This document shows, piece after piece, positions 1 to 64,000 of a stretch of 64,000 nt of DNA. The notes below the pieces were generated by a model. It did not search any database and had not been told where the DNA came from. It saw nothing but the letters and a program-made list of their open reading frames with translations. Source of the stretch: Candidatus Parcubacteria bacterium (GTDB lineage Bacteria; Patescibacteriota; Minisyncoccia; Minisyncoccales; JAGLUP01). Within the stretch, counting starts at the first letter, position 1; the number at the start of each line of letters is the position of its first letter. The translations under genes were made by a program, and so were the position numbers. The stretch covers positions 143,906 through 207,905 of the forward strand of contig JAGLUP010000002.1 of NCBI GenBank assembly GCA_023134715.1. Reading direction: 5' to 3'.

Positions 1-185
1 TCTGTTGCTTTTTTCTTTTGTTCTCCCCACGCTCTGTTTGATTCTCCTATGAGATTATCAATTATTGTATAACCTTGTTTTATTTTTGAAAAAACACTGG
101 AAATTATCATTAATATAAATGCTATTCCCAGCGCTCCCAAAAAAATTTTCCATACTATCCATGTTGTCAATTTTTTAATTTTCAT
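1..185 (-). CDS. hypothetical membrane protein, N-terminal part only (gene runs off the window start)
   Basis: ATG at 185 on minus strand; translation MKIKKLTTWIVWKIFLGALGIAFILMIISS... has a hydrophobic helix; frame open to position 1. Confidence 0.35.
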   Translation of the reverse strand, partial: MKIKKLTTWIVWKIFLGALGIAFILMIISSVFSKIKQGYTIIDNLIGESNRAWGEQKKKAT

Positions 186-308
186 TTTTTAAACAACTAT
201 ATTTAATAACTATAATAATATATAACAACATTTTTTTAAAAAAAGCAAGCCATCTGTTTGATGGCTTTTAAAAATTCTAGGAAAGAAATATATCAACATT
301 TAAAAAAA

Positions 309-342
309 GGTTCAACTTTCGACGATCGCGGAAAGTTGAACC
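309..342. repeat. CGATCG-centred palindromic element (GGTTCAA...TTGAACC family), copy 1; terminator-like
   Basis: ggttcaactttcgacgatcgcggaaagttgaacc flanked by an A-run and a T-run; same design at 8400-8433 and 14154-14187. Confidence 0.7.
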
Positions 343-434
343 CCTTTTGATTAGAAATTTAATATGTTAACCACGTAAAATATTTTATTTCCTACGGGGT
401 TGACATAAAGAGGTTTTTTGATAGATTAAAAGAA

Positions 435-500
435 GTATAAGTATAAGTATAAATATAAGTATAAATATAAGTATAAGCATAAGTATAAGTATAAGTAATA
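435..500. repeat. hexanucleotide tandem repeat (GTATAA)n, about 11 units
   Basis: gtataa gtataa gtataa atataa gtataa atataa gtataa gcataa gtataa gtataa gtaata, ending directly before the AGGAGGT Shine-Dalgarno of aroD. Confidence 0.9.
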
Positions 501-519
501 AATAGGAGGTACATTAAAA

Positions 520-1278
520 ATGACAAATACTGGAATGACTGGAATGATAGCAGGAGTTATTACCGATGCTACGAAGGAAAACATAATACCGCAATTGATA
601 AAAACAAAATTATTAAGAGTAGATTTTGCAGGAATAAGAGTTGATTTATTTGAAAAACAAGACCTGAAAACAATAATGGAAATATTCAGTGAAATTCATT
701 ATCAGAGAAATGCTGGAGTTAAACTTCCGCGAATTATTGCTACAGTGAGAATAAAAAGAGAAGGCGGCGGGTTTAAAAAAGGAGAAGAAGATCGCTCGTC
801 GGCATTCGTAAATATAATATCACATTTGGGACGAGGAGATTTTATCGATATTGAGTTATATGCAGAAGAAATAAGAGATATGGTTATTAGGATGGCAAGA
901 AAACAAGGATTGCGAGTGATTGTATCTTATCACAACTTTGAGGAAACGCCAGGGTATAGCAAACTTAAAAATATTATTAAAAGAGGAACAGAAGTCGGAG
1001 CAGATATAGCAAAGGTGGGAACTTTAGTAAATAGTGACGAGGATATTGCTACCTTAGGAATCACCTTAGATACTTGTAAATATGAAGGAAAGCCAGCAAT
1101 TATTCTTCCAATGGGGAAAGACAAAAGATGCAAAGAGGCAAGACTTTCAATGCCGTTTTTAATAAAAAATCGTATTAACTACGGAAGTATTGGTGATGCC
1201 AACGCGCCGGGACAGCCAACTGTGCAAGAGCTAAGGAACGCATTAAATTTGGCCAGGGAATTACCTTTAGCAATCTAA
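520..1278 (+). CDS. aroD: 3-dehydroquinate dehydratase, type I
   Basis: 252 aa; VSYHNFEETP (active-site His region) and ADIAKVGT (Schiff-base Lys region) typical of type I DHQase; AGGAGGT 8 nt upstream. Confidence 0.7.
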   Translation: MTNTGMTGMIAGVITDATKENIIPQLIKTKLLRVDFAGIRVDLFEKQDLKTIMEIFSEIHYQRNAGVKLPRIIATVRIKREGGGFKKGEEDRSSAFVNIISHLGRGDFIDIELYAEEIRDMVIRMARKQGLRVIVSYHNFEETPGYSKLKNIIKRGTEVGADIAKVGTLVNSDEDIATLGITLDTCKYEGKPAIILPMGKDKRCKEARLSMPFLIKNRINYGSIGDANAPGQPTVQELRNALNLARELPLAI

Positions 1279-1340
1279 ATTTTTAAAAAACAGCATCTCA
1301 ATGAGAAGCTGTCTTTTTTTTATTCTATTATTTTTTTATT

Positions 1341-2012
1341 CTATTTTGCGATTCGCCATTCTATTTTTGATTCTTTGTCGGCAAACTCCAGCCATTCGCT
1401 ATATTTGTTAATCACATACCATTTCTTTTTTGTTTCCGACCAAACCATTGGATCGCCGTCATAATATGGCTTTTTAACAACTTCTTTTGGCTTTAACCTA
1501 TCAAGCTCCAGCCATTTTTTAAAAACCGTCTCAATAGCATAATCAAGGTTTCTTGACTTTGCCCATTCAGCTACTTTAGTAATTGCTTTTTTTGCTTTTT
1601 CTGTGGAGCCGGCTAATTCTAAAAGCTGTTTCGCAGGTTTGGTGAATCGCGAGTAAATAATTTTTTGCTTTTTAGCGTCTCTTTTTAGTTCTTTTAAACT
1701 TAGTCCTTTTGTTTCAAAATAATGAGTAACAATTTGGCGAATCGCTGTTTCTTGTTTTAATTTTTCATAATATTCAATTTTGCCTTTTTTAAAATATTCT
1801 TCAATTTTTTTAGCAATACTCTCTCCCACACCTGAAATTTCTTTAAGGCCTTTGAGCCCCTTTTTTTTATAAATAAAAGAAGCTTCTTTTTCTAAATTTT
1901 CCAAAGACAAGGCGGCTTTTTCATAGGCCTTTAATTTAAAAGGCATCTCGCCCTTTATTTCAAGAAGTTCTTTTATTTTATATAATATTTGAGCAATTTT
2001 TTTATTAGTCAT
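1341..2012 (-). CDS. PolX-like N-terminal (8-kDa/helix-hairpin-helix) domain protein, no polymerase domain
   Basis: N-terminus IAQILYKIKELLEIKGE..FKLKAYEKAA....L.EISGVGESIAKKIEEY resembles the Pol beta/PolX lyase-HhH module; the rest is unassigned. Confidence 0.45.
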   Translation of the reverse strand: MTNKKIAQILYKIKELLEIKGEMPFKLKAYEKAALSLENLEKEASFIYKKKGLKGLKEISGVGESIAKKIEEYFKKGKIEYYEKLKQETAIRQIVTHYFETKGLSLKELKRDAKKQKIIYSRFTKPAKQLLELAGSTEKAKKAITKVAEWAKSRNLDYAIETVFKKWLELDRLKPKEVVKKPYYDGDPMVWSETKKKWYVINKYSEWLEFADKESKIEWRIAK

Positions 2013-2072
2013 TGTTTATTATATTTTACAACTAATCCGCAAAATAAAAAAGGGTATTTAGCCCTTTTATCT

Positions 2073-2525
2073 CTACAAATCAAAAATGTCTATTATGTGC
2101 GCTGAAGACGCAGCAAGCGACATTGTTAATACTGTTTCTCCAAATTTCTGAAAAGATTCGGCGATTCCTAGTTCCTTAATTTTATATTTCTCGAAAATGG
2201 TTTTGACATTTTTCTTTTTTTCTTCTAAGCTTTTTTCGCTAGTTACCTCTTCAACTATATCCATAATTGCCGCAAACATTATCTTTTTTAGATTCTCTTC
2301 TTCTGGTGTAACAGGCGGTTCTAATATCTCTCTAAATAATCCTGCTAGTTTTTCAGAAAGCATGCCTGCTATTCTCTTTATTTCTTCCTCGCCATCATCT
2401 CCTTCTTTAAAAAGCTCTCTCATACTTAAATCTTTTACCTTCTGACTCTTTGTTTGTTTTCTTAATATTTCTAATTCTAAAACTTCCTGTATTAATTTAT
2501 CCCTTTCTTTTGTCATTTTAATCAT
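2073..2525 (-). CDS. hypothetical acidic coiled-coil protein
   Basis: 150-aa ORF, no motif recognised; true start may be the second ATG (2516). Confidence 0.4.
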   Translation of the reverse strand: MIKMTKERDKLIQEVLELEILRKQTKSQKVKDLSMRELFKEGDDGEEEIKRIAGMLSEKLAGLFREILEPPVTPEEENLKKIMFAAIMDIVEEVTSEKSLEEKKKNVKTIFEKYKIKELGIAESFQKFGETVLTMSLAASSAHIIDIFDL

Positions 2526-2673
2526 CTAATATGTATTTATATTTTAAAAGAGCGGAAATCCTCGTGGGATCTCCGCTCTCTTTATTTCCAAGCGGAGATC
2601 ATCCATCTTGGATGTTTAATATAACATGAATAGTATCTTTTTGTCAATTAAAGCTTAATCGCTTGTTAAAAAT

Positions 2674-2702
2674 TTGACAAACGTTTTTGATTAGTTTATT
2701 AT
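2674..2702 (+). promoter_or_regulatory. putative sigma70-type promoter of the 16S rRNA operon
   Basis: TTGACA (2674-2679), 17-nt spacer, TATTAT (2697-2702), about 170 nt upstream of the 16S 5' end. Confidence 0.5.
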
Positions 2703-2867
2703 AAAGATGGAAAGAAAAATTGAAAGTTATTTGAAAATTAAATTTACTCTGTTAAAGATCCATTTAACAGAGTAAAGCAAAATCTTGAGTTCAGTTTTTT
2801 AGAGTTGTTCCGACTCTAAATTATGCAACGTAAGTTGCAACTTTGAAAATTTTTTAAATTTTCATTT

Positions 2868-4380
<1,513 letters not shown>

Positions 4381-4515
4381 TTTACTATTTTTAATAGTAA
4401 AGAGTGTCGATTATGGTTGAAATTTAAAATTTGAATTTTAACTATAGGGAGTTGGTCAAAGCTCCTTAAAGATTGACTATTCTGAGGCCGGGACAACTCT
4501 AAGAAACTGAAAAAT

Positions 4516-4550
4516 AAAAGCGCCCCGCTTAGCGGGGCGCTTTTATTTTT
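4516..4550 (+). terminator. rho-independent terminator after the 16S gene
   Basis: gcgccccgc-ttag-cggggcgc hairpin followed by ttttattttt. Confidence 0.85.
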
Positions 4551-4581
4551 CAGTCCTTTATGGTAAAATTAATAAAATAAT

Positions 4582-4968
4582 ATGAAAAAAAGAGCGCCAA
4601 AAATTTTATTGATTGAAGATGAAAAGATGTTATCAGAAATGTATATGGATAAATTTTCTCAAGCAGGATTTGAGGCAATTTTGAGTTCTGAGGCCAAAAA
4701 GGGTTTGAGATTGTTTAAAGGTAAAAAAAAGTTTGATTTAATTGTGCTTGATATTCTGCTTCCTTTAGAAAACGGAATTTATTTTTTGGAAAAATTAAGA
4801 AATCATAAAAATCCCGCGATTTCCTCAATTCCAGTAATAATTTTTTCAAATTTAGATGACCCAGAAATAGAGAGAAAAGCGCGCAAATTAGGAATTGAAG
4901 ATTATTTAATCAAAACCAATTATACGCCTAATCAAATTGTAAAAGAAATAAAAAAATATTTAAAATGA
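4582..4968 (+). CDS. single-domain response regulator (CheY-like receiver)
   Basis: 128 aa; ILLIEDE...DLIVLDILLP...IIFSN...K pattern of REC domains; no output domain. Confidence 0.8.
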   Translation: MKKRAPKILLIEDEKMLSEMYMDKFSQAGFEAILSSEAKKGLRLFKGKKKFDLIVLDILLPLENGIYFLEKLRNHKNPAISSIPVIIFSNLDDPEIERKARKLGIEDYLIKTNYTPNQIVKEIKKYLK

Positions 4969-6341
4969 AAAGAACATTGATTATTGAAACAATAAAAAAT
5001 TCTGGAAAACAAGTAAAAATTTGCGGCTGGGTGAACTCCCGAAGAGACCATGGGAAAATTATTTTCATAGACCTAAGAGATAAAACAGGTTTAGTACAGG
5101 TTGTTCTTAGCAACAGTTTAGAATCAGCGCAAAATTTACGAGAAGAATGGGTTGTTGAAATAACAGGCAAAGTAAATGAAAGACCGAAAGGAATGGAAAA
5201 TTCAAAAGCTGAAACAGGAAAAATAGAAATTAAAGCTGAAAAATTAAAAATCCTGTCTGAAGCAAAAACTCTGCCTTTTGACATAAATACTGATGGTTAT
5301 AAAATAAATGAAGAAAAACGATTAAAATACCGTTATTTAGATTTAAGAAGGCATAGATTGAAAAAAAATCTGGAAATGCGGCATAGGGTTATTCAGTTTA
5401 TGAGAGAATTTTTAATCAAACAGGATTTTACTGAAGTTGAAACCCCGATATTAACTAAATCAACCCCGGAAGGAGCCAGAGATTTCTTAGTGCCGGCCCG
5501 ATTGCAGCCAGGAAAATTTTACGCGCTTCCTCAATCTCCGCAACAATATAAGCAACTTTTAATGGTTGCGGGACTGGAAAAATATTTTCAAATTGCCAGA
5601 TGTCTGAGAGACGAAGACCAAAGAGCTGACAGGCAGGCAGAACATACTCAATTAGATATTGAAATGTCTTTTGCTGACCAAGAAGATATTATGTCTTTAA
5701 TAGAACAATTATATATAGATTTAACAAGTAAATTATTTCCTCATAAAAAAATCCAAAAAATTCCTTTTCCTCGGATTACTTACAAGGAAGCGATTAAAAA
5801 ATATAAAACAGACAGGCCTGATTTAAGAAAGGACAAATCAAATCCTGATGAACTAGCTTTTGCCTTTATTACTGATTTTCCAATGTTCCAATATCATAAA
5901 AAAGATAAAAAGTGGGGAGCCGAGCATAATCCATTCACCCTCCCGCAAACCGACAATATCCAAAAAATCAAAAAAAATCCAAAAGATATTTTAGCATATC
6001 AATATGATATTGCTTTAAACGGCTATGAAATCGGCGGAGGAGGTTTGCGAACTACAAATTTAGATATTTTAACAGCTGTTTTTGAAATTTTAGGCCATAA
6101 GAAAAAAGACATAGAAAAAAACTTTGCTAATTACTTTAAAGCGTTTTCTTATGGCGTTCCTCCTCACGGAGGGATTGCCATGGGGATTGACAGATTTTTA
6201 ACTGTTGTTTTGAATGAGCCAAATATTAGAGAAGTAATTGCTTTTCCAAAGACAGGAGATAACCGCGACTTAATGATGGAAATTCCTTCAACAGTAGAAA
6301 AAAAACAACTTAAAGAACTGCATCTTAAAATTGATGAATAA
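4965..6341 (+). CDS. aspS: aspartate--tRNA ligase, bacterial-type core lacking the GAD insertion domain
   Basis: FYALPQSPQQYKQLLMVAG..YFQIARCLRDEDQRADRQAEHTQLDIEMSF (motif 2 region), GGGLR, and a class II motif 3 region (GIAMGIDR); only 458 aa. Confidence 0.9.
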   Translation: MKRTLIIETIKNSGKQVKICGWVNSRRDHGKIIFIDLRDKTGLVQVVLSNSLESAQNLREEWVVEITGKVNERPKGMENSKAETGKIEIKAEKLKILSEAKTLPFDINTDGYKINEEKRLKYRYLDLRRHRLKKNLEMRHRVIQFMREFLIKQDFTEVETPILTKSTPEGARDFLVPARLQPGKFYALPQSPQQYKQLLMVAGLEKYFQIARCLRDEDQRADRQAEHTQLDIEMSFADQEDIMSLIEQLYIDLTSKLFPHKKIQKIPFPRITYKEAIKKYKTDRPDLRKDKSNPDELAFAFITDFPMFQYHKKDKKWGAEHNPFTLPQTDNIQKIKKNPKDILAYQYDIALNGYEIGGGGLRTTNLDILTAVFEILGHKKKDIEKNFANYFKAFSYGVPPHGGIAMGIDRFLTVVLNEPNIREVIAFPKTGDNRDLMMEIPSTVEKKQLKELHLKIDE

Positions 6342-7341
6342 AAAAATAATTGAAAATAATAATCTAAAAAAGATTTTGATTGTTCTTTTAGTTTTTTTTA
6401 CCAGCACTTTCTTGGGATTAAAAATAAATGCTTCAGACAAAAGATTGGAAAATTTTTTCTTTGAGCAAATAATTGAAAAAAATTCAGATATATTATTTGC
6501 CAAAGCTATGTCTGATAAAATACTATTACGACCAAGAAAAAATTCAAAAGCGCCTGAATTAGAGCTTGAAGCAATGGCAGCTATTTCAATATATGTAAAC
6601 CCAGAAAGAAAAGAAAAAATTCTTTTCAAAAAACAGGCCTTTGAAAAACTACATATTGCAAGTTTAACGAAATTAATGACAGCTTCAGTTTCTTTGGATA
6701 TTTACGAATTTGAACAAAAATTAGAAATAACTAAAAAAGCGGTTGAGCAGCCCGAAAGAAGGGGAGAATTAATCCCGGGAAACATTCTTTCCGTAAAAGA
6801 CCTCCTTTATACTATGCTTGTTGAATCAAGCAATGACGCAGCGCAGGCATTAGCTGAAGGAAAAACAGCTGGAAAACCAACAACAAAGGAAAAAGAATTT
6901 ATAAATTTAATGAACAAAAGGGCATTCTCTTTAAAAATGGAAAATACTCATTTTGGAAATGCTTCTGGGCTAGACCCTGAGAATAGAGAAACCCCGAATC
7001 TTTCTACGGCTAAAGATTTGAGCAAATTTATAAAATATTTAATTTTTAATCAACCTCAAATCTTGGAAATAACCAACGCGCTTTCTTATGAGGTTTCGGA
7101 AGAAAATGGCTTCCATCATTTCATTAGTGAAAATATAAATATACTTTTAAAAGAAATTCCGGAAATCATAGGAGGTAAAACCGGCTATACTGAAGAAGCT
7201 GGCGGTTGTATTATTTTAGCTTTAGAAGCGCCAAAAAATGGCTATATTATTAATGTTATTTTAGGGTCAGAATCTTCCCAAACTAGATTTGAAGAAATGA
7301 GAAAATTAATAAAATGGACCAACGGGTCTTATACTTGGTAA
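6331..7341 (+). CDS. D-alanyl-D-alanine carboxypeptidase (S11, PBP5/6-like)
   Basis: SxxK (ASLTK), SxN (SSND), KTG (KTGYT) motifs in the correct order; N-terminal TM/signal; the start is probably ATG at 6334. Confidence 0.8.
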   Translation: MMNKKIIENNNLKKILIVLLVFFTSTFLGLKINASDKRLENFFFEQIIEKNSDILFAKAMSDKILLRPRKNSKAPELELEAMAAISIYVNPERKEKILFKKQAFEKLHIASLTKLMTASVSLDIYEFEQKLEITKKAVEQPERRGELIPGNILSVKDLLYTMLVESSNDAAQALAEGKTAGKPTTKEKEFINLMNKRAFSLKMENTHFGNASGLDPENRETPNLSTAKDLSKFIKYLIFNQPQILEITNALSYEVSEENGFHHFISENINILLKEIPEIIGGKTGYTEEAGGCIILALEAPKNGYIINVILGSESSQTRFEEMRKLIKWTNGSYTW

Positions 7342-7344
7342 ATT

Positions 7345-8394
7345 ATGATTTTTTCTTTTAGTCCCAATCTTACTTTTAATATAATAAGAATATTCTTTCT
7401 TACTGCTTTAAGCTCTGGCTTGGCAGTTCTTTTAACTCCGATTCTAACTCATTTCTTGTATAAATATAAACTTTGGAGAAAAGAAGCAAGAAAAAAAACA
7501 ATCACAGGAGATGAAGCAGTCGTCTTTTATAAGCTGCACAAAGAAAGAGAGGTCAGCACGCCTCGCGGAGGTGGAATTTTAATTTGGGCAACAACCTTAA
7601 TAATTATTTTGCTTTGCGCCTTGTCGCAAGAATTTAACTTTCTTTCTCGCGGACAAACTTGGCTTCCTTTTTTCGCCTTAATGGTTGGCTCAATCGTTGG
7701 TCTTTTTGACGACATTTTGCAGGTTTTTGGCAAGGGAAAATATGTTGCCGGAGGACTTAGCTTTAAACAACGGATGGCAGTAATAATTCTTATAGGTTTA
7801 ATCGGGGGAGCTTGGTGTTATTTTAAGCTCGGATGGGATACAATTCATATTCCTTTAATAGGAGATTTATTTATTGATTTTTGGTATATTCCTCTTTTTA
7901 TAATAGTAATGCTTGCTTCATGGTCCGGAGGAATAATTGACGGCATAGACGGCTTAGCCGGAGGAATTTTTGCTATTATGTTCGGCGCTTACGGAATAAT
8001 TGCTTTCTGGCAGGGACTTTTTGATTTAGCGGCTTTTTGCGCTGTAATAAGCGGAGCGATTCTGGCGTTTTTATGGTTTAATATTCCGCCAGCAAGATTT
8101 TATATGGGAGAAACAGGAACCATAGGGCTAACTTCAGCTTTGGCTGTGGTTGCCTTTTTAACTGATTCTGTGGCTGTCCTGCCAATAATTGCCGGGCTTT
8201 TAGTAATAGAATCCGGTTCTGTAATTTTACAACTTCTCTCTAAAAAATTCAGGAAGAAAAAAATCTGGCTCTGCACTCCGATTCATCACCATTTTGAAGC
8301 CAAGGGCTGGCCTCCGCACAAAGTAACAATGCGCTTCTGGCTGATTGGAATCATTTTGGCTATTCTCGGCGTTACCATAAGATTATTAGGATAA
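7345..8394 (+). CDS. mraY: phospho-N-acetylmuramoyl-pentapeptide transferase
   Basis: 349 aa polytopic; DDxxQV-like FDDILQVFGK, IIDGIDGLAGG, PIHHHFEAKGW. Confidence 0.9.
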   Translation: MIFSFSPNLTFNIIRIFFLTALSSGLAVLLTPILTHFLYKYKLWRKEARKKTITGDEAVVFYKLHKEREVSTPRGGGILIWATTLIIILLCALSQEFNFLSRGQTWLPFFALMVGSIVGLFDDILQVFGKGKYVAGGLSFKQRMAVIILIGLIGGAWCYFKLGWDTIHIPLIGDLFIDFWYIPLFIIVMLASWSGGIIDGIDGLAGGIFAIMFGAYGIIAFWQGLFDLAAFCAVISGAILAFLWFNIPPARFYMGETGTIGLTSALAVVAFLTDSVAVLPIIAGLLVIESGSVILQLLSKKFRKKKIWLCTPIHHHFEAKGWPPHKVTMRFWLIGIILAILGVTIRLLG

Positions 8395-8399
8395 AAAAA

Positions 8400-8433
8400 G
8401 GTTCAATTCCCGACGATCGCGGGAATTTGAACC
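8400..8433. repeat. CGATCG-centred palindromic element, copy 2 (acts as mraY terminator)
   Basis: aaaaaaag-gttcaattcccgacgatcgcgggaatttgaacc-ctttttt directly after the mraY stop. Confidence 0.75.
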
Positions 8434-8491
8434 CTTTTTTGATTCCGTAAAAATTTGGTCATTAGAGTGATTATTTAAATAAATTTAGCGT

Positions 8492-8521
8492 AACAAATCT
8501 CGCCGATCGGCGAGATTTGTT
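8492..8521. repeat. 30-bp perfect palindrome centred on CGATCG
   Basis: aacaaatctcgccgatcggcgagatttgtt. Confidence 0.8.
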
Positions 8522-8539
8522 ATTTTATTTCCAGTTTAT

Positions 8540-8632
8540 TTGACAATTTAGGAAAAATTCGCTATCATTAAAATCAGAGATGAGAAAAACTCATCATCTT
8601 AAAAAATAAATATAAATAAATGGGTGATTTGA
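8540..8632 (+). promoter_or_regulatory. promoter plus conserved 5' leader of lipoprotein paralogue 1
   Basis: TTGACA-17 nt-TATCAT, then leader hairpin agatgag-aaaaa-ctcatc and GGGTGAT before ATG; about 90 nt nearly identical to 10019-10110. Confidence 0.6.
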
Positions 8633-9019
8633 ATGAAAATGAAAACGACAAAATGGATAATGGCAATAATGGGAGTATTGCTCTTATTAATGTTATCAGG
8701 ATGTGTTGATGAAAAGAAAACCACAATAAGCAGTAAGGAATATAATATTGACGGCAACGCAACAACAAAAATCGTTGAATTGGAGCCGGAAAAAACATGC
8801 TTTCTTGGTATCTGCGATTGCGAAACAAGAAAACGCCAAATAACAGGAATAATTTTAGATATTGAATTTAATCTAGGAGAACAGAGTGTTTTTGTTTTTA
8901 AAAACGGTTTTGTTACAGCCCTATATCCTGCCGAAAATTTTGACTATGTTTTAAACAAAACCCACATAATAACTGTTTCGGGCAAGAGAACGATAGTAGA
9001 TGTTCAAATTATAGAATAG
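8633..9019 (+). CDS. small lipoprotein, paralogue 1
   Basis: signal peptide with lipobox LLMLSGC; 128 aa; paralogue of 10111..10485. Confidence 0.6.
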   Translation: MKMKTTKWIMAIMGVLLLLMLSGCVDEKKTTISSKEYNIDGNATTKIVELEPEKTCFLGICDCETRKRQITGIILDIEFNLGEQSVFVFKNGFVTALYPAENFDYVLNKTHIITVSGKRTIVDVQIIE

Positions 9020-9130
9020 CTGGAATTAATTCCAGTTCTTTTTTTTGGTTTAAAAAAAAGCTATAATAAATATAATAAAAAAGTTGGACATTAAAAATCA
9101 AATAAACAAAAGGTAATAAAAGGTGATAAA

Positions 9131-9976
9131 ATGGAAACAATAAATGTTGGAATTTTCGGCGGAACCGGAAGATTAGGAGAACACTTAGTCAAAATTTTAG
9201 AAGAACACTCTGGAGTAGAAATAGTTTATACGCATAGTAGAAAAAAAGAAAATGTGAAAGGAAATTTAAATAAAACTGATTTTATATTTTTGGCCCTGCC
9301 ATACGGAAAAAGCAGATATTATCTTTCTAAAATAAAAGATAAGAGGATAATAGATTGCAGTATAGACCACCGGACAGATAGTTTCTGGATATATGGCTCA
9401 TCAGAACTAAACAGAGAAGAAATCAAAGAAGCGCAATACGTGGCAAATCCTGGCTGTTACGCAACCTCAATTATTTTATCTTTAGCTCCTCTAAAAGAAT
9501 ACGGATTGCTAACCCGTCTTAAAATCTGCGGTTTTAGCAGTATTTCTGGAGCCGGAAAAGGATTAAAAAAAGAAGAGAATGTTTTGCTTTACTCGGCAGG
9601 AAGAGAACATCCCCAAATTAAAGAAATAAAATCTGTATTAAATTTATCAGATGTTTCATTGTGCTGCTACCGAGTAGATTCAATAGATAGAGGATTAACC
9701 TCAGTCAGCTATAGTGATGGTTCTCTTGTAAATATAGATAAAATATACAAGAAATTTTATAAAGGAGAACCATTTATTAGATTAAAAGGAGAAAAAGAAA
9801 AAATTGAAACAAAAAAAGTTCAGGGAACAAATTTCTGCGATATAAAAGTTCTTAGTGACGAAAAAAATGTTACCGCAATTTCTGCTTTAGATAACATATT
9901 AAAAGGTGGGGCAGGACAAGCAGTCCAAAATTTTAATATTATGTATGACTTTAAAGAAACATTGGGACTTTTGTAA
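9131..9976 (+). CDS. argC: N-acetyl-gamma-glutamyl-phosphate reductase-like (ArgC/LysY family), short form
   Basis: N-terminal GxxGxxG (GIFGGTGRLG), active-site ANPGCYATS, C-terminal LDNILKGGAGQAVQNFNIM typical of ArgC; 281 aa is shorter than usual. Confidence 0.65.
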   Translation: METINVGIFGGTGRLGEHLVKILEEHSGVEIVYTHSRKKENVKGNLNKTDFIFLALPYGKSRYYLSKIKDKRIIDCSIDHRTDSFWIYGSSELNREEIKEAQYVANPGCYATSIILSLAPLKEYGLLTRLKICGFSSISGAGKGLKKEENVLLYSAGREHPQIKEIKSVLNLSDVSLCCYRVDSIDRGLTSVSYSDGSLVNIDKIYKKFYKGEPFIRLKGEKEKIETKKVQGTNFCDIKVLSDEKNVTAISALDNILKGGAGQAVQNFNIMYDFKETLGLL

Positions 9977-10018
9977 ACATTAAAAGCTATCGTCATAAAA
10001 TTCGATAGCTTCTTTTTA

Positions 10019-10110
10019 TTGACAATTTGGAAAAGCTTGCTATGATTAAAATCAGAGATGAGGAAAACTCATCATCTTAAAAACTAAATATAAATAAATG
10101 GGTGATATGA
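10019..10110 (+). promoter_or_regulatory. promoter plus conserved 5' leader of lipoprotein paralogue 2
   Basis: TTGACA-16 nt-TATGAT, and the same leader hairpin and GGGTGAT as 8540-8632. Confidence 0.6.
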
Positions 10111-10485
10111 ATGAAAATGACAAAATGGATAATGGGAGTTTTTTTAATTATTGTTTTGGTTTGTTTGTCTGGATGCGTTGATGAAGAAAAAACTGCCGCT
10201 AAAACAATAAACTATGGCAGCACAAATTTAACAGAAACAAGAGGGCCTCATAAAAGCTTAATTGGATTAGAACTAGATACATACAGGATAACCGGAAAGA
10301 TAATTGATATTGATTATATTATAACTAGGGAATATTTAATTACCTTTGAAGGCGATATCACTGTCCCGATATGTTCTATTGAAGGATATAATTTGGAAAA
10401 AGGAAAGTTTTACAGAATGGAAATCATTAAACATGGGGGAATTAAAGGCAGGTGCAGAAAAATAATGAAGCTGGAAGAAATCTAA
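10111..10485 (+). CDS. small lipoprotein, paralogue 2
   Basis: lipobox LVCLSGC; 124 aa; its downstream terminator/TATAAT block is also duplicated from the block after 9019. Confidence 0.6.
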   Translation: MKMTKWIMGVFLIIVLVCLSGCVDEEKTAAKTINYGSTNLTETRGPHKSLIGLELDTYRITGKIIDIDYIITREYLITFEGDITVPICSIEGYNLEKGKFYRMEIIKHGGIKGRCRKIMKLEEI

Positions 10486-10539
10486 TTCCAGTTCTTTTTT
10501 TTGGTTTAAAAAAAAGCTATAATAAACCCAGTAGTAAAG

Positions 10540-12003
10540 ATGGGTAAACTAATGAAAAATTATCTTTTCTTTCGGAAAAAATATCCTAAATTTGTTTATC
10601 AGGGATATTCATACAAAATAGCTAAAAATGATTTGCAAATTTCATTTGATTTTGCTATTAGACCGGATATTTTTTTTAAGCCAAAAGTAACTATAAAAAA
10701 TATTAATAAAAAAAAATTGGCGCTGATAGGGGAGAAGGCATTAAATAATTTAATTTTTCATTTGGGTTTGATAGAGCTTATCAGCTATTGGAAATCAACT
10801 TGTTCGCCAGAAATTGAAATTAAAGCTGGCCACCTGAATAAAGAACAAATTAAATGGTGGAAAGATTTAATTATAAATGGAATGGGCGAATTTTTTTATA
10901 AAAATAAAATTGATTTTACGCAAGTAAATTTCCTTAAAATAACATCAAAGCCCTCCATGCCCAATGTAACGAGAAGCGATCTCGTTACATTGAAAAAGAG
11001 GGTGATTGCGCCGATTGGGGGAGGAAAGGACTCAATAGTAACTATGGAGATTTTAAAAAAACAAGGAAAAGATATTAATTGCTTTTCTCTAAATCCGACT
11101 CAAACAGCAAAAAGAGTAATGAGAGTCGGCAATTGTAAAAACCCAATTATTGTCAATAGAAAAATTGACAAAAAACTTTTAGAATTAAACCAAAATGGCT
11201 ATCTTAACGGCCACACTCCTTTTTCAGCTTATTTGGCTTTTTTAAGCATATTTTGCGCTGTAATTTTTGATTATAAATATATTGCGTTTTCAAATGAAAG
11301 AAGCGCAAGCGAAGGAAATTTAAAATATTTAGGAAAAACAATTAATCATCAATATTCAAAAAGTTTTGAATTTGAGCAAAAATTCAGGGATTATTCAAAA
11401 AAATATTTAGCTAAAAACGCAGAATATTTTAGCTTTTTGCGGCCTTTATATGAAATCCAAATAGCAAAATTATTTTCTCAATTTCCTCAATATTTTCCTG
11501 TATTTTTAAGCTGTAACGAAGCGTATAAAACTAATTCCGGCAGAAAAAAACCAGAAAAAAAATGGTGCGGAAATTGCTCTAAGTGTTTATTTGTTTTTGC
11601 AATTTTATATCCTTTTGTTGAAGAGAAAAATTTAATTAAAATTTTTCGTAAAAATCTTTTTGAAAATAAAAAATTACTGCCAATAATGTTAGAACTAATA
11701 GGCCTGCCCGCATCCCGCAAAGACGGGAAGTCGTTGCAGGCGGGGGAGAGAAGATTTAAACCGTTTGAATGCGTGGGAACAAAAAAAGAATGCCTTATTG
11801 CTTTTTACCTTGCCCGCCGTAGCTTTAAGCGAAGGAGGGTTAACAAAAATCTTCCTTATCTTTTGAAATATTTTGAAAAGAAAATTTTGCCAAAACATCC
11901 CGAATTAGAAAAAGAATCAAAAAAAATAATGTGTTCATGGGATAAGCAAAACAATTTACCCAAAAATTTTAAAAAAATACTGAAAAAGATTGACAAAAAT
12001 TAA
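10540..12003 (+). CDS. PP-loop (GGGKDS) ATP-pyrophosphatase-superfamily protein with C-terminal CxxCxKC; function unknown (MurL-type epimerase is a hypothesis)
   Basis: APIGGGKDSIV resembles the SGGxDS PP-loop; WCGNCSKC Cys cluster as in QueC-like enzymes; 487 aa; carries two GC-rich repeat insertions. Confidence 0.45.
   Translation: MGKLMKNYLFFRKKYPKFVYQGYSYKIAKNDLQISFDFAIRPDIFFKPKVTIKNINKKKLALIGEKALNNLIFHLGLIELISYWKSTCSPEIEIKAGHLNKEQIKWWKDLIINGMGEFFYKNKIDFTQVNFLKITSKPSMPNVTRSDLVTLKKRVIAPIGGGKDSIVTMEILKKQGKDINCFSLNPTQTAKRVMRVGNCKNPIIVNRKIDKKLLELNQNGYLNGHTPFSAYLAFLSIFCAVIFDYKYIAFSNERSASEGNLKYLGKTINHQYSKSFEFEQKFRDYSKKYLAKNAEYFSFLRPLYEIQIAKLFSQFPQYFPVFLSCNEAYKTNSGRKKPEKKWCGNCSKCLFVFAILYPFVEEKNLIKIFRKNLFENKKLLPIMLELIGLPASRKDGKSLQAGERRFKPFECVGTKKECLIAFYLARRSFKRRRVNKNLPYLLKYFEKKILPKHPELEKESKKIMCSWDKQNNLPKNFKKILKKIDKN
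11701..11747. repeat. GC-rich hairpin element inserted in frame inside CDS 10540..12003
   Basis: ggcctgcccgcatcccgcaaagacgggaagtcgttgcaggcggggga; GC-rich island in AT-rich CDS; same hairpin family as 58111-58160 and 13985-14065. Confidence 0.6.
11808..11841. repeat. second GC-rich hairpin element inside CDS 10540..12003
   Basis: ccttgcccgccgtagctttaagcgaaggagggtt closely matches intergenic cttgcctcgccgaagtttaaacgaaggcgggtt (55925-55957) and ccctccatagttttaacgaaggaggg (55973-55998). Confidence 0.65.
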
Positions 12004-12076
12004 AAATGTAATAGTATAATAACAGATATAGATATATTATAGTCATTTTAAAATAAAATATAAAGAGGTGGAAAAA

Positions 12077-12376
12077 ATGGGATTAGGAGAAAAAGTAAAT
12101 GCGCGCGCTGAAGAGATGGTTGTAGAAGGTGAAAGGCAACGGCTAGATAAGAAACTCGATGGAGCAAGCTCTATTCAAGAAATAAGAACCGCTCTTTTAG
12201 AAGAATTGGTAAGATTAAAAAAATGGGGTTCTATTTTAGAAAAACAAAAACAAGAAAACAGGGAATACTTTGAAGAATTAGAAAAAAAGACAAAGGAATC
12301 AGGACAAAAAAATCAAGAAAGCACAAGGCAAATAATTGAAAGATTGCACACTCTTGTATTGAGAAACCCAATTTAA
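12077..12376 (+). CDS. hypothetical coiled-coil protein
   Basis: ORF track starts at GTG 12068, but GAGGTGG precedes ATG 12077; followed by a hairpin terminator (12378-12405). Confidence 0.4.
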   Translation: MGLGEKVNARAEEMVVEGERQRLDKKLDGASSIQEIRTALLEELVRLKKWGSILEKQKQENREYFEELEKKTKESGQKNQESTRQIIERLHTLVLRNPI

Positions 12377-12499
12377 AAAGGAGATAAAATCTCCTCTTTT
12401 TTTTGTTGAAAATCTATGCTATTTTGAATAAAAAAATAAACAAAACAATTTACCCAAAAATCTTTATTGTAAGGAGCTAAGCTCCTTACAATTTTGTAT

Positions 12500-12573
12500 T
12501 TGACAAACATGTTAAGTGGTTGTATTTTATAAGTAAGTAGCACTTATTAAAATAAAATATAAGGGTGATAAAA
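12500..12573 (+). promoter_or_regulatory. promoter plus leader cassette (copy 1) driving HMG-CoA reductase
   Basis: TTGACA-17 nt-TATTTT then ...aagtagcacttattaaaataaaatataagGGTGATAAAAATG; near-identical copy at 14198-14271. Confidence 0.65.
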
Positions 12574-13710
12574 ATGAAAGAAGTTGATATACGAAGAAAG
12601 GCAATAGAAGAACTTACAAATACCAATTTAAAAGGTATTGGAGATTTTTCAATAAGTCCAGATTCGGCTGATGGAAATATTGAAAACATGATTGGAGCAG
12701 TCCAAGTTCCAATAGGTATAGCCGGGCCCCTTAAAGTAAACGGTGAATTAGCCAAGGGAGAATATTATATTCCTTTGGCTACAACTGAAGGAGCGTTAGT
12801 AGCTAGTGTCAATCGAGGATGTTCAGTGATAACTGCTTCAAAGGGAGCCAATACTTGGGTTTTTAAAGATAAAATGACCAGAGCTCCAGCGATTAGAACG
12901 AAGGGCATAGCAGAAACAAAATTATTGCTGGATTGGATAAAATTAAATTTTGAACAAATTAAACAAAAGGCCGAAAAAACTACTCTGTTTGGTAAATTAA
13001 TACAAATTGTGCCGCATATAGCAGGAAATACTATTTTTCTTCGGTTTGAGTATACTACTGGGGACGCAATGGGTATGAATATGGTTACGATTGCCACTGA
13101 CGAAGCAGTTAAGCTTATTGCTGAAAAAACAAATACGGAACTCATTGCTTTATCGGGAAATATGTGCGCAGATAAAAAACCTGCATGGCTTAATTCAATT
13201 GAAGGCAGAGGGAAAAGTGTTGTGGTGGAAGTAATAATTCCAGAAAAATTAGTAAAATCAAAGTTAAAAACTACTCCATCTTCCTTTATAGAAGTAGTCC
13301 ATCGAAAAATTTCTATTGGTTCAGCTTTGGCAGGTTCCCTTGGTTTTAACGCACATGTGGCAAATGTAATAGCAGGAATTTTCATTGCTACTGGACAGGA
13401 TGCGGCTCATGTAGTAGAAGCAAGTAATGCCATCACTACCGCTGAAATAGTTCAAGGCAACAAATTGTATGTTTCTGTAACGCTGCCTTCTCTATTGGTA
13501 GGCACAATCGGCGGGGGAACCGGACTAAAAACTCAAAACGAATGTTTAAATATTTTAGGAGTAGCAGGAGGTGCTGATTTTCCCGGAGAAAACGCTAAAA
13601 AATTTGCTGAAATTGTAGCTGCCGCAGTTCTTGCTGGAGAAATTTCTTTAATTGCCGCTTTATCTACTGGTGATTTGGCAAAAGCCCACCAGAGATTAGC
13701 CCGCACATAA
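12574..13710 (+). CDS. hmgA: hydroxymethylglutaryl-CoA reductase, class I (short, soluble form)
   Basis: TTEGALVASVNRGC, TGDAMGMNMV, VGTIGGGT motifs; start moved from GTG 12565 to ATG 12574 (the GTG lies inside the SD-like GGTGAT). Confidence 0.85.
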   Translation: MKEVDIRRKAIEELTNTNLKGIGDFSISPDSADGNIENMIGAVQVPIGIAGPLKVNGELAKGEYYIPLATTEGALVASVNRGCSVITASKGANTWVFKDKMTRAPAIRTKGIAETKLLLDWIKLNFEQIKQKAEKTTLFGKLIQIVPHIAGNTIFLRFEYTTGDAMGMNMVTIATDEAVKLIAEKTNTELIALSGNMCADKKPAWLNSIEGRGKSVVVEVIIPEKLVKSKLKTTPSSFIEVVHRKISIGSALAGSLGFNAHVANVIAGIFIATGQDAAHVVEASNAITTAEIVQGNKLYVSVTLPSLLVGTIGGGTGLKTQNECLNILGVAGGADFPGENAKKFAEIVAAAVLAGEISLIAALSTGDLAKAHQRLART

Positions 13711-13799
13711 CGAGCGAAAAAATCGCTCGTTTTTTTTATTGAAAATTTGTGTTATTTTAAATAAAAAAATAAATAAAACAATCTACCTAAAAATCTTGA

Positions 13800-14153
13800 A
13801 AAAATGTTAAGAAAAAAAGTGTTTTCTAATCCACATATCAAATACGACACAAATACCACTGCTACATAGCAGTAGTATTTGTGTCCCCTTTGTCGTTCAG
13901 TTCGCAAGTCATTCATCAATGAGTCAATATTTTTACAAACGACCTGCGGCCGCAGATGATTTATAAACTCGAGATTCTTCGCCTGCCTCGCCCGCATTGC
14001 TACGCCAGCCCGACAGCCTGACGGCAGTCATGGCGGCGGGCAAAACGTTGCGGGCGGGCTGGCTCAGAATGACAAAGGGACGCTCAGAATGACGTCTCCC
14101 TTGTTATTGCGAGGAGCGACTGAAAGGAACGACACGACAATCTTCGAAAAAAA
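13800..14153. repeat. non-coding cluster of GC-rich palindromic repeat elements
   Basis: hairpin gacacaaataccactgcta-ca-tagcagtagtatttgtgtc; ctgcggccgcag; reverse-oriented copies of the gtcattctgagc...gaagaatct element (agattcttcgcctgc, ggctcagaatgac x2); gcgaggagcgac...; sits exactly where the paralogous locus at 12465-12499 has only a 33-bp palindrome. Confidence 0.7.
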
Positions 14154-14187
14154 GGTTCAACTTTCAACGATCGCGGGGATTTGAACC
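14154..14187. repeat. CGATCG-centred palindromic element, copy 3
   Basis: ggttcaactttcaacgatcgcggggatttgaacc with A-run/T-run flanks. Confidence 0.7.
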
Positions 14188-14197
14188 CTTTTATAAT

Positions 14198-14271
14198 TTG
14201 ACAAATAGGTTAAATAGTTGTATTTTATAGGCAAGTAGCACATATTAAAATAAAATATAAGGGTGATAAAA
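14198..14271 (+). promoter_or_regulatory. promoter plus leader cassette (copy 2)
   Basis: TTGACA-17 nt-TATTTT and the same leader and GGGTGATAAAAATG as 12500-12573. Confidence 0.65.
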
Positions 14272-14700
14272 ATGGAAGAAAATAATGAAGGAAAAATCAA
14301 GGAAGACGCTGGAAAAATAACTGAGGGCAAAAGGACAAACTATTTTATTCCCGTATTAATAGTATTGTCGTTTAGCAGTTTTATAGTTTCTTTAGGGTTG
14401 CTACAAGATATTTTTCTATCTTTAGGAACAGCTTTATTTGTTTTTACACTATTTTTCTTCGGACCAATGAGTTTGTTAGTAATAGAAATAGCTAATAAGC
14501 ATTTTTTCGAAAGGAATGAAAAAGAATGGACAAAGATAACTAAAGAAGAGTTTTGTATGACAGCTGTGTGGGATGGAATATTTCTTCTCTTGTTTATTGC
14601 GAGTGGTTTTAATTTCTGGTTTTTCATACTTTTTATAATTGCGTTTATTGTTTTCCGTTATATATTTTTTAGTGCGTTTGTGATATTAGGAGATAATTAG
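14272..14700 (+). CDS. hypothetical integral membrane protein
   Basis: four hydrophobic segments; start taken at ATG 14272 after GGTGATAAAA. Confidence 0.5.
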   Translation: MEENNEGKIKEDAGKITEGKRTNYFIPVLIVLSFSSFIVSLGLLQDIFLSLGTALFVFTLFFFGPMSLLVIEIANKHFFERNEKEWTKITKEEFCMTAVWDGIFLLLFIASGFNFWFFILFIIAFIVFRYIFFSAFVILGDN

Positions 14701-14742
14701 CAATAATGAATTTATGGAACCAAAAAAAACAAGGTGATAAAA

Positions 14743-14961
14743 ATGACAGAAAATACTGAAAAAGATAAAAAAAGGGAAATTAGAAAAAAAGAACTTAAAC
14801 AAGAATTTAAGCATATACTTGAGGAAATCAACAAGAATGAAGAAGAGGCAACGCCGCGAAGCCCTGAGAATATGTTTAAGGAGGCGTTAAGATTAGTTGA
14901 TTGGCTTGGTAGAAAATGGAGAATTGAAGATTATCAGGAAAAAATCGGTATAAAATATTAA
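14743..14961 (+). CDS. hypothetical small charged protein
   Basis: 72 aa after AAGGTGATAAAAATG; hairpin terminator follows (about 14971-14998). Confidence 0.4.
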   Translation: MTENTEKDKKREIRKKELKQEFKHILEEINKNEEEATPRSPENMFKEALRLVDWLGRKWRIEDYQEKIGIKY

Positions 14962-15033
14962 TTATAAAAAATAAGAGCGATAAAAAGCTCTTTTTATTTT
15001 GATTTTTAAACTATTTTAGATTATTATAAAGAA

Positions 15034-16428
15034 ATGAAGTTAAATAAATTAGAAAATAAAAAAATTCTGGTTTTAGGATTGGGGAGAGAGGGGATAGACA
15101 CGCTCAAGTTTTTGAGGAAATTATTTCCTGAAAAAATCTTAGGAGTGGCGGATGAGTCAGAAATTAAAAAACTGAACAAGCCCGCCCAAATTTTGCTAAA
15201 AGCAAAAATTGTGGCGGGCAGGAAAATTAAAACTCATTTTGGGAAAAATTATCTCAAGACGCTTAAAGATTACGATGTAATAATTAAATCGCCTGGAATT
15301 CCGACAAAAAAGATAGAGCCGTTTTTAAAAAACAAACAGGACTTAACTTCTCAGACAGAAATCTTTTTTGAAAATTGTCCGAGTAAAATTATAGGAATTA
15401 CCGGCACTAAAGGAAAAAGCACTACCGCTTCTTTGATTTATCAGATATTAAAAGCAGGGAAAATAAAAACTCACCCCTTTAAATCCTTTCCGGCTAGCCG
15501 AAAAGGAATTTCGCCAAAGGAGAAATTATTTAACAGGGTGAACTTAATAGGAAATATTGGCACGCCAGTTTTATCTTATTTAAAAAACGCCAAGAAAAAT
15601 GATATTTTTGTCTATGAACTTTCCTGCCATCAACTGCAAAACCTTAAAAAATCACCGCATATTGCGGTATTATTGAATATATACCCAGAACACTTGGATT
15701 ATTACAAAAACTTCCAGGATTACATAAACGCAAAGGCAAACATTACAAAATATCAGACCAAGCAGGATTATTTGATTTATAACTCGCGAAATAAAATTGT
15801 TTCTAAAATTGCGAAAAATTCTAAGGCAAAAAAAATTCCTATCCCTACGAATTTACGAATATTTACGAATATACGAATTACGAATACGATTCCGGAAGAA
15901 AACATAATGGCAGCCGTTGCTATCGGAAAAATATTTAAAGTTCCAGAAAAAATTATTAAAAAAGCTATAAATAACTTTAAATCTCTCGCTCATAGATTAG
16001 AATTTATCGGAGAATTCAAGAAAATAAGATTTTACAATGACTCCTTATCAACCATTCCCGAAGCCACGATTGAGGCCTTAAATTTTTTGGGAAATGACGC
16101 GCAAACTTTAATCTTAGGCGGATATGATAGGGGACTGGACTTTAAAAATTTAGGCGAAAGAATTAAAAAAAGCAAAATAGAAACTCTGATTTTATTCCCC
16201 GAAACCGGCAGAAGAATTTGGAAAGAAATCAAAAAAAACAATAAAAATAATTTTTTAAAGCACTTTTTCGTTTATGATATGAAAGAAGCTATAAAATTGG
16301 CATATAAAAATACTGACAAGGGAAAAATATGTTTGCTTTCTCCTGCTTCTCCGAGTTTTGGAATTTTCAAAGATTACAAAGAAAGAGGAGATTTATTCAA
16401 AAAATATGTAAGGGCTGACTCGCGATGA
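15034..16428 (+). CDS. murD: UDP-N-acetylmuramoylalanine--glutamate ligase with two repeat-derived insertions
   Basis: GLGREG N-terminal Rossmann, [12 protein letters not shown]-loop, GNIGTP, Mur ligase C-terminal region; position upstream of ftsW-murG. Confidence 0.85.
15472..15540. repeat. 69-nt palindromic element inserted in frame in murD
   Basis: outer stem caccc...gggtg enclosing tcctttccggcta/tagccgaaaagga and aatttc...gaaatt hairpins; encodes about 23 extra residues ([24 protein letters not shown], approximate boundaries) between the P-loop helix and GNIG. Confidence 0.65.
15847..15888. repeat. interrupted TACGAAT tandem repeat (5 copies) inside murD
   Basis: tacgaat-t-tacgaat-att-tacgaat-a-tacgaat-tacgaat, translated as [14 protein letters not shown]. 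Confidence 0.8.
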
Positions 16429-16439
16429 CAATCCTTTAT

Positions 16440-16502
16440 GTCATTCTGAGCCAGCAGGCGAAGAATCTATAATACGAGATTCTTCACTTCGTTCAGAATG
16501 AC
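16440..16502. repeat. GC-rich inverted-repeat element (GTCATTCTGAGC...GAAGAATCT type)
   Basis: gtcattctgagccagcaggcgaagaatct-ataatacg-agattcttcacttcgttcagaatgac; a second imperfect IR lies at about 16548-16622. Confidence 0.75.
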
Positions 16503-16650
16503 AAGAGGAGACACTCATAGAAAACGCAGGAAACTGAATTTTAAAAGCGAAAATTCTAGGGTTTTCTGAGACGCGTCGGAGCCCTTTAGGGTAAAGCGCG
16601 AAGAAAATCCAGAATTTGAGCTAGAAAAATTTTTATGCTATAATTAAAAA

Positions 16651-17730
16651 ATGAAAGCTCGTCCTGATTACATTTTGCTTGGCATATCAATTATTTTAGT
16701 ATTCTTAGGAATGTTGGTATTAGCCACTGTTTCCGCGCCATTTTCCTTAGAAAAACACGGGACAACTACTTATTTCCTGTTTCATCAAATAATTTACGCT
16801 TTAATTCCCGGCATAATTCTCGGATTTACAGCATTCAAGCTTCCCTTATCTTTTATTAAAAAAAATGCCTTCAATTTTCTTTTAATAAATTTAATATTTT
16901 TAGCTCTTGTTTTCCTGCCCAAAATTGGTTTAAATTCAGGCGGAGCGGCCCGCTGGATAAGCTTGGGCCCGATTTCTTTCCAGCCATCAGAACTTTTAAA
17001 ACCCTTTTTCATACTTTACTTAGCGGCCTGGCTTGCCCGCCCAAGTTTTTCTAAAAAAAACTTCCTTCCATTTTTAATAATTATAGGACTTCTAAGTTTA
17101 TTTTTGATCCTTCAGCCAGATATAAGCACTTTAGGAATAATTGTTTTAACTGCCAGCTTAATGTATTTTTCCGCTAATACGCCTATTTTACAAAGCGTAT
17201 TTATAGTTTTAGGCGGCATAGGGTCTTTATTTCTTTTAATAAAAATAGCTCCATACAGATTAAATCGTATCTTAGTTTTTCTCAAACCAGAAATTGACCC
17301 TCTTGGAATAGGATATCAAATGAAACAGGCCTTAATCGCAGTAGGGTCAGGAGGTCTGCTCGGCGTAGGACTGGGAATGAGTCATCAGAAATTCGGATTT
17401 CTGCCCCAATCAATTGGAGATTCAATATTTGCTATATTTGCAGAAGAAACAGGATTTATGGGAAGCTTGCTCTTAATTCTTCTTTTTTTAGGATTTGCTT
17501 GGCAAGGCCTGAAGATTGCAAAATCTTCAAATGATGCATTTCTTCGGCTTGCTGCGTTAGGAATCAGCTCTTGGATTGTAATCCAGGGATTTATAAACAT
17601 CAGCTCAATGCTTAGAATTTTTCCTCTTACCGGCATTCCTTTGCCTTTTATCAGCTATGGAGGATCGCATTTAATCGCTGAATTAATTGGAATAGGGATA
17701 CTACTCAATATCTCAAAACAAAAACCATGA
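16651..17730 (+). CDS. ftsW: SEDS-family peptidoglycan glycosyltransferase (FtsW/RodA)
   Basis: 359 aa, about 10 TM segments, RWISLGPISFQPSE and GDSIFAI..EE.G motifs; dcw context. Confidence 0.85.
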   Translation: MKARPDYILLGISIILVFLGMLVLATVSAPFSLEKHGTTTYFLFHQIIYALIPGIILGFTAFKLPLSFIKKNAFNFLLINLIFLALVFLPKIGLNSGGAARWISLGPISFQPSELLKPFFILYLAAWLARPSFSKKNFLPFLIIIGLLSLFLILQPDISTLGIIVLTASLMYFSANTPILQSVFIVLGGIGSLFLLIKIAPYRLNRILVFLKPEIDPLGIGYQMKQALIAVGSGGLLGVGLGMSHQKFGFLPQSIGDSIFAIFAEETGFMGSLLLILLFLGFAWQGLKIAKSSNDAFLRLAALGISSWIVIQGFINISSMLRIFPLTGIPLPFISYGGSHLIAELIGIGILLNISKQKP

Positions 17731-18836
17731 AAATACTTTTTACCGGCGGCGGCACCGGAGGCCATATTTTCCCAATAATTTCTATTGTTAGAGAAATAAG
17801 AAGAATAAAACCTAAAAATAAATTAGAGTTTTTTTACCTTGGTCCAAAAGATGAATTTGCTTCAATTTTTCTTTCTCAAGAAGATATCAAAGTCAAAACA
17901 ATCTTTGCCGGAAAAATCAGGCGATATTTTTCTCTTGAAAACTTTATTGATATTTTTAGAATTTTAATCGGCATTCCTCAAGCATTTCTTTTTATCTTTT
18001 TTTCAACACCTGATATTGTCTTCAGTAAGGGAGGATACGGTTCTTTTCCGGTAGTTTTATCAGCTTGGCTCTTAAGGGTGCCGATTTTCCTTCATGAATC
18101 AGACGCGACCCCGGGATTGGTTAATAGAATCCTGAATGAATTTGCTTTAGAAATTTTTGTTTCTTTTCCAAGAAATGAATTTTTCCCAGTTGAAAAAATG
18201 ATTCTTGTTGGAAATCCGATTCGGAGAGAAATTTTAATGGGCTCAAAAGAAAAAGCAAAAGAATTGTTTAATTTAAGCGAGGAGCGTCCGGTTATTTTGG
18301 TTTTAGGGGGAAGTCAGGGCGCTCAAAAAATTAATGATATATTGTTGATAATTCTGCCGGAAATACTTAAAGAATTTGAAGTAATCCATCAATGCGGCGA
18401 AAGAAATTTTAAACAAATAAGAGCTGAAGCAAATGTAACAATTCCCAGAGGACTTCAAAAACATTATCATATTTTTCCATTTCTAAAAGAATCAGAAATG
18501 GCTCATAGCTATCAAGCGGCCGACATTGTAATAAGCAGAGCCGGCTCTGGAAGTATTTTTGAAATTGCCGCTTCTGGAAAACCAAGCATCTTGATTCCGC
18601 TTAAAACAGCGGCTCAAAATCATCAAATTAAAAACGCTTATCAGTATTCTCAAGCAGGAGCCGCAATTGTTATTGAAGAAGAAAATTTAACTTCTCATTT
18701 TTTTCTAAAGAAAATAAAATACTTAATTTCTCATCCTAACGAAGTTGAGGAGATGAAGAAAAAAGCTAAAGAATTTGGTCGACCAAAAGCTGCTAAAATT
18801 ATTGCTGAATATATTGTGGGATATTTATCTAAATAA
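17727..18836 (+). CDS. murG: UDP-GlcNAc:lipid I GlcNAc transferase
   Basis: FTGGGTGGHIFP N-terminus; GGSQGA; 4-nt overlap with ftsW. Confidence 0.9.
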   Translation: MKILFTGGGTGGHIFPIISIVREIRRIKPKNKLEFFYLGPKDEFASIFLSQEDIKVKTIFAGKIRRYFSLENFIDIFRILIGIPQAFLFIFFSTPDIVFSKGGYGSFPVVLSAWLLRVPIFLHESDATPGLVNRILNEFALEIFVSFPRNEFFPVEKMILVGNPIRREILMGSKEKAKELFNLSEERPVILVLGGSQGAQKINDILLIILPEILKEFEVIHQCGERNFKQIRAEANVTIPRGLQKHYHIFPFLKESEMAHSYQAADIVISRAGSGSIFEIAASGKPSILIPLKTAAQNHQIKNAYQYSQAGAAIVIEEENLTSHFFLKKIKYLISHPNEVEEMKKKAKEFGRPKAAKIIAEYIVGYLSK

Positions 18837-18837
18837 T

Positions 18838-20408
<1,571 letters not shown>

Positions 20409-20420
20409 TAAAAAACCGAT

Positions 20421-20636
20421 TCATAGAACCGGCTCATAATCGACGATAGACCACATCAGTATAAACCAAATCAAAAGAGGAATCATTCCTATCAACAACG
20501 CTTTATTTTGGCTTAAACCTATTTTTTTCATTAAGAACTCAATGAAATATCCCGTTATAAACATACAGATTATAATGCTCAAAAACATAAAAAATATCTT
20601 TCCCAAAAATACCAAAAAAATCATAATAAAATACAT
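20421..20636 (-). CDS. small membrane protein
   Basis: two TM helices; GAGGTGATAAAG precedes ATG at 20636 (the track start 20645 is the GTG inside the SD-like motif). Confidence 0.45.
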   Translation of the reverse strand: MYFIMIFLVFLGKIFFMFLSIIICMFITGYFIEFLMKKIGLSQNKALLIGMIPLLIWFILMWSIVDYEPVL

Positions 20637-20647
20637 CTTTATCACCT

Positions 20648-20863
20648 CTAAAAATTAATACCTTCAAGAACCATCATAGTCCCCACAAATAAAAATAATA
20701 GATATATTAGAAACCGCTCTTTAAGAATTTTTTTCTCAAAAATAAAACTTTCTTGGCGTAATTTAAATAATATTATTTTTAATTCACATATTGCACAATA
20801 GCATATGCAAATCCCCATAATTGAGAAACCAATCCCGAATAAATACCTTATTATGTCATCCAT
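20648..20863 (-). CDS. small membrane protein
   Basis: 71 aa, two TM helices, GAGGTGATAAA before ATG; tandem with 20421..20636. Confidence 0.45.
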   Translation of the reverse strand: MDDIIRYLFGIGFSIMGICICYCAICELKIILFKLRQESFIFEKKILKERFLIYLLFLFVGTMMVLEGINF

Positions 20864-20903
20864 TTTATCACCTCAACAAATTTTCAAATATCTATGTCTT
20901 TAA

Positions 20904-21335
20904 ATGTCTATGTCTAAATTATACAAAACCATGCTCATTTTGTCAATGATTGGCTTGATTTTGCCGTGTTTTGGCTTTGCGCAGCCAACAACGACTGAAA
21001 ATGAGCCATTAGAAGCTCCAGGCACCTTAGAGCAAGCAAAATCTCTTATAATTGAGCTTATTATGGCTATCCCGGAAGGAATGAATAGCGCATGGCAGGA
21101 AGCAAAAGAAATTTGGCAGAATACCTGGGTAAACTGGTGGGGGAGTTATATAAAGCCAAATATTATAAAAATCGAAAACTGGATTAAAAACCTTTGGCAA
21201 GATACAACTCCAATGATTGAACAAGAATTTGAAAAAGAAAAACAAGAAATAAAACAAGATTTGGGAGAACAAGGAGAAAAAGTTAAGCAAGGAATCTGGG
21301 AGCGTTTTAAACAACTAATAAAAGACGCCTTGTAG
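20904..21335 (+). CDS. secreted hypothetical protein, Trp/Glu-rich
   Basis: N-terminal signal peptide (MLILSMIGLILPCFGFA); no motif recognised. Confidence 0.45.
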   Translation: MSMSKLYKTMLILSMIGLILPCFGFAQPTTTENEPLEAPGTLEQAKSLIIELIMAIPEGMNSAWQEAKEIWQNTWVNWWGSYIKPNIIKIENWIKNLWQDTTPMIEQEFEKEKQEIKQDLGEQGEKVKQGIWERFKQLIKDAL

Positions 21336-21366
21336 TTTAGTTTATGGTTTACGGTTTACGGTTATC
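21332..21366. repeat. degenerate heptamer tandem repeat (GGTTTAC-like x5) starting at a stop codon
   Basis: gtagttt agtttat ggtttac ggtttac ggttatc beginning at the TAG of 20904..21335. Confidence 0.75.
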
Positions 21367-21465
21367 TAAGGGGGAGTGGTATTTTTCCACTTGACAGAAC
21401 CTTTTGCCTGTTTTATTCTAAGTATAGAGAAGTGAGTATAATATCCCTTACACTCATAAAGCGAT

Positions 21466-22839
21466 ATGAAAAAATCTCATAAATCAATAATAGACCATAT
21501 TCCCCTTTTTTTAAAACATTTGAAAAAGGAAGATTATTCTGGTCATACTGAAAAAAACTATAAACGTTATCTAAATAGATTTATATTGTGGCTTAAAAAA
21601 ATAAAGAAAGAAACTCTTAAGCCACACGAATTAACTGCTGACGATATTAAAAATTATAAATTTTATCTTTCTGTATCTAAATCTAAAAATGAAAAAACTC
21701 GCCTTTTAAAGCTTATTACTCAAAACTACTATTTAATCGCCCTGAGAGCCATTTTGAGCTATTTTACAGCCAAAGACATAGTTTCGCTCCCAGCAGATAA
21801 AATAAAACTGCCGAAAAACGCTCAGGATGGGAAAACCATAAAATTTCTCAATTTAAACCAAGTTGAGCAACTTTTAATGATTCCTGACACTAAAATAAAA
21901 ATCGGATTAAGAGACCGAGTTATTTTAGAACTTTTGATTTTTAATGGATTTAAACTGTCTAAACTCGTAAATTTAAACAGAAATGCAATTAAATCGCTTT
22001 CAAAAAGAAACATTGATTATGTTAAACAATATTTAAAATCTCGCAAAGATAAAAAAAATGCTCTACTTGTTCGTTATAGTGGTCGCAAAGATGCAGAAAG
22101 CCGTCTCACACCTCGCTCCATAGAAAGAATTATTAATAAATACGGAGAGAAAATCGGGCTTAACTTTCGGCTTACGCCTGAAATTTTACGTAAAAGTTAT
22201 GCTCTTGGCCTATTAGAAGAACAAAAAAAAATAAAAATTTATAAGCCTCAAGCTCACGAAATTTCTTTTATTAAAAACTACGACATATCAATTCCTTTTC
22301 AAAAGAAAATAAAAAATGGCATATCCCCTGCTTGGAATGTTGTTGAGTCTATTATTGAGGAAGAAATAAACTGGCTAAAAAACAATATTTCTGTTTTACC
22401 TGAAAGATATAAAAAAAACTTTTTATTATTGAGCGATGCCCTAATTTTGCGAAAAATAGCAATTTTAATTGTAAACGGCAGGATAAGGGCTACTGAATTT
22501 AATTCTGAAAAAAATAATCTATGGAATAACTGTAGAAAAAAATCAAAACTTAATAAAATAAATCGGCATGGAAAAGAATGGCACAAAAAAATGATGAATG
22601 TGGTTTATGAATACTTTAAGCTTAAAAATTATAAAGTAGCCATAGAACCAACTCTAAATTACGGACGAGCAGATTTAGGAATTTACTCAAATTCAAAAAG
22701 AACTTCTCTAAAAGAAGTTCTTTATATTGAAATAGGCACAGTATCCTTATATAAACTCTGGTATAATCTTTCATCAATGAAAAATGTCACTTTTCTAATT
22801 ATTCCCTCTAAAAAATACGCAATAGAATTTAAAATTTAA
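21466..22839 (+). CDS. degenerate tyrosine-recombinase-like protein fused to a C-terminal PD-(D/E)xK-like domain
   Basis: SAM-like N domain and box I (LRDRVILELL..G.KLSKLVNL) are present, but HxLRH is replaced by EILRKS and the GH...Y segment is missing; C-terminus GRADLG...YIEIGT resembles a restriction-endonuclease-fold core. Confidence 0.5.
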   Translation: MKKSHKSIIDHIPLFLKHLKKEDYSGHTEKNYKRYLNRFILWLKKIKKETLKPHELTADDIKNYKFYLSVSKSKNEKTRLLKLITQNYYLIALRAILSYFTAKDIVSLPADKIKLPKNAQDGKTIKFLNLNQVEQLLMIPDTKIKIGLRDRVILELLIFNGFKLSKLVNLNRNAIKSLSKRNIDYVKQYLKSRKDKKNALLVRYSGRKDAESRLTPRSIERIINKYGEKIGLNFRLTPEILRKSYALGLLEEQKKIKIYKPQAHEISFIKNYDISIPFQKKIKNGISPAWNVVESIIEEEINWLKNNISVLPERYKKNFLLLSDALILRKIAILIVNGRIRATEFNSEKNNLWNNCRKKSKLNKINRHGKEWHKKMMNVVYEYFKLKNYKVAIEPTLNYGRADLGIYSNSKRTSLKEVLYIEIGTVSLYKLWYNLSSMKNVTFLIIPSKKYAIEFKI

Positions 22840-22843
22840 TTAT

Positions 22844-23788
22844 ATGAAAAAAATACAACTTCCTGATTTAGATGATTTTCTTTTAGATCTTCAAGTTAAT
22901 AATCTTTCCGAGAAAACAGTTTATAGTTATGAACGAGATTTAGAAGTTTTTCAAAATTTTCTAAAAGAAATAAATATTGAATTTGATAATATTGATAAAA
23001 AAACAATTCTTAATTATAAGGCTTATTTAGTTTCTCGAGACAGAAAAACAGCTAAATCTCAAAAAAGTAAAAAACGACTTAGTAGTTATTCTATAAATAA
23101 AATGTTATCTGCTATTCGTTCCTATTTAAAATTTTTAATAGATATGGATTATAAGTCTCCCATATCTCCCAGCGAGATTAAATTAGTAAAAACCGAAAAA
23201 AAGCACCCTCGCGTTTCAGAGCTTGAAGAAATAATAAAATTAATTCAATTTCCCACGCAATTTGAAAAAAATAAGATTATTGCTTTGCGCAATCGAGCAG
23301 TGCTTGAAACTTTATTTTCTACTGGAATGAGAATTTCTGAAGTTATAAACTTAAAAAAAGAACAAATTGATAAAACAGGAAGAATCTTTATTATGGGCAA
23401 AGGCAAAAAAGAAAGATTCGTTTATTTGACGCCGAGAGCACAAAAACATATTAAAAAATACTTAGAAGTTAGAGGTATAACAAGTTCTTCTTACCTATTT
23501 ATTCCTTATAGAGGAAAAAATGTAAACTTAAAGGATAAAAAACTTTCTCCTAATTATCTAGAAGAAAAAGTTAAAAAATATCGTGAATTACTTGGATTAA
23601 ATGTCCCTGTTTCTGTCCATGGTATTCGCCATGCATTTGCAACATATTTAGCAGAAAGCGGAGCTAGCCCAGCTGCTATTCAAATATTATTAGGCCATGA
23701 ATCTTTAGATACAACTACAAAATATGTTCATGCTTCCGACCGTTATGCGCAAAAAATTCATCAAAAATTCCACCCTCTCAAGGAATAA
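22844..23788 (+). CDS. tyrosine recombinase XerC/XerD family, catalytically complete
   Basis: RNRAVLETLFSTGMRISEV, HGIRHAFATYL, LLGHESLDTTTKYVH (R, HxxR, H, Y). Confidence 0.85.
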   Translation: MKKIQLPDLDDFLLDLQVNNLSEKTVYSYERDLEVFQNFLKEINIEFDNIDKKTILNYKAYLVSRDRKTAKSQKSKKRLSSYSINKMLSAIRSYLKFLIDMDYKSPISPSEIKLVKTEKKHPRVSELEEIIKLIQFPTQFEKNKIIALRNRAVLETLFSTGMRISEVINLKKEQIDKTGRIFIMGKGKKERFVYLTPRAQKHIKKYLEVRGITSSSYLFIPYRGKNVNLKDKKLSPNYLEEKVKKYRELLGLNVPVSVHGIRHAFATYLAESGASPAAIQILLGHESLDTTTKYVHASDRYAQKIHQKFHPLKE

Positions 23789-23796
23789 TTTATTAT

Positions 23797-24498
23797 CTAT
23801 GCGCCGAAACGCCTGCCTCTTTTAGAATATTCTTTAATCGCTTCTTTAAAATCTTCAACCGTAAAATCAGGCCAGGGTTTATCAGAAAAATATAACTGCG
23901 CGTCGGCTATATCCCACATCATAAATCCTGAAGACATATGCGGCTCGCCGCCTGTTCTAATTAAATAATCCACTGGGGGCAAATTTTTAGTTAAAAGATG
24001 ATTTTTAATAAATTCAGAAGTTATCATTTTTTTGTCTGAATTTTGTTCTGTAATTTTTTTCACTGCTTCCAACATTTCATCTGTCCCGCTATAAGCGACC
24101 ATAAAATTAAACTGGAATTTATTATAATTTTTAGTCCTTTCTATTATCTGCTCCATTGGCTTTTTGACATCTTCAGGAAATTGATTTCGCCAGTCCCCTA
24201 TAATATTAATTTTTACCTTGTTTTTGTGAATATCTTTATCTTCAATCAGTTCAATAAATCCTTTTTTAAACAAACTTAATAAAAATTTTATTTCTAAGGA
24301 AGAACGTTTTTTAAAATTATCCTTAGATGACGCCCAAAAAGAAAAACAAGGAATTTTTAATTCAAAAACTGCCCTTAATATCTCTTCAAGGTTTTTCTTT
24401 CCCTGTCCATGACCAAGCCAGGGCTTCAGGCCCTGAGTACTCGCCCATCTTCTATTGCCGTCAGGAACAACAGCTATGTGATTAGGAATTTTTATCAT
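23797..24498 (-). CDS. uppS: isoprenyl transferase (undecaprenyl-diphosphate synthase family)
   Basis: HIAVVPDGNRRWA and RTGGEPHMSSGFMMW motifs; start placed at ATG 24498 (ATGA overlap with the upstream gene) rather than 24549. Confidence 0.85.
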   Translation of the reverse strand: MIKIPNHIAVVPDGNRRWASTQGLKPWLGHGQGKKNLEEILRAVFELKIPCFSFWASSKDNFKKRSSLEIKFLLSLFKKGFIELIEDKDIHKNKVKINIIGDWRNQFPEDVKKPMEQIIERTKNYNKFQFNFMVAYSGTDEMLEAVKKITEQNSDKKMITSEFIKNHLLTKNLPPVDYLIRTGGEPHMSSGFMMWDIADAQLYFSDKPWPDFTVEDFKEAIKEYSKRGRRFGA

Positions 24499-25445
24499 AA
24501 TTTGAAAAGATAATCTCCTTGTATTTTTACTTTTTTGGGCAAAACCCAAGGAAAATTAAATCCAAAAAAATATACTGCTTTATTAATTATATTATATAAA
24601 ATAAATCTTGGTAAAAAAAATCTTTTCATTACCTCCTGATGCTTTAAAAAATGAGGAAAATGTTTTAAAAGCATTTCACAGCTTTTTAATCCCCAAATTA
24701 CCCCTCCCCCACTCCAGGGCTTGGTAAGCCCGGCCGCTTCGCCGCAAAGCGTAATATCAGGATTAGAAAATTTTTGAAAACCGCAAGCAATCATTTCTGA
24801 TTTTATATCTCTTAGTCCTATCCCCTGTTTTTCTAAGAATTCTTTTAAAAGCTTTTTTGCTCTTAAGGGTTTTTCTATTATACCATATTCTACCTGTTTT
24901 CCTTGTGGAATTCTCCAGATAAACCCCCCGCCACTCTTTTGCGGCCATGTTTCAACAAAATTAGAATTATCTTTATTATGAACAAATCCCAAAATACCTA
25001 AAGAAAAATTCGGCTCATTAATATTTAAAGTTTTTCTTACAAAAGATTGTCCGCCGTCGCATCCGATAGTTCTATCAAATCCAGAAGGTAAAGATTTAAT
25101 CTGATTATCTAAAATAATCTCTGCGCCTGCTTTTTCCGCTAAACCTGCCACTAATTTATCTAATTCAGAATGATTTATTACTAAAAACTTTTCAGAAAAT
25201 GAAACTTTAATAGTTTTTTTGGGAAAATGGATTAAAGTATAATCAATTTGATTTTCAATTAAATGGCGGCTCTGAGGAATATAATCTAAAATCTTTTCAG
25301 AAAAAAGACCTGAGCAGGCCTGTTTTCCTATTTCTTTCTTTTTCTCAAATACAGTAATTTTATGACCTTTTTCTGAAAGCTTCCAAGCCAGATAAAGCCC
25401 GCAAATTCCCGCTCCGATAATGGCTGTATTTAAACTCTTGGACAT
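24495..25445 (-). CDS. FAD-dependent oxidoreductase, geranylgeranyl-reductase-like
   Basis: N-terminal dinucleotide fold AIIGAGICGLYLAWKLSEKGHKITVFEKK; CDGGQS; operonic with uppS. Confidence 0.6.
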   Translation of the reverse strand: MSKSLNTAIIGAGICGLYLAWKLSEKGHKITVFEKKKEIGKQACSGLFSEKILDYIPQSRHLIENQIDYTLIHFPKKTIKVSFSEKFLVINHSELDKLVAGLAEKAGAEIILDNQIKSLPSGFDRTIGCDGGQSFVRKTLNINEPNFSLGILGFVHNKDNSNFVETWPQKSGGGFIWRIPQGKQVEYGIIEKPLRAKKLLKEFLEKQGIGLRDIKSEMIACGFQKFSNPDITLCGEAAGLTKPWSGGGVIWGLKSCEMLLKHFPHFLKHQEVMKRFFLPRFILYNIINKAVYFFGFNFPWVLPKKVKIQGDYLFKL

Positions 25446-25600
25446 ATAATTTGACGTTCAATTTTTAAGGGTGTTTTTCCCTGGTCTTCAGCTGTTATGT
25501 ATCCGACAGCAAAACTAAGCAGAGAAATTAAAATAACTCCGACAACTAAAATAATATCTTCTTGATTTTTTTTGACAAATTGTTTAAAGTTTGATAACAT
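25430..25600 (-). CDS. possible small membrane protein (56 aa, below the ORF-track cutoff)
   Basis: MLSNFKQFVKKNQEDIILVVGVILISLLSFAVGYITAEDQ...; one TM helix; its 3' end overlaps the start of 24495..25445. Confidence 0.3.
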   Translation of the reverse strand: MLSNFKQFVKKNQEDIILVVGVILISLLSFAVGYITAEDQGKTPLKIERQIICPRV

Positions 25601-25751
25601 AAAATTAAATTAAAAAATAAAAGTGAAAAACGAAAAGCTACAATCTAAAATCTAAAACTTTTAATATTTAAAATAATAATTTTGAATTTTGCTTTATCAT
25701 TTTGCATTTTTCATTTTGAATTTTGCATTTGACCAAGCAAAGCGAGGGAAC
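25601..25751. repeat. AT-rich palindromic intergenic element, copy A (divergent region, small ORF / rpmA)
   Basis: contains acaatctaaaatctaaaa (25640-25657) plus inverted gaaaaacgaaaag / cattttgcatttttcattttg arms; related to 28080-28217 and 52391-52498. Confidence 0.6.
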
Positions 25752-26036
25752 ATGTCTAAGACAAAAGCTACAGGCGCGACAAAGCTGGGAAGAGATTCTC
25801 AGCCAAAATATTTAGGAGTAAAGCTTTATGAAGGCCAAAAAGCTAAGCCCGGCAGTATTATAATTCGTCAAAGAGGAACTAAATTTCTTGCCGGGAAAAA
25901 TGTCAGACAAGGAAAAGATGACACTCTTTACGCTGTGAAAGAAGGGGTTATTAAGTTTGGAACAAAAAGAAAGACAAAATTTGACGGCTCCCAAAGAATC
26001 GCTAAAGTTGTCAATGTTGAGCTGAACAAACTTTAA
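25752..26036 (+). CDS. rpmA: 50S ribosomal protein L27
   Basis: [42 protein letters not shown]; start moved to the internal ATG matching the L27 N-terminus. Confidence 0.9.
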
Positions 26037-27633
26037 TAAATTCTCTGAATAATGGATGCGGCTTTAACGGCCTGGATTTGAATTCCGGATGAAATTGGCT
26101 TGCGACAAAAAATGGATGATTTTTCAATTCAATAATCTCTACTAAATCCCGTTTAGAATTAATGCCTGCCATTATCATTCCTTTTGCCTCTAATTGGTCT
26201 CTAAATTCATTATTCAGCTCATAACGATGCCTGTGACGCTCGGAAATATCAGAACGCTTATATCCCCTAAAACTAATAGTTTGGGGTTTTATTTTGCATT
26301 TATAAGCGCCAAGACGCATTGTTCCCCCATATTTTTTCTCTTTTAAAAGCGCTTTTTGCTCAGGCATTACATCAATAACCGGGTATTTACATTTTGAAGA
26401 AAATTCAGTAGAGCTCGCCTGGGCTATTCCGCAAACATTTCTGGCAAATTCAATTACCGCTAACTGCATTCCCAAACATAGTCCCAAAAAAGGAATTTTG
26501 TTTTTTCGGCAAAATTCAATTGCTTTAATTTTTCCTTCCACTCCCCTATTTCCAAATCCTCCGGGAATGATTATGCCGTCATAATTTTTAATCTCTTTTA
26601 CAGCTTGAGAATCTTTCTCATATTCACCTGCTGACAGCCAGGAAATTTCCGGCTTTTTTTTATGCTCCCAGCAAGCATGTTTTATTGCTTCAATTATAGA
26701 AATATAAGAATCCATTAAAGTAAATTTTCCTGTTTCAAAATATTTTCCCACTATTCCAATTTTTACTGTTTCAGAGCTATTTTTTATTACATTTACTAAT
26801 TTTTTCCAATCTTTCAAATCTTTTTTTGGCGCAGGCATTCCAAATTTGTTTAAAATTCTTTTTCCTAAATTATCTTTTTGAAAATTAATCGGCACTTCGT
26901 AAATTGACTTAATATCAGGAGCGGAAATAACATCTTGCTCGCTAATGTTGCAAAAAGTTGAAATCTTTTTTTTGCGCGGTTCGTCTAATGGAACTTCTGA
27001 ACGAGCAATAATTATATCCGGCTGAATTCCAGCCATATTTAAAGTTCTTACAGCGTATTGAGTGGGCTTTGTTTTCATCTCGCCAATCATATTTGGAATT
27101 GGCAGATAGCTTACTAAAATAAAAAGAACATCTTTTGGATGTCTAAGTTTAAGCATTCTGGCGGCTTCTAAAAATAAAGAATTTTGATATTCTCCCACCG
27201 TGCCGCCAATTTCAATTAAAACAAAATCAGCTTTTACTCTTTGGACCGCTTTTTTTATTCTTGAAATTACTTCATTTGGGATATCGGGAACAACCTCAAC
27301 GCATCTGCCGCCGTATTCTAAATTCCTTTCCCGATTAATAACCGCTTGATAAACTCTTCCAGTAGTAATGTAATTATGAGTAGTCAAATCTTGGTCTAAA
27401 AATCTTTCATAGTTTCCAATATCTTGGTCGCATTCTGTCCCATCATCGGTTACAAAAACCTCTCCATGCTCAATTGGGTTCATTGTTCCTGCGTCAACAT
27501 TAATATAGGGATCAATTTTGATTGCCGTAATTTTGAACCCTTTGCTTTGAAGAATTTTACCGATAGAAGCCGCTGTTATCCCCTTTCCAATGCCGGACAT
27601 TACGCCGCCGCCAATAAAAATATATTTTGCCAT
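26011..27633 (-). CDS. pyrG: CTP synthase
   Basis: [23 protein letters not shown], glutamine amidotransferase GLCLGMQ and HPEF motifs; 540 aa. Confidence 0.95.
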
Positions 27634-28079
27634 TATTTCTCTTCAGTAATTATTACTTTTATTTCTACTTCTAAATTATGCTCAAATTTAAGTTTTATCG
27701 GAAACTCGCCGATTTCCTTAATCGGCTCTTTCAAATCAATTTGAGTTTTTTTAATCTCAAATCCAAGTTCTTTCAATTTTTCAGAAATTTTCTGTTGGTT
27801 TATTGACTCAAAAAGCTGTCCCTCTTCTCCAGCTTTAACTGAAATAGCAACTTCTAATCCGTCAAGCTTTGAAGCTGTTTCCTGAACATTTTTTAATTCC
27901 TGCTCTGTTTTCTTTGCTTTAATTTTTTTCCGCGATTCCAGCCATTTCAAAGCTGACGGGTCAGCGAGTTTAGCCAAATTTTTAGGAAACAAAAAATTCC
28001 TGGCATAACCATCCTTTGCATTTTTAACATCATATTTCTTGCCCATATTTTCTATGTCTTGTAAGAGTATAACCTTCAT
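27633..28079 (-). CDS. rplI: 50S ribosomal protein L9
   Basis: MKVILLQDIENMGKKYDVKNAKDGYARNFLFPKNLA. Confidence 0.9.
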   Translation of the reverse strand: MKVILLQDIENMGKKYDVKNAKDGYARNFLFPKNLAKLADPSALKWLESRKKIKAKKTEQELKNVQETASKLDGLEVAISVKAGEEGQLFESINQQKISEKLKELGFEIKKTQIDLKEPIKEIGEFPIKLKFEHNLEVEIKVIITEEK

Positions 28080-28217
28080 AATCGCTTCGCTAAATTAAAA
28101 ATAGAAAATGAAAAATGAAAAATCACAATCTAAAATCTAAAACTAAAATTTTATTTTTTATTTTTTTTATCTTTTTTAATTTTTCTTTGTGGTTTTTCAT
28201 TTTTAGTTTTTACTTTT
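28080..28217. repeat. AT-rich palindromic intergenic element, copy B (between ctpA and rplI)
   Basis: gaaaatgaaaaatgaaaaatcacaatctaaaatctaaaac...tcttttttaattttt...ggtttttcatttttagtttttactttttcattt; shared blocks with 52391-52498. Confidence 0.7.
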
Positions 28218-29438
28218 TCATTTATTATATCTCATTTCTTTAATAATTTCAACTGCTTTGTCTAATTGAGGGTCTCTGTCTTTCTCATAATCCTCTTCGG
28301 TCATTTCTACTTCAATATCCGGCGCCAGTCCGACATCAGTAATAAGCTGGCCGTTGGGAGTCAGCCATTTCGCTATAGTAATTTTCAAACTTGTCGCGCC
28401 CGGCAGTTTTTCTAATTCCTGGACTGAACCCTTGCCAAAAGATTTTGCGCCGATTAATTTTACTCCTAAGTTATCCTGTAAGGCACCGGCTAAAATCTCT
28501 GAAGCAGAGGCAGAGCCCTGATTTATTAAAATTACCATTGGGTATTCTGAAAATTTAGCATTTCCTCTCGCCTTATATTCCATATTCGGCTGTTTTCCGC
28601 CAAAATCTTCAATCACAACAACATCTCCCCTTTCTAAAAACCAACCGGCAATATCTACAGAAACCTCTAAATAACCTCCCGGATTATTTCTTAGGTCTAA
28701 AATAATTTTTTCAGATGAAGAATTTAAAATTTCAAGAGCCATTTTATCAAAATCAGAATCAGCTTTTTGTGAAAAATGATAAATTTTTACATAAGCGATA
28801 TTATCATCCAAAATCTCCAATTTCAAGGAAGGCACCTTGATAACATTTCTTATAACCTTAATTTCTTCTGGCTGAGCCCATCCTTTGCGAAAAATCGTAA
28901 GAACAACCTCTGTTCCTTTTGGCCCGCGAATCAGTTTAACCACTTGCTCAATGCCAATATCAGCGGTTGAAATTCCATCTACTTCTAAAATTTTATCGCC
29001 GGGGCGAAGTCCGGCTCTTTGAGCAGGTGTATTTTCAAGAGGCGCGATTATTGTAAGTTGATTATTTCTTATGCCAATTTCCATACCTACGCCCTCAAAA
29101 CTTCCGGAAATATCTTCTAAAAATATCTTGGAGTCCTCTGGGGGCAGGAAAACGGTGTAAGGGTCATCCAGCGATTCAACCATCCCGGAAATTGCTCCGT
29201 AAACCATTTTTTGATAATCCAATTCTTCATTATCTACATATTTCTCCTGTAATTTTATCCAAGCATCCCAAAAAAGAGAAAAGTCAACTGTATCCGGCCT
29301 GCCTAAATCTCGATTTATTACTCCTTGAATAACCAGCTTCTCTCCTTCAATTTTTCCTAAATAAAAACCAAAGCAAAGACTTATCAATGTAAAAACAATG
29401 ATAACACCTCCTATAAATAAATATCTTTTTTTAATCAT
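28218..29438 (-). CDS. ctpA: carboxy-terminal processing protease (S41)
   Basis: PDZ (GLRPGDKILEVDG), catalytic GSASASEI and K in KSFGKGSVQ; N-terminal TM. Confidence 0.85.
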   Translation of the reverse strand: MIKKRYLFIGGVIIVFTLISLCFGFYLGKIEGEKLVIQGVINRDLGRPDTVDFSLFWDAWIKLQEKYVDNEELDYQKMVYGAISGMVESLDDPYTVFLPPEDSKIFLEDISGSFEGVGMEIGIRNNQLTIIAPLENTPAQRAGLRPGDKILEVDGISTADIGIEQVVKLIRGPKGTEVVLTIFRKGWAQPEEIKVIRNVIKVPSLKLEILDDNIAYVKIYHFSQKADSDFDKMALEILNSSSEKIILDLRNNPGGYLEVSVDIAGWFLERGDVVVIEDFGGKQPNMEYKARGNAKFSEYPMVILINQGSASASEILAGALQDNLGVKLIGAKSFGKGSVQELEKLPGATSLKITIAKWLTPNGQLITDVGLAPDIEVEMTEEDYEKDRDPQLDKAVEIIKEMRYNK

Positions 29439-29479
29439 ATTTCTATTTTACTATAGCATAGCAAAATTTAAAAACAAAT

Positions 29480-30535
29480 CTACACATCCAAAATTTTTCT
29501 GAATTTTTCTATCAATTTCTCCTCTTTTCCTATTATTTTTTTAATTAAACTATTTATTTGAAAATGGAAAAAAATAATTATTCCGAAAAAAGCAGCAGTC
29601 AAACTAACTATTCTTATTATCAAACTAAAGGCAACACCAATAGTTCCGCTTATCCCTAAAAAAGGGAAAATAAACGCTTGGCTTAATTCAAAACTTCCTA
29701 ATGCTGCTGGAATAGGGACAAGAAAAATTAAAGTTATTGCGGTATTTAGGGAAAGTATTTGCTTTATGCCTACGCTGTATCCTAAAAAATAGATGACCAG
29801 CCAATAAGTCAACAAAACAAAAAAAACATCAAAAGCAGCAAGAGAAAAAACTATTATTAATTTTTTCTTTTTTTCTTTAAAAAAATAAGAGATATTTTTT
29901 TCTGCGCTATTCACGCCTTGTCCGATTTTTCTAATAGCCCTTATTTTATTTAAACCTAAAATATCAATAAAAAAATTAAAAAAGCCCTTTTCTCCAGATG
30001 CTCCGTTAAGCGCCTTAGAATAAAAAATATAAAAAAGCCAAAAAGAAAAAATTACAATAATAGCGATTAAAAAAATAAAAATAGTAGATGGGGTAAAATA
30101 ACTAAAAAGAAAAAAAAGTCCTATAATAAAAAATATAAAAACAACGCTCAAATAAATCACCGCGTCTATTACAGTAGAAGCTGCTGCTTTGTCTAAAGGA
30201 ACATCTGTTTCTTCTTTTAATAAATAAGCTCTAACCGGCTCACCTCCAACAAATATAACCGGAGTTAAATAATTTATGCTGGAACCAATCAGCTTGGTTT
30301 TCATTACTTTTAAAAAAGAAATCTTAGAAGGATGTTGACTCTCTATGATAATTTTCCAACGCAAAGTTGATATTGAAATACCCAATAAACTTATAATTAA
30401 AATAAAAAGAAATTTTTCAAGAGAAAAAGCTGAAACAACTGAAGAAATATTATCCAAGCCAATTCTCTTCAGCACCGCCGCAAACAAAACCAAACCGAAG
30501 CAAAGTGAAAATAAAAAAAACAAATTCTTCTTCAT
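29480..30535 (-). CDS. polytopic membrane protein, UPF0104/LPG-synthase-TM (flippase-like) family
   Basis: 351 aa, 8 or more TM helices; LRWKIII...SSINYLTP..GGEPVRAYLL pattern. Confidence 0.5.
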   Translation of the reverse strand: MKKNLFFLFSLCFGLVLFAAVLKRIGLDNISSVVSAFSLEKFLFILIISLLGISISTLRWKIIIESQHPSKISFLKVMKTKLIGSSINYLTPVIFVGGEPVRAYLLKEETDVPLDKAAASTVIDAVIYLSVVFIFFIIGLFFLFSYFTPSTIFIFLIAIIVIFSFWLFYIFYSKALNGASGEKGFFNFFIDILGLNKIRAIRKIGQGVNSAEKNISYFFKEKKKKLIIVFSLAAFDVFFVLLTYWLVIYFLGYSVGIKQILSLNTAITLIFLVPIPAALGSFELSQAFIFPFLGISGTIGVAFSLIIRIVSLTAAFFGIIIFFHFQINSLIKKIIGKEEKLIEKFRKILDV

Positions 30536-30562
30536 AAATAATTCTTAGAATTTAAAGTGATA

Positions 30563-31120
30563 TTATAATTCATTCTTGATTTTTTCAAGAAGAAAGTCAA
30601 GTTTAGTATATCCAAACTCTTGATTAATATGTCCTGCGTTTTTGAGAATAATCAACTCTGTATCTAAATTTTCAGCGAGCGCTTTGCCCTTTTCAATTGG
30701 AACATATGGATCATTATCTGAACTAATCACATAAAATTTCTTGCAATTGTTTTTTATTCTATTCCAATTAAATGATTTGGTGGTAAATGTTTTATTAAGT
30801 TCATCAAATTCAGAACCACCTAATAATCCAGTAAAGCCCGCAATAAAAAACGCTGCCTTAATTGGCTGATTCAATTTTTCAAGAACGCTTAATAAAAAAG
30901 CAGGCCCCAAACTATGACCAACAACAATTGAATTCTCGTCTAAATATTGTTCATAATCTTTAAAAACTGCCAGCCAATTTTCTAAAGATTGATTTTCTGG
31001 AGTTGGAAATTTCGGGACAAAAACTTTGCATTCTAATTTTTCAAGTTCGGTCTTTAACCACGGAAACCAATTCATTTCAGGATTTCCCTCGGTTCCGTGA
31101 ATAATAACAACATTGGTCAT
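30563..31120 (-). CDS. alpha/beta serine hydrolase, YdeN/RBBP9-like
   Basis: VIIHGTEGNPEMNWFPWL, nucleophile elbow GHSLG, C-terminal GHIN. Confidence 0.6.
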   Translation of the reverse strand: MTNVVIIHGTEGNPEMNWFPWLKTELEKLECKVFVPKFPTPENQSLENWLAVFKDYEQYLDENSIVVGHSLGPAFLLSVLEKLNQPIKAAFFIAGFTGLLGGSEFDELNKTFTTKSFNWNRIKNNCKKFYVISSDNDPYVPIEKGKALAENLDTELIILKNAGHINQEFGYTKLDFLLEKIKNEL

Positions 31121-31127
31121 AAATTAA

Positions 31128-31889
31128 TTATTTTTTTAAACCATCAAGCTTATAAAAAACTACGCCCTCAATGTCTTCCTTTAAAATAGGCCCAAATACT
31201 CTTGAATCTAAGCTTTTATTTCGATTATCTCCTAACACAAAATACTCATTTTTCTTTAAAGTTAAAATTAGATTGCCAGTAGTTGTTCCATTAGCGTATG
31301 GTTCATTTAAAAACTGACCATTAACATAAAGATCATTATCTTTAATTTCTATTTTTTCTCCTGGTAAACCAATAATTCGTGTTATTAAAAATTTATTTTT
31401 ATCTTCTTGTAAACAATAAACAACGATATCTCCATGAATAAAACGCTTATCAAGCTTATTTATCAACAAATAATCATAACTAATATAAGTAGGACTCATT
31501 GCCTCTCCTTTAACAATAAAAGGCGAAGCTATAAAAAAACGAACGGAAATAATAATAACTGAAAAAATCGCAAGCGCAACCGTTCCAGACACAATATATA
31601 TTGCCAATGATTTTTTCCAATTATTCTGATAATATTTTTTTAGAAAAAAATGAAAAACAAAAAATGCAATAATCGTAGTAAAAATTCCTGATAAAAAACT
31701 CAAATTAACAATTTTGAATATTGCTCCGCAAGTAAAACTGGCAATTCCAGAAAATATTAAAATCTTAAAAGAATTTTTATAACTCGGATTTTCAATTTTA
31801 AATAATTTTTTTGTCCAAAGCAAAACGCCAGCAGCAATGATTAAATAAATAAAACTGAAAATTAATAATATAAAAATTATAAGTGCCAT
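31128..31889 (-). CDS. lepB: signal peptidase I
   Basis: GEAMSPT (SM.PT box), GDNRNKSLDSR box E; extended N-terminal multi-TM region. Confidence 0.8.
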   Translation of the reverse strand: MALIIFILLIFSFIYLIIAAGVLLWTKKLFKIENPSYKNSFKILIFSGIASFTCGAIFKIVNLSFLSGIFTTIIAFFVFHFFLKKYYQNNWKKSLAIYIVSGTVALAIFSVIIISVRFFIASPFIVKGEAMSPTYISYDYLLINKLDKRFIHGDIVVYCLQEDKNKFLITRIIGLPGEKIEIKDNDLYVNGQFLNEPYANGTTTGNLILTLKKNEYFVLGDNRNKSLDSRVFGPILKEDIEGVVFYKLDGLKK

Positions 31890-31939
31890 AATATATTAAT
31901 CGTGCTTGGCTGTTGTGTTTGGCTAAGCCAAGCACAACA

Positions 31940-32530
31940 TTATTTCTTAACTTTAAACATTTTTCCGTGTCCGGGAATTACATAATCGGCTATTTCTAAA
32001 ATTCTATCCCTACTTTCTCTTAATGCTTTTTCATCTTTTGCATAAGGGTCTTTGTGTTCTATCAAGCTTTGCTTATCTGTTTTTTGCTCCTCGTTATCCA
32101 TCCACCAAAAGACATCGCCAGCTATTATCACTTTGCCCAAATCCTTTGTATCTGCTAAAACAGAGCAATGAAATTGATCATGTCCAGGCGTTTTAATAAT
32201 TTGAATTTCAGTATTTGGAATCTTGCCCTTGTGTTCCCCTATTTTTCCATCAAAAGAATAAGTATTGCTGTTATCTAAAATAACAGCATTTTCAAAAATA
32301 CCAACCAAAAGAGAATGGTCTAAATGAGTATGAGTTAAAATTACATAATCAATTTGGACTAAAGACAAATTTTCTTTACTTAAAGCGGATAATAATAATT
32401 TTCTGTCCATTCCCGGATCAATAATTATATTCAAATTAACATCTTGAATTAAAGTAGCAGTTGAAGAGGCAAATTCCTCTCCATTTATTTCTCTTGCATA
32501 TCCCTCAATTAAGATTTTAACTTTTGTCAT
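31940..32530 (-). CDS. MBL-fold metallo-hydrolase
   Basis: LTHTHLDH motif, later TPGH and GD..W. Confidence 0.7.
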   Translation of the reverse strand: MTKVKILIEGYAREINGEEFASSTATLIQDVNLNIIIDPGMDRKLLLSALSKENLSLVQIDYVILTHTHLDHSLLVGIFENAVILDNSNTYSFDGKIGEHKGKIPNTEIQIIKTPGHDQFHCSVLADTKDLGKVIIAGDVFWWMDNEEQKTDKQSLIEHKDPYAKDEKALRESRDRILEIADYVIPGHGKMFKVKK

Positions 32531-32572
32531 AATATACTAAAATTTAACCTTTAAGGTTAAATCTCTATAATT

Positions 32573-33226
32573 TTACTCGTTTTCTATAACTTTTTTTATT
32601 TCAGATGTCTTGAAAATTTTTTCCACATCTCTATAGTTAAACTGTTTTCCCTCAACTGTTGTCCATTCTTCTTCTATGCTCTCCCATGGAAATAAATATG
32701 AAAACGGAGATATCCCCTTTTCTTCACATTCCTTCTTGCTTAAATCCCTTGTTTCGTTAGTTAGCTTGCCATAAAAAACAATTTCTACGCCTTCAACTTT
32801 TTGATAAGAATAATCTATATGGTCTGCCGCATAAATTATTTTACAATCTGGAAACATTTCTTTTAAATCTTTCACTGCCATTGACGCTGTAACTCCAAAG
32901 CAATGATTTTGTTCTACTAATAAAAATGTTGGTTTTTCTGGCAGATCTATTTTTGGTAAAGATAGAAGACATCTTAATTCTATTTTATTATTTTTAAAAA
33001 GATATTTATATTGGACAGGAAGCATTCTCAGCAAGCCACACTTAAACGTAAGATAAGCTCCGGGAAAAGCAGCGCCACGAAGTATCGGCACGACAGCATC
33101 TATTTTTATATCTTTTTCTTTAATGTATCCTGCGACTTTGTCATGCAATTTTTCCAAAGTTTTCCCATATTCTTCCCATGAAACTTGTTTAAAATCTTCT
33201 TTTTTATATTTTGCTAAATAACTCAT
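32573..33226 (-). CDS. phosphoribosyltransferase-like protein (degenerate PRPP loop)
   Basis: DAVVPILRGAAFPGAYL resembles the PRT N-terminal hood; LLVEQNHCFGVT sits in place of VDD..DTG.T. Confidence 0.35.
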   Translation of the reverse strand: MSYLAKYKKEDFKQVSWEEYGKTLEKLHDKVAGYIKEKDIKIDAVVPILRGAAFPGAYLTFKCGLLRMLPVQYKYLFKNNKIELRCLLSLPKIDLPEKPTFLLVEQNHCFGVTASMAVKDLKEMFPDCKIIYAADHIDYSYQKVEGVEIVFYGKLTNETRDLSKKECEEKGISPFSYLFPWESIEEEWTTVEGKQFNYRDVEKIFKTSEIKKVIENE

Positions 33227-33241
33227 AAAAAATATATTTAT

Positions 33242-33574
33242 TTAATATAATTTTGCTCCTATTTCAATATCGCGCTCTGGCTGGATTAAAACACATTCCC
33301 CGTCTGAATCAGGAACTCCTAATGTTAAAACTTCTGAAACCTCTGGACCAATTTGTCTAGGAGGAAAATTTACAACAGCAAGAACTAACATCCCATTAAG
33401 GTCTTCTTTGGTATATTTTGCCACAAGCTGAGCGCAGGATTTTTTAATTCCTATTTCTTCGCCAAAATCTATCTTCAGCTTGTAAGATGGTTTTCTCGCT
33501 TCTGGAAAATCCTCCACTTCAATAATTTTTCCTACCCGGATATCTAATTTTTGAAAATCCTCAATTGTCGCCAT
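33242..33574 (-). CDS. csaA: tRNA-binding protein (CsaA/EMAP-II-like OB fold)
   Basis: FQKLDIRVGKIIEVEDFPEARKPSYKLKIDFG..IG.K.S.AQL. Confidence 0.75.
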   Translation of the reverse strand: MATIEDFQKLDIRVGKIIEVEDFPEARKPSYKLKIDFGEEIGIKKSCAQLVAKYTKEDLNGMLVLAVVNFPPRQIGPEVSEVLTLGVPDSDGECVLIQPERDIEIGAKLY

Positions 33575-33616
33575 AAAAATAAAATTTAAAACCCAAGATT
33601 AAATCTTTCAAACTTT

Positions 33617-34468
33617 CTATTCTATTATTTCAGATTCACACCCATTTTTTAGCTCTCGATTCTGTATCTTGTCACAGATAGATGAATTTGGTTTATCAAG
33701 AATAGCGTTCAAATAACATTCGTCTTTCGTATATTGATCTTGTATCTTGTCACAGATAGATGAATCTCTTTTAGCTACAGCGACATTCCTATAACACATA
33801 TCTTTAGAAAGTTGCTCTTCGTCTACTTTGTCACAGATAGATGAATCCTGTTTAGCTATAGCAACTTCCATATAACAAAAACTTTTTCCAAACTGATCTT
33901 TTATCTTCTTTTCACAAATAGATGGATCTCTTTTGCCAGAAGCGACGCCACAATAACAGACATCTTTTATCCTTTGATCTTGCATCTTTTCACAAACAGA
34001 CAGATCTGCCAAGTTTTCAAAGCAATTCCAATAGCACTTATCGATCATTGTCTGATCTTTTATCTTCTCACAAATAGAAAAATCTTTTTTAACTTTAGCT
34101 ATCTCTGAATAGCAAGAATCTTTAAATGATTGATGCAGTTTTTCACAAATTGACAGATCTTGTTTAATTATAGCAACATTCGAATAACAAAAATCTCTGT
34201 TAAATTTATCTTCTATTTTTTTACAAATAGATAAATCTTTTTTGGTCATAGCAACATCCGTATAATAATAAATATAACAAAGGTCTCTTTCCCTTGAACT
34301 CTGCATTTTACCACATATATTTTGAATTTCAGTTTCAGTAAGTGGAAGCAATTTTTTATTTTTTTCTATTGTGTCAATAAAAATAGCCCCGCAAATTATT
34401 AAAATAGCAACTATTCCAATTATTATCAAAAAAACAACTCTTTTTGATTTTGAAAAATAAATATTCAT
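33617..34468 (-). CDS. membrane-anchored protein made of about 8 tandem Cys-containing repeats of about 31 aa
   Basis: N-terminal TM then repeated D.CY..VA..K.D.SIC.KI.D units (e.g. FCYSNVAIIKQDLSICEKL, MCYRNVAVAKRDSSICDKI). Confidence 0.6.
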   Translation of the reverse strand: MNIYFSKSKRVVFLIIIGIVAILIICGAIFIDTIEKNKKLLPLTETEIQNICGKMQSSRERDLCYIYYYTDVAMTKKDLSICKKIEDKFNRDFCYSNVAIIKQDLSICEKLHQSFKDSCYSEIAKVKKDFSICEKIKDQTMIDKCYWNCFENLADLSVCEKMQDQRIKDVCYCGVASGKRDPSICEKKIKDQFGKSFCYMEVAIAKQDSSICDKVDEEQLSKDMCYRNVAVAKRDSSICDKIQDQYTKDECYLNAILDKPNSSICDKIQNRELKNGCESEIIE

Positions 34469-34574
34469 AATTTTTTGGTTTTCTTTGCCATAATTAAAAT
34501 TTAAAACTTACTTTCAATTATTTTACCAAATTAAAAACCTTAAATCAAGAACAAAAAAATCAATAGGAAATTCT

Positions 34575-36182
34575 TTAATTTTCTAAAAATAAACGGGCTA
34601 ATCTTATTTCATCATAGGAGAAAGTATCTCCCAAAATTGCCCTGGCTGGAGCTAATTGCCAGCAACGAGATTCCTGAAAAGCTAAATTTATTTCTTCAAG
34701 AACGCATTCAGGCGGCCGCAAATATTCTAAATTAATATCCGCGCGGTCTTTAACTAATTTTTCCAAATGGCTCATAATAGTTGCTTCTGTTAATTCTCTT
34801 TGTTTAGCTATTTTTTTAATCCCCATTTTAGCGTCAACCAAAGCCTTTGTTTTCATATAAGTTGAAATGGATTTTGCTCCTCCTTTTGGAAGAGATTCTA
34901 AAAATCGCTTTTGTAATTTTCTTTTGTTTGCTTCTTCTATAAATTCAACCGCTTTTTGCGATAATTGTTTAAGTGTTTCATCCAGCTCCATAATATCTTC
35001 ATTGACCAAGAGAGCCAAATCATTCAACCCTTTGAGCTTTAAACCAGCCAAAGAACTTAAACGGGAAAGAGCCACATAGCCCATTCCTTTTAAAAAAGAT
35101 TTAGAAAGGTTAATTTCAGCGGCATCAAGATTCATTCCCTGGCTCTTATGAATTGTTATAGCCCATGCCAGGCGAAGAGGAAATTGATTGATTTCCGCCT
35201 TAATCATATTGTCTTCTTCAATCATCCATCTGGCAGGCGCGACTTCAATACGCTCGCCCCTGAAAGTTTCCACAATAGGCAGGCCTTCATCATTAAATCC
35301 AATAATTTTTCCTAAAGTGCCATTCATATAGCCAGCGTCAAAATTATTTTTCACAAACATCACTTTAGCTCCCTGCTTAAGAGCTAATCTTTCCGGAGCC
35401 AAACAAGTTTTTTTAAGAATAGCCACAATATTTTCATTCCCGTTTGATTTCATATGATAAACAATCTCTTCCTCATTTATTTTATTTAATTCATAATTAT
35501 TAATCGCGTCAACATCAATATTATGGGTATAAAGCCGAACAGGAGCAAGGGGAAAAGTTTTTTCCTCATCTTCCCTATTAAGCAATATTCGGCGAGATTC
35601 CTGAAGATTATTATTCCGAATATGATTTAATAAATCTGCCAGCTCATTATCTTTTTGGCGATGCTGTTCCGCAAGATAGCATATTTTCATATTCATTTTA
35701 GGCCAAATATCTGATTCAATTATAAATTTTGGCTTGCCTTGCTTTTGCACTGGAGGAAGCTGAAAAAAATCTCCTGAACAAACAACCTGCATGCCGCCGA
35801 AAGCTTCAACATTGCCTTTAAACGCCTGGCAGATGCAGTTAACTATATCAAACTGAAAAGAATGAAGCATTGAAACTTCATCAATAATAAGAACATTAGT
35901 ATCCTTAAATTTCTTTCGAAGATAAGATTTTTTTAGCAATTTTTTAATATCCAGCTCCGTGAGTTTTTCTTTTATCCCCAACCCTGACCAGGAATGAATA
36001 GTAATTCCATTCATATGAGTGGCGGCGATTCCAGTAGAAGCTGTCACTGCCACTTTCCTGCGATTCTTTTTTAAATAAGAAATATATTTATTCAATAAAA
36101 AAGTTTTTCCGCTTCCAGGCGGACCAGTTAAATACACATTATGCCCAAGTTTTAATATATCTAAGGCCTCCTGCTGAGTCAT
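34575..36182 (-). CDS. PIF1/RecD-family ATP-dependent DNA helicase with C-terminal HTH-like extension
   Basis: Walker A GPPGSGKT, ASTGIAA, Walker B VLIIDEVSM, GDFFQLPPV, AITIHKSQG. Confidence 0.85.
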   Translation of the reverse strand: MTQQEALDILKLGHNVYLTGPPGSGKTFLLNKYISYLKKNRRKVAVTASTGIAATHMNGITIHSWSGLGIKEKLTELDIKKLLKKSYLRKKFKDTNVLIIDEVSMLHSFQFDIVNCICQAFKGNVEAFGGMQVVCSGDFFQLPPVQKQGKPKFIIESDIWPKMNMKICYLAEQHRQKDNELADLLNHIRNNNLQESRRILLNREDEEKTFPLAPVRLYTHNIDVDAINNYELNKINEEEIVYHMKSNGNENIVAILKKTCLAPERLALKQGAKVMFVKNNFDAGYMNGTLGKIIGFNDEGLPIVETFRGERIEVAPARWMIEEDNMIKAEINQFPLRLAWAITIHKSQGMNLDAAEINLSKSFLKGMGYVALSRLSSLAGLKLKGLNDLALLVNEDIMELDETLKQLSQKAVEFIEEANKRKLQKRFLESLPKGGAKSISTYMKTKALVDAKMGIKKIAKQRELTEATIMSHLEKLVKDRADINLEYLRPPECVLEEINLAFQESRCWQLAPARAILGDTFSYDEIRLARLFLEN

Positions 36183-36280
36183 ATTTTCATTTTATTATTT
36201 TATTTATTTTTGTGAAAAAGGTGGGCTGACCACCTTTTTTTGACTAATGGTTGATGATTGTCAACCAATTGTCAACCAAT

Positions 36281-36839
36281 TCACTGGTTGGCTCTGTGAA
36301 AATTTTTAGCTTCTGCTTCTTCAGTACTACAAAGCCATCTATCTTTTCTAAGCAAATTGATTTTGGTTTTAGAATAATATTTATCTCCGGGCAAATGATA
36401 ATATTTTTTACCCTCCTCGTTTATATTACCTTTAATTACGCATTCTCCATCAAATTGAGATTCTCCGCAAGAACCCCAAATTCCCAAAAAATCTATCATA
36501 TTTATCAATATCAAATTCTAAAACCACATTTCTGTCTAAAACCAGTTCCTCATTTTTTTCTTTTGCCTGAGAACAAAAACAAGTTTCATAATCCGGACCA
36601 TCAAGCTCCGGAGTGTCAATCCCAAGATAGCGGACATTAAAAACCTGGCCGGTTTTAATATCTTTCACCCTGATAGTATCTCCGTCAACCACTCTCCACA
36701 CTTCTACTTCAACCTCTTTAATCCCTCTAACTTCAGAAAGCTTAGATTGATTTTGATAAATATCAAACCCAAACAACAAAGAAAACAAAACCACCAAAAC
36801 CCCCAAAATAATTTTCAATAAATTCCTCCCATTTTTCAT
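36281..36839 (-). pseudogene. secreted thermonuclease (SNase) gene with sunset-type C-terminal domain, internally deleted and frameshifted
   Basis: Frame A (36450..36839): signal/TM + VVDGDTIRV...VRYLGIDTPE...DKYDR then out-of-frame tail. Frame B (36281..36514): GIWGSCGESQFDGECVIKGNI...YHLPGDKYY...RWLCSTEEAEAKNFHR. The middle of the SNase domain is missing. Confidence 0.65.
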
Positions 36840-36953
36840 AAATTTATTGTTTAGTAATTATATCTCTATTCTATCAAAAAATCGCCTTTTTGGCGATTTT
36901 TTTAAATCAGCAACTAACGCAATTAATAAAAGCACGACAAAATAACAATAATC

Positions 36954-37148
36954 TTAAATTTTATGATTGCCCGTTTTTAATCCTCCAAATTTATTTTCAT
37001 AGCTTTTGATTAAATTAGACTGTTCTATATTAGCATCTCTCGCTGCCTTATTTATTATTTTTTTTTGTTCACCTGACGATAAGCTAAAAAAATCTGTTTT
37101 TGATTTATTTGATCCTCTTTTTAGAAATTTGGATATTTTTTTAATCAT
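36954..37148 (-). CDS. hypothetical small protein
   Basis: 64 aa; ATGA overlap with the upstream gene 37145..37666. Confidence 0.3.
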   Translation of the reverse strand: MIKKISKFLKRGSNKSKTDFFSLSSGEQKKIINKAARDANIEQSNLIKSYENKFGGLKTGNHKI

Positions 37149-37666
37149 AATTTTAATCTTAATGATTTAATAGTATATTCCATTCTTAAATGATTGTCAA
37201 TGTCTTCAATATTAAACCAAGTCTTTTCAACTCTATTAGAATAATTTTTTTTAATCAAAAAAATTTGTATCTTATCTTTAAAATCTGCTTTTATCTTTTT
37301 CATATTTTCTTTCGCATTAAAGAATGATTTTATAAATACTTCTTTTGGAACATGTCTGCCTTCTAATTTTTCCCTTTTTTTTGTAAAATCCCATGCAATT
37401 AGAGGGTCTTGGTATATATAAAAAATTGCGGCAATACGATTTTTCTTAATAGACCTCTCTACATTACTATAAGAAATCTTGTAATTAGCAAATGTACCGT
37501 CAATTACCTCCTCCACTTCCACCTCAACAACCTGAAGCTCCTCATTTTCCCCAACTCCAGAAAGCTCAGATTGATTTTGATAAATATCAAACCCAAACAA
37601 CAAAGAAAACAAAACCACCAAGACCCCCAAAATAATTTTCAATAACCTTTTCCCATTTTTAAACAT
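37145..37666 (-). CDS. chimeric protein: nuclease-type signal peptide fused to a zeta-toxin-like C-terminal fragment (no P-loop)
   Basis: First about 45 aa and about 110-150 nt nearly identical to the start of 36450..36839; the remainder (IAWDFTKKREKLEGRHVPKEVFIKSFFNAKEN) resembles the C-terminal half of zeta/AAA_33 kinases; Walker A absent. Confidence 0.4.
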   Translation of the reverse strand: MFKNGKRLLKIILGVLVVLFSLLFGFDIYQNQSELSGVGENEELQVVEVEVEEVIDGTFANYKISYSNVERSIKKNRIAAIFYIYQDPLIAWDFTKKREKLEGRHVPKEVFIKSFFNAKENMKKIKADFKDKIQIFLIKKNYSNRVEKTWFNIEDIDNHLRMEYTIKSLRLKL

Positions 37667-38025
37667 AACCTTATTCTAAATTAATTTTTTAACTTTTATT
37701 TATTTGGCTTTTTATAATTCTAAATTTTTTCTGCAAAGCTAAACTCCGCGGGCAATTAGAGAGTTAGCTATTTTATTATTCTACCCTACCGCTTTTTTGC
37801 TTAAATTTCAAGACAAATAAAAAAACGAAACTGATTGATTTTATTTTAGAGGAAAAAATGGAAACAAAAAAAACAGAGGTTTTGACCCTGCTTTTGCTGA
37901 ACTAACTCCCAAAATTCAAATCATTTCCACCTCATATTTTTTGTTTTTATTGTTGGGCATTGATAAAATGTATTAAAAAATTTAACAACTTTTTCTTTTT
38001 TAATACGACTTAATATAGGTATAGA

Positions 38026-38445
38026 TTATTTTCTGATTTCTTCTCGGGGAGTTTCAAATTTATTAATATACATATCATATAAACTGTTATCTCTAATCAA
38101 ATCGTAAGCAATTCCAAATATCGATAAAACAATCAAAAAAATAGCACCTATTATTAACCCATTTAAAATTTTTACAGATTTATCAGTGAAGGCTTGTTGG
38201 GTTAACATTTTTGATAGTTTTTCTTTCTGTTTTTCTATTTCTTTTGCTTGTTTGTCAAATTGTTTTTTATACCTATTTAATGCTCCTTGAAGTTCCCTCA
38301 TTTCCCTATTGGTATTTTTAATCCACTCAAGTAATTTTAGTTGGCTAATCCTTAAGTCACCCGTAGAACCGACTAATCCCGTCTCCTCTGCTTCTTTTAA
38401 GAAATTAATGGGATCTTTAAAATTTCCTGATTCATTTTTGCTCAT
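38026..38445 (-). CDS. coiled-coil protein with C-terminal TM helix (gene 3 of island operon A)
   Basis: 139 aa; long heptad-like region then LIIGAIFLIVLSIFGIAYDLI; start overlaps the upstream gene by 14 nt. Confidence 0.55.
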   Translation of the reverse strand: MSKNESGNFKDPINFLKEAEETGLVGSTGDLRISQLKLLEWIKNTNREMRELQGALNRYKKQFDKQAKEIEKQKEKLSKMLTQQAFTDKSVKILNGLIIGAIFLIVLSIFGIAYDLIRDNSLYDMYINKFETPREEIRK

Positions 38446-39163
38446 AATTATTCAAAAATTTATTTATATTGTCGTATGTCATCTCTCCGGATGCTTTATC
38501 TAATATTTTTTTTATATCTTCAACAGTCAAATTATATTCATTTATTTTCTCTGATATAGTGTTTATGTCATACCGTAAAACTAATCTTTTATCATCTACT
38601 GGATCAGAAATTTTCCTTAAACTATCAATTTTAATAAATCTATTTATTTCCCAAGTATCGATGTTATCTTTTTCGGTGAATACTAAAGAAATATTTTTTA
38701 TTTTCCTACTTTCAGCAAAATAACAATCTTTTTTTAATAATTGATTTTGCAATATTGTGTTTGAGCTTTCGTCTAAATCTGTGATAAAATCCACTATAAA
38801 TCCTATTCTTCCTATAAACAAGGCTTGATCTTCTATAAAGTAAGAATAAATTTGTTTTACTTTTGATAGATAAATATTTTTCACTTCTTCAAATTTTTGT
38901 TTTTCGCTCACTTGCTGGAAGAAATCAATCCGTGGGATAGCAACATCACAACGAAAGATACCATCTTTTGACTGAAGCATTATTCTAGGAATCTCCAACG
39001 GTGCATCAATGGGCAACGGTAAAATAGTGGGCTCACCGTCAAAAAGAACTCCTGTCTTCACCTTTAAGTCATTAGCAATTTTAACTTTGTCAATGGGATT
39101 AAAGTTTTTAGGAAACAAAGCGAATTGAATTTTTTGAACTTTAAAATTTACACTTGTAGACAT
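38432..39163 (-). CDS. hypothetical protein, no recognisable motif (gene 2 of island operon A)
   Basis: 243-aa uninterrupted ORF, co-directional and translationally coupled to 38026..38445. Confidence 0.5.
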   Translation of the reverse strand: MSTSVNFKVQKIQFALFPKNFNPIDKVKIANDLKVKTGVLFDGEPTILPLPIDAPLEIPRIMLQSKDGIFRCDVAIPRIDFFQQVSEKQKFEEVKNIYLSKVKQIYSYFIEDQALFIGRIGFIVDFITDLDESSNTILQNQLLKKDCYFAESRKIKNISLVFTEKDNIDTWEINRFIKIDSLRKISDPVDDKRLVLRYDINTISEKINEYNLTVEDIKKILDKASGEMTYDNINKFLNNYEQK

Positions 39164-39245
39164 ATTTTTTTTCTTATAAATTAAAAACTGATTTAATTTT
39201 AACTTAACAAATTTTTACATAATTCTGTTGGTCTTGAGCTATATT

Positions 39246-40271
39246 TTACTTCCAGCCCTGACCAATTATTTTCCACATTACTTGCTCCTGCGGAATTTGA
39301 ATTTGACCTTGAGGCGTTTGTTGAGCCATTGAAACTTGACCTCTTTTATATTCTAAAATTAGTTCAAAATAATTTGTTGCTATTTGACTCTCAATAAAGG
39401 CAATTTTGTATTCTTTTCTATTTATTGCTTTGCCCTCGCCTAATTCAATTTCTGGATTCCATAAAACATCCAATTCCATCTCTTTTTTGTATTCTTCGTA
39501 TAATTTGGTAATTGAATCCGCTAACTCCTTATCAGTATAAGTTATAGTTTTAATTCCTAAATCCTCTTTTGCCTCTTTTCTGCCAATAAGGTACTGATGG
39601 GAGTAAAGTTTTTCCGTGAGAAAATCAACAATTTTATCAATTTCTTCATCAGCCATCGGATTTCTTTGGCTCTTTAATAATCGTTTTGCTAAAATTCTAA
39701 TTAAGTTATGAGTTCTATTGACATTTCCGAGAGCCAAAGGATGAATTTGAGGATTTGATTCCATAAATTTATTAAAAATTTTCGTCAAGTCCTCATCATT
39801 TTTAATCCCAAATTTATTTTTCGCTAAATCAAAATAAGCCATTACATCCTCTACGGAAATAGGAATTTTATTCTGCGGATTTTTTGGGTCCTGCGGGTTG
39901 AAAACATTAGCGGTTGAAGGGTCAATTGGCGAAAGCTCAGACAAATCGCTGGTAATAATTTCATCGCCCCCTAAAGCAATCATTGTTGCCGCGCTATGAG
40001 CTTTATATGGGATTAAAACAGAAAAGTTGTCGCAGTATTCACGAATCATTGAAACCAAACGCCAAGGCACCATTGTGTCTCCGCCAGTAGAATACAAAAA
40101 TAAATCAATTTTATCTGTTTTGCCGATTTTTCTTAACTGACTACTGATTACCGGAATAATATCCATAGCAATTCTGGCATTGACTGGTCCCTTTCTATCA
40201 CTGGTTAGATAAGTGATGACTTTTGACCCTCTTTTTTCTTCAATTTTTTTAATTAAATCTTGTGTTGCCAT
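39246..40271 (-). CDS. ClpP/SppA-fold serine protease-like protein (SDH-type 'serine dehydrogenase proteinase' family) (gene 1 of island operon A)
   Basis: DLFLYSTGGDTMVPWRLVSMIREY....VLIPYKAHSAATMIALGGDEII..LSELSPIDP matches the ClpP-fold periplasmic/SDH protease pattern; helical C-terminal half. Confidence 0.55.
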   Translation of the reverse strand: MATQDLIKKIEEKRGSKVITYLTSDRKGPVNARIAMDIIPVISSQLRKIGKTDKIDLFLYSTGGDTMVPWRLVSMIREYCDNFSVLIPYKAHSAATMIALGGDEIITSDLSELSPIDPSTANVFNPQDPKNPQNKIPISVEDVMAYFDLAKNKFGIKNDEDLTKIFNKFMESNPQIHPLALGNVNRTHNLIRILAKRLLKSQRNPMADEEIDKIVDFLTEKLYSHQYLIGRKEAKEDLGIKTITYTDKELADSITKLYEEYKKEMELDVLWNPEIELGEGKAINRKEYKIAFIESQIATNYFELILEYKRGQVSMAQQTPQGQIQIPQEQVMWKIIGQGWK

Positions 40272-40280
40272 ATTATTAAT

Positions 40281-40309
40281 ATAATATCACATTTTTAAAT
40301 ATTTTTCAA
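40281..40309 (-). promoter_or_regulatory. putative promoter of island operon A
   Basis: minus-sense TTGAAA (40304-40309), 17 nt, TATTAT (40281-40286), 10 nt before the ATG at 40271. Confidence 0.45.
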
Positions 40310-40448
40310 CTTTTGGGATGTCTTTAATTTTCCAAGATTTTTCTGAAAAAGGTGACTGGGTTCATTTTTTCTATTTTTTCATTTCTCAAAATGAAATTAA
40401 AAAAATTGAACGAATTAATTCACTAAAAGCTGACGAGGAAAGATAAAA

Positions 40449-40634
40449 CTATTTGCCCTTATGTTTTGTCTTATCGACTAACGTAAAAGTTTTTGCCTTA
40501 CCACCGTAAGGCGGAACTCTATCACCCTTGGAAAGAGTAATTTCAAACTTTGTGCCTGCTGGCCTATATTGGCCAGATTTAGGCGCCTTCTGTCCCGTCT
40601 TAATTCTAATTTTGCGTGATTGTCTATTTTTCAT
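40449..40634 (-). CDS. small basic protein, YjzC-like
   Basis: 61 aa; KTGQKAPKSGQYRP.G....TLSKGDRVPP resembles YjzC-family small proteins. Confidence 0.35.
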   Translation of the reverse strand: MKNRQSRKIRIKTGQKAPKSGQYRPAGTKFEITLSKGDRVPPYGGKAKTFTLVDKTKHKGK

Positions 40635-40711
40635 TTCATTTATTCTAAATTAATTTTTTATTTATTTTTCTAAAGAAAATGCCTGACCCCATTTTTGTTC
40701 ATGAAAAATTA

Positions 40712-41434
40712 TTATTTTAACTTAGGATAAATTATATCATCAAGAATGCCACTGGAATTAGGACGCCCCGTTAAAAGACCTAAATAATAATTTTTTTGTT
40801 CTGATAAATTCAATTTTCTATACAATAATTTCAAATATGAATCGAAATCGTTTTTTGAATTTAAATTTATCATTGATTTTGAATTTAGAACACATAATAA
40901 AATTTTTATACCAGCTCTTACTGAATCTAACTGCACTTTTTTGTTATTTGCTACGCTTATAAAATCTCTTCCAAATTTAGATCCAGTAAAATTGGGGTCA
41001 AAATTTTTGTATACATCATAAAATGGGTCTTTTTGTTGCCCGTGTTTCTGTATTAAGCAAAATACTTCTATTGCCACAATTTTGCTATTGTATTTAGCAG
41101 TAAAATCTGGTTGAGAAATCTTTTTCTTCGCTTTAAGCGGGATGATACTTGTAAAACCAAAATGCTGTAACCAAAATATAGATCGTAATTCAGCCAAAAA
41201 AGCTTCTAATGCTTCAATCGTTAAATCTTTTGGCTTAAAGTCTAATCTTTGCAAAAGATCAGGAAAAGACAAATTCGTAACCTTGCATGCATCTTCCATC
41301 TTTTCCAAAATTTCTGATATTACTTTTGGATCATTCAATCTTTCGTCTTTTATTTTGCTGTATAAATTATCCAAATAAACTAATAAATTATCCTTTGAAA
41401 AAAAGTTTGTATTTGTTTTTATTTTATCAATCAT
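40712..41434 (-). CDS. hypothetical protein, possible PD-(D/E)xK core
   Basis: 240 aa; QPDFTAKYNSKIVAIEVFC could be a D...E.x nuclease-fold core; weak. Confidence 0.35.
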   Translation of the reverse strand: MIDKIKTNTNFFSKDNLLVYLDNLYSKIKDERLNDPKVISEILEKMEDACKVTNLSFPDLLQRLDFKPKDLTIEALEAFLAELRSIFWLQHFGFTSIIPLKAKKKISQPDFTAKYNSKIVAIEVFCLIQKHGQQKDPFYDVYKNFDPNFTGSKFGRDFISVANNKKVQLDSVRAGIKILLCVLNSKSMINLNSKNDFDSYLKLLYRKLNLSEQKNYYLGLLTGRPNSSGILDDIIYPKLK

Positions 41435-41524
41435 TAGTTTCGGTAAAAATAAATCGTGGAAAAATGATAATTCTTAATTTTTTCTTGTGTCATAAATCAT
41501 ATTTATATCATTATAATGCTCTAA

Positions 41525-41929
41525 TTATATCATTGCTGTTTTCTTAATTGAATCTAAAACCCAATCTCCTCTTAGTTTGTCTTTCATATTTTCAACTTCT
41601 TTGAGGGAAAACCATTGAGCGTCAAGAATTTCATCTTTGGGGAAATTAAGTCGTCCGTCAATTATTTTAGCTCTAAAAGAATGCTTTACTGGAGCTTTTG
41701 CGTTCTCGTGAAAAATATCTATTTTTTTTAATAGTTCAACATTATAACCAGTTTCTTCTTTAGCTTCCTTAACAGCAGTTTCTTCAATTGATAAACCCTG
41801 CTCTACCCTACCAGCAGGAAGATTCCATTTTCCATAACATTGAGCCTGCTTTTCTTGAACTAATAAAAACTTGCCATCTTTTTCAATAACCACTCCAGCT
41901 GCGACACCTATTTTAACTAAATTTTCCAT
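41525..41929 (-). CDS. NUDIX hydrolase, copy 1
   Basis: Nudix box GRVEQGLSIEETAVKEAKEETGY; 134 aa; 3 aa differences from 48888..49292. Confidence 0.85.
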   Translation of the reverse strand: MENLVKIGVAAGVVIEKDGKFLLVQEKQAQCYGKWNLPAGRVEQGLSIEETAVKEAKEETGYNVELLKKIDIFHENAKAPVKHSFRAKIIDGRLNFPKDEILDAQWFSLKEVENMKDKLRGDWVLDSIKKTAMI

Positions 41930-41937
41930 AAATTTTA

Positions 41938-42582
41938 TTATAATAAAAACATTTTTTTCACAAGTTTTCTAGGATTATACTCATTGTAACCATAATTAGG
42001 CCAAATTTCTCCAATATGGATTTTCCAAACCCCATCCTTATTCTTATTTGTATTAATAAACATTATTTTTGAGAAAGGAAACCCTGTTATATAAATGGAC
42101 CTCGCTGTTTTTTCTAAGTTAATGCCTTTGTGGCCATCAAAAAAAATTACTAAAATCGCAGAACTTTTTGTATACTTTTTTTGTATTTTAGAAAGAAGAT
42201 GAATTAATCCTTTTGTATCTTTTTCTTTTTGAAAGTGTCCAAAACGCTTTAGTTGGAAAATCCAGGCAACGTTTTTCTTTCCATAAAAGCTTCCAACTGG
42301 TGAAATTGCAACATCAACTAAATCATTCTCTTCATTATGGATTTCAATCAAGTCTTTAGCCTCATCTACTGTAAGCGGCTTAGAATTTTTTTCATAATAT
42401 TTTAAATATTTTGGATTTAATTTAATGCCAACAACACAATCAAAACCATTTTCTATTTCAAAAAATCCTTTTAGAATAATCGCTGCTCCCAACTCATAAT
42501 CTTTTCCCATCAGACGTTTACCATACTTTTTTATGTATAGTCTAATTGTCTTGTCGTCTAGGTATATATAATCACCATGCAT
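41938..42582 (-). CDS. hypothetical protein (8-nt gap to NUDIX copy 1)
   Basis: 214 aa; DVAISPV...IFQLKR could be a nuclease-fold core; otherwise unassigned. Confidence 0.4.
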   Translation of the reverse strand: MHGDYIYLDDKTIRLYIKKYGKRLMGKDYELGAAIILKGFFEIENGFDCVVGIKLNPKYLKYYEKNSKPLTVDEAKDLIEIHNEENDLVDVAISPVGSFYGKKNVAWIFQLKRFGHFQKEKDTKGLIHLLSKIQKKYTKSSAILVIFFDGHKGINLEKTARSIYITGFPFSKIMFINTNKNKDGVWKIHIGEIWPNYGYNEYNPRKLVKKMFLL

Positions 42583-42690
42583 AATTTATAATAAACAACT
42601 ATATGGCATGTCGCCATAATTTTATTTTAAGCTTAAGATGTTCCAATTTTTCTCGTTTTCATAAGAATAATTTTCGTTTATGGATATTTT

Positions 42691-42876
42691 TTAATTCGCT
42701 TCTTCATAACATTTATCGCAAAGCTTTTTTCTATGTAAGGAATGTAAAAATTTATCTTTTATATTTTTTGCATAATAAAAATCACCAGTGTTTATTTGCC
42801 CTCTGCATTTCATGCAAGCATGACTTATTCTGGCCTTTGTTTTCTTAAAAAATTTTAGATTATCATATTTGCTCAT
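42691..42876 (-). CDS. small zinc-ribbon protein
   Basis: 61 aa with CMKC...CDKC pairs. Confidence 0.45.
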   Translation of the reverse strand: MSKYDNLKFFKKTKARISHACMKCRGQINTGDFYYAKNIKDKFLHSLHRKKLCDKCYEEAN

Positions 42877-42892
42877 AGTTTAAATTAAGATT

Positions 42893-43936
42893 TTATTCTC
42901 TAATTTCGTTTATTAATTTCTTTTCGGGTTTTTTTAAAACAGATTCGACTATAGATATATTTTTTGATCTGGCTAATTGTTTTATTTCACGCTTTACGTC
43001 AGAAGAATTTGTGAAAATATATCCTCTACTGCAACCAATATCTAACATCTTTCCGGAAAAAATAAAGACATCTGCAACACTTATGGATCCAGTCTTACAC
43101 TCACAAAAAATTCTAATACTCTCTTTTGTGTTTTCTGCGATATTATCAATCTCATGTTCTACGCCTGAATGGCCAAGCAGATACACACCACACATTGTCT
43201 GAAAATTTTTTTTCCTTAAAAGATAATCGATACCGTGTTCAAGCCACAGGTTGTCATTTATAAAAGAAATGGTACCTGGGTTAAATCTATGAATTATAAT
43301 GTTTTCTGTTTTATTAATGAAGTTGATCTTTTCGCCACAAATACAATCTACTGAATGAAATCGATCTATACTGATTAAGGATTTGCATTTTTTGCAGAAA
43401 TATACGGGGTGTCCCACAAGAATATCAAGTGCTATCTTTTTTTTAGTTTCGAAACTATCCATTAAATTGTTTACCTTGTTTGACTTTTCTCGAAGCTTTC
43501 GTCTTATTTTGAGATTATAATCTTTTCTTTCTTTCTCGAGTTTTTCTTTCAATTCTTTTTCAATCTCTATTCGTTGTTCCTTCGTCGCATGTCTTAATTT
43601 TCTAATTAATCTAAAAGTATAGGCTCCTCTTGAGCTAACTCTAATCCTACTTTGATAAGGGGTTACAGGAGAAGAATATCGGTGTGGCGACGAATGTAAC
43701 AAATGATAGTCGAGGTCTGTCTTTTTTAAACTCTCTTTTGCTATTTCTAAAATTTTATTTATCTCCTCAGTAAGTTCCTTAATCTTACAAAAAAGTTCGT
43801 TTAAATCATAATCCAAAAGAAGGTTAGACCTTATTAGATTTTGAACCCTTGGGTCGTTTTCTACTAATTCCCTTGCTGTTTTTTTTATATACTTTAAAGC
43901 GGGTAATTTTAAGTTTGGTGGCGAATGAAGTTCCAT
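42893..43936 (-). CDS. coiled-coil / zinc-ribbon / Mrr-like restriction-endonuclease-fold protein
   Basis: CKKCKS...CICGEK ribbon; C-terminal EHEIDNIAEN...IFCECKTG...GYIFTNS...A....I resembles the Mrr_cat (D...E.K) core. Confidence 0.5.
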   Translation of the reverse strand: MELHSPPNLKLPALKYIKKTARELVENDPRVQNLIRSNLLLDYDLNELFCKIKELTEEINKILEIAKESLKKTDLDYHLLHSSPHRYSSPVTPYQSRIRVSSRGAYTFRLIRKLRHATKEQRIEIEKELKEKLEKERKDYNLKIRRKLREKSNKVNNLMDSFETKKKIALDILVGHPVYFCKKCKSLISIDRFHSVDCICGEKINFINKTENIIIHRFNPGTISFINDNLWLEHGIDYLLRKKNFQTMCGVYLLGHSGVEHEIDNIAENTKESIRIFCECKTGSISVADVFIFSGKMLDIGCSRGYIFTNSSDVKREIKQLARSKNISIVESVLKKPEKKLINEIRE

Positions 43937-43995
43937 AATTTTATATTTTAATTATTAATTAATTATTGTTATTTAATTTTCTGAAAAAGGTGGTT

Positions 43996-44045
43996 GACGC
44001 CATTTAATGTGGACCCCATTTAATGATTTAATGACCCTATTTAAC
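43996..44045. repeat. three direct repeats upstream of 42893..43936 (possible operator/iteron)
   Basis: gacgccatttaatg (43996), gaccccatttaatg (44012), gaccctatttaac (44033). Confidence 0.55.
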
Positions 44046-44095
44046 AAATCTACTTTAATTCCTTAGAAATTGAGTCAGCGAGGTTGCTATGCCGC

Positions 44096-44811
44096 CTACT
44101 TTAATCTTTTAATCTCTTTTTTTATTTCTTTGATTACTTCTGGATTATGGATTATCTTATCTTTACCTTCGGTTATTGAAATAATATAAAATACCTTTCC
44201 GCCGTATTTTGTGGTAAATTTTTCGTGCGTTTTTTTCTGCTGTTCTTTTTCGTTGATTATTTGCGTAATATATTCAAAGCCCGCGGGTTTTATTTGAAGA
44301 CCGATATATTTTTCGTGAATTTTAATAAAATAATCAACATTATATCTTCTATCCCATTCATCGGAAGCAGGTTCAATTTTAACTCCGAGGGTTTTTTCAA
44401 GTTGTCCGTATATTGTTTGAATCTCTGATTGATAACCATCAAAAGTTCTATTTATAACCAGGTTGTATATAAAGTTTATACAATCCTCTTCGGTAACATT
44501 TTCTATTTCGGCTTTACAAACATCGGTAACTTTAATAAATAATATTTTTCCAAGTTGCTCAAGGTGTTGTTTTGAATAAGCTTTGTCTAAATAAAATTTT
44601 AGCCTAATTTTTTATATTTATTATTTATGATACATTCTTGAAATACAACTGCACTTAAAGAACATTTTAAAAAAATAAAATTTAAAGCTTGTTCTGAATC
44701 ATAATTATTTCTTCTTAGAATTTTAAAAAAATCCCAAAAAGAAAATTTATCATGAAGAATAAAAAAATTTTCATTGTTTTTAACAAATTGTCGATTCAAG
44801 ATTTTCTTCAT
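44096..44811 (-). pseudogene. restriction-endonuclease-like gene interrupted by a frameshift
   Basis: N-terminal 70 aa (44599..44811) stop at 44599. A Met-less 171-codon frame (44096..44611) continues with ...YNVDYFIKIHEKYIGLQIKP... (D...Q.K core). The frames overlap at an a/t run, 44599-44611. Confidence 0.55.
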
Positions 44812-44858
44812 AATTTATTTTACTAGACTAATATAATATCTCTTGCTAGTATAGTAGC

Positions 44859-45875
44859 ATGAGATATCATATTCTTACAACTGTCAAATTTGCTAATGAA
44901 TGTATTGAAAACGGCATTTATGGAGCTACTAATTCTAACTGGCTAGCCAATATTGAGTTTGGCGACTTTGTTTTTATTTCACAATTTAATTATAAATCAC
45001 AAAACATTTATGGACCGTTTAAAGTTGCAGAAACTTTATTCTACGATAAAAATATAATTTATCCAAATCAAAAATATTATTATCGTATTAAGCTTGATCC
45101 AAGTAAGGTTAAAGTAATCGACGAAACTGATTTATATTTAAATGGCATTAAAAATGAAAATATAGATTTGGCATATTATATTATTAATTTAATACAACAA
45201 AATAAACATCTTCATTCAATAAGCCTTGTTGAACAAGAAGGAAAATTTATTTTAGAAACTATAGAAAAATTGGGCAATAAAACTAAAATAGAAAGCGTTA
45301 ATAATCATTCTTTAGATTTCGAGACACACAAGGTTGATACAAATTTTTTGATAGCGAAAAATAAACTATTCAAAAAATTATCTTTTTCTTCCGAAAGCGA
45401 TTTGGAAGCTTTTATTTTATTAAATTTAAAAAATGAAAATAGTATATTATACAAACAAATTGATAAAATTTTAAATGAATTTCAAAAAAATTATCTTGGT
45501 AATTCAATAACTTATAACCAATTTATTTTTGGCAATGCCTATCCAGCAGATATTGTAATTATCAATAAGGAAAATATAAATATCTTCGAACTAAAAAAAG
45601 ACATCCTTGATCAAAACCCACTCTCAATTTTAAGAAAAGAAATGAAAAAATACTGTTATTACTCTTTATTTTCTCGTAGAATACAAAATAAAGATATTAA
45701 ACGAATGAATTTTTTCCTTCTTACCCTAAAAGATGCTAATAATAAAACCAAAAAAGATCTTTATCGTGAGTTTAGTAATATAAACAATTTTGTAAGTAAT
45801 TTAAGAGAAAATAATTTTATTATTCTCGAATATTATATTGATAATGGTCGTTTATTTATAAAAAAAGTAAACTAA
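44859..45875 (+). CDS. PUA/EVE-like N-terminal domain + PD-(D/E)xK nuclease domain protein (type IV restriction-like)
   Basis: N-terminus GIYGAT...W..I..GDFVFI....IYGPFKV resembles PUA-like readers (weak). C-terminus SESDLEAFILLNL...YPADIVIINKENINIFELKKD...KYCYY is a NucS/PDDEXK-like core. It is the only plus-strand gene inside the minus-strand R-M remnant. Confidence 0.5.
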   Translation: MRYHILTTVKFANECIENGIYGATNSNWLANIEFGDFVFISQFNYKSQNIYGPFKVAETLFYDKNIIYPNQKYYYRIKLDPSKVKVIDETDLYLNGIKNENIDLAYYIINLIQQNKHLHSISLVEQEGKFILETIEKLGNKTKIESVNNHSLDFETHKVDTNFLIAKNKLFKKLSFSSESDLEAFILLNLKNENSILYKQIDKILNEFQKNYLGNSITYNQFIFGNAYPADIVIINKENINIFELKKDILDQNPLSILRKEMKKYCYYSLFSRRIQNKDIKRMNFFLLTLKDANNKTKKDLYREFSNINNFVSNLRENNFIILEYYIDNGRLFIKKVN

Positions 45876-46234
45876 GTTTTTTGCCAAATAATAGCTCCTA
45901 TATAATCAAAACCGATAGTTTCGCAAAATTTAATTATTTCTGTTCTAATTGGAATAATTTTATATCTACCATAATAAACCGCGCGAGCAAATTGATCGCC
46001 TATGTTTATGCAAAGCCTACAACCATCATTCAAAACCCTAAAACACTCTTTCCATACTAAATTTAGGTTATTAATATAATTTTCATAACTATCATTGAAG
46101 CCAATCTGATCTGACGAGCCATAATCTTTTAATTGCCAATAGGGTGGTGAAGTAATCACGAGATGAACAGAATTATTTTTTAATTCTGGCATATTTCTGG
46201 AATCGCCTATTATAACCTTGTGATTAGTTTTCAT
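45872..46234 (-). pseudogene. N4/N6 DNA methyltransferase, N-terminal fragment only
   Basis: SPPY motif IV (VITSPPYWQLKDY) and IIWQK present; stops after 120 aa; the FxGxG SAM-binding half is absent; the stop overlaps the end of 44859..45875. Confidence 0.65.
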
Positions 46235-46416
46235 ATTTTCATATTTTATTATTCCAATTATTAGAATAAAAATTTGGGTTGCGTAGTTTTAATTATCTAT
46301 GCTTTATTATAACAAAAAACCGCTTCTGCGGAAAGGCGGAGGCGGGGTTTTCAATGTTTGTTTGTAAATAAAAAAGCCTTGCGGAAGCAGGGCGGGGTTG
46401 TTTTGGTCGGATAATT

Positions 46417-46611
46417 TTATTTACTTGGTTTTTCAGGGACGACAAAAGCAGAAATAATATAAACAAAAATACCTGGGGCAAAACCAGTAAAAACAACAAT
46501 CAAAAGCCAAGTAATTCTCAAAATAGCAGGGTCTATATTTAAATATTCCCCTATTCCTCCAATAACTCCCGCGAAGATTCTATTTTTCTCGCTTCTATAT
46601 AATTTTTTCAT
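46417..46611 (-). CDS. PspC-domain membrane protein
   Basis: LYRS..NRIFAGVIGGIGEYLNIDPAILRI.W. Confidence 0.75.
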   Translation of the reverse strand: MKKLYRSEKNRIFAGVIGGIGEYLNIDPAILRITWLLIVVFTGFAPGIFVYIISAFVVPEKPSK

Positions 46612-46742
46612 AATTTTTATTTATTTTTATTTATATTTTTATTATAACAAAAAATTATTGTTTTGGTAATTTTATTTTCTTTTTCTGATTTAGTAAAATT
46701 TTAAGTAAAAGAATAGTCGCAGGATATACTGCGACATAAATT

Positions 46743-47138
46743 TTAATGACTTGGTGGATCACTTTTTTCACTTAGCTCTATTTTGAAAAAGCTTTGATCA
46801 TCGGGGTCAATTTCTCCGACAAAAACTTCCATACTCCCTCCGTCATGATTGCAACAAAGAGAGTTTCCGACGAAATGGCATATATCAACAGCCAAATCAT
46901 CTCTTAACCTCTTTGTTCTTTCTTGACTAGAAAGAAAATCAACGTAAACAAGTATTTTATTTCCTATTTGTTTTTTAATATTTATCCCGTCGACATAAAT
47001 CTCTGTCTTATCGTCAAATTTCACAATCACCTCCTTAGATTCCACCTTTAACTTTTCTACTATAATCCGTGTAACCAAACTTGCTACACCATCCCTTGAC
47101 TCTCCTTCTGGAAGTCCTTCAATCCTTATAATTGGCAT
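46743..47138 (-). CDS. hypothetical protein, possibly tautomerase-like (Met-Pro start)
   Basis: The track ORF starts at TTG 47204; an internal ATG gives MPIIRIEG..., reminiscent of 4-OT/MIF Pro-1 enzymes; weak. Confidence 0.3.
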   Translation of the reverse strand: MPIIRIEGLPEGESRDGVASLVTRIIVEKLKVESKEVIVKFDDKTEIYVDGINIKKQIGNKILVYVDFLSSQERTKRLRDDLAVDICHFVGNSLCCNHDGGSMEVFVGEIDPDDQSFFKIELSEKSDPPSH

Positions 47139-47401
47139 TTTCTTTTTTATTTCGGTATTTTTTTTATTCAATTCTTTCTCTCCAGATTTAATTGTAAGGA
47201 GCAATTTCTATTTTAAAGAATAGCATAAAATTAAGGTTCTGTCAATTTTTTAATATAAAAAAGCCTTGCGAAGGCAAGGCGGGGTTGTTTTGGAATAAAG
47301 TTTAAAATTTGGGGTTAAATTTTTAATTTTTCAAATTCGTCAATATCTTTATTTTTTCTCACATTATCCAAGGAAGTGATTGAGGTCGAACCTCAGCCGC
47401 T

Positions 47402-48487
47402 TTAATCATCGTCTATTAAATCTGTTCTGAACTTTGCATAGATTGGATAATGGTCCGAGACATCCCAGACTAATTCTTTGTCACTGAGCGCGTATTCTTC
47501 GTCAAAATAAAAAACTGCCGCGCTGTTACTCATATATTCGTGACTAAGTGTAGCATTTATCATAACTATTCTATCATAAGTCCAGTCAGTTTTAGTCATA
47601 GTATCCATATCATTAGTAATTACCCAATGGTATTTATAGGATTTAAAAGGATTAATATCGTCATCTTCATCAAAATAACTTCCATCTGCGTTAAAATCTC
47701 CCATAACTATAATATCTTTTTCGTTGGGGTCTTTTGCTAAAATTGAATCAACGACATCCGCAAGATAGCTAATTTCGGAGTCGGCATCATCCGGCTTAAC
47801 GTGAATTCCCGCAAGAGTAAAGTCAAAATTTCCTTTTTTGAAAGAAGCTATATATGGCTCTCTTTGAAAAACATCGTTTATATCATTATACACATAAGCA
47901 GAGCCCTCAATAAATTCTATTTCATCGGTATTATAGAAATAAGCATAAGCTTCCTTGCTGCTTCCTCTGCCAAGCCTTTCACTTCTTTGAAAAGCATATT
48001 TTTGATAACCAGCCGCTTCGTTTATTTTTTGAAGGTAATAAGGAGCGGTTTCTTCTTTTGCGTCTCTAATTTCTTGAACAAGCATAACATCAAATTCTTG
48101 AGCGATTCTTTTCAGCATATCCATTACGTCATTTTTCTCTCTTTTCGTTTTTCCAAATATCTGAATATTGAAGGCGGCAACTTTAATCGGTTTTACTTCT
48201 GAACACTTATTATTTTTACATTCACAGCCAAATACTTCGTGTACCTCCTGACAATTAATTCCACAAACCTTATTTTCTAAAACTTCCGGCGTCTGACCCG
48301 CGCGATAACACTTGCAATCACAAAGAGAAAGATTGCACTCATTACTTTGTTCACATTCTTTGCTATCCTCTAATTCTTGTTGAAAGAACAAAAATGAAAA
48401 ACCGATAGAAGTTATTATTAAAACAATTATTGAACTTTTTTTCAAGTTGGTTATTTTTTTATTTTTTGGCATATTATTTATTGACAT
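47402..48487 (-). CDS. secreted DNase I-like endonuclease/exonuclease/phosphatase (EEP) family nuclease with Cys-rich N-terminal domain
   Basis: signal/TM; IKVAAFNIQIFG..K.......L..I....DV.LVQEI; GDFNADGSY; SDHYPIYA. Confidence 0.75.
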   Translation of the reverse strand: MSINNMPKNKKITNLKKSSIIVLIITSIGFSFLFFQQELEDSKECEQSNECNLSLCDCKCYRAGQTPEVLENKVCGINCQEVHEVFGCECKNNKCSEVKPIKVAAFNIQIFGKTKREKNDVMDMLKRIAQEFDVMLVQEIRDAKEETAPYYLQKINEAAGYQKYAFQRSERLGRGSSKEAYAYFYNTDEIEFIEGSAYVYNDINDVFQREPYIASFKKGNFDFTLAGIHVKPDDADSEISYLADVVDSILAKDPNEKDIIVMGDFNADGSYFDEDDDINPFKSYKYHWVITNDMDTMTKTDWTYDRIVMINATLSHEYMSNSAAVFYFDEEYALSDKELVWDVSDHYPIYAKFRTDLIDDD

Positions 48488-48736
48488 GGAAAGTCCTATC
48501 CTTATAACAGATTTCTTTTCCGGGAAGTAATTCTACTTTTGGTAGATATGAGTAAATTTCATCTTAGTGTATTATACCTGCATTTCACTCAAAAACAATA
48601 TCTGCGCTATATTTGAAACAAGCGAAATCCCATCGGTTTCGCTTTTTAATTTCTATCCAAGAAGGCGACAAAAAAGAGATTTTGCAATTCCCCTAAATAG
48701 TGAGTTTGACAATTTCGCCGTGTTTATTCAGAATAT

Positions 48737-48856
48737 TTATCTTCCTTTTTGTCTATTCTCTTTTTCAATGTTGTTTCCAACCGTGCATTCTTTGTAAATA
48801 TGATATACTTCTGTTTTTTCGTCTGTATGATATGGTTTAACTTTTTTGGGTTTCAT
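48737..48856 (-). CDS. possible 39-aa small protein (below ORF-track cutoff)
   Basis: MKPKKVKPYHTDEKTEVYHIYKECTVGNNIEKENRQKGR; a VYH..C..G..I...N pattern I recall only loosely; its first codons are part of the NUDIX-associated duplication. Confidence 0.25.
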   Translation of the reverse strand: MKPKKVKPYHTDEKTEVYHIYKECTVGNNIEKENRQKGR

Positions 48857-48887
48857 AAATTTTATTTATATCATTATAATGCTCTAA

Positions 48888-49292
48888 TTATATCATTGCT
48901 GTTTTCTTAATTGAATCTAAAACCCAATCTCCTCTTAGTTTGTCTTTCATATTTTCAACTTCTTTGAGGGAAAACCATTGAGCGTCAAGAATTTCATCTT
49001 TGGGGAAATTAAGTTGTCCGTCAATTATTTTAGCTCTAAAAGAATGCTTTACTGGAGCTTTTGCGTTCTCGTGAAAAATATCTATTTTTTTTAATAGTTC
49101 AACATTATAACCAGTTTCTTCTTTAGCTTCCTTAACGGCAGTTTCTTCAATTGATAAACCTTGCTCTACTCTGCCAGCAGGAAGATTCCATTTTCCATAA
49201 CATTGAGCCTGCTTTTCTTGAACTAATAAAAACTTGCCATCTTTTTCAATAACCACTCCAGCTGCGATATTTATTTTAACTAAATTTTCCAT
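48888..49292 (-). CDS. NUDIX hydrolase, copy 2
   Basis: same Nudix box; about 450 nt including flanks nearly identical to 41491-41940. Confidence 0.85.
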   Translation of the reverse strand: MENLVKINIAAGVVIEKDGKFLLVQEKQAQCYGKWNLPAGRVEQGLSIEETAVKEAKEETGYNVELLKKIDIFHENAKAPVKHSFRAKIIDGQLNFPKDEILDAQWFSLKEVENMKDKLRGDWVLDSIKKTAMI

Positions 49293-49333
49293 AAATTTTA
49301 TTTATTTTTTGAAAAAGGTGGCTGACTGGATTT

Positions 49334-49708
49334 TTAACTTAAATACTTTTTTATTCTATCGCGGTCCTCATTTTCTTTTTCACCCTTAAAATATATCTGA
49401 ATAAATTCAACTTTACAAGTTTGAGAATAAAAAGCGTAAATAACTCGTATTCCGCTTTTTGAGCCTCGTCCTTTTAGCGCCTTGCAGGCAAATTTTTTGA
49501 TTTTGCAAATTTGTACTATTTCCGTACAAAAACCTTTGATTGGAAAAATGCTTTGATTGTCAATGCGTTTAAGGTGATAAAGCTCAATAGCGTTGCGTTT
49601 TGCAGTTTCTAAATCTTCCTCAAGCGTTCTATATTTTTTGAGAAGTCGCTTGAGGTCTTTTTGAAAAAGGTTAATTTCACTGTATTTAATCTTCGTCGGT
49701 TTTGTCAT
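49334..49708 (-). CDS. RelE/ParE-superfamily-like toxin
   Basis: 124 aa; ...GSKSGIRVIYAFY....V.FIQIYFKGEKENED resembles RelE/HigB-type toxins; overlaps the upstream antitoxin by 23 nt. Confidence 0.5.
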   Translation of the reverse strand: MTKPTKIKYSEINLFQKDLKRLLKKYRTLEEDLETAKRNAIELYHLKRIDNQSIFPIKGFCTEIVQICKIKKFACKALKGRGSKSGIRVIYAFYSQTCKVEFIQIYFKGEKENEDRDRIKKYLS

Positions 49709-50477
49709 ATTTTCTTACTGATGTTTCGGGCGTGCGGTAAAACACCGACTCAAAATCAAGCGGTTTTCCGTCTTCCGCGCTAATCCACGGGACATCTTTA
49801 TGTGATAAATCTGTTAATTGACTGGCTGTTAAATCAGAAAGTCGTTGTAATTCCCAATCAATATGCTTCTGTTCTTGGCCATTTAAAATGCTTAATTCCG
49901 GCTCAATTGCCGGATTGACCAAATACTTGGTTTGAGGATATTGGTAAAACTTGCTTTTTACGATTTCCACATCGCCATCTTTCACCATATCTTTGATAAG
50001 ATTTTCAAACAAAAGCGGCGTTGGCCCATGATGATTTTTCATATACACTAAACCCATCAACTGGTCCTCATATTTTTCGTAATAGTCAAAATCTATAAAA
50101 TAAAGCAATTTATACAAAACCGTCATGCCAACATTCGGCTTGCCGCCGACTTTTTTTAAAATGTAAAGCAAAATTTGTCGAAACTTATCTGCTTTTTCTT
50201 GCGGAACGCTTATTCTAATCTCATTTTCTTGCTTTTGAGTTTGTTTTTTCTTTTTTTCCACTTTTACGATTGTCTTTATTCCTTCCTTGCTTTGCAAAAA
50301 ATTTTGAAAAGAAATGTTAAAAATTTCCGCCAGCTTTTTTGCTTCGGTAATAGTTAAATCCCGCCCGCCTTGTTCTATTTGAACATAAGTCGGACGGGAA
50401 ATGCTTAATTCAGACGCCAAAAACTCCTGCGTCAAATTGCGCTTTTTCCGTTGTTGTTGAATGAATTTTGCAAGCAT
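49686..50477 (-). CDS. XRE-HTH + Panacea (DUF4065/SocA-like) domain antitoxin
   Basis: LTQEFLASELSISRPTYVQIEQG HTH; C-terminal KLLYFIDFDYYEKY...G..Y.KN.HGP typical of DUF4065; promoter TTGACA-17-TATACT at about 50486-50514 (minus). Confidence 0.6.
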   Translation of the reverse strand: MLAKFIQQQRKKRNLTQEFLASELSISRPTYVQIEQGGRDLTITEAKKLAEIFNISFQNFLQSKEGIKTIVKVEKKKKQTQKQENEIRISVPQEKADKFRQILLYILKKVGGKPNVGMTVLYKLLYFIDFDYYEKYEDQLMGLVYMKNHHGPTPLLFENLIKDMVKDGDVEIVKSKFYQYPQTKYLVNPAIEPELSILNGQEQKHIDWELQRLSDLTASQLTDLSHKDVPWISAEDGKPLDFESVFYRTPETSVRKYDKTDED

Positions 50478-50549
50478 AGTGATTATAGTATAGGCGATGT
50501 AAAATTATTTGTCAATAGCAATGTCAAAAAGTTATACACACCCTATATT

Positions 50550-50834
50550 TCACTGGTTGGCTCTGTGAAAATTTTTGGCTTCTGCTTCTTCAATAGAGCA
50601 AAGCCATTTGTCTTCTTCAAAAAGATTAATCGTGGTTAGAGAGTAATGTTTATCTCCGGGAAGATGATAATATTTTCGATATTTTTGGCTTGTGTGACGG
50701 CTAACATTGCCCTTAATTACGCATTTTCCATCAAATTGAGATTCTCCGCAAGAACCCCAAATTCCCAAAAAACCGCTTCTGCTAAAAGGCGGATTTGGGA
50801 TTTTCGTTTTTTGCAGAATGTGGCTCTCTCCCAC
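50550..50834 (-). pseudogene. 3' fragment of a second SNase/sunset-domain nuclease gene
   Basis: GIWGSCGESQFDGKCVIKGN...YHLPGDKHY...KWLCSIEEAEAKNFHRANQ; about 230-245 nt homologous to 36281-36510 (about 80 percent identity by eye); the N-terminal domain is replaced by a terminator-like repeat. Confidence 0.6.
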
Positions 50835-50926
50835 TTGACAAGGGGTGTGAATTTGCTATTGTTAAAGTATTAAGACGAAAGGGAATCCGAACGGTTTACT
50901 GCCTAAGGAGACCCTTTCTTTTTTTA

Positions 50927-51142
50927 TTACTGTATTTTTCTTTTAACTCCTTCGTTACCCAAATAATCAAAATACATAGGCATAAGTTTTCTATATAATG
51001 AAGAAGCGAATTGTTTATTTGGAAAAAGTATTTTCTTAAATCTATTTTCTTCAATCAAAAAATCCACGAGCATTTTATAATCTCCATCTCCAGAAACAAG
51101 AACTATTTTATCAAATGGTTCTTTTTTGTATAATTTTTTCAT
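50927..51142 (-). pseudogene. C-terminal fragment of an NYN/LabA-like (DUF88) protein
   Basis: IVLVSGDGDYKMLVDFL matches the end of NYN domains; only 71 aa. Confidence 0.45.
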
Positions 51143-51220
51143 TACATTAAAAAACCGCTTTTACTGAAAGGCGGAGGCGGGGGTGTTATAGTTTACACTG
51201 AGGAGCGAAGCGACGAAGTG

Positions 51221-51294
51221 TGCGCTCGGAGGGGATCGAACCCCCGACCATCGGCTTAAAAGGCCGCTGCTCTACCTAACTGAGCTACGAGCGC
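51221..51294 (-). tRNA. tRNA-Lys (anticodon UUU), CCA not encoded
   Basis: GCGCTCG-TA-GCTC-AGTTAGGTA-GAGC-A-GCGGC-CTTTTAA-GCCGA-TGGTC-GGGGG-TTCGATC-CCCTC-CGAGCGC-A folds as a 74-nt cloverleaf with one 27:43 mismatch. Confidence 0.85.
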
Positions 51295-51313
51295 AAGTGC
51301 CGCGAATCAGCGG

Positions 51314-52390
51314 CTATATTCCTTCTTTCTTTAATTGCTCTAAAAGTTGTTTTTGATTTTTGCTTAATTTTTGCGGTGTCTGGATAACCAGCTCTACATA
51401 CATACTTCCTCTTCCCCAGCCGGAAAAATGAGGAATTCCTTTTCGAGAAAGCCGTAAAACTTTTCCTGATTCAGTTCCATCAGGAATTTTTAACTCAATT
51501 TTCTTGCCTTCTAAGCTTGGTATTTCAATCTTGTCTCCCAAACATGCCTGTGAAAAACTAATAGGAGCGCTATGATAAATATCATCGCCGCTTCTTTTGA
51601 ACGCCGAATGTTTTTTAACTAAAATTCTGATATATAAATCGCCGGGATTGCCGCCTCTTTTTCCCGCTTCTCCTTCGCCTGTGATTTTAATTACCTGATT
51701 TGTGTCAACTCCGGCTGGAATAGAAATTCTAATTTCTTTATCTTTTTTAATTCTTCCTTCGCCCTTGCAGACATTACAAAGTTTTTCAGGTTTAGTCCCC
51801 TCTCCTTTACATTCCGGACAAGTAGTATATCTCTGGAAAGAGCCCAAAAATGTTTTTTTAATTTGCTGGACCTCTCCGGCGCCTCTACAGGTAAAACATT
51901 CTTTGACAGAAGAGCCGGGCTCAGCTCCGCTTCCCTGACATCTGTCGCAAACAGCTGCTTTATACAAAGAAACTTTCTTTTCTTTGCCTGTTAAAACATC
52001 TTCAAGCGTAATTTGTATATCAACCTGAATGTCCTGGCCTCTTTTAATATTCTTTTTTCTTGCCTGGTCTCCACTGAAAAAACTTCCAAAAATTTCTCCT
52101 AAATCTCCCATATCAAATTCTACGCCTTGGCCAGCTCCTTGGCCAAAACCAAATCCAGCAGCGCCCGGGTCAAATCCCCCGGCTTGGCCCTCAAAAACTC
52201 TGCCAAATTGATCATATTGCGCTCGCTTCTGCTTACTGGAAAGAACCTGATACGCTTCATTAAGCTCTTTAAATTTTTTCTCATCTCCTCCTTTGTCTGG
52301 ATGATATTTATGAGCTAATTTACGGTAGGCCTTTTTTATGTCTTGTTCTGAAGCGTCGCGAGCAACGCCTAATGTTTGATAATAATCCAT
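51314..52390 (-). CDS. dnaJ: molecular chaperone DnaJ
   Basis: J domain with HPD, G/F region, four CxxCxGxG repeats. Confidence 0.95.
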
Positions 52391-52498
52391 AATGAAATTG
52401 AAAATGAAAAGCGAAAAAAGAAAAACTACAATCTAAAATCTAAAATTTAATCTTTTTTAATTTTTATCTGTCGTTTTTCATTTTTAGTTTTCAGTTTT
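52391..52498. repeat. AT-rich palindromic intergenic element, copy C (between dnaK and dnaJ)
   Basis: gaaaatgaaaagcgaaaaaagaaaaactacaatctaaaatctaaaat...tcttttttaattttt...gtttttcatttttagttttcagtttttcattt. Confidence 0.7.
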
Positions 52499-54397
52499 TC
52501 ATTTTTCTTTGTATTCTCCTTCTTCCGGCTTTTTTTCCTCATCTTCTGGCTTTTTTTCTTCAGGTTTTTTTTCAGATTCTGGCTTTTTTTCCTCCGTCTG
52601 TTTATACATTTCTGTTCCGATTTTTTGAATCGCCTCGGATAATTCTGATGTCTTGCTCTTTATATCCTCTATATTATCACCATCTTTAACCTGTTTCAAG
52701 TTCTCTATTTTTTCTTCAATTTCTTTTTTGGAGTCAGCGGAAACCTTGTCTCCTGCGTCTTTAATGGTTTTTTCAGTGGTATAAACCAAACTGTTAGCCA
52801 TATTTTTTGCTTCAATTAATTCCTGCTTTTTTTTATCGTCTTCTTTATGAAGCTCCGCGTCTTTTTTCATTTTCTCCACTTCTTCTTTTGATACGCCGGA
52901 AGAACCCTCAATTCTAATTGACTGGGTTTTGCCGCTCGCCTTATCTTTAGCAGACACTTCTAGAATTCCATTAGCGTCAATATCAAAACTTACTTCAATC
53001 TGGGGAACTCCGCGAGGAGCCGGAGGAATGCCGTCTAAAATAAATCTTCCTAATGTCTTGTTATCGCTTGCCATTGGTCTTTCGCCTTGAAGCACATGGA
53101 CTTCTACTGAAGGTTGATTCTCGGCCGCGGTAGAAAAAACTTGTGTTTCAGCCGCTGGAACAGTGGTATTTTTGGAAATTAAAATTGTATTTACACTGCC
53201 TAATGTTTCAATTCCCAAAGAAAGAGGAGTTACATCTAAAAGTAAAACATCTTTCACGCTTCCTTGTAAAATGCCGGCCTGGACAGCGGCTCCGACAGCT
53301 ACCACTTCGTCTGGATTAATTTCTTTATTCGCTTCTTTTCCAAAAAGATTTTTAATCTCTTCCTGAATTTTAGGCATTCTTGTCTGCCCGCCGACTAAAA
53401 TTATTTCCTTAATATCTTTGGCTTCCATATCCGCCTCTTTCAAGGCCTGCTTAGTAAGTTCAATAGATTTATCAATATAATCTTTGACTAAATTCTCAAA
53501 TTCAGCCCTTGCTAATTTATAAAGAAGATGTTTTGGTCCGGCGCTGTCTGAAGTGACAAAAGGAATATTAATTTCGCTTTCTAAGGTAGTTGATAATTCA
53601 ATTTTTGCTTTTTCAGCCGCTTCTTTTAATCGCTGTAAAGCTAAATTATCTTTAGATAAATCAATGCCTTGGTCTTGTTTAAATTTATCTACAAGCCAAT
53701 CAATTATTTTTTGGTCAAAATCATCCCCGCCTAAATGACTATTCCCGCCTGTGGCTTTTACCTCTACTGTGTCCTCGCTTACATCTAAGACAGAAATATC
53801 AAAAGTTCCTCCGCCAAAATCATAGACAACGATTTTTTGCTCGCCTTTTTTTGTCAAACCGTAAGCCAACGCGGCCGCAGTCGGCTCGTTGATTACCCTT
53901 CTAACTTTAAATCCAGCGATTTCTCCCGCTATTTTCGTCGCTTTTCTTTGAGAATCATCAAAATAAGCCGGGCAGGTAATAATTGCTTCTTCAATTTTTT
54001 CTCCTAATTTTTCTTCTGCGTCGCTTTTTAATTTTTGCAAAATCATTGCTGAAATCTCAACCGGCTTATGCCATTTATCTCCCATTTTAACTTCAACCCC
54101 GCCATCAGACGCTTCTTTAAGCTCATAAGGCAATAGTTTTTTATCTTTCTGAACTTCTTTATCAGAAAAACGATGGCCTATTAATCGTTTTATAGAGAAG
54201 ATAGTATTTTCAGGATTAGTTATTTGCTGTCTTCGCGCTAAAATTCCCACCAATCGCTCTTGATTTTTTGTTAACGCTACAATAGACGGAGTGGTTCTGG
54301 CTCCTTCTTTATTTTCAATTATTTTTGGTTCTCCAGCTTCAACAACAGCCATAGCTGAAAAAGTTGTGCCTAAATCAATGCCTAATATTTTTGACAT
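52499..54397 (-). CDS. dnaK: molecular chaperone DnaK
   Basis: [15 protein letters not shown], full Hsp70 architecture; 632 aa with a KPEE-rich tail. Confidence 0.97.
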
Positions 54398-54481
54398 AAT
54401 TAAAAAAATTTCTAATTTCTAATTCTTAATTTTTAAACATTTAAAATTAGAAATTTAAAATTTAAAATTAATCTATTGAAT

Positions 54482-54775
54482 TTATTTATCTTCTCCTGCG
54501 AATCCGATTTTTTGTTCCGGGACTGCTGTTGCTTCTATTTTACCAAATTGCTCTTCATATCTTCCTAAATTTTCCTGCAACGCGCTAATCATTCTTTTCA
54601 AATGGGCAGGATTCATAATGACTCTGGAATTCAAAATTCCATTTGGAGGCGATACTAAGAAAAAATCTAAAATAAATTCATCTTTAGTATGCAAAATCTG
54701 CATTAAATTTGAATAAACTCCTCTTAAATCTTCGTCTCTGACTTTAATTTTTATTTCTCTTTTTTGCTGTTCCAT
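54482..54775 (-). CDS. DUF3467-family protein
   Basis: GVYSNLMQILHTKDEFILDFF......V.MNP.H.KR....L..N...YE..FG.I. Confidence 0.6.
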   Translation of the reverse strand: MEQQKREIKIKVRDEDLRGVYSNLMQILHTKDEFILDFFLVSPPNGILNSRVIMNPAHLKRMISALQENLGRYEEQFGKIEATAVPEQKIGFAGEDK

Positions 54776-54796
54776 AACTTTAAATTGTTATATTGT

Positions 54797-55294
54797 TTAT
54801 TTCGCGACCTTGACTTTGGCAGGTCTGATGACCTTGCCTTTTAAAATATATCCTTTTTCAATTTCTTCTATAATTATATCCGAATCTTTATCTTTTGCTT
54901 CAGCTTGTTCTACTGCTTCATGAAAATTTGGGTCAAACTCTTTTTCGCTTGTTTCAATTTCCTCTATTCCTTGTGTTTTTAAAAATTCTTGAAATTGATT
55001 TTTGATTTTTAACAACCCGTCCACATCAGCATTATTTTTTAAATCCTCTGATACTTTACTTTCAGCTAAATAAAAATTATCTAAAATTGGCAAAATTTTT
55101 AAAATAAACTCTCTTTGAACATAATCTAAAATTTCTTTAGCTCTCTCTGCCTCTTCTTTTTTATAATTTGAAAAATCAGCTTGCGCTCTTTGCCAGCCAG
55201 CCAGATACTCATCTCTTAATTTCTCGCATCCTTCTAATTTTTGCTTGAAATCTGTTTGTTTCTGAACTTTTTTTTCTTTTTTCTTCTTTTCCAT
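54797..55294 (-). CDS. grpE: nucleotide exchange factor GrpE
   Basis: RAQADFSNYKKE.....E......L..ILP.LDN; C-terminal FDPNFHEAV......G.VIRPAKV. Confidence 0.9.
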   Translation of the reverse strand: MEKKKKEKKVQKQTDFKQKLEGCEKLRDEYLAGWQRAQADFSNYKKEEAERAKEILDYVQREFILKILPILDNFYLAESKVSEDLKNNADVDGLLKIKNQFQEFLKTQGIEEIETSEKEFDPNFHEAVEQAEAKDKDSDIIIEEIEKGYILKGKVIRPAKVKVAK

Positions 55295-55312
55295 AATCTA
55301 AAATATATTCTA

Positions 55313-55341
55313 ATTATATAAAATAAATAGACAAAAGTCAA
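55313..55341 (-). promoter_or_regulatory. putative promoter of the grpE-dnaK-dnaJ operon
   Basis: minus-sense TTGACT (55336-55341), 17 nt, TATAAT (55313-55318); no CIRCE-like inverted repeat seen. Confidence 0.5.
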
Positions 55342-55472
55342 ATCCGATAGTAAAACAAAAAACCCACAGAGCTAAGCTCCGCAGGTTTTTTGTTTATTTC
55401 TATTCACCTTTTTCCAACCCACAAACTTTTTTATGAGCTCGAAAAAATAAGAAAGAGAAAAAAATTTCTTTT

Positions 55473-55766
55473 CTACCTTGCCCTTAGGAATTCAGGGGTA
55501 AGGTAATCTTTAACATAGTCGGTTAAATCATTGGCGATATCAATTAAAATATGATAGTCCTTCTCTTCTTGATATTTCTCTACGGCCTCAAGTATAACCT
55601 GCTTAACCATTCCATGGCTATGTCCAATTTCTTCAAGTATCCGAGCAGCCATTGCAGTGGCTTCGGTATCCTTCTCTTCAAAAAGTGAATCCACTAGACA
55701 TTTCTGTAGTTCACTGATGTTTTTTTCCTTATTTGCTTTACTTATCCGTACAAAAATATTTGTCAT
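55473..55766 (-). CDS. hypothetical protein (cargo of cassette-array module 1)
   Basis: 97-aa ORF with GGAGGT 7 nt upstream; no motif recognised. Confidence 0.4.
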   Translation of the reverse strand: MTNIFVRISKANKEKNISELQKCLVDSLFEEKDTEATAMAARILEEIGHSHGMVKQVILEAVEKYQEEKDYHILIDIANDLTDYVKDYLTPEFLRAR

Positions 55767-55792
55767 TGTTTTTACCTCCGCAGGAATAATGT

Positions 55793-55888
55793 CATTCTCC
55801 TGCCGATTGAAATTCCAAAATTCGCGTAAATTCGTGTCAATATTTGTTTAAATTTGCGATACTTAGAACCTCAATCAGCAGGAGAATG
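55793..55888. promoter_or_regulatory. conserved long hairpin, copy 1 (18-bp stem, 60-nt loop)
   Basis: cattctcctgccgattga ... tcaatcagcaggagaatg; the same stem at 56960-57011 has a different, shorter loop. Confidence 0.65.
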
Positions 55889-56115
55889 TTTCTTGCCTCG
55901 CCGAAGTATAGATGTATGGCGGGCTTGCCTCGCCGAAGTTTAAACGAAGGCGGGTTTCTCTTTCTTTTTTTGCCCTCCATAGTTTTAACGAAGGAGGGTT
56001 TTTTTTATTTAAAGAGCTGTCTTTTATTTCTAACAAGGAGAGAGCTCTTTTCAAATTTACACAGACCCGACGTGTGTATTTTGTTTAAAAAGAATTCTCT
56101 CGTTGCTAATTTTGC

Positions 56116-56143
56116 TTGACATTGTGTTTAAAAATTATAGAAT
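56116..56143 (+). promoter_or_regulatory. promoter of hicBA (shared TA-cassette promoter, copy 1)
   Basis: TTGACA-16 nt-TAGAAT within an about 130-nt block repeated at 57068-57196. Confidence 0.6.
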
Positions 56144-56178
56144 AAAATTAGATTAAAAAATAATTTAGTTTTAAATTT

Positions 56179-56427
56179 ATGCGTATTTATACTTTTCGAA
56201 CTATCATTGAACCAGACGAAAATAATACTTTTCATGGTTATGTTCCATCTCTTCCTGGCTGTCATACTTGGGGAGAAACAATTGAAGAAACAAAAATAAA
56301 TTTAAAAGATGCGATAAAATGTCATATTCAAGGACTTTTGAAAGATAAAGAGTTTATTCCTCAAGATAAAGAAAGTTTAGAATTTATTCAAACTTTTACT
56401 GAAAAAGAACTTGTGAAAGCAATGTAA
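56179..56427 (+). CDS. hicB: HicB-family antitoxin (UPF0150)
   Basis: YTFRTIIEPDENNTFHGYVPSLPGCHTWGETIEETKINLKDAI. Confidence 0.8.
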   Translation: MRIYTFRTIIEPDENNTFHGYVPSLPGCHTWGETIEETKINLKDAIKCHIQGLLKDKEFIPQDKESLEFIQTFTEKELVKAM

Positions 56428-56431
56428 TTAT

Positions 56432-56662
56432 ATGCCGAAATTGCCTGTTATAAAATCTAAAGAATTGGCAAAATTTTTAAATAAGATTGGATTTTTTGAA
56501 TATCATCAAACAGGAAGTCATATTCAATTTAAGCATTCAGACGGCAGAAGAACAACTATTTCTTTTCATCCTGGGAAAGATATTCCTCGGGGAACGCTTA
56601 AGGCGATTCTTAGAGATTTAAAAATCTCAAATGAAGAATTTATAAAATTATTAAAAAAATAA
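56432..56662 (+). CDS. hicA: HicA-family mRNA interferase toxin
   Basis: SKELAKFLNKIGF.......GSH.QFKH.DGRRTTISFHPGKDIP.GTLKAILRDL. Confidence 0.8.
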   Translation: MPKLPVIKSKELAKFLNKIGFFEYHQTGSHIQFKHSDGRRTTISFHPGKDIPRGTLKAILRDLKISNEEFIKLLKK

Positions 56663-56840
56663 TAGGCCAATCCATAGGTCTGTTTTTTTTATTCTGTTTT
56701 TTATTTTTTACCCTGAACCCTATGTGGTTTAGGGCTTCTTCCAACCCACAATTTTACAAAAATGGTCTAAGCCCGTCTTGGACCATTTTTGAAGTTTATG
56801 GGCTCGAAAAAATAAAGAAAGAGAAAATTCATGGTCTAAT

Positions 56841-56933
56841 TTATCGCGCATAATTTTTTAGACCATTTCTTATATTTTCCGTGAATTCTTTAATCTTCTT
56901 TGTTATTTCTTCCATCAAAATTATTATATCCAT
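56841..56933 (-). CDS. possible 30-aa peptide (cargo of module 2)
   Basis: MDIIILMEEITKKIKEFTENIRNGLKNYAR preceded by GAGGTGTAAAA; in the same position as 55473..55766 relative to the conserved hairpin. Confidence 0.25.
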   Translation of the reverse strand: MDIIILMEEITKKIKEFTENIRNGLKNYAR

Positions 56934-56959
56934 TTTTACACCTCTGCGGAAATAATATT

Positions 56960-57011
56960 ATTCTCCTGCTGGTTGGGGTCCAAGATTTAGAACCTCAATC
57001 AGCAGGAGAAT
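56960..57011. promoter_or_regulatory. conserved long hairpin, copy 2
   Basis: attctcctgctggttg-gggtccaagatttagaacc-tcaatcagcaggagaat. Confidence 0.65.
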
Positions 57012-57144
57012 AGCTACAGGCTTGTCGGTATCTGATACCGACAGACATTTTCTCTTTCTTTTTTTTATTTAAAGAGCTGTTTATTGTTTCTAACAAGGAG
57101 AGAACTCTTTTCAAATTTTTTTAAAAAGAATTCTCTCATTACTA

Positions 57145-57172
57145 TTGACATTATGTTTAAAAATTATAGAAT
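57145..57172 (+). promoter_or_regulatory. promoter of the relE-like TA pair (shared TA-cassette promoter, copy 2)
   Basis: TTGACA-16 nt-TAGAAT, same block as 56116-56143. Confidence 0.6.
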
Positions 57173-57196
57173 AAAATAAAGATTAAATTTATATTT

Positions 57197-57403
57197 ATGG
57201 CTCAAGCACTATTAGATAATAAATTACAAATGTCACGACTTCAAGAAGAAGTAAAAATTCTTCGTTCTTTTGTGATTGGTATTGCCGGAAAAGATAAAGA
57301 GGGAGAATATAAGCCAGAATTTGTCAAAAAAATATTAAAAGCGTCTCAAGAAAAACCAGAACATAGATTTAAAGATAAAAAATCTTTTCTTTCAATGATT
57401 TAA
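57197..57403 (+). CDS. putative antitoxin
   Basis: 68 aa directly upstream (6-nt gap) of a RelE-like toxin; no motif recognised. Confidence 0.5.
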   Translation: MAQALLDNKLQMSRLQEEVKILRSFVIGIAGKDKEGEYKPEFVKKILKASQEKPEHRFKDKKSFLSMI

Positions 57404-57409
57404 AAATTC

Positions 57410-57673
57410 ATGATAATTCTTGTTTATAGTAATTATTTTTTAAAATCTGCGAGAAAGCTTCCTAAAATACAACAAAATAAACTTGCAGAACTTCTTGAAA
57501 AATTTCAGAAAAATCCATTTTCTTCTGAATTACATACTAAATCTCTTACTGGAAAATTAGCTGGATTTTACTCTTTTAGAATTACTCGCGATTGGCGAGT
57601 AATTTTTCAATTTCTATCATCTGAGAAAATACAGCTTATAGATATTGGACACAGAAAAGATATTTACAAATAA
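57410..57673 (+). CDS. RelE/ParE-family toxin
   Basis: F.KSARKL....Q.K....L..F..NPF...L..K.L.GKL.G.YSFRI..DWRVIF......I.LIDIGHRKDIY. Confidence 0.75.
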   Translation: MIILVYSNYFLKSARKLPKIQQNKLAELLEKFQKNPFSSELHTKSLTGKLAGFYSFRITRDWRVIFQFLSSEKIQLIDIGHRKDIYK

Positions 57674-57743
57674 TATTAACCTTTTTCCAACCCACAAAAT
57701 CTGTTTTCTGGACTCGAAAAAATAAAGAAAGAAAAAAAATATT

Positions 57744-57977
57744 TTAGAACCAATCACTGTAATGAGAACCAGTAAAATAAAATGTTCCAACCGCTAAAGC
57801 CAACCTTATTATACCTCTCATCATATAGTATGTGCCCTCTGCTGGTATTTCTTCCATACAAAAACCAGATACTATATCCATACATCCGATTGCAAATAAA
57901 TATAAACCTACTATGCTAAATAGTACCAAAAATAGAACCTTAGCTATAGTCATTAAATATGTTTTTACACGTTCCAT
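57744..57977 (-). CDS. small membrane protein (cargo of module 3)
   Basis: 77 aa, two TM helices. Confidence 0.4.
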   Translation of the reverse strand: MERVKTYLMTIAKVLFLVLFSIVGLYLFAIGCMDIVSGFCMEEIPAEGTYYMMRGIIRLALAVGTFYFTGSHYSDWF

Positions 57978-58340
57978 TTTAGTTTCACCTTATATATATC
58001 TGCCGTCACTAGAAAACCTGACATTATCAGATTTCTTCAAGGCATTAAACTGACAACTAATTATTTAATTATCAATTCACTGCCCTGAAGATTTTCTCTT
58101 TCTTTTTTGCCCGCCTAATTGTCCGACCCGCCTGCATCGTTATGCGAAGCATTGCGGGCAGGAGGACTTTTGACGGATTATTTTATTCAAAGAGCTGTTA
58201 TTAAAGAAAAACAGACAACTATGGAGAGAGGTCTGTTTTTCGTGAATAATTAAAATCAGTTTCTCTCTCCTAACATTTTTAATTATACCATAAAAGCAAA
58301 ATTTGTCAAGTTCAAGTTAAAAAAAGACAGCATAGATTTT

Positions 58341-58499
58341 CTATGCTGGGGTTTGAGAACATTTCTTTTCTAATTCTTTAAGCGCCCTTTCGCCTTTTCT
58401 TACTTCTTTAAAACCTTCTTTTACTTCCTTTGTGTTGGGTACAAATATCTCTACCTCCGACACATCTATCTCCACATCATCTATCTCCACATCATCCAC
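58341..58499 (-). CDS. possible 52-aa acidic protein with internal 15-nt tandem repeat (below cutoff)
   Basis: GTG start 4 nt after GAGGTGAT; VDDVEIDDVEIDVSEVEIFVPNTKEVKEGFKEVRKGERALKELEKKCSQTPA; the KEGF..VR.G...L.EL tail is antitoxin-like. Confidence 0.3.
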   Translation of the reverse strand: MDDVEIDDVEIDVSEVEIFVPNTKEVKEGFKEVRKGERALKELEKKCSQTPA

Positions 58500-58620
58500 T
58501 TCAATCACCTCTTTTTATATTTTATTTTTAATATCTTCATATTACACTCTAATCCAAAAATGTCAACTTTTAATTCTTTTCCACAGGGTTTTTAAAAAAA
58601 ATGTGTTAAAATAGTTTAAT

Positions 58621-59535
58621 ATGATTAAGACAATTAAATACAAAAAAATAACATGGCTTGATATTCAAAGGCCTGATGAAAAAGATATTGAATATCTTCG
58701 TTCTAATTTTAATTTCCATCCTATTATTTTGGCTGAGCTTATCCCTCCGTCTTATTTCAGCAAGGTTAAAAAATTTGATAATTATATTTATTTTATTTTT
58801 TACTATCCATTTCATGACAACTTAAAAAGGCAAACTCGCGCCCGGGAGCTTGATGTTTTAGTAACTAAAAATGTCATTATTACCAGCCATTATCAACCAA
58901 TTATGCCTTTAAAAACCATTTGGGACGCCTGTAATTTATATGAAGAAGAAAAACAAAAATACTTAGGCCAGGGAACCGGTTTTCTTCTTTATTCTATTTT
59001 AGACAAAACCTTTAACGAATGCTTGTTAAAGCTTAATAGAATTGAAAAAAGAATTAATTTTGTTGAAAATAAAATTTTTGCCGAAAAAGAAAAAGAAATG
59101 GTAAGAGAAATCTCAATTGTTAAAAGAGATATTATTGATTTTTACAGGATAATAGAGCCGCAAAAATCAGTAATAAATTCTCTGGTTTTAGAAGGAGAAA
59201 AATTCTGGGGCAGAAAATTTTTGCCTTATTTCTCTAATTTAACAAGTTCTTTTGGTGTTTGCTGGAATAGAATAAGGAGTTTTCAAGATATTATAAAGGC
59301 TTTGGAAGAAACAAATAATTCCCTTCTTACCAATAAAATCAATGAAATCGTTAAAATTTTAACAATTTTTTCAGTTATTGTTTTTCCTTTAACTTTACTT
59401 GCGTCAATCTTTGGAATGAACACTAAATATCTTCCTCTTGTTGGCGCCAAGCATGATTTTTGGATAATTTTGGGAGTTATGGGTATTGGAACTTTATTTA
59501 TGTTAAAACTTTTTAAAAAGAAAAAATGGCTATGA
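58621..59535 (+). CDS. corA: CorA-family magnesium/cobalt transporter
   Basis: C-terminal two TM helices with FGMN motif (IFGMNTKYLP). Confidence 0.85.
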   Translation: MIKTIKYKKITWLDIQRPDEKDIEYLRSNFNFHPIILAELIPPSYFSKVKKFDNYIYFIFYYPFHDNLKRQTRARELDVLVTKNVIITSHYQPIMPLKTIWDACNLYEEEKQKYLGQGTGFLLYSILDKTFNECLLKLNRIEKRINFVENKIFAEKEKEMVREISIVKRDIIDFYRIIEPQKSVINSLVLEGEKFWGRKFLPYFSNLTSSFGVCWNRIRSFQDIIKALEETNNSLLTNKINEIVKILTIFSVIVFPLTLLASIFGMNTKYLPLVGAKHDFWIILGVMGIGTLFMLKLFKKKKWL

Positions 59536-61121
59536 TAAAAAGCCAAAAGTTATTTATAATTTTCGGTTTATTAGTAATTCTCGCGATAGCGGGTTTTTTT
59601 CGGCTTTCGCAAATAGAAAGTATGCCCGGAGGGTTATTTCCTGACGAAGCGGCAAATGGCCAGGACGCTATTCTAATTCTACAAGGCGAGCATGCTCCTT
59701 TTTTTGAAAAAGGGCTTGGAAGAGAAGCTTTATATTTTTATCTGCTCGCAGTAAGCACTGCTATTTTCGGAATAGGTGTCTGGCAAATTCACCTTGTTTC
59801 CGCTCTAATTGGAATTTTAACTGTTCTGGCAGTATGGCTTTTAGCTAAAAAATTATTCAACAATAAAATCGCTTTTTTAACAAGTTTTTTCTTAGCTGTC
59901 TCAACATGGCATGTCACTCTTTCCCGAACTGGCTTCCGGGCTATTTTAATTCCCCTACTCTCCTGTCTTTTCTTTTATTTTCTTTATTCTACTTACAAAG
60001 AACCAATTAAAAAGAAACGTATTTTATGGGCTGTTTTAAGCGGTATTTCGCTTGGCTTGGGATTTTATACTTATATTGCGTTTCGGGCAATAGTTGGAAT
60101 TATAGGCCTATTGGCGATTATTTTATTTTTAATAAAAAAACAAGTTTTCAAAAAATTCTGGAAAGAAATACTTATCGGACTAATCGCAATGTTTTTGGTC
60201 TTATCTCCTTTAATTATTTATTTTATTGACCATCCCGGCTCTTTCACGGGCCGCGCCGGCTGTGTCTCTATTTTTAGCCAAGATTTAAATAAAGGCGATG
60301 TTTTGGGAACTTTCTTAGAAGTGTGCAAAAAAACCTTTTGGATGTTTTTCACAGAAGGAGATTTAAACTGGCGTCATAATGTTTCCGGCTTTTCTATGCT
60401 AAATCCTTTAATCGGCTTATTTTTCGCGAGCTTTATTTTTGCATGTCCTATAATTTTTTTAAAAGAAAAAATTTGGGAAATAAAAAATCTTAAAAATAAA
60501 CTTTGGAAATATTTTAAATATATATTTTTAATTATCTGGTTCGGCGCTATGCTTGGGCCTGAAATTTTAAGCGCGGAAGGAATTCCTCATGGATTAAGAG
60601 CAATCGGAGCAATTCCGGCAGTATTTTTCTTTCCAGCCATAATGATTAATTTTTTCTGGCAAAAAATTAACTCTTTAATAGGGTCTAAAAATAATAAAAT
60701 ATTTTTAGCTGCAACCTTTGGAATTCTTTTATTATCAAGCTTGCTTTATAATTATACTTTATATTTCGGCGTAAGCGCTATTTCGCCTGATTTTCATTAC
60801 GCTTATCGTTCTGACTTAACAATTGTCAGCGATTATCTTAATCAACGCAACTTCAAAGAAAAAACTTATTTGGTCTTAGACGAATATTCAGTTCAAACGC
60901 CTGATTATCTTACTACAGAAAATAATCAACCATATATTTTAGTTAATCCGGAAAGAAGTTACCAGACCAAACTATCTCCAGGAGATCAAATTATTTTTAC
61001 TCAATCAACAATTTTTGACACTAAAAAATTTGAACAAGAACACCCTGAAGCTAAAATGATAAAACAAAAATTTAATCAATTTTCACAAGAAATAATGCGC
61101 GTTTACGAATATGAATATTAA
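59526..61121 (+). CDS. GT-C fold glycosyltransferase (ArnT/PMT_2, GT39/83-like)
   Basis: 531 aa, polytopic N-terminal two-thirds, first-loop DEA motif (LFPDEAANG), soluble C-terminal domain. Confidence 0.65.
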   Translation: MAMIKSQKLFIIFGLLVILAIAGFFRLSQIESMPGGLFPDEAANGQDAILILQGEHAPFFEKGLGREALYFYLLAVSTAIFGIGVWQIHLVSALIGILTVLAVWLLAKKLFNNKIAFLTSFFLAVSTWHVTLSRTGFRAILIPLLSCLFFYFLYSTYKEPIKKKRILWAVLSGISLGLGFYTYIAFRAIVGIIGLLAIILFLIKKQVFKKFWKEILIGLIAMFLVLSPLIIYFIDHPGSFTGRAGCVSIFSQDLNKGDVLGTFLEVCKKTFWMFFTEGDLNWRHNVSGFSMLNPLIGLFFASFIFACPIIFLKEKIWEIKNLKNKLWKYFKYIFLIIWFGAMLGPEILSAEGIPHGLRAIGAIPAVFFFPAIMINFFWQKINSLIGSKNNKIFLAATFGILLLSSLLYNYTLYFGVSAISPDFHYAYRSDLTIVSDYLNQRNFKEKTYLVLDEYSVQTPDYLTTENNQPYILVNPERSYQTKLSPGDQIIFTQSTIFDTKKFEQEHPEAKMIKQKFNQFSQEIMRVYEYEY

Positions 61122-62577
61122 AAAAATAATTTTATTGCCTTTTATTCTAATAATAGCCGCTGTGCTGCGGATTTATAATCTTGCCGCGATATCTTTATGG
61201 CACGACGAGGCGTTTTCAGGACTCTTAATGAGATATGATTTAGGAGAAATGCTATACCGTATTGGATTAGACGTCCATCCGCCGTTTTATTATCTTATTT
61301 TAAGAATCTGGGATTTTTGCTTTGGCAACTCTTTATTTTCTTTGCGAATGTTTAGCGTTTTTTTCAGCATCTTGATTATTTTAGCTGTTTATCTTTTCGT
61401 TAAACAAGCTTTTAAAAATAAAAAACTGGCTCTTTTTTCCTCAGTTATCACGGCTCTTAATTGTTTTCAAATTCAATACGCGCAAGAAGCGAGAATGTAC
61501 ACTTTGGGCGCTTTTTTAATTATTATTTCCAGCTATTTTCTTTTAAGGGCGTTGGATAAAGGCGGGAAAAAATCGCCTTGGCTTTGGTGGGGACTATATA
61601 TAGTAGCTGTAATCGCTGGCATTTATACTCATTATTATATTTTCTTCTCTATCGCGGCTCAAGCGCTTTTCGTTGTTTATTATCTTTTTAAACATTCAAG
61701 GCAGAATTTTAAACTTGCCGTTGGCTCTTATTTATTAATAGCTCTTTCCTATATCCCATGGTTAGGCATATTTTTTAAACAATTGAGTCAGGTTCAGGAA
61801 AGCTATTGGATTCCTGCTATGAACATCTGGTCTATCCCCTGCACTTTTTATAAATTAAGCACCGGGGCTGGAATTAACGCTTCTGAATGCGCTTCTATTT
61901 TAATTATAATGATGATTGCGATTATAGCCGCAATCATTTATGCTTTAAGAAAAAATAAAACGCCGGCTAAGTGGCTGACTCTTTCTCTGCTTATTATTCC
62001 TTTTGTAGTGGCAATCGGAATGTCTCTTAAGACCTCTATTTATCTTGACCGTTATTTTATTTTTGTTTCTGCTTTTTATATAATCCTGATTTGCTCGGCT
62101 ATTTTGGAAATTAAAAATAAATTTATCAGAAATACCTTAATCATAGTTGCTATTTTAGGAAGCTTAATTGGTTATGCCCATTACTGGAATGACCTTGATA
62201 TTAAAGACAAACCAGGAATGGCTGGAGCAGCGGCCTATTTGAATCAAGAAGTAAAACCAGATGATAAAATCTATATTGGCTCTTCTTTTGTTTGTTTTAC
62301 TTTTAGATATTATAATGAAACACGGGTTGAGCCGCTTCTTTTCGCTCCGAACGAACTTTCGCATTTCTCAGGCACGGCCCTGCTTTCTCCAAAAGATATT
62401 ATTAAAAATTTTGACCAGCCAAAAAAAGATGATGTTGTTTGGTTCATAAACACCACTGGCTTTGGCAATTATCAGCCGGAAACGCCTAGACACTGGATTA
62501 AACAACAAGAAAAAGGATTCCAAGACGCCCACCCATACCAGGGCTGGATTATCGTAACCCAGTACAAAGTCCAATAA
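61111..62577 (+). CDS. GT-C fold glycosyltransferase (ArnT/PMT_2-like), second copy
   Basis: 488 aa, SLWHDEAFS first-loop motif, polytopic; overlaps the previous gene by 11 nt. Confidence 0.65.
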   Translation: MNIKKIILLPFILIIAAVLRIYNLAAISLWHDEAFSGLLMRYDLGEMLYRIGLDVHPPFYYLILRIWDFCFGNSLFSLRMFSVFFSILIILAVYLFVKQAFKNKKLALFSSVITALNCFQIQYAQEARMYTLGAFLIIISSYFLLRALDKGGKKSPWLWWGLYIVAVIAGIYTHYYIFFSIAAQALFVVYYLFKHSRQNFKLAVGSYLLIALSYIPWLGIFFKQLSQVQESYWIPAMNIWSIPCTFYKLSTGAGINASECASILIIMMIAIIAAIIYALRKNKTPAKWLTLSLLIIPFVVAIGMSLKTSIYLDRYFIFVSAFYIILICSAILEIKNKFIRNTLIIVAILGSLIGYAHYWNDLDIKDKPGMAGAAAYLNQEVKPDDKIYIGSSFVCFTFRYYNETRVEPLLFAPNELSHFSGTALLSPKDIIKNFDQPKKDDVVWFINTTGFGNYQPETPRHWIKQQEKGFQDAHPYQGWIIVTQYKVQ

Positions 62578-62625
62578 ACCCAATAAATGCTTTTCTCTAT
62601 TTATTACTATTTCTCTTTTTAAATT

Positions 62626-62665
62626 GTATAACACATATACAACGATCGTTGTATATGTGTTATAC
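62626..62665. repeat. 40-bp perfect palindrome centred on CGATCG, copy 1
   Basis: gtataacacatatacaacga|tcgttgtatatgtgttatac with conserved flanks aaatt...tctaaattct. Confidence 0.9.
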
Positions 62666-62756
62666 TCTAAATTCTATAAACAAGCTCTATAAACAAGCCC
62701 TGTATAAAAAAATCTCTCTTAATTAAAAGAGAGTTTTTGTTTGTTTTTTCAGCCGT

Positions 62757-62918
62757 TCAGCCCTTAGGAAAGGCTTGTTTGTGTAATTTTTCCTTCATAT
62801 TCTTTACATCTTCCATTATTTTATTTATGGCCGCTATCATCTCATTCATTTTATTTTCAATCTGAATATCTTTTTGCGATAGACCCTCATCAATAGATAA
62901 TTCTTTAATTTTTTCCAT
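62757..62918 (-). CDS. 53-aa coiled-coil peptide (below ORF-track cutoff), paralogue of 63531..63743
   Basis: GAGGTGAAAAGA before ATG; MEKIKELSIDEGLSQKDIQIENKMNEMIAAINKIMEDVKNMKEKLHKQAFPKG; the same downstream terminator and palindrome as its paralogue. Confidence 0.4.
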   Translation of the reverse strand: MEKIKELSIDEGLSQKDIQIENKMNEMIAAINKIMEDVKNMKEKLHKQAFPKG

Positions 62919-62930
62919 TCTTTTCACCTC

Positions 62931-63302
62931 TTAATATTTTCTTTTCTTTTCTATCAATACTGGAAGGCCATACTTTCCAGTGCCTACATATTTAATATAC
63001 CATGTCTCGCCTTTTTTTATCTCTGGATGTAGTTCTTCAACTCTTACTCGCTCTCCATTTTTAAATACTATTTCTGTTTGCTCTTCTCTCTCCATAGAAC
63101 TCCACCCGCCAGGGATATAAGGCATAATTAAAACTGCTTCTACTTCTCCCTTTATTTCATTTTCAATTTGAAAATCTGCTATTATCGCTCTTATCCTCCT
63201 GCGTCTTTTCAATGAAAAATAGAGCAGAACAGCAACCGCCACAACTATTCCTGCTATAAAACCCTCATATCTTCCAAAATACTGCGCATATGTTGTATCC
63301 AT
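62931..63302 (-). CDS. single-pass membrane protein with small beta-rich domain
   Basis: AGGTGATGTGAAAATG start context like the 8633 and 10111 lipoprotein genes; promoter TTGACT-16-TATAAT at about 63366-63393 (minus). Confidence 0.5.
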   Translation of the reverse strand: MDTTYAQYFGRYEGFIAGIVVAVAVLLYFSLKRRRRIRAIIADFQIENEIKGEVEAVLIMPYIPGGWSSMEREEQTEIVFKNGERVRVEELHPEIKKGETWYIKYVGTGKYGLPVLIEKKRKY

Positions 63303-63428
63303 TTTCACATCACCTTTTTTATTTTTTATTTTTTAATTTGCTATTTCTTGCTTATAATATATATTATATTAAAATAGAACAAAAAGTCAACTAAAATAAT
63401 TTCCTTTATTGACTTCTCTACTTAAATT

Positions 63429-63468
63429 GTATAACACATATACCACGATCGTGGTATATGTGTTATAC
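63429..63468. repeat. 40-bp perfect palindrome centred on CGATCG, copy 2
   Basis: gtataacacatataccacga|tcgtggtatatgtgttatac; differs from copy 1 by a symmetric pair of substitutions that keeps the palindrome perfect. Confidence 0.9.
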
Positions 63469-63530
63469 TCTAAATTCTCTAAATTTTATAAACCTTGTAT
63501 AAAAAAATCTCTCTTTTATTAAGAGAGTTT

Positions 63531-63743
63531 TTAAACTGACTTGGCTCCAAGACGCAAAGATCCTTTTGTTCTTTCGTCTAAACTGCTTTGAAATTTTTTA
63601 ATTTCTTTATTTTCCGCAGATAAACGGTTTATGGCGTCTATTATTTCGTCAAGTTTTTCTCTATGTTCAATCGCCATAAGCGTTAAATTCACCACAGGAC
63701 CTTTTTCAGATATAACAGGACCTAATTTTTTAATTTTTGCCAT
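63531..63743 (-). CDS. 70-aa coiled-coil peptide
   Basis: GAGGTGATAAGA before ATG 63743; MAKIKKLGPV...LDEIIDAINRLSAENKEIKK. Confidence 0.45.
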   Translation of the reverse strand: MAKIKKLGPVISEKGPVVNLTLMAIEHREKLDEIIDAINRLSAENKEIKKFQSSLDERTKGSLRLGAKSV

Positions 63744-63808
63744 TCTTATCACCTCTTTTGTTTTAAATAGTACTACGCATAATCATTCTATAAAATTCTT
63801 ACAAAAAG

Positions 63809-64000
63809 TCAATCTTTGTATTTGTAATAAACTTTGCTGAATCTTAAATCAATATATTCTAAATTTTTTCTTTGCTCTTTGGGAATTTCCTGTTCTAAAA
63901 CCAAACTTAATTCTGTAATCTGCCAATCAATATTTTTTTCTAAATTAAAATAAATTTCCCATTTCTCTAAAGTTTTAAAGTTCAATCTCTTATCCGATAC
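63809..64000 (-). CDS. hypothetical protein, C-terminal part (gene starts beyond the window end)
   Basis: frame open from 64000 to TGA at 63809-63811: ...LEKWEIYFNLEKNIDWQITELSLVLEQEIPKEQRKNLEYIDLRFSKVYYKYKD. Confidence 0.35.
   Translation of the reverse strand, partial: VSDKRLNFKTLEKWEIYFNLEKNIDWQITELSLVLEQEIPKEQRKNLEYIDLRFSKVYYKYKD

Follow-up and report, generated by a model that had tools for sequence, protein, structure and literature searches.

A three-unit array of putatively exchangeable small-gene cassettes, joined by a conserved hairpin-containing junction, in a Candidatus Parcubacteria bacterium

Integrons, and the clusters of attC sites lacking an integron integrase (CALINs), are arrays of mostly single-ORF, mostly orphan cassettes, which lie in one orientation behind one promoter and are gained and lost at an imperfectly palindromic junction with a variable apical part. 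Folding of this junction is strand-specific, the recombined strand being the bottom strand, and in chromosomal integrons toxin-antitoxin (TA) cassettes carry their own promoters (PMC8876359). In T4-type phages, short conserved PeSL motifs, consisting of an early promoter and a terminator stem-loop, flank orphan ORFs in variable regions, and recombination between the motifs inserts, deletes and replaces these ORFs without a dedicated recombinase (PMC2839356, PMC4122927). The dif modules (pdif, XerC/D) of Acinetobacter plasmids are small modules carrying accessory genes or TA systems, bounded by short recombination sites on which a recombinase encoded elsewhere, the housekeeping Xer, acts (PMC6449649, PMC13141974). 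The pdif sites are 28-bp duplex sites with a fixed 6-bp spacer and alternate in orientation. Conserved imperfect hairpins placed just after stop codons within polycistronic units are also found as intercistronic RNase III processing hairpins (T7 early region) and as REP/BIME elements, REPs being dispersed in hundreds of copies and not known to be tied to cassette turnover.

We analysed a 64,000-nt stretch of contig JAGLUP010000002.1 (assembly GCA_023134715.1, positions 143,906 to 207,905), here called the window, in which a first-pass annotation had proposed three consecutive modules with inverted-repeat boundaries (L and R), variable small ORFs and TA pairs. This observation was confirmed, every listed element being present at, or within a few bases of, the positions given. 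The three units share L (55408-55464, 56735-56828 and 57681-57739), R plus a leader box, long 5'-UTR hairpins and, in units 1 and 2, a TA promoter block. The array is built like an integron but has no integrase or attC site, and it appears to be undescribed; neither Rfam nor the literature search returned a match. Its features are given below in order along the plus strand; contigs carrying related arrays are designated by L and a three-digit number.

55353-55395, no strand: GC-rich hairpin flanked by an A run and a T run, the terminator at the promoter-distal end of the array, just upstream of the grpE promoter (55341-55313); together with L hairpin 1 it is 80% identical over 116 nt to the array end in L202.
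55408-55447, minus: L hairpin 1, the junction hairpin (CTTTTTCCAACCCACAA-loop-CTCGAAAAAA); nhmmer E = 8e-12, minus-strand fold -20.7 kcal/mol, z = -3.5.
55444-55464, minus: pyrimidine tract P'1 (purine tract L2 on the plus strand), ending 8 nt from the ORF stop codon.
55473-55766, minus: cassette ORF 1, 97 aa, no Pfam family; a 40%-identical homologue in L228 is also next to an L site, and its only database relative is named 'Candidatus Parcubacteria bacterium'.
55793-55888, minus: 5'-UTR hairpin 1 (ATTCTCCTGC... arms), ending about 20 nt before the Shine-Dalgarno (SD) sequence GGAGGT; fold of 55760-55900 -48.9 kcal/mol, z = -7.2.
55892-55952, no strand: two tandem GC-rich hairpin inserts (CTTGCCTCGCCGAAGT twice), the only two copies in the window.
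55953-55971, minus: R1, the purine tract P1 of cassette 1.
55994-56020, minus: leader box 1 (TTTATTTAAAGAGCTGT on the plus strand), matching the family consensus tattttatcaaagaactaactc and preceded by a GC hairpin insert at 55972-55998.
56021-56148, plus: block shared with unit 2, holding the TA promoter TTGACA-16-TAGAAT (56116-56143).
56179-56662, plus: hicB (56179-56427; Pfam HicB_lk_antitox, 4.5e-12) and hicA (56432-56662; HicA_toxin, 3.6e-21), with a terminator overlapping the 3' end at 56661-56692.
56711-56734, no strand: ccctgaac...gtttaggg hairpin abutting L hairpin 2; the same hairpin type abuts L in many other contigs (L070, L121, L138, L162, L174, L194 and others).
56735-56812, minus: L hairpin 2, with a hairpin insert in its apical loop (inverted-repeat arms at 56757-56791); fold -34.6 kcal/mol, z = -4.7.
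56809-56828, minus: pyrimidine tract P'2, 20 nt, 95% complementary to R2.
56841-56933, minus: cassette ORF 2, 30 aa, possibly a remnant, with SD GAGGTG a few nt before the ATG; the unit is 259 bp, close to the smallest spacings in the family (239-240 bp).
56959-57012, minus: 5'-UTR hairpin 2, its 25-nt arm identical to that of unit 1; fold -36.5 kcal/mol, z = -5.4.
57022-57080, minus: GC hairpin (57022-57044), R2 (57047-57066) and leader box 2 (57064-57080).
57081-57177, plus: shared block 2, with the TA promoter at 57145-57172.
57197-57673, plus: DUF2683 antitoxin-like gene (57197-57403) and a RelE/ParE/YoeB-type toxin (57410-57673), with no terminator before L hairpin 3.
57681-57722, minus: L hairpin 3; nhmmer E = 1.9e-9, fold weak (-12.2 kcal/mol, z = -1.0).
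57719-57739, minus: pyrimidine tract P'3.
57744-57977, minus: cassette ORF 3, 77 aa, with long hydrophobic stretches and only weak Pfam hits to DUF308 and DUF5671, both below cutoff.
58034-58091, minus: 5'-UTR hairpin 3, differing in sequence from those of units 1 and 2; fold -40.4 kcal/mol, z = -7.4.
58091-58198, minus: R3 (58091-58108), a GC hairpin insert (58109-58165) and leader box 3 (58172-58198).
58282-58309, minus: array promoter TTGACA-16-TGnTATAAT (12 of 12 consensus positions), reading toward cassette 3; homologous promoter units sit at the same end of arrays in L117, L187, L195, L146 and L240, and the region is 74% identical to L202 over 129 nt.

Motif searches of the window were used to assess the repeats. 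The first part of L, L1 (CTTYTTCCAACCCACAA), occurred three times, at 55408, 56735 and 57681, and nowhere else in the 64 kb, while the second part, L2 (CTCGAAAAAATAAAGAAAGAGAAAA), matched at 56803 and 57713 at <=3 mismatches, against 0 expected by chance, with a one-base-shorter copy starting at 55438 recovered in a repeat family. R (ATTTTCTCTTTCTTTTTT) was found at 55953, 57047 and 58091 and its complement at the three L2 positions, giving 6 matches against 0.46 expected, and the L2/R inverted repeats were 17-20 nt long and 94-95% complementary. The hairpin arm CTCAATCAGCAGGAGAAT occurred four times, as two inverted pairs with loops of about 60 and 19 nt, and the block shared by units 1 and 2 comprised 60 nt at 93% identity plus 33 nt at 97%, including the TA promoter.

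Five further points emerged that the first-pass annotation had not recorded. L is itself a hairpin, CTTTTTCCAa / CTCGAAAAAa, around a loop that carries a 36-nt insert in unit 2. R is always followed by a third conserved box, TTTATTYAAAGAGCTGT, with which the inverted repeat is really about 30 bp. Unit 3 has its own long 5'-UTR hairpin, and the perfect minus-strand promoter at 58309-58282 reads into the array. The purine and pyrimidine tracts, finally, are generic to the family and thus on their own weak evidence, and it is the family-wide conservation that makes them real.

The same junction was present in at least 114 of 120 metagenome contigs, of which 109 gave strong profile matches and 5 more had long loop inserts, and in three contigs of metagenome-assembled genomes (MAGs) from the candidate phyla radiation (CPR). 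A strict scan of viral contigs found nothing. As an independent retrieval, homologues of one cassette protein were found by protein search alone, and all 4 contexts had the hairpin right after the stop codon. The junction is always next to the stop codon of a small, usually orphan ORF, the stop codon being mostly 10-30 nt away. Arrays hold 1-4 cassettes, all in one orientation, between a consensus promoter and a terminator, and 76 of 118 loci have a single site. A total of 114 unique ORFs fell into 95 clusters with a median of 113 aa, and only about 7 of 80 hit Pfam, among them GNAT, LMWPc, cupin and a hydrolase. TA cargo also recurred, with hicBA in L201 and vapBC beside the promoter unit in L240.

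L is an imperfect ~39-nt hairpin that folds on the strand encoding the small ORFs. On 29 sites not selected by the scan pattern, 17 pairs were 93.9% paired, against 44-66% in slid controls, six pairs showed compensatory changes, and covariation was 0.255 against 0.183 in shuffles (0 of 500). Mean fold energy was -16.9 kcal/mol on the ORF strand against -10.0 on the other, with 125 of 129 sites favouring the ORF strand. Minimum-free-energy folds showed a helix between P' of one cassette and P of the next around the hairpin in most of 40 junctions, and in simple cassettes (L117, L128/L133) P is the SD itself. The 5'-UTR hairpins had a median z of -4.3 over 116 cassettes.

Contigs with near-identical flanks carry different cassettes, or extra ones, exactly at these junctions. 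One context reads A-X, A-Y-X or A-Z-Z2-X' in different contigs, each letter standing for a cassette; three different single cassettes sit between identical flanks that encode 100%-identical GreA; and L232 has one extra cassette relative to L183. The same cassette was also found in unrelated contexts. No recombinase recurred next to arrays.

The interpretation offered by the first-pass annotation was partly supported. A cassette system with conserved boundaries and variable cargo was supported, as was the absence of an adjacent recombinase, and of the two alternatives given, it is the small-ORF units bounded by L2 and R that behave as cassettes. Membership of the integron family was not supported, there being no IntI and no GTTRRRY/RYYYAAC attC core, and neither were the MITE-like and invertible readings. 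The TA operons are better seen as riders, or cargo, placed at a permissive point between the leader box and the next L hairpin, and do not define the scaffold; in L201 a hicBA operon with its own promoter is the sole cargo between two L hairpins. The Xer-type genes at 21.5-23.8 kb, which had been named as the nearest recombinases, are ordinary-looking Xer homologues 32 kb away, and no link to the array was shown.

Compared with integrons and CALINs, the array shares the cassette arrangement, the structured junction, the strand-specific folding, the gain and loss at the junction, TA cassettes with their own promoters, and a cassette size of about 0.25-1.6 kb. It differs in that IntI and the attC core are lacking, the junction is conserved in sequence as well as in structure and carries long purine and pyrimidine tracts and a separate leader box, the strand that folds is the sense strand, arrays are short, and the hosts are CPR bacteria. 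As with PeSLs, conserved motifs with a stem-loop flank orphan ORFs that are inserted, deleted and replaced, but the internal junction here has neither a promoter nor a terminator, and the context is chromosomal bacterial rather than phage. As with the dif modules, small units carry accessory genes or TA systems and are bounded by short sites, on which a recombinase encoded elsewhere might act. The hairpin arms end in C-A-Y-A-A / T-T-R-Y-G, faintly like the CATAA/TTATG of dif; here, however, the 'spacer' between the CACAA and CTNGAAA motifs varies from about 10 to over 80 nt, all sites point the same way, and compensatory changes argue for a folded single strand. With respect to REP/BIME elements, the window holds only 3 copies in 64 kb, all inside the array.

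The strongest rival, although we consider it unlikely on present evidence, is that of an integron analogue, in which the junction hairpin with its complementary tracts would fold in single-stranded DNA and serve as the site for a recombinase encoded elsewhere in the genome, a Xer-related tyrosine recombinase or another kind, that would excise and insert circular single-ORF cassettes, the arrays then corresponding to CALINs. The architecture parallels integrons point by point, with single small ORFs in one orientation downstream of one strong promoter, an imperfect palindrome with conserved mismatches whose apical loop accepts inserts that lengthen the site from the usual ~36 nt to over 100 nt, like the variable terminal structure of attC, and orphan-rich cargo with GNATs. 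The Y insertion maps to within CTCGAAAAAAAAGGGGG at one foot of the hairpin, and the inverted repeats flanking each ORF are what a site split by integration would leave. Against this, the window's two Xer-like proteins scored far below the IntI model cutoff (75.6 and 21.5 bits against 265), and no tyrosine recombinase was found in the flanks of about 124 loci. Single-cassette loci have only one hairpin, yet their cassette is still replaced. Apparent crossover positions are not all the same, falling in the A/G run, in the T run of R and to the left of the hairpin, and L196 compared with L229 requires conversion between junctions.

A less likely reading is that of a purely regulatory repeated RNA element, for example an RNase III-type intercistronic processing site or a 3' stabiliser, which merely marks accessory genes and to which the cassette differences are incidental. 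The sense-strand fold with G.U pairs, the SD-sequestering structures and the many single-site loci are in its favour. However, every indel and replacement that could be resolved, apart from one unrelated 219-bp indel (L236 vs L191), has its boundaries inside the junction elements, and this, with the occurrence of the same cassette and its junction in unrelated contexts, is not expected if the element played no part in exchange.

That the small-ORF units are MITE-like transposons bounded by L2/R terminal inverted repeats, or segments inverted by a recombinase acting on them, is very unlikely. Inverted repeats of 17-20 nt (up to about 30 nt with the leader box) do flank each unit, but the Y insertion includes one L hairpin in addition to that unit, so that the unit is not simply bounded by terminal inverted repeats, and a cassette's own pair of tracts is only marginally more complementary than pairs from other cassettes (17.6 against 15.7, p = 0.03). 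All sites within a contig point the same way, every cassette ORF lies on the strand opposite to L1->L2, no cassette was seen in the opposite orientation relative to hairpin, promoter and terminator in about 120 contigs, and no transposase or invertase is nearby. A local tandem duplication of one TA promoter region, suggested by the block of about 130 nt at 90-97% identity and the identical 25-nt hairpin arm of units 1 and 2, is refuted as a complete explanation, as the ORFs and TA genes differ between units, unit 3 lacks the TA block and the same scaffold occurs in more than 100 unrelated contigs without any TA genes, although duplication may still account for the shared block.

Our preferred, though tentative, explanation is that the region is an array of three exchangeable expression cassettes. 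Read on the minus strand, each unit consists of a leader box (AGCTCTTTAAATAAA), a purine tract P, which in the simplest family members is the SD region, a long 5'-UTR hairpin, an SD, a small ORF, a pyrimidine tract P' complementary to P, and the conserved hairpin (the reverse complement of L). In this view the junction P'-hairpin-leader-P would be transcribed and fold on the sense strand, an outer P':P helix enclosing the hairpin and tying up the purine/SD tract of the next cassette, and it probably acts as an intercistronic RNA device for processing, stability or translational control. Any such RNA role is, however, inferred from strand asymmetry and position alone, and a single-stranded DNA fold of the same strand would give the same asymmetry; as the junction holds neither a promoter nor a terminator, its regulatory function is unproven. 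The near-invariant sequence and conserved mismatches of the hairpin, G.G at the helix junction and a C.A mismatch in about a third of sites that alternates with C-G and U-A pairs, look like a protein recognition site and would suit a recombinase equally well. In the window, moreover, cassettes 1 and 2 are separated from the array promoter by convergent TA operons, which leaves their expression uncertain. While the anatomy, the conservation, the strand-specific hairpin with covariation, the cassette polymorphism and the cargo diversity were demonstrated by the analysis, the RNA function, the route of recombination and a stabilising role of the TA operons are inferences.

We take the most likely route of exchange to be general, repeat-mediated recombination without a dedicated adjacent enzyme, as shown for PeSL motifs, although a trans-acting recombinase, as in integrons, is not ruled out. 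General recombination can shuffle cassettes but does not explain how unrelated ORFs came to be packaged between identical ends, and the resolvable crossover intervals are short (about 9-17 nt), which is small for RecA-type exchange. The hicBA and relE-type operons, each with its own promoter on the opposite strand, probably stabilise the array. On this reading the cassettes of this Parcubacterium belong to a family widespread in CPR/Patescibacteria, in which the same ~90-nt junction, because it is repeated between unrelated ORFs and across genomes, is also where cassettes are gained, lost and replaced.

We first asked whether the repeated scaffold described in the first-pass annotation was present, and every element that it listed was found in the sequence, so that its observation held in full. 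L1 (CTTYTTCCAACCCACAA), the first conserved part of the left boundary L, occurred three times and only in this region of the 64-kb window. L2, the second part of L, was matched at two positions against zero expected by chance, with a third, one-base-shorter copy appearing in a family of direct repeats, while the right boundary R and its complement gave six matches against 0.46 expected. The L2/R inverted repeats were 17-20 nt long and 94-95% complementary, and the ATTCTCCTGC hairpin arms were found four times, as two pairs. The block shared between units and its two TTGACA-16-TAGAAT promoters were confirmed, as were the three minus-strand ORFs and the two toxin-antitoxin (TA) pairs. Several further features were new. 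R was always followed by TTTATTYAAAGAGCTGT, which we call the leader box, L was itself an inverted repeat, unit 3 had a long 5'-UTR hairpin of its own, and a perfect consensus promoter on the minus strand pointed into the array. The features of the array and its immediate surroundings were as follows.

55438: start of the one-base-shorter copy of L2.
56803 and 57713: matches to L2.
55892-55998 and 58109-58165: GC-rich hairpin inserts in a 31% GC region, in which CTTGCCTCGCCGAAGT appears twice in tandem, along with gccctcc...ggaggg and gcccgcc...gcgggcagg; they interrupt the R/leader region of units 1 and 3 and are not repeated elsewhere in the window.
58309-58282, minus strand: perfect consensus promoter pointing into the array.
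58341-58508, minus strand: a 55-aa, highly acidic ORF with a repeated VEIDD motif and no Pfam match, with its own promoter (58566-58539) and terminator (58348-58328), just upstream of the array promoter.

We then searched for the same scaffold elsewhere. A scan of a 596-Gb genome collection with L1 alone, a 17-mer too short for a collection of this size, returned at least 116 hits, nearly all of them due to chance, but it did recover three CPR MAG contigs (L018, L070 and L117; such numbers denote contigs found in these searches) with unmistakable homologous arrays. A stricter two-part pattern recovered at least 120 contigs from JGI metagenomes, of which 109 gave strong full-length profile matches, 5 more were real sites with long loop inserts and about 6 were chance hits with higher GC. 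The real contigs had 30-42% GC and came from dozens of datasets, whereas a strict junction pattern gave no hits among viral contigs. In the plus-strand orientation of the window, the family consensus read pyrimidine tract (cttcccc), tattttatcaaagaactaactc, CTTTTTCCAGCTCACAA, atgattatggg, CTCGAAAAAA and purine tract (ggggaag). Part of this sequence was fixed by the scan pattern; however, the loop-proximal TTATGGGCT was not in the pattern and was still nearly invariant. Two samples free of this bias agreed with the consensus, namely 31 secondary sites in the same contigs that do not fit the scan pattern, and four independent contexts retrieved purely by protein homology to one cassette protein, all of which had the hairpin right after the stop codon. 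The only named homologue of the 97-aa protein of the window came from a Parcubacterium, in keeping with the host, while no record was found of a second strain carrying the window's own array.

All cassette ORFs lay on the strand opposite to L1->L2, with the stop codon mostly 10-30 nt from the junction. Read on the coding strand, a unit consisted of the leader box, a purine tract (P), usually a long hairpin whose 3' arm overlaps the SD or start codon, the ORF, a pyrimidine tract (P') and the junction hairpin. Over 116 cassettes the 5'-UTR hairpin had a median z of -4.3, and two sequence classes recurred, with conserved apical parts and covarying basal stems. In the simplest cassettes (L117, L128/L133), P was the Shine-Dalgarno region itself, directly before the ATG. 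A leader peptide in 5'-UTR hairpin 1 was considered, but the short ORF concerned (MTLFLRR) was not conserved in unit 2 and the idea was dropped. Arrays held 1-4 junctions per contig, which are lower bounds because many contigs are short, and junction spacing was 239-1653 bp, apart from three larger gaps, with a median of about 560 bp. A conserved promoter unit (ttgacaaatcttatgtatttgctataatagaggtgtaagaataagatagctctttgat) was found at the ORF-upstream end, and often a conserved terminator unit (aagaactgtctgtaatcaggcagtttttgctt) at the other. The closest relative of the window array was L202, a single-cassette version which shares the terminator with L hairpin, the hairpin arm, R with leader box, and the promoter unit, but whose flanking genes are unrelated.

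The junction hairpin was analysed on the coding strand in 29 sites, 27 of them not selected by the scan pattern. A 17-pair hairpin was 93.9% paired, against 44-66% when partners were slid, six pairs showed compensatory changes, and the covariation score was 0.255 against 0.183 in shuffles (0 of 500). Examples of compensatory change included CAAACTCATAA/TTGTGAGTTTG in L194, CTTTTTCTAA/TTAGAAAAAG in L128, TTATCTCA/TGAGATAA in L232, and GC-rich replacements of the inner helix in L131, L143 and L161. The hairpin was much more stable on the ORF strand (mean -16.9 against -10.0 kcal/mol), with 125 of 129 sites favouring that strand, the reason being that many pairs are G.U or G.T on that strand. Conserved imperfections remained, with a G.G opposition at the helix junction and a C.A mismatch in about a third of sites that alternates with C-G and U-A pairs. 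The apical loop accepted self-complementary inserts that lengthen the site from the usual ~36 nt to over 100 nt, and L hairpin 2 of the window carries one. Some of these inserts, such as cttgtcccgttagaaacgaagttttctaatggg and ttttacagaggacagtcctctgtaaa, recurred in the loop in different contigs (L018, L135, L138, L199, L214 and L225; also L168 and L201) and look like miniature hairpin elements with their own spread. Folds of the whole junction usually added an outer helix between P' of one cassette and P of the next, leaving the leader box in an internal loop. When we tested whether the purine and pyrimidine tracts pair specifically within a cassette or across a junction, own-cassette pairs were only marginally better (p = 0.03) and junction pairs were no better than random pairs, so that the tracts are generic. 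The window's own elements folded as expected, although L hairpin 3 was weak.

Comparison of contigs showed that cassettes are exchanged at the junction. One left context (A) was followed by cassette X in L195, L205 and L206, by an extra 408-bp cassette Y and then X in L196 and L229, and by two other cassettes and then X' in L214, with the Y insertion mapping to within CTCGAAAAAAAAGGGGG. L146, L181 and L160/L213 shared an identical left flank and an identical promoter and GreA flank (100% amino-acid identity), yet carried three unrelated single cassettes, and the boundaries of one replacement (alpha/beta) lay inside the two inverted-repeat arms. L232 had one extra cassette relative to L183, bounded by a variant hairpin with compensatory changes. 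Conversely, near-identical cassettes occurred in unrelated contexts, namely L128/L133 (90.8% over 541 nt), L216/L230 (93% over 805 nt) and L121/L211. The crossover intervals that could be mapped in such comparisons were short and not unique.

The cargo comprised 114 unique complete ORFs in 95 clusters, with a median length of 113 aa. Only about 7 of the 80 scanned hit Pfam, these being two GNAT acetyltransferases, an LMW phosphatase, an alpha/beta hydrolase, a cupin, DUF1385 and a zinc ribbon. Opposite-strand genes inside arrays were rare. The two TA operons of the window are one case, and both have adjacent small antitoxin and toxin genes with matching Pfam domains and their own promoters, as expected of type II systems (HicB, 4.5e-12, and HicA, 3.6e-21; DUF2683, 1.3e-6, with YoeB/ParE/HigB at about 1e-6). 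A hicBA operon with its own TTGACA promoter was the sole cargo between two hairpins in L201, and in L240 a vapBC pair lay divergent from the promoter unit. A 69-aa opposite-strand gene at 4272-4571 of L240, also with its own TTGACA promoter, was wedged against a second junction hairpin and terminator unit, and is another such rider next to an array. In the window, the TA operons occupy the point between leader box and next hairpin, which elsewhere holds only short hairpins or promoter units. Apart from the array, the minus strand of the window at 49334-50477 encodes a 263-aa HTH plus SocA/Panacea-domain protein (annotation from the gene table of L001) overlapped at its end by a 124-aa ORF, which may be a Panacea-type toxin-antitoxin pair.

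No recombinase recurred beside the arrays. ORF clustering and phmmer searches of the flanks of about 124 loci found no tyrosine recombinase and no invertase, and only 5 loci with large serine recombinases (436-546 aa; L230, L198, L135/L225 and L200), which lay 1-8 kb from the arrays at variable distance and orientation and are probably unrelated integrated elements. The same clustering revealed in L174 (8399-10397) a radical-SAM activase-like gene interrupted by what looks like an intein or homing-endonuclease insert (665 aa). Within the window, two tandem tyrosine-recombinase genes lie at 21466-23788, 32 kb from the array. The first (21466-22839, 457 aa) has only a partial catalytic domain plus a weak PD-(D/E)XK hit at its C terminus, and the second (314 aa) is a normal XerC/D type; the two Xer-like proteins scored 75.6 and 21.5 bits against the IntI model (TIGR02249) cutoff of 265, and there was no IntI in the 64-kb window. 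Rfam searches at gathering and E-value thresholds returned nothing relevant, since only 16S rRNA and tRNA matched in the window, and one tRNA in five array loci, while sub-threshold hits were terminator noise. The 16S rRNA gene of the window (2866-4379) was accompanied by no 23S or 5S rRNA anywhere in the 64 kb, so the rRNA genes are unlinked. Searches of the available literature for the sequence strings, and for CPR/Patescibacteria with integron, attC or cassette, found no paper describing such arrays or this junction and returned only resistome/integron surveys.

The first-pass annotation had compared the region with integron-like, invertible or MITE-like cassette systems, and this interpretation was only partly supported. 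The architecture is integron-like, in that the site folds as an imperfect hairpin on one strand with a variable apical part, and mostly single-ORF cassettes lie in one orientation behind a common predicted promoter. However, membership of the integrons fails on the two defining features, the IntI integrase and the attC core (R'' RYYYAAC / R' GTTRRRY; PMC8876359), since the consensus CTTTTTCCAGCTCACAA...TTATGGGCTCGAAAAAA has no conserved GTT, and AAC appears only in the CCAACCC variant. The hairpin itself, and the coincidence of cassette indels and replacements with the junctions, can be read directly from the sequences, whereas expression of the cassettes, any role of the junction as RNA, the route of recombination and any role of the TA operons are inferred.

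Two mechanisms remain. In the first, which we favour slightly but tentatively, the junction would be a transcribed intercistronic RNA device, and its repetition would provide portable homology for general recombination, for which there is a precedent in the PeSL motifs of T4-type phages (PMC2839356). In its favour, the strand that folds is the sense strand, the flanking tracts and 5' hairpins involve the SD, no enzyme is adjacent, and apparent crossover positions vary. The polymorphism pattern is compatible with such shuffling between repeated motifs. In contrast to PeSLs, however, which consist of a sigma-70 promoter plus a terminator stem-loop, the internal junctions contained no promoter match and no T tract after the hairpin, and promoter and terminator units occurred only at array ends. 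In the second, which is less likely but possible, the hairpin would be a single-strand recombination site for a trans-acting recombinase. In its favour are the near-invariant sequence with conserved mismatches, the tolerance of apical inserts, the short crossover intervals and the unexplained packaging of unrelated ORFs between identical ends. Reading L as a duplex Xer/dif-like site, with two 11-bp arms and a fixed 6-bp spacer in a 28-bp site of alternating orientation, was rejected because the spacer is variable, the changes are compensatory and all sites have the same orientation. A purely regulatory reading is disfavoured by the exchange data, and a tandem duplication by the occurrence of the same scaffold in more than 100 unrelated contigs. 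A MITE-like unit is disfavoured because the Y insertion adds one L hairpin as well as the ORF unit, so that the mobilised unit is not the one bounded by terminal inverted repeats, and an invertible segment because only one orientation was seen in all contigs.

The region thus belongs to an apparently undescribed, widespread cassette system of CPR bacteria, of which this window holds an unusual TA-bearing example. TA cassettes with their own promoters are known to be expressed in, and to stabilise, chromosomal integron arrays (PMC8876359), and a similar role here may be inferred; the arrays also give a second setting, besides chromosomal integrons, in which TA operons ride inside cassette arrays. 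CPR/Patescibacteria have tiny, streamlined genomes, and how they acquire and turn over accessory genes is poorly understood. It is possible, though on present evidence less likely than general recombination, that they possess their own integron-like gene-capture system, in which the conserved hairpin junction, folded from a single strand, would be the attC analogue and would be processed, independently of IntI and attC, by a so-far-unidentified recombinase encoded elsewhere in the genome. Such a system would supply these tiny genomes with a shared pool of orphan accessory genes and TA modules. The junction, which can be searched for by sequence and marks exchangeable single-gene cassettes in more than 100 contigs from dozens of metagenomes, is a candidate new structured nucleic-acid element with covariation and no Rfam match. 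It provides a handle for cataloguing the mobile accessory gene pool of these organisms and a concrete test case for whether integron-like gene capture evolved more than once.
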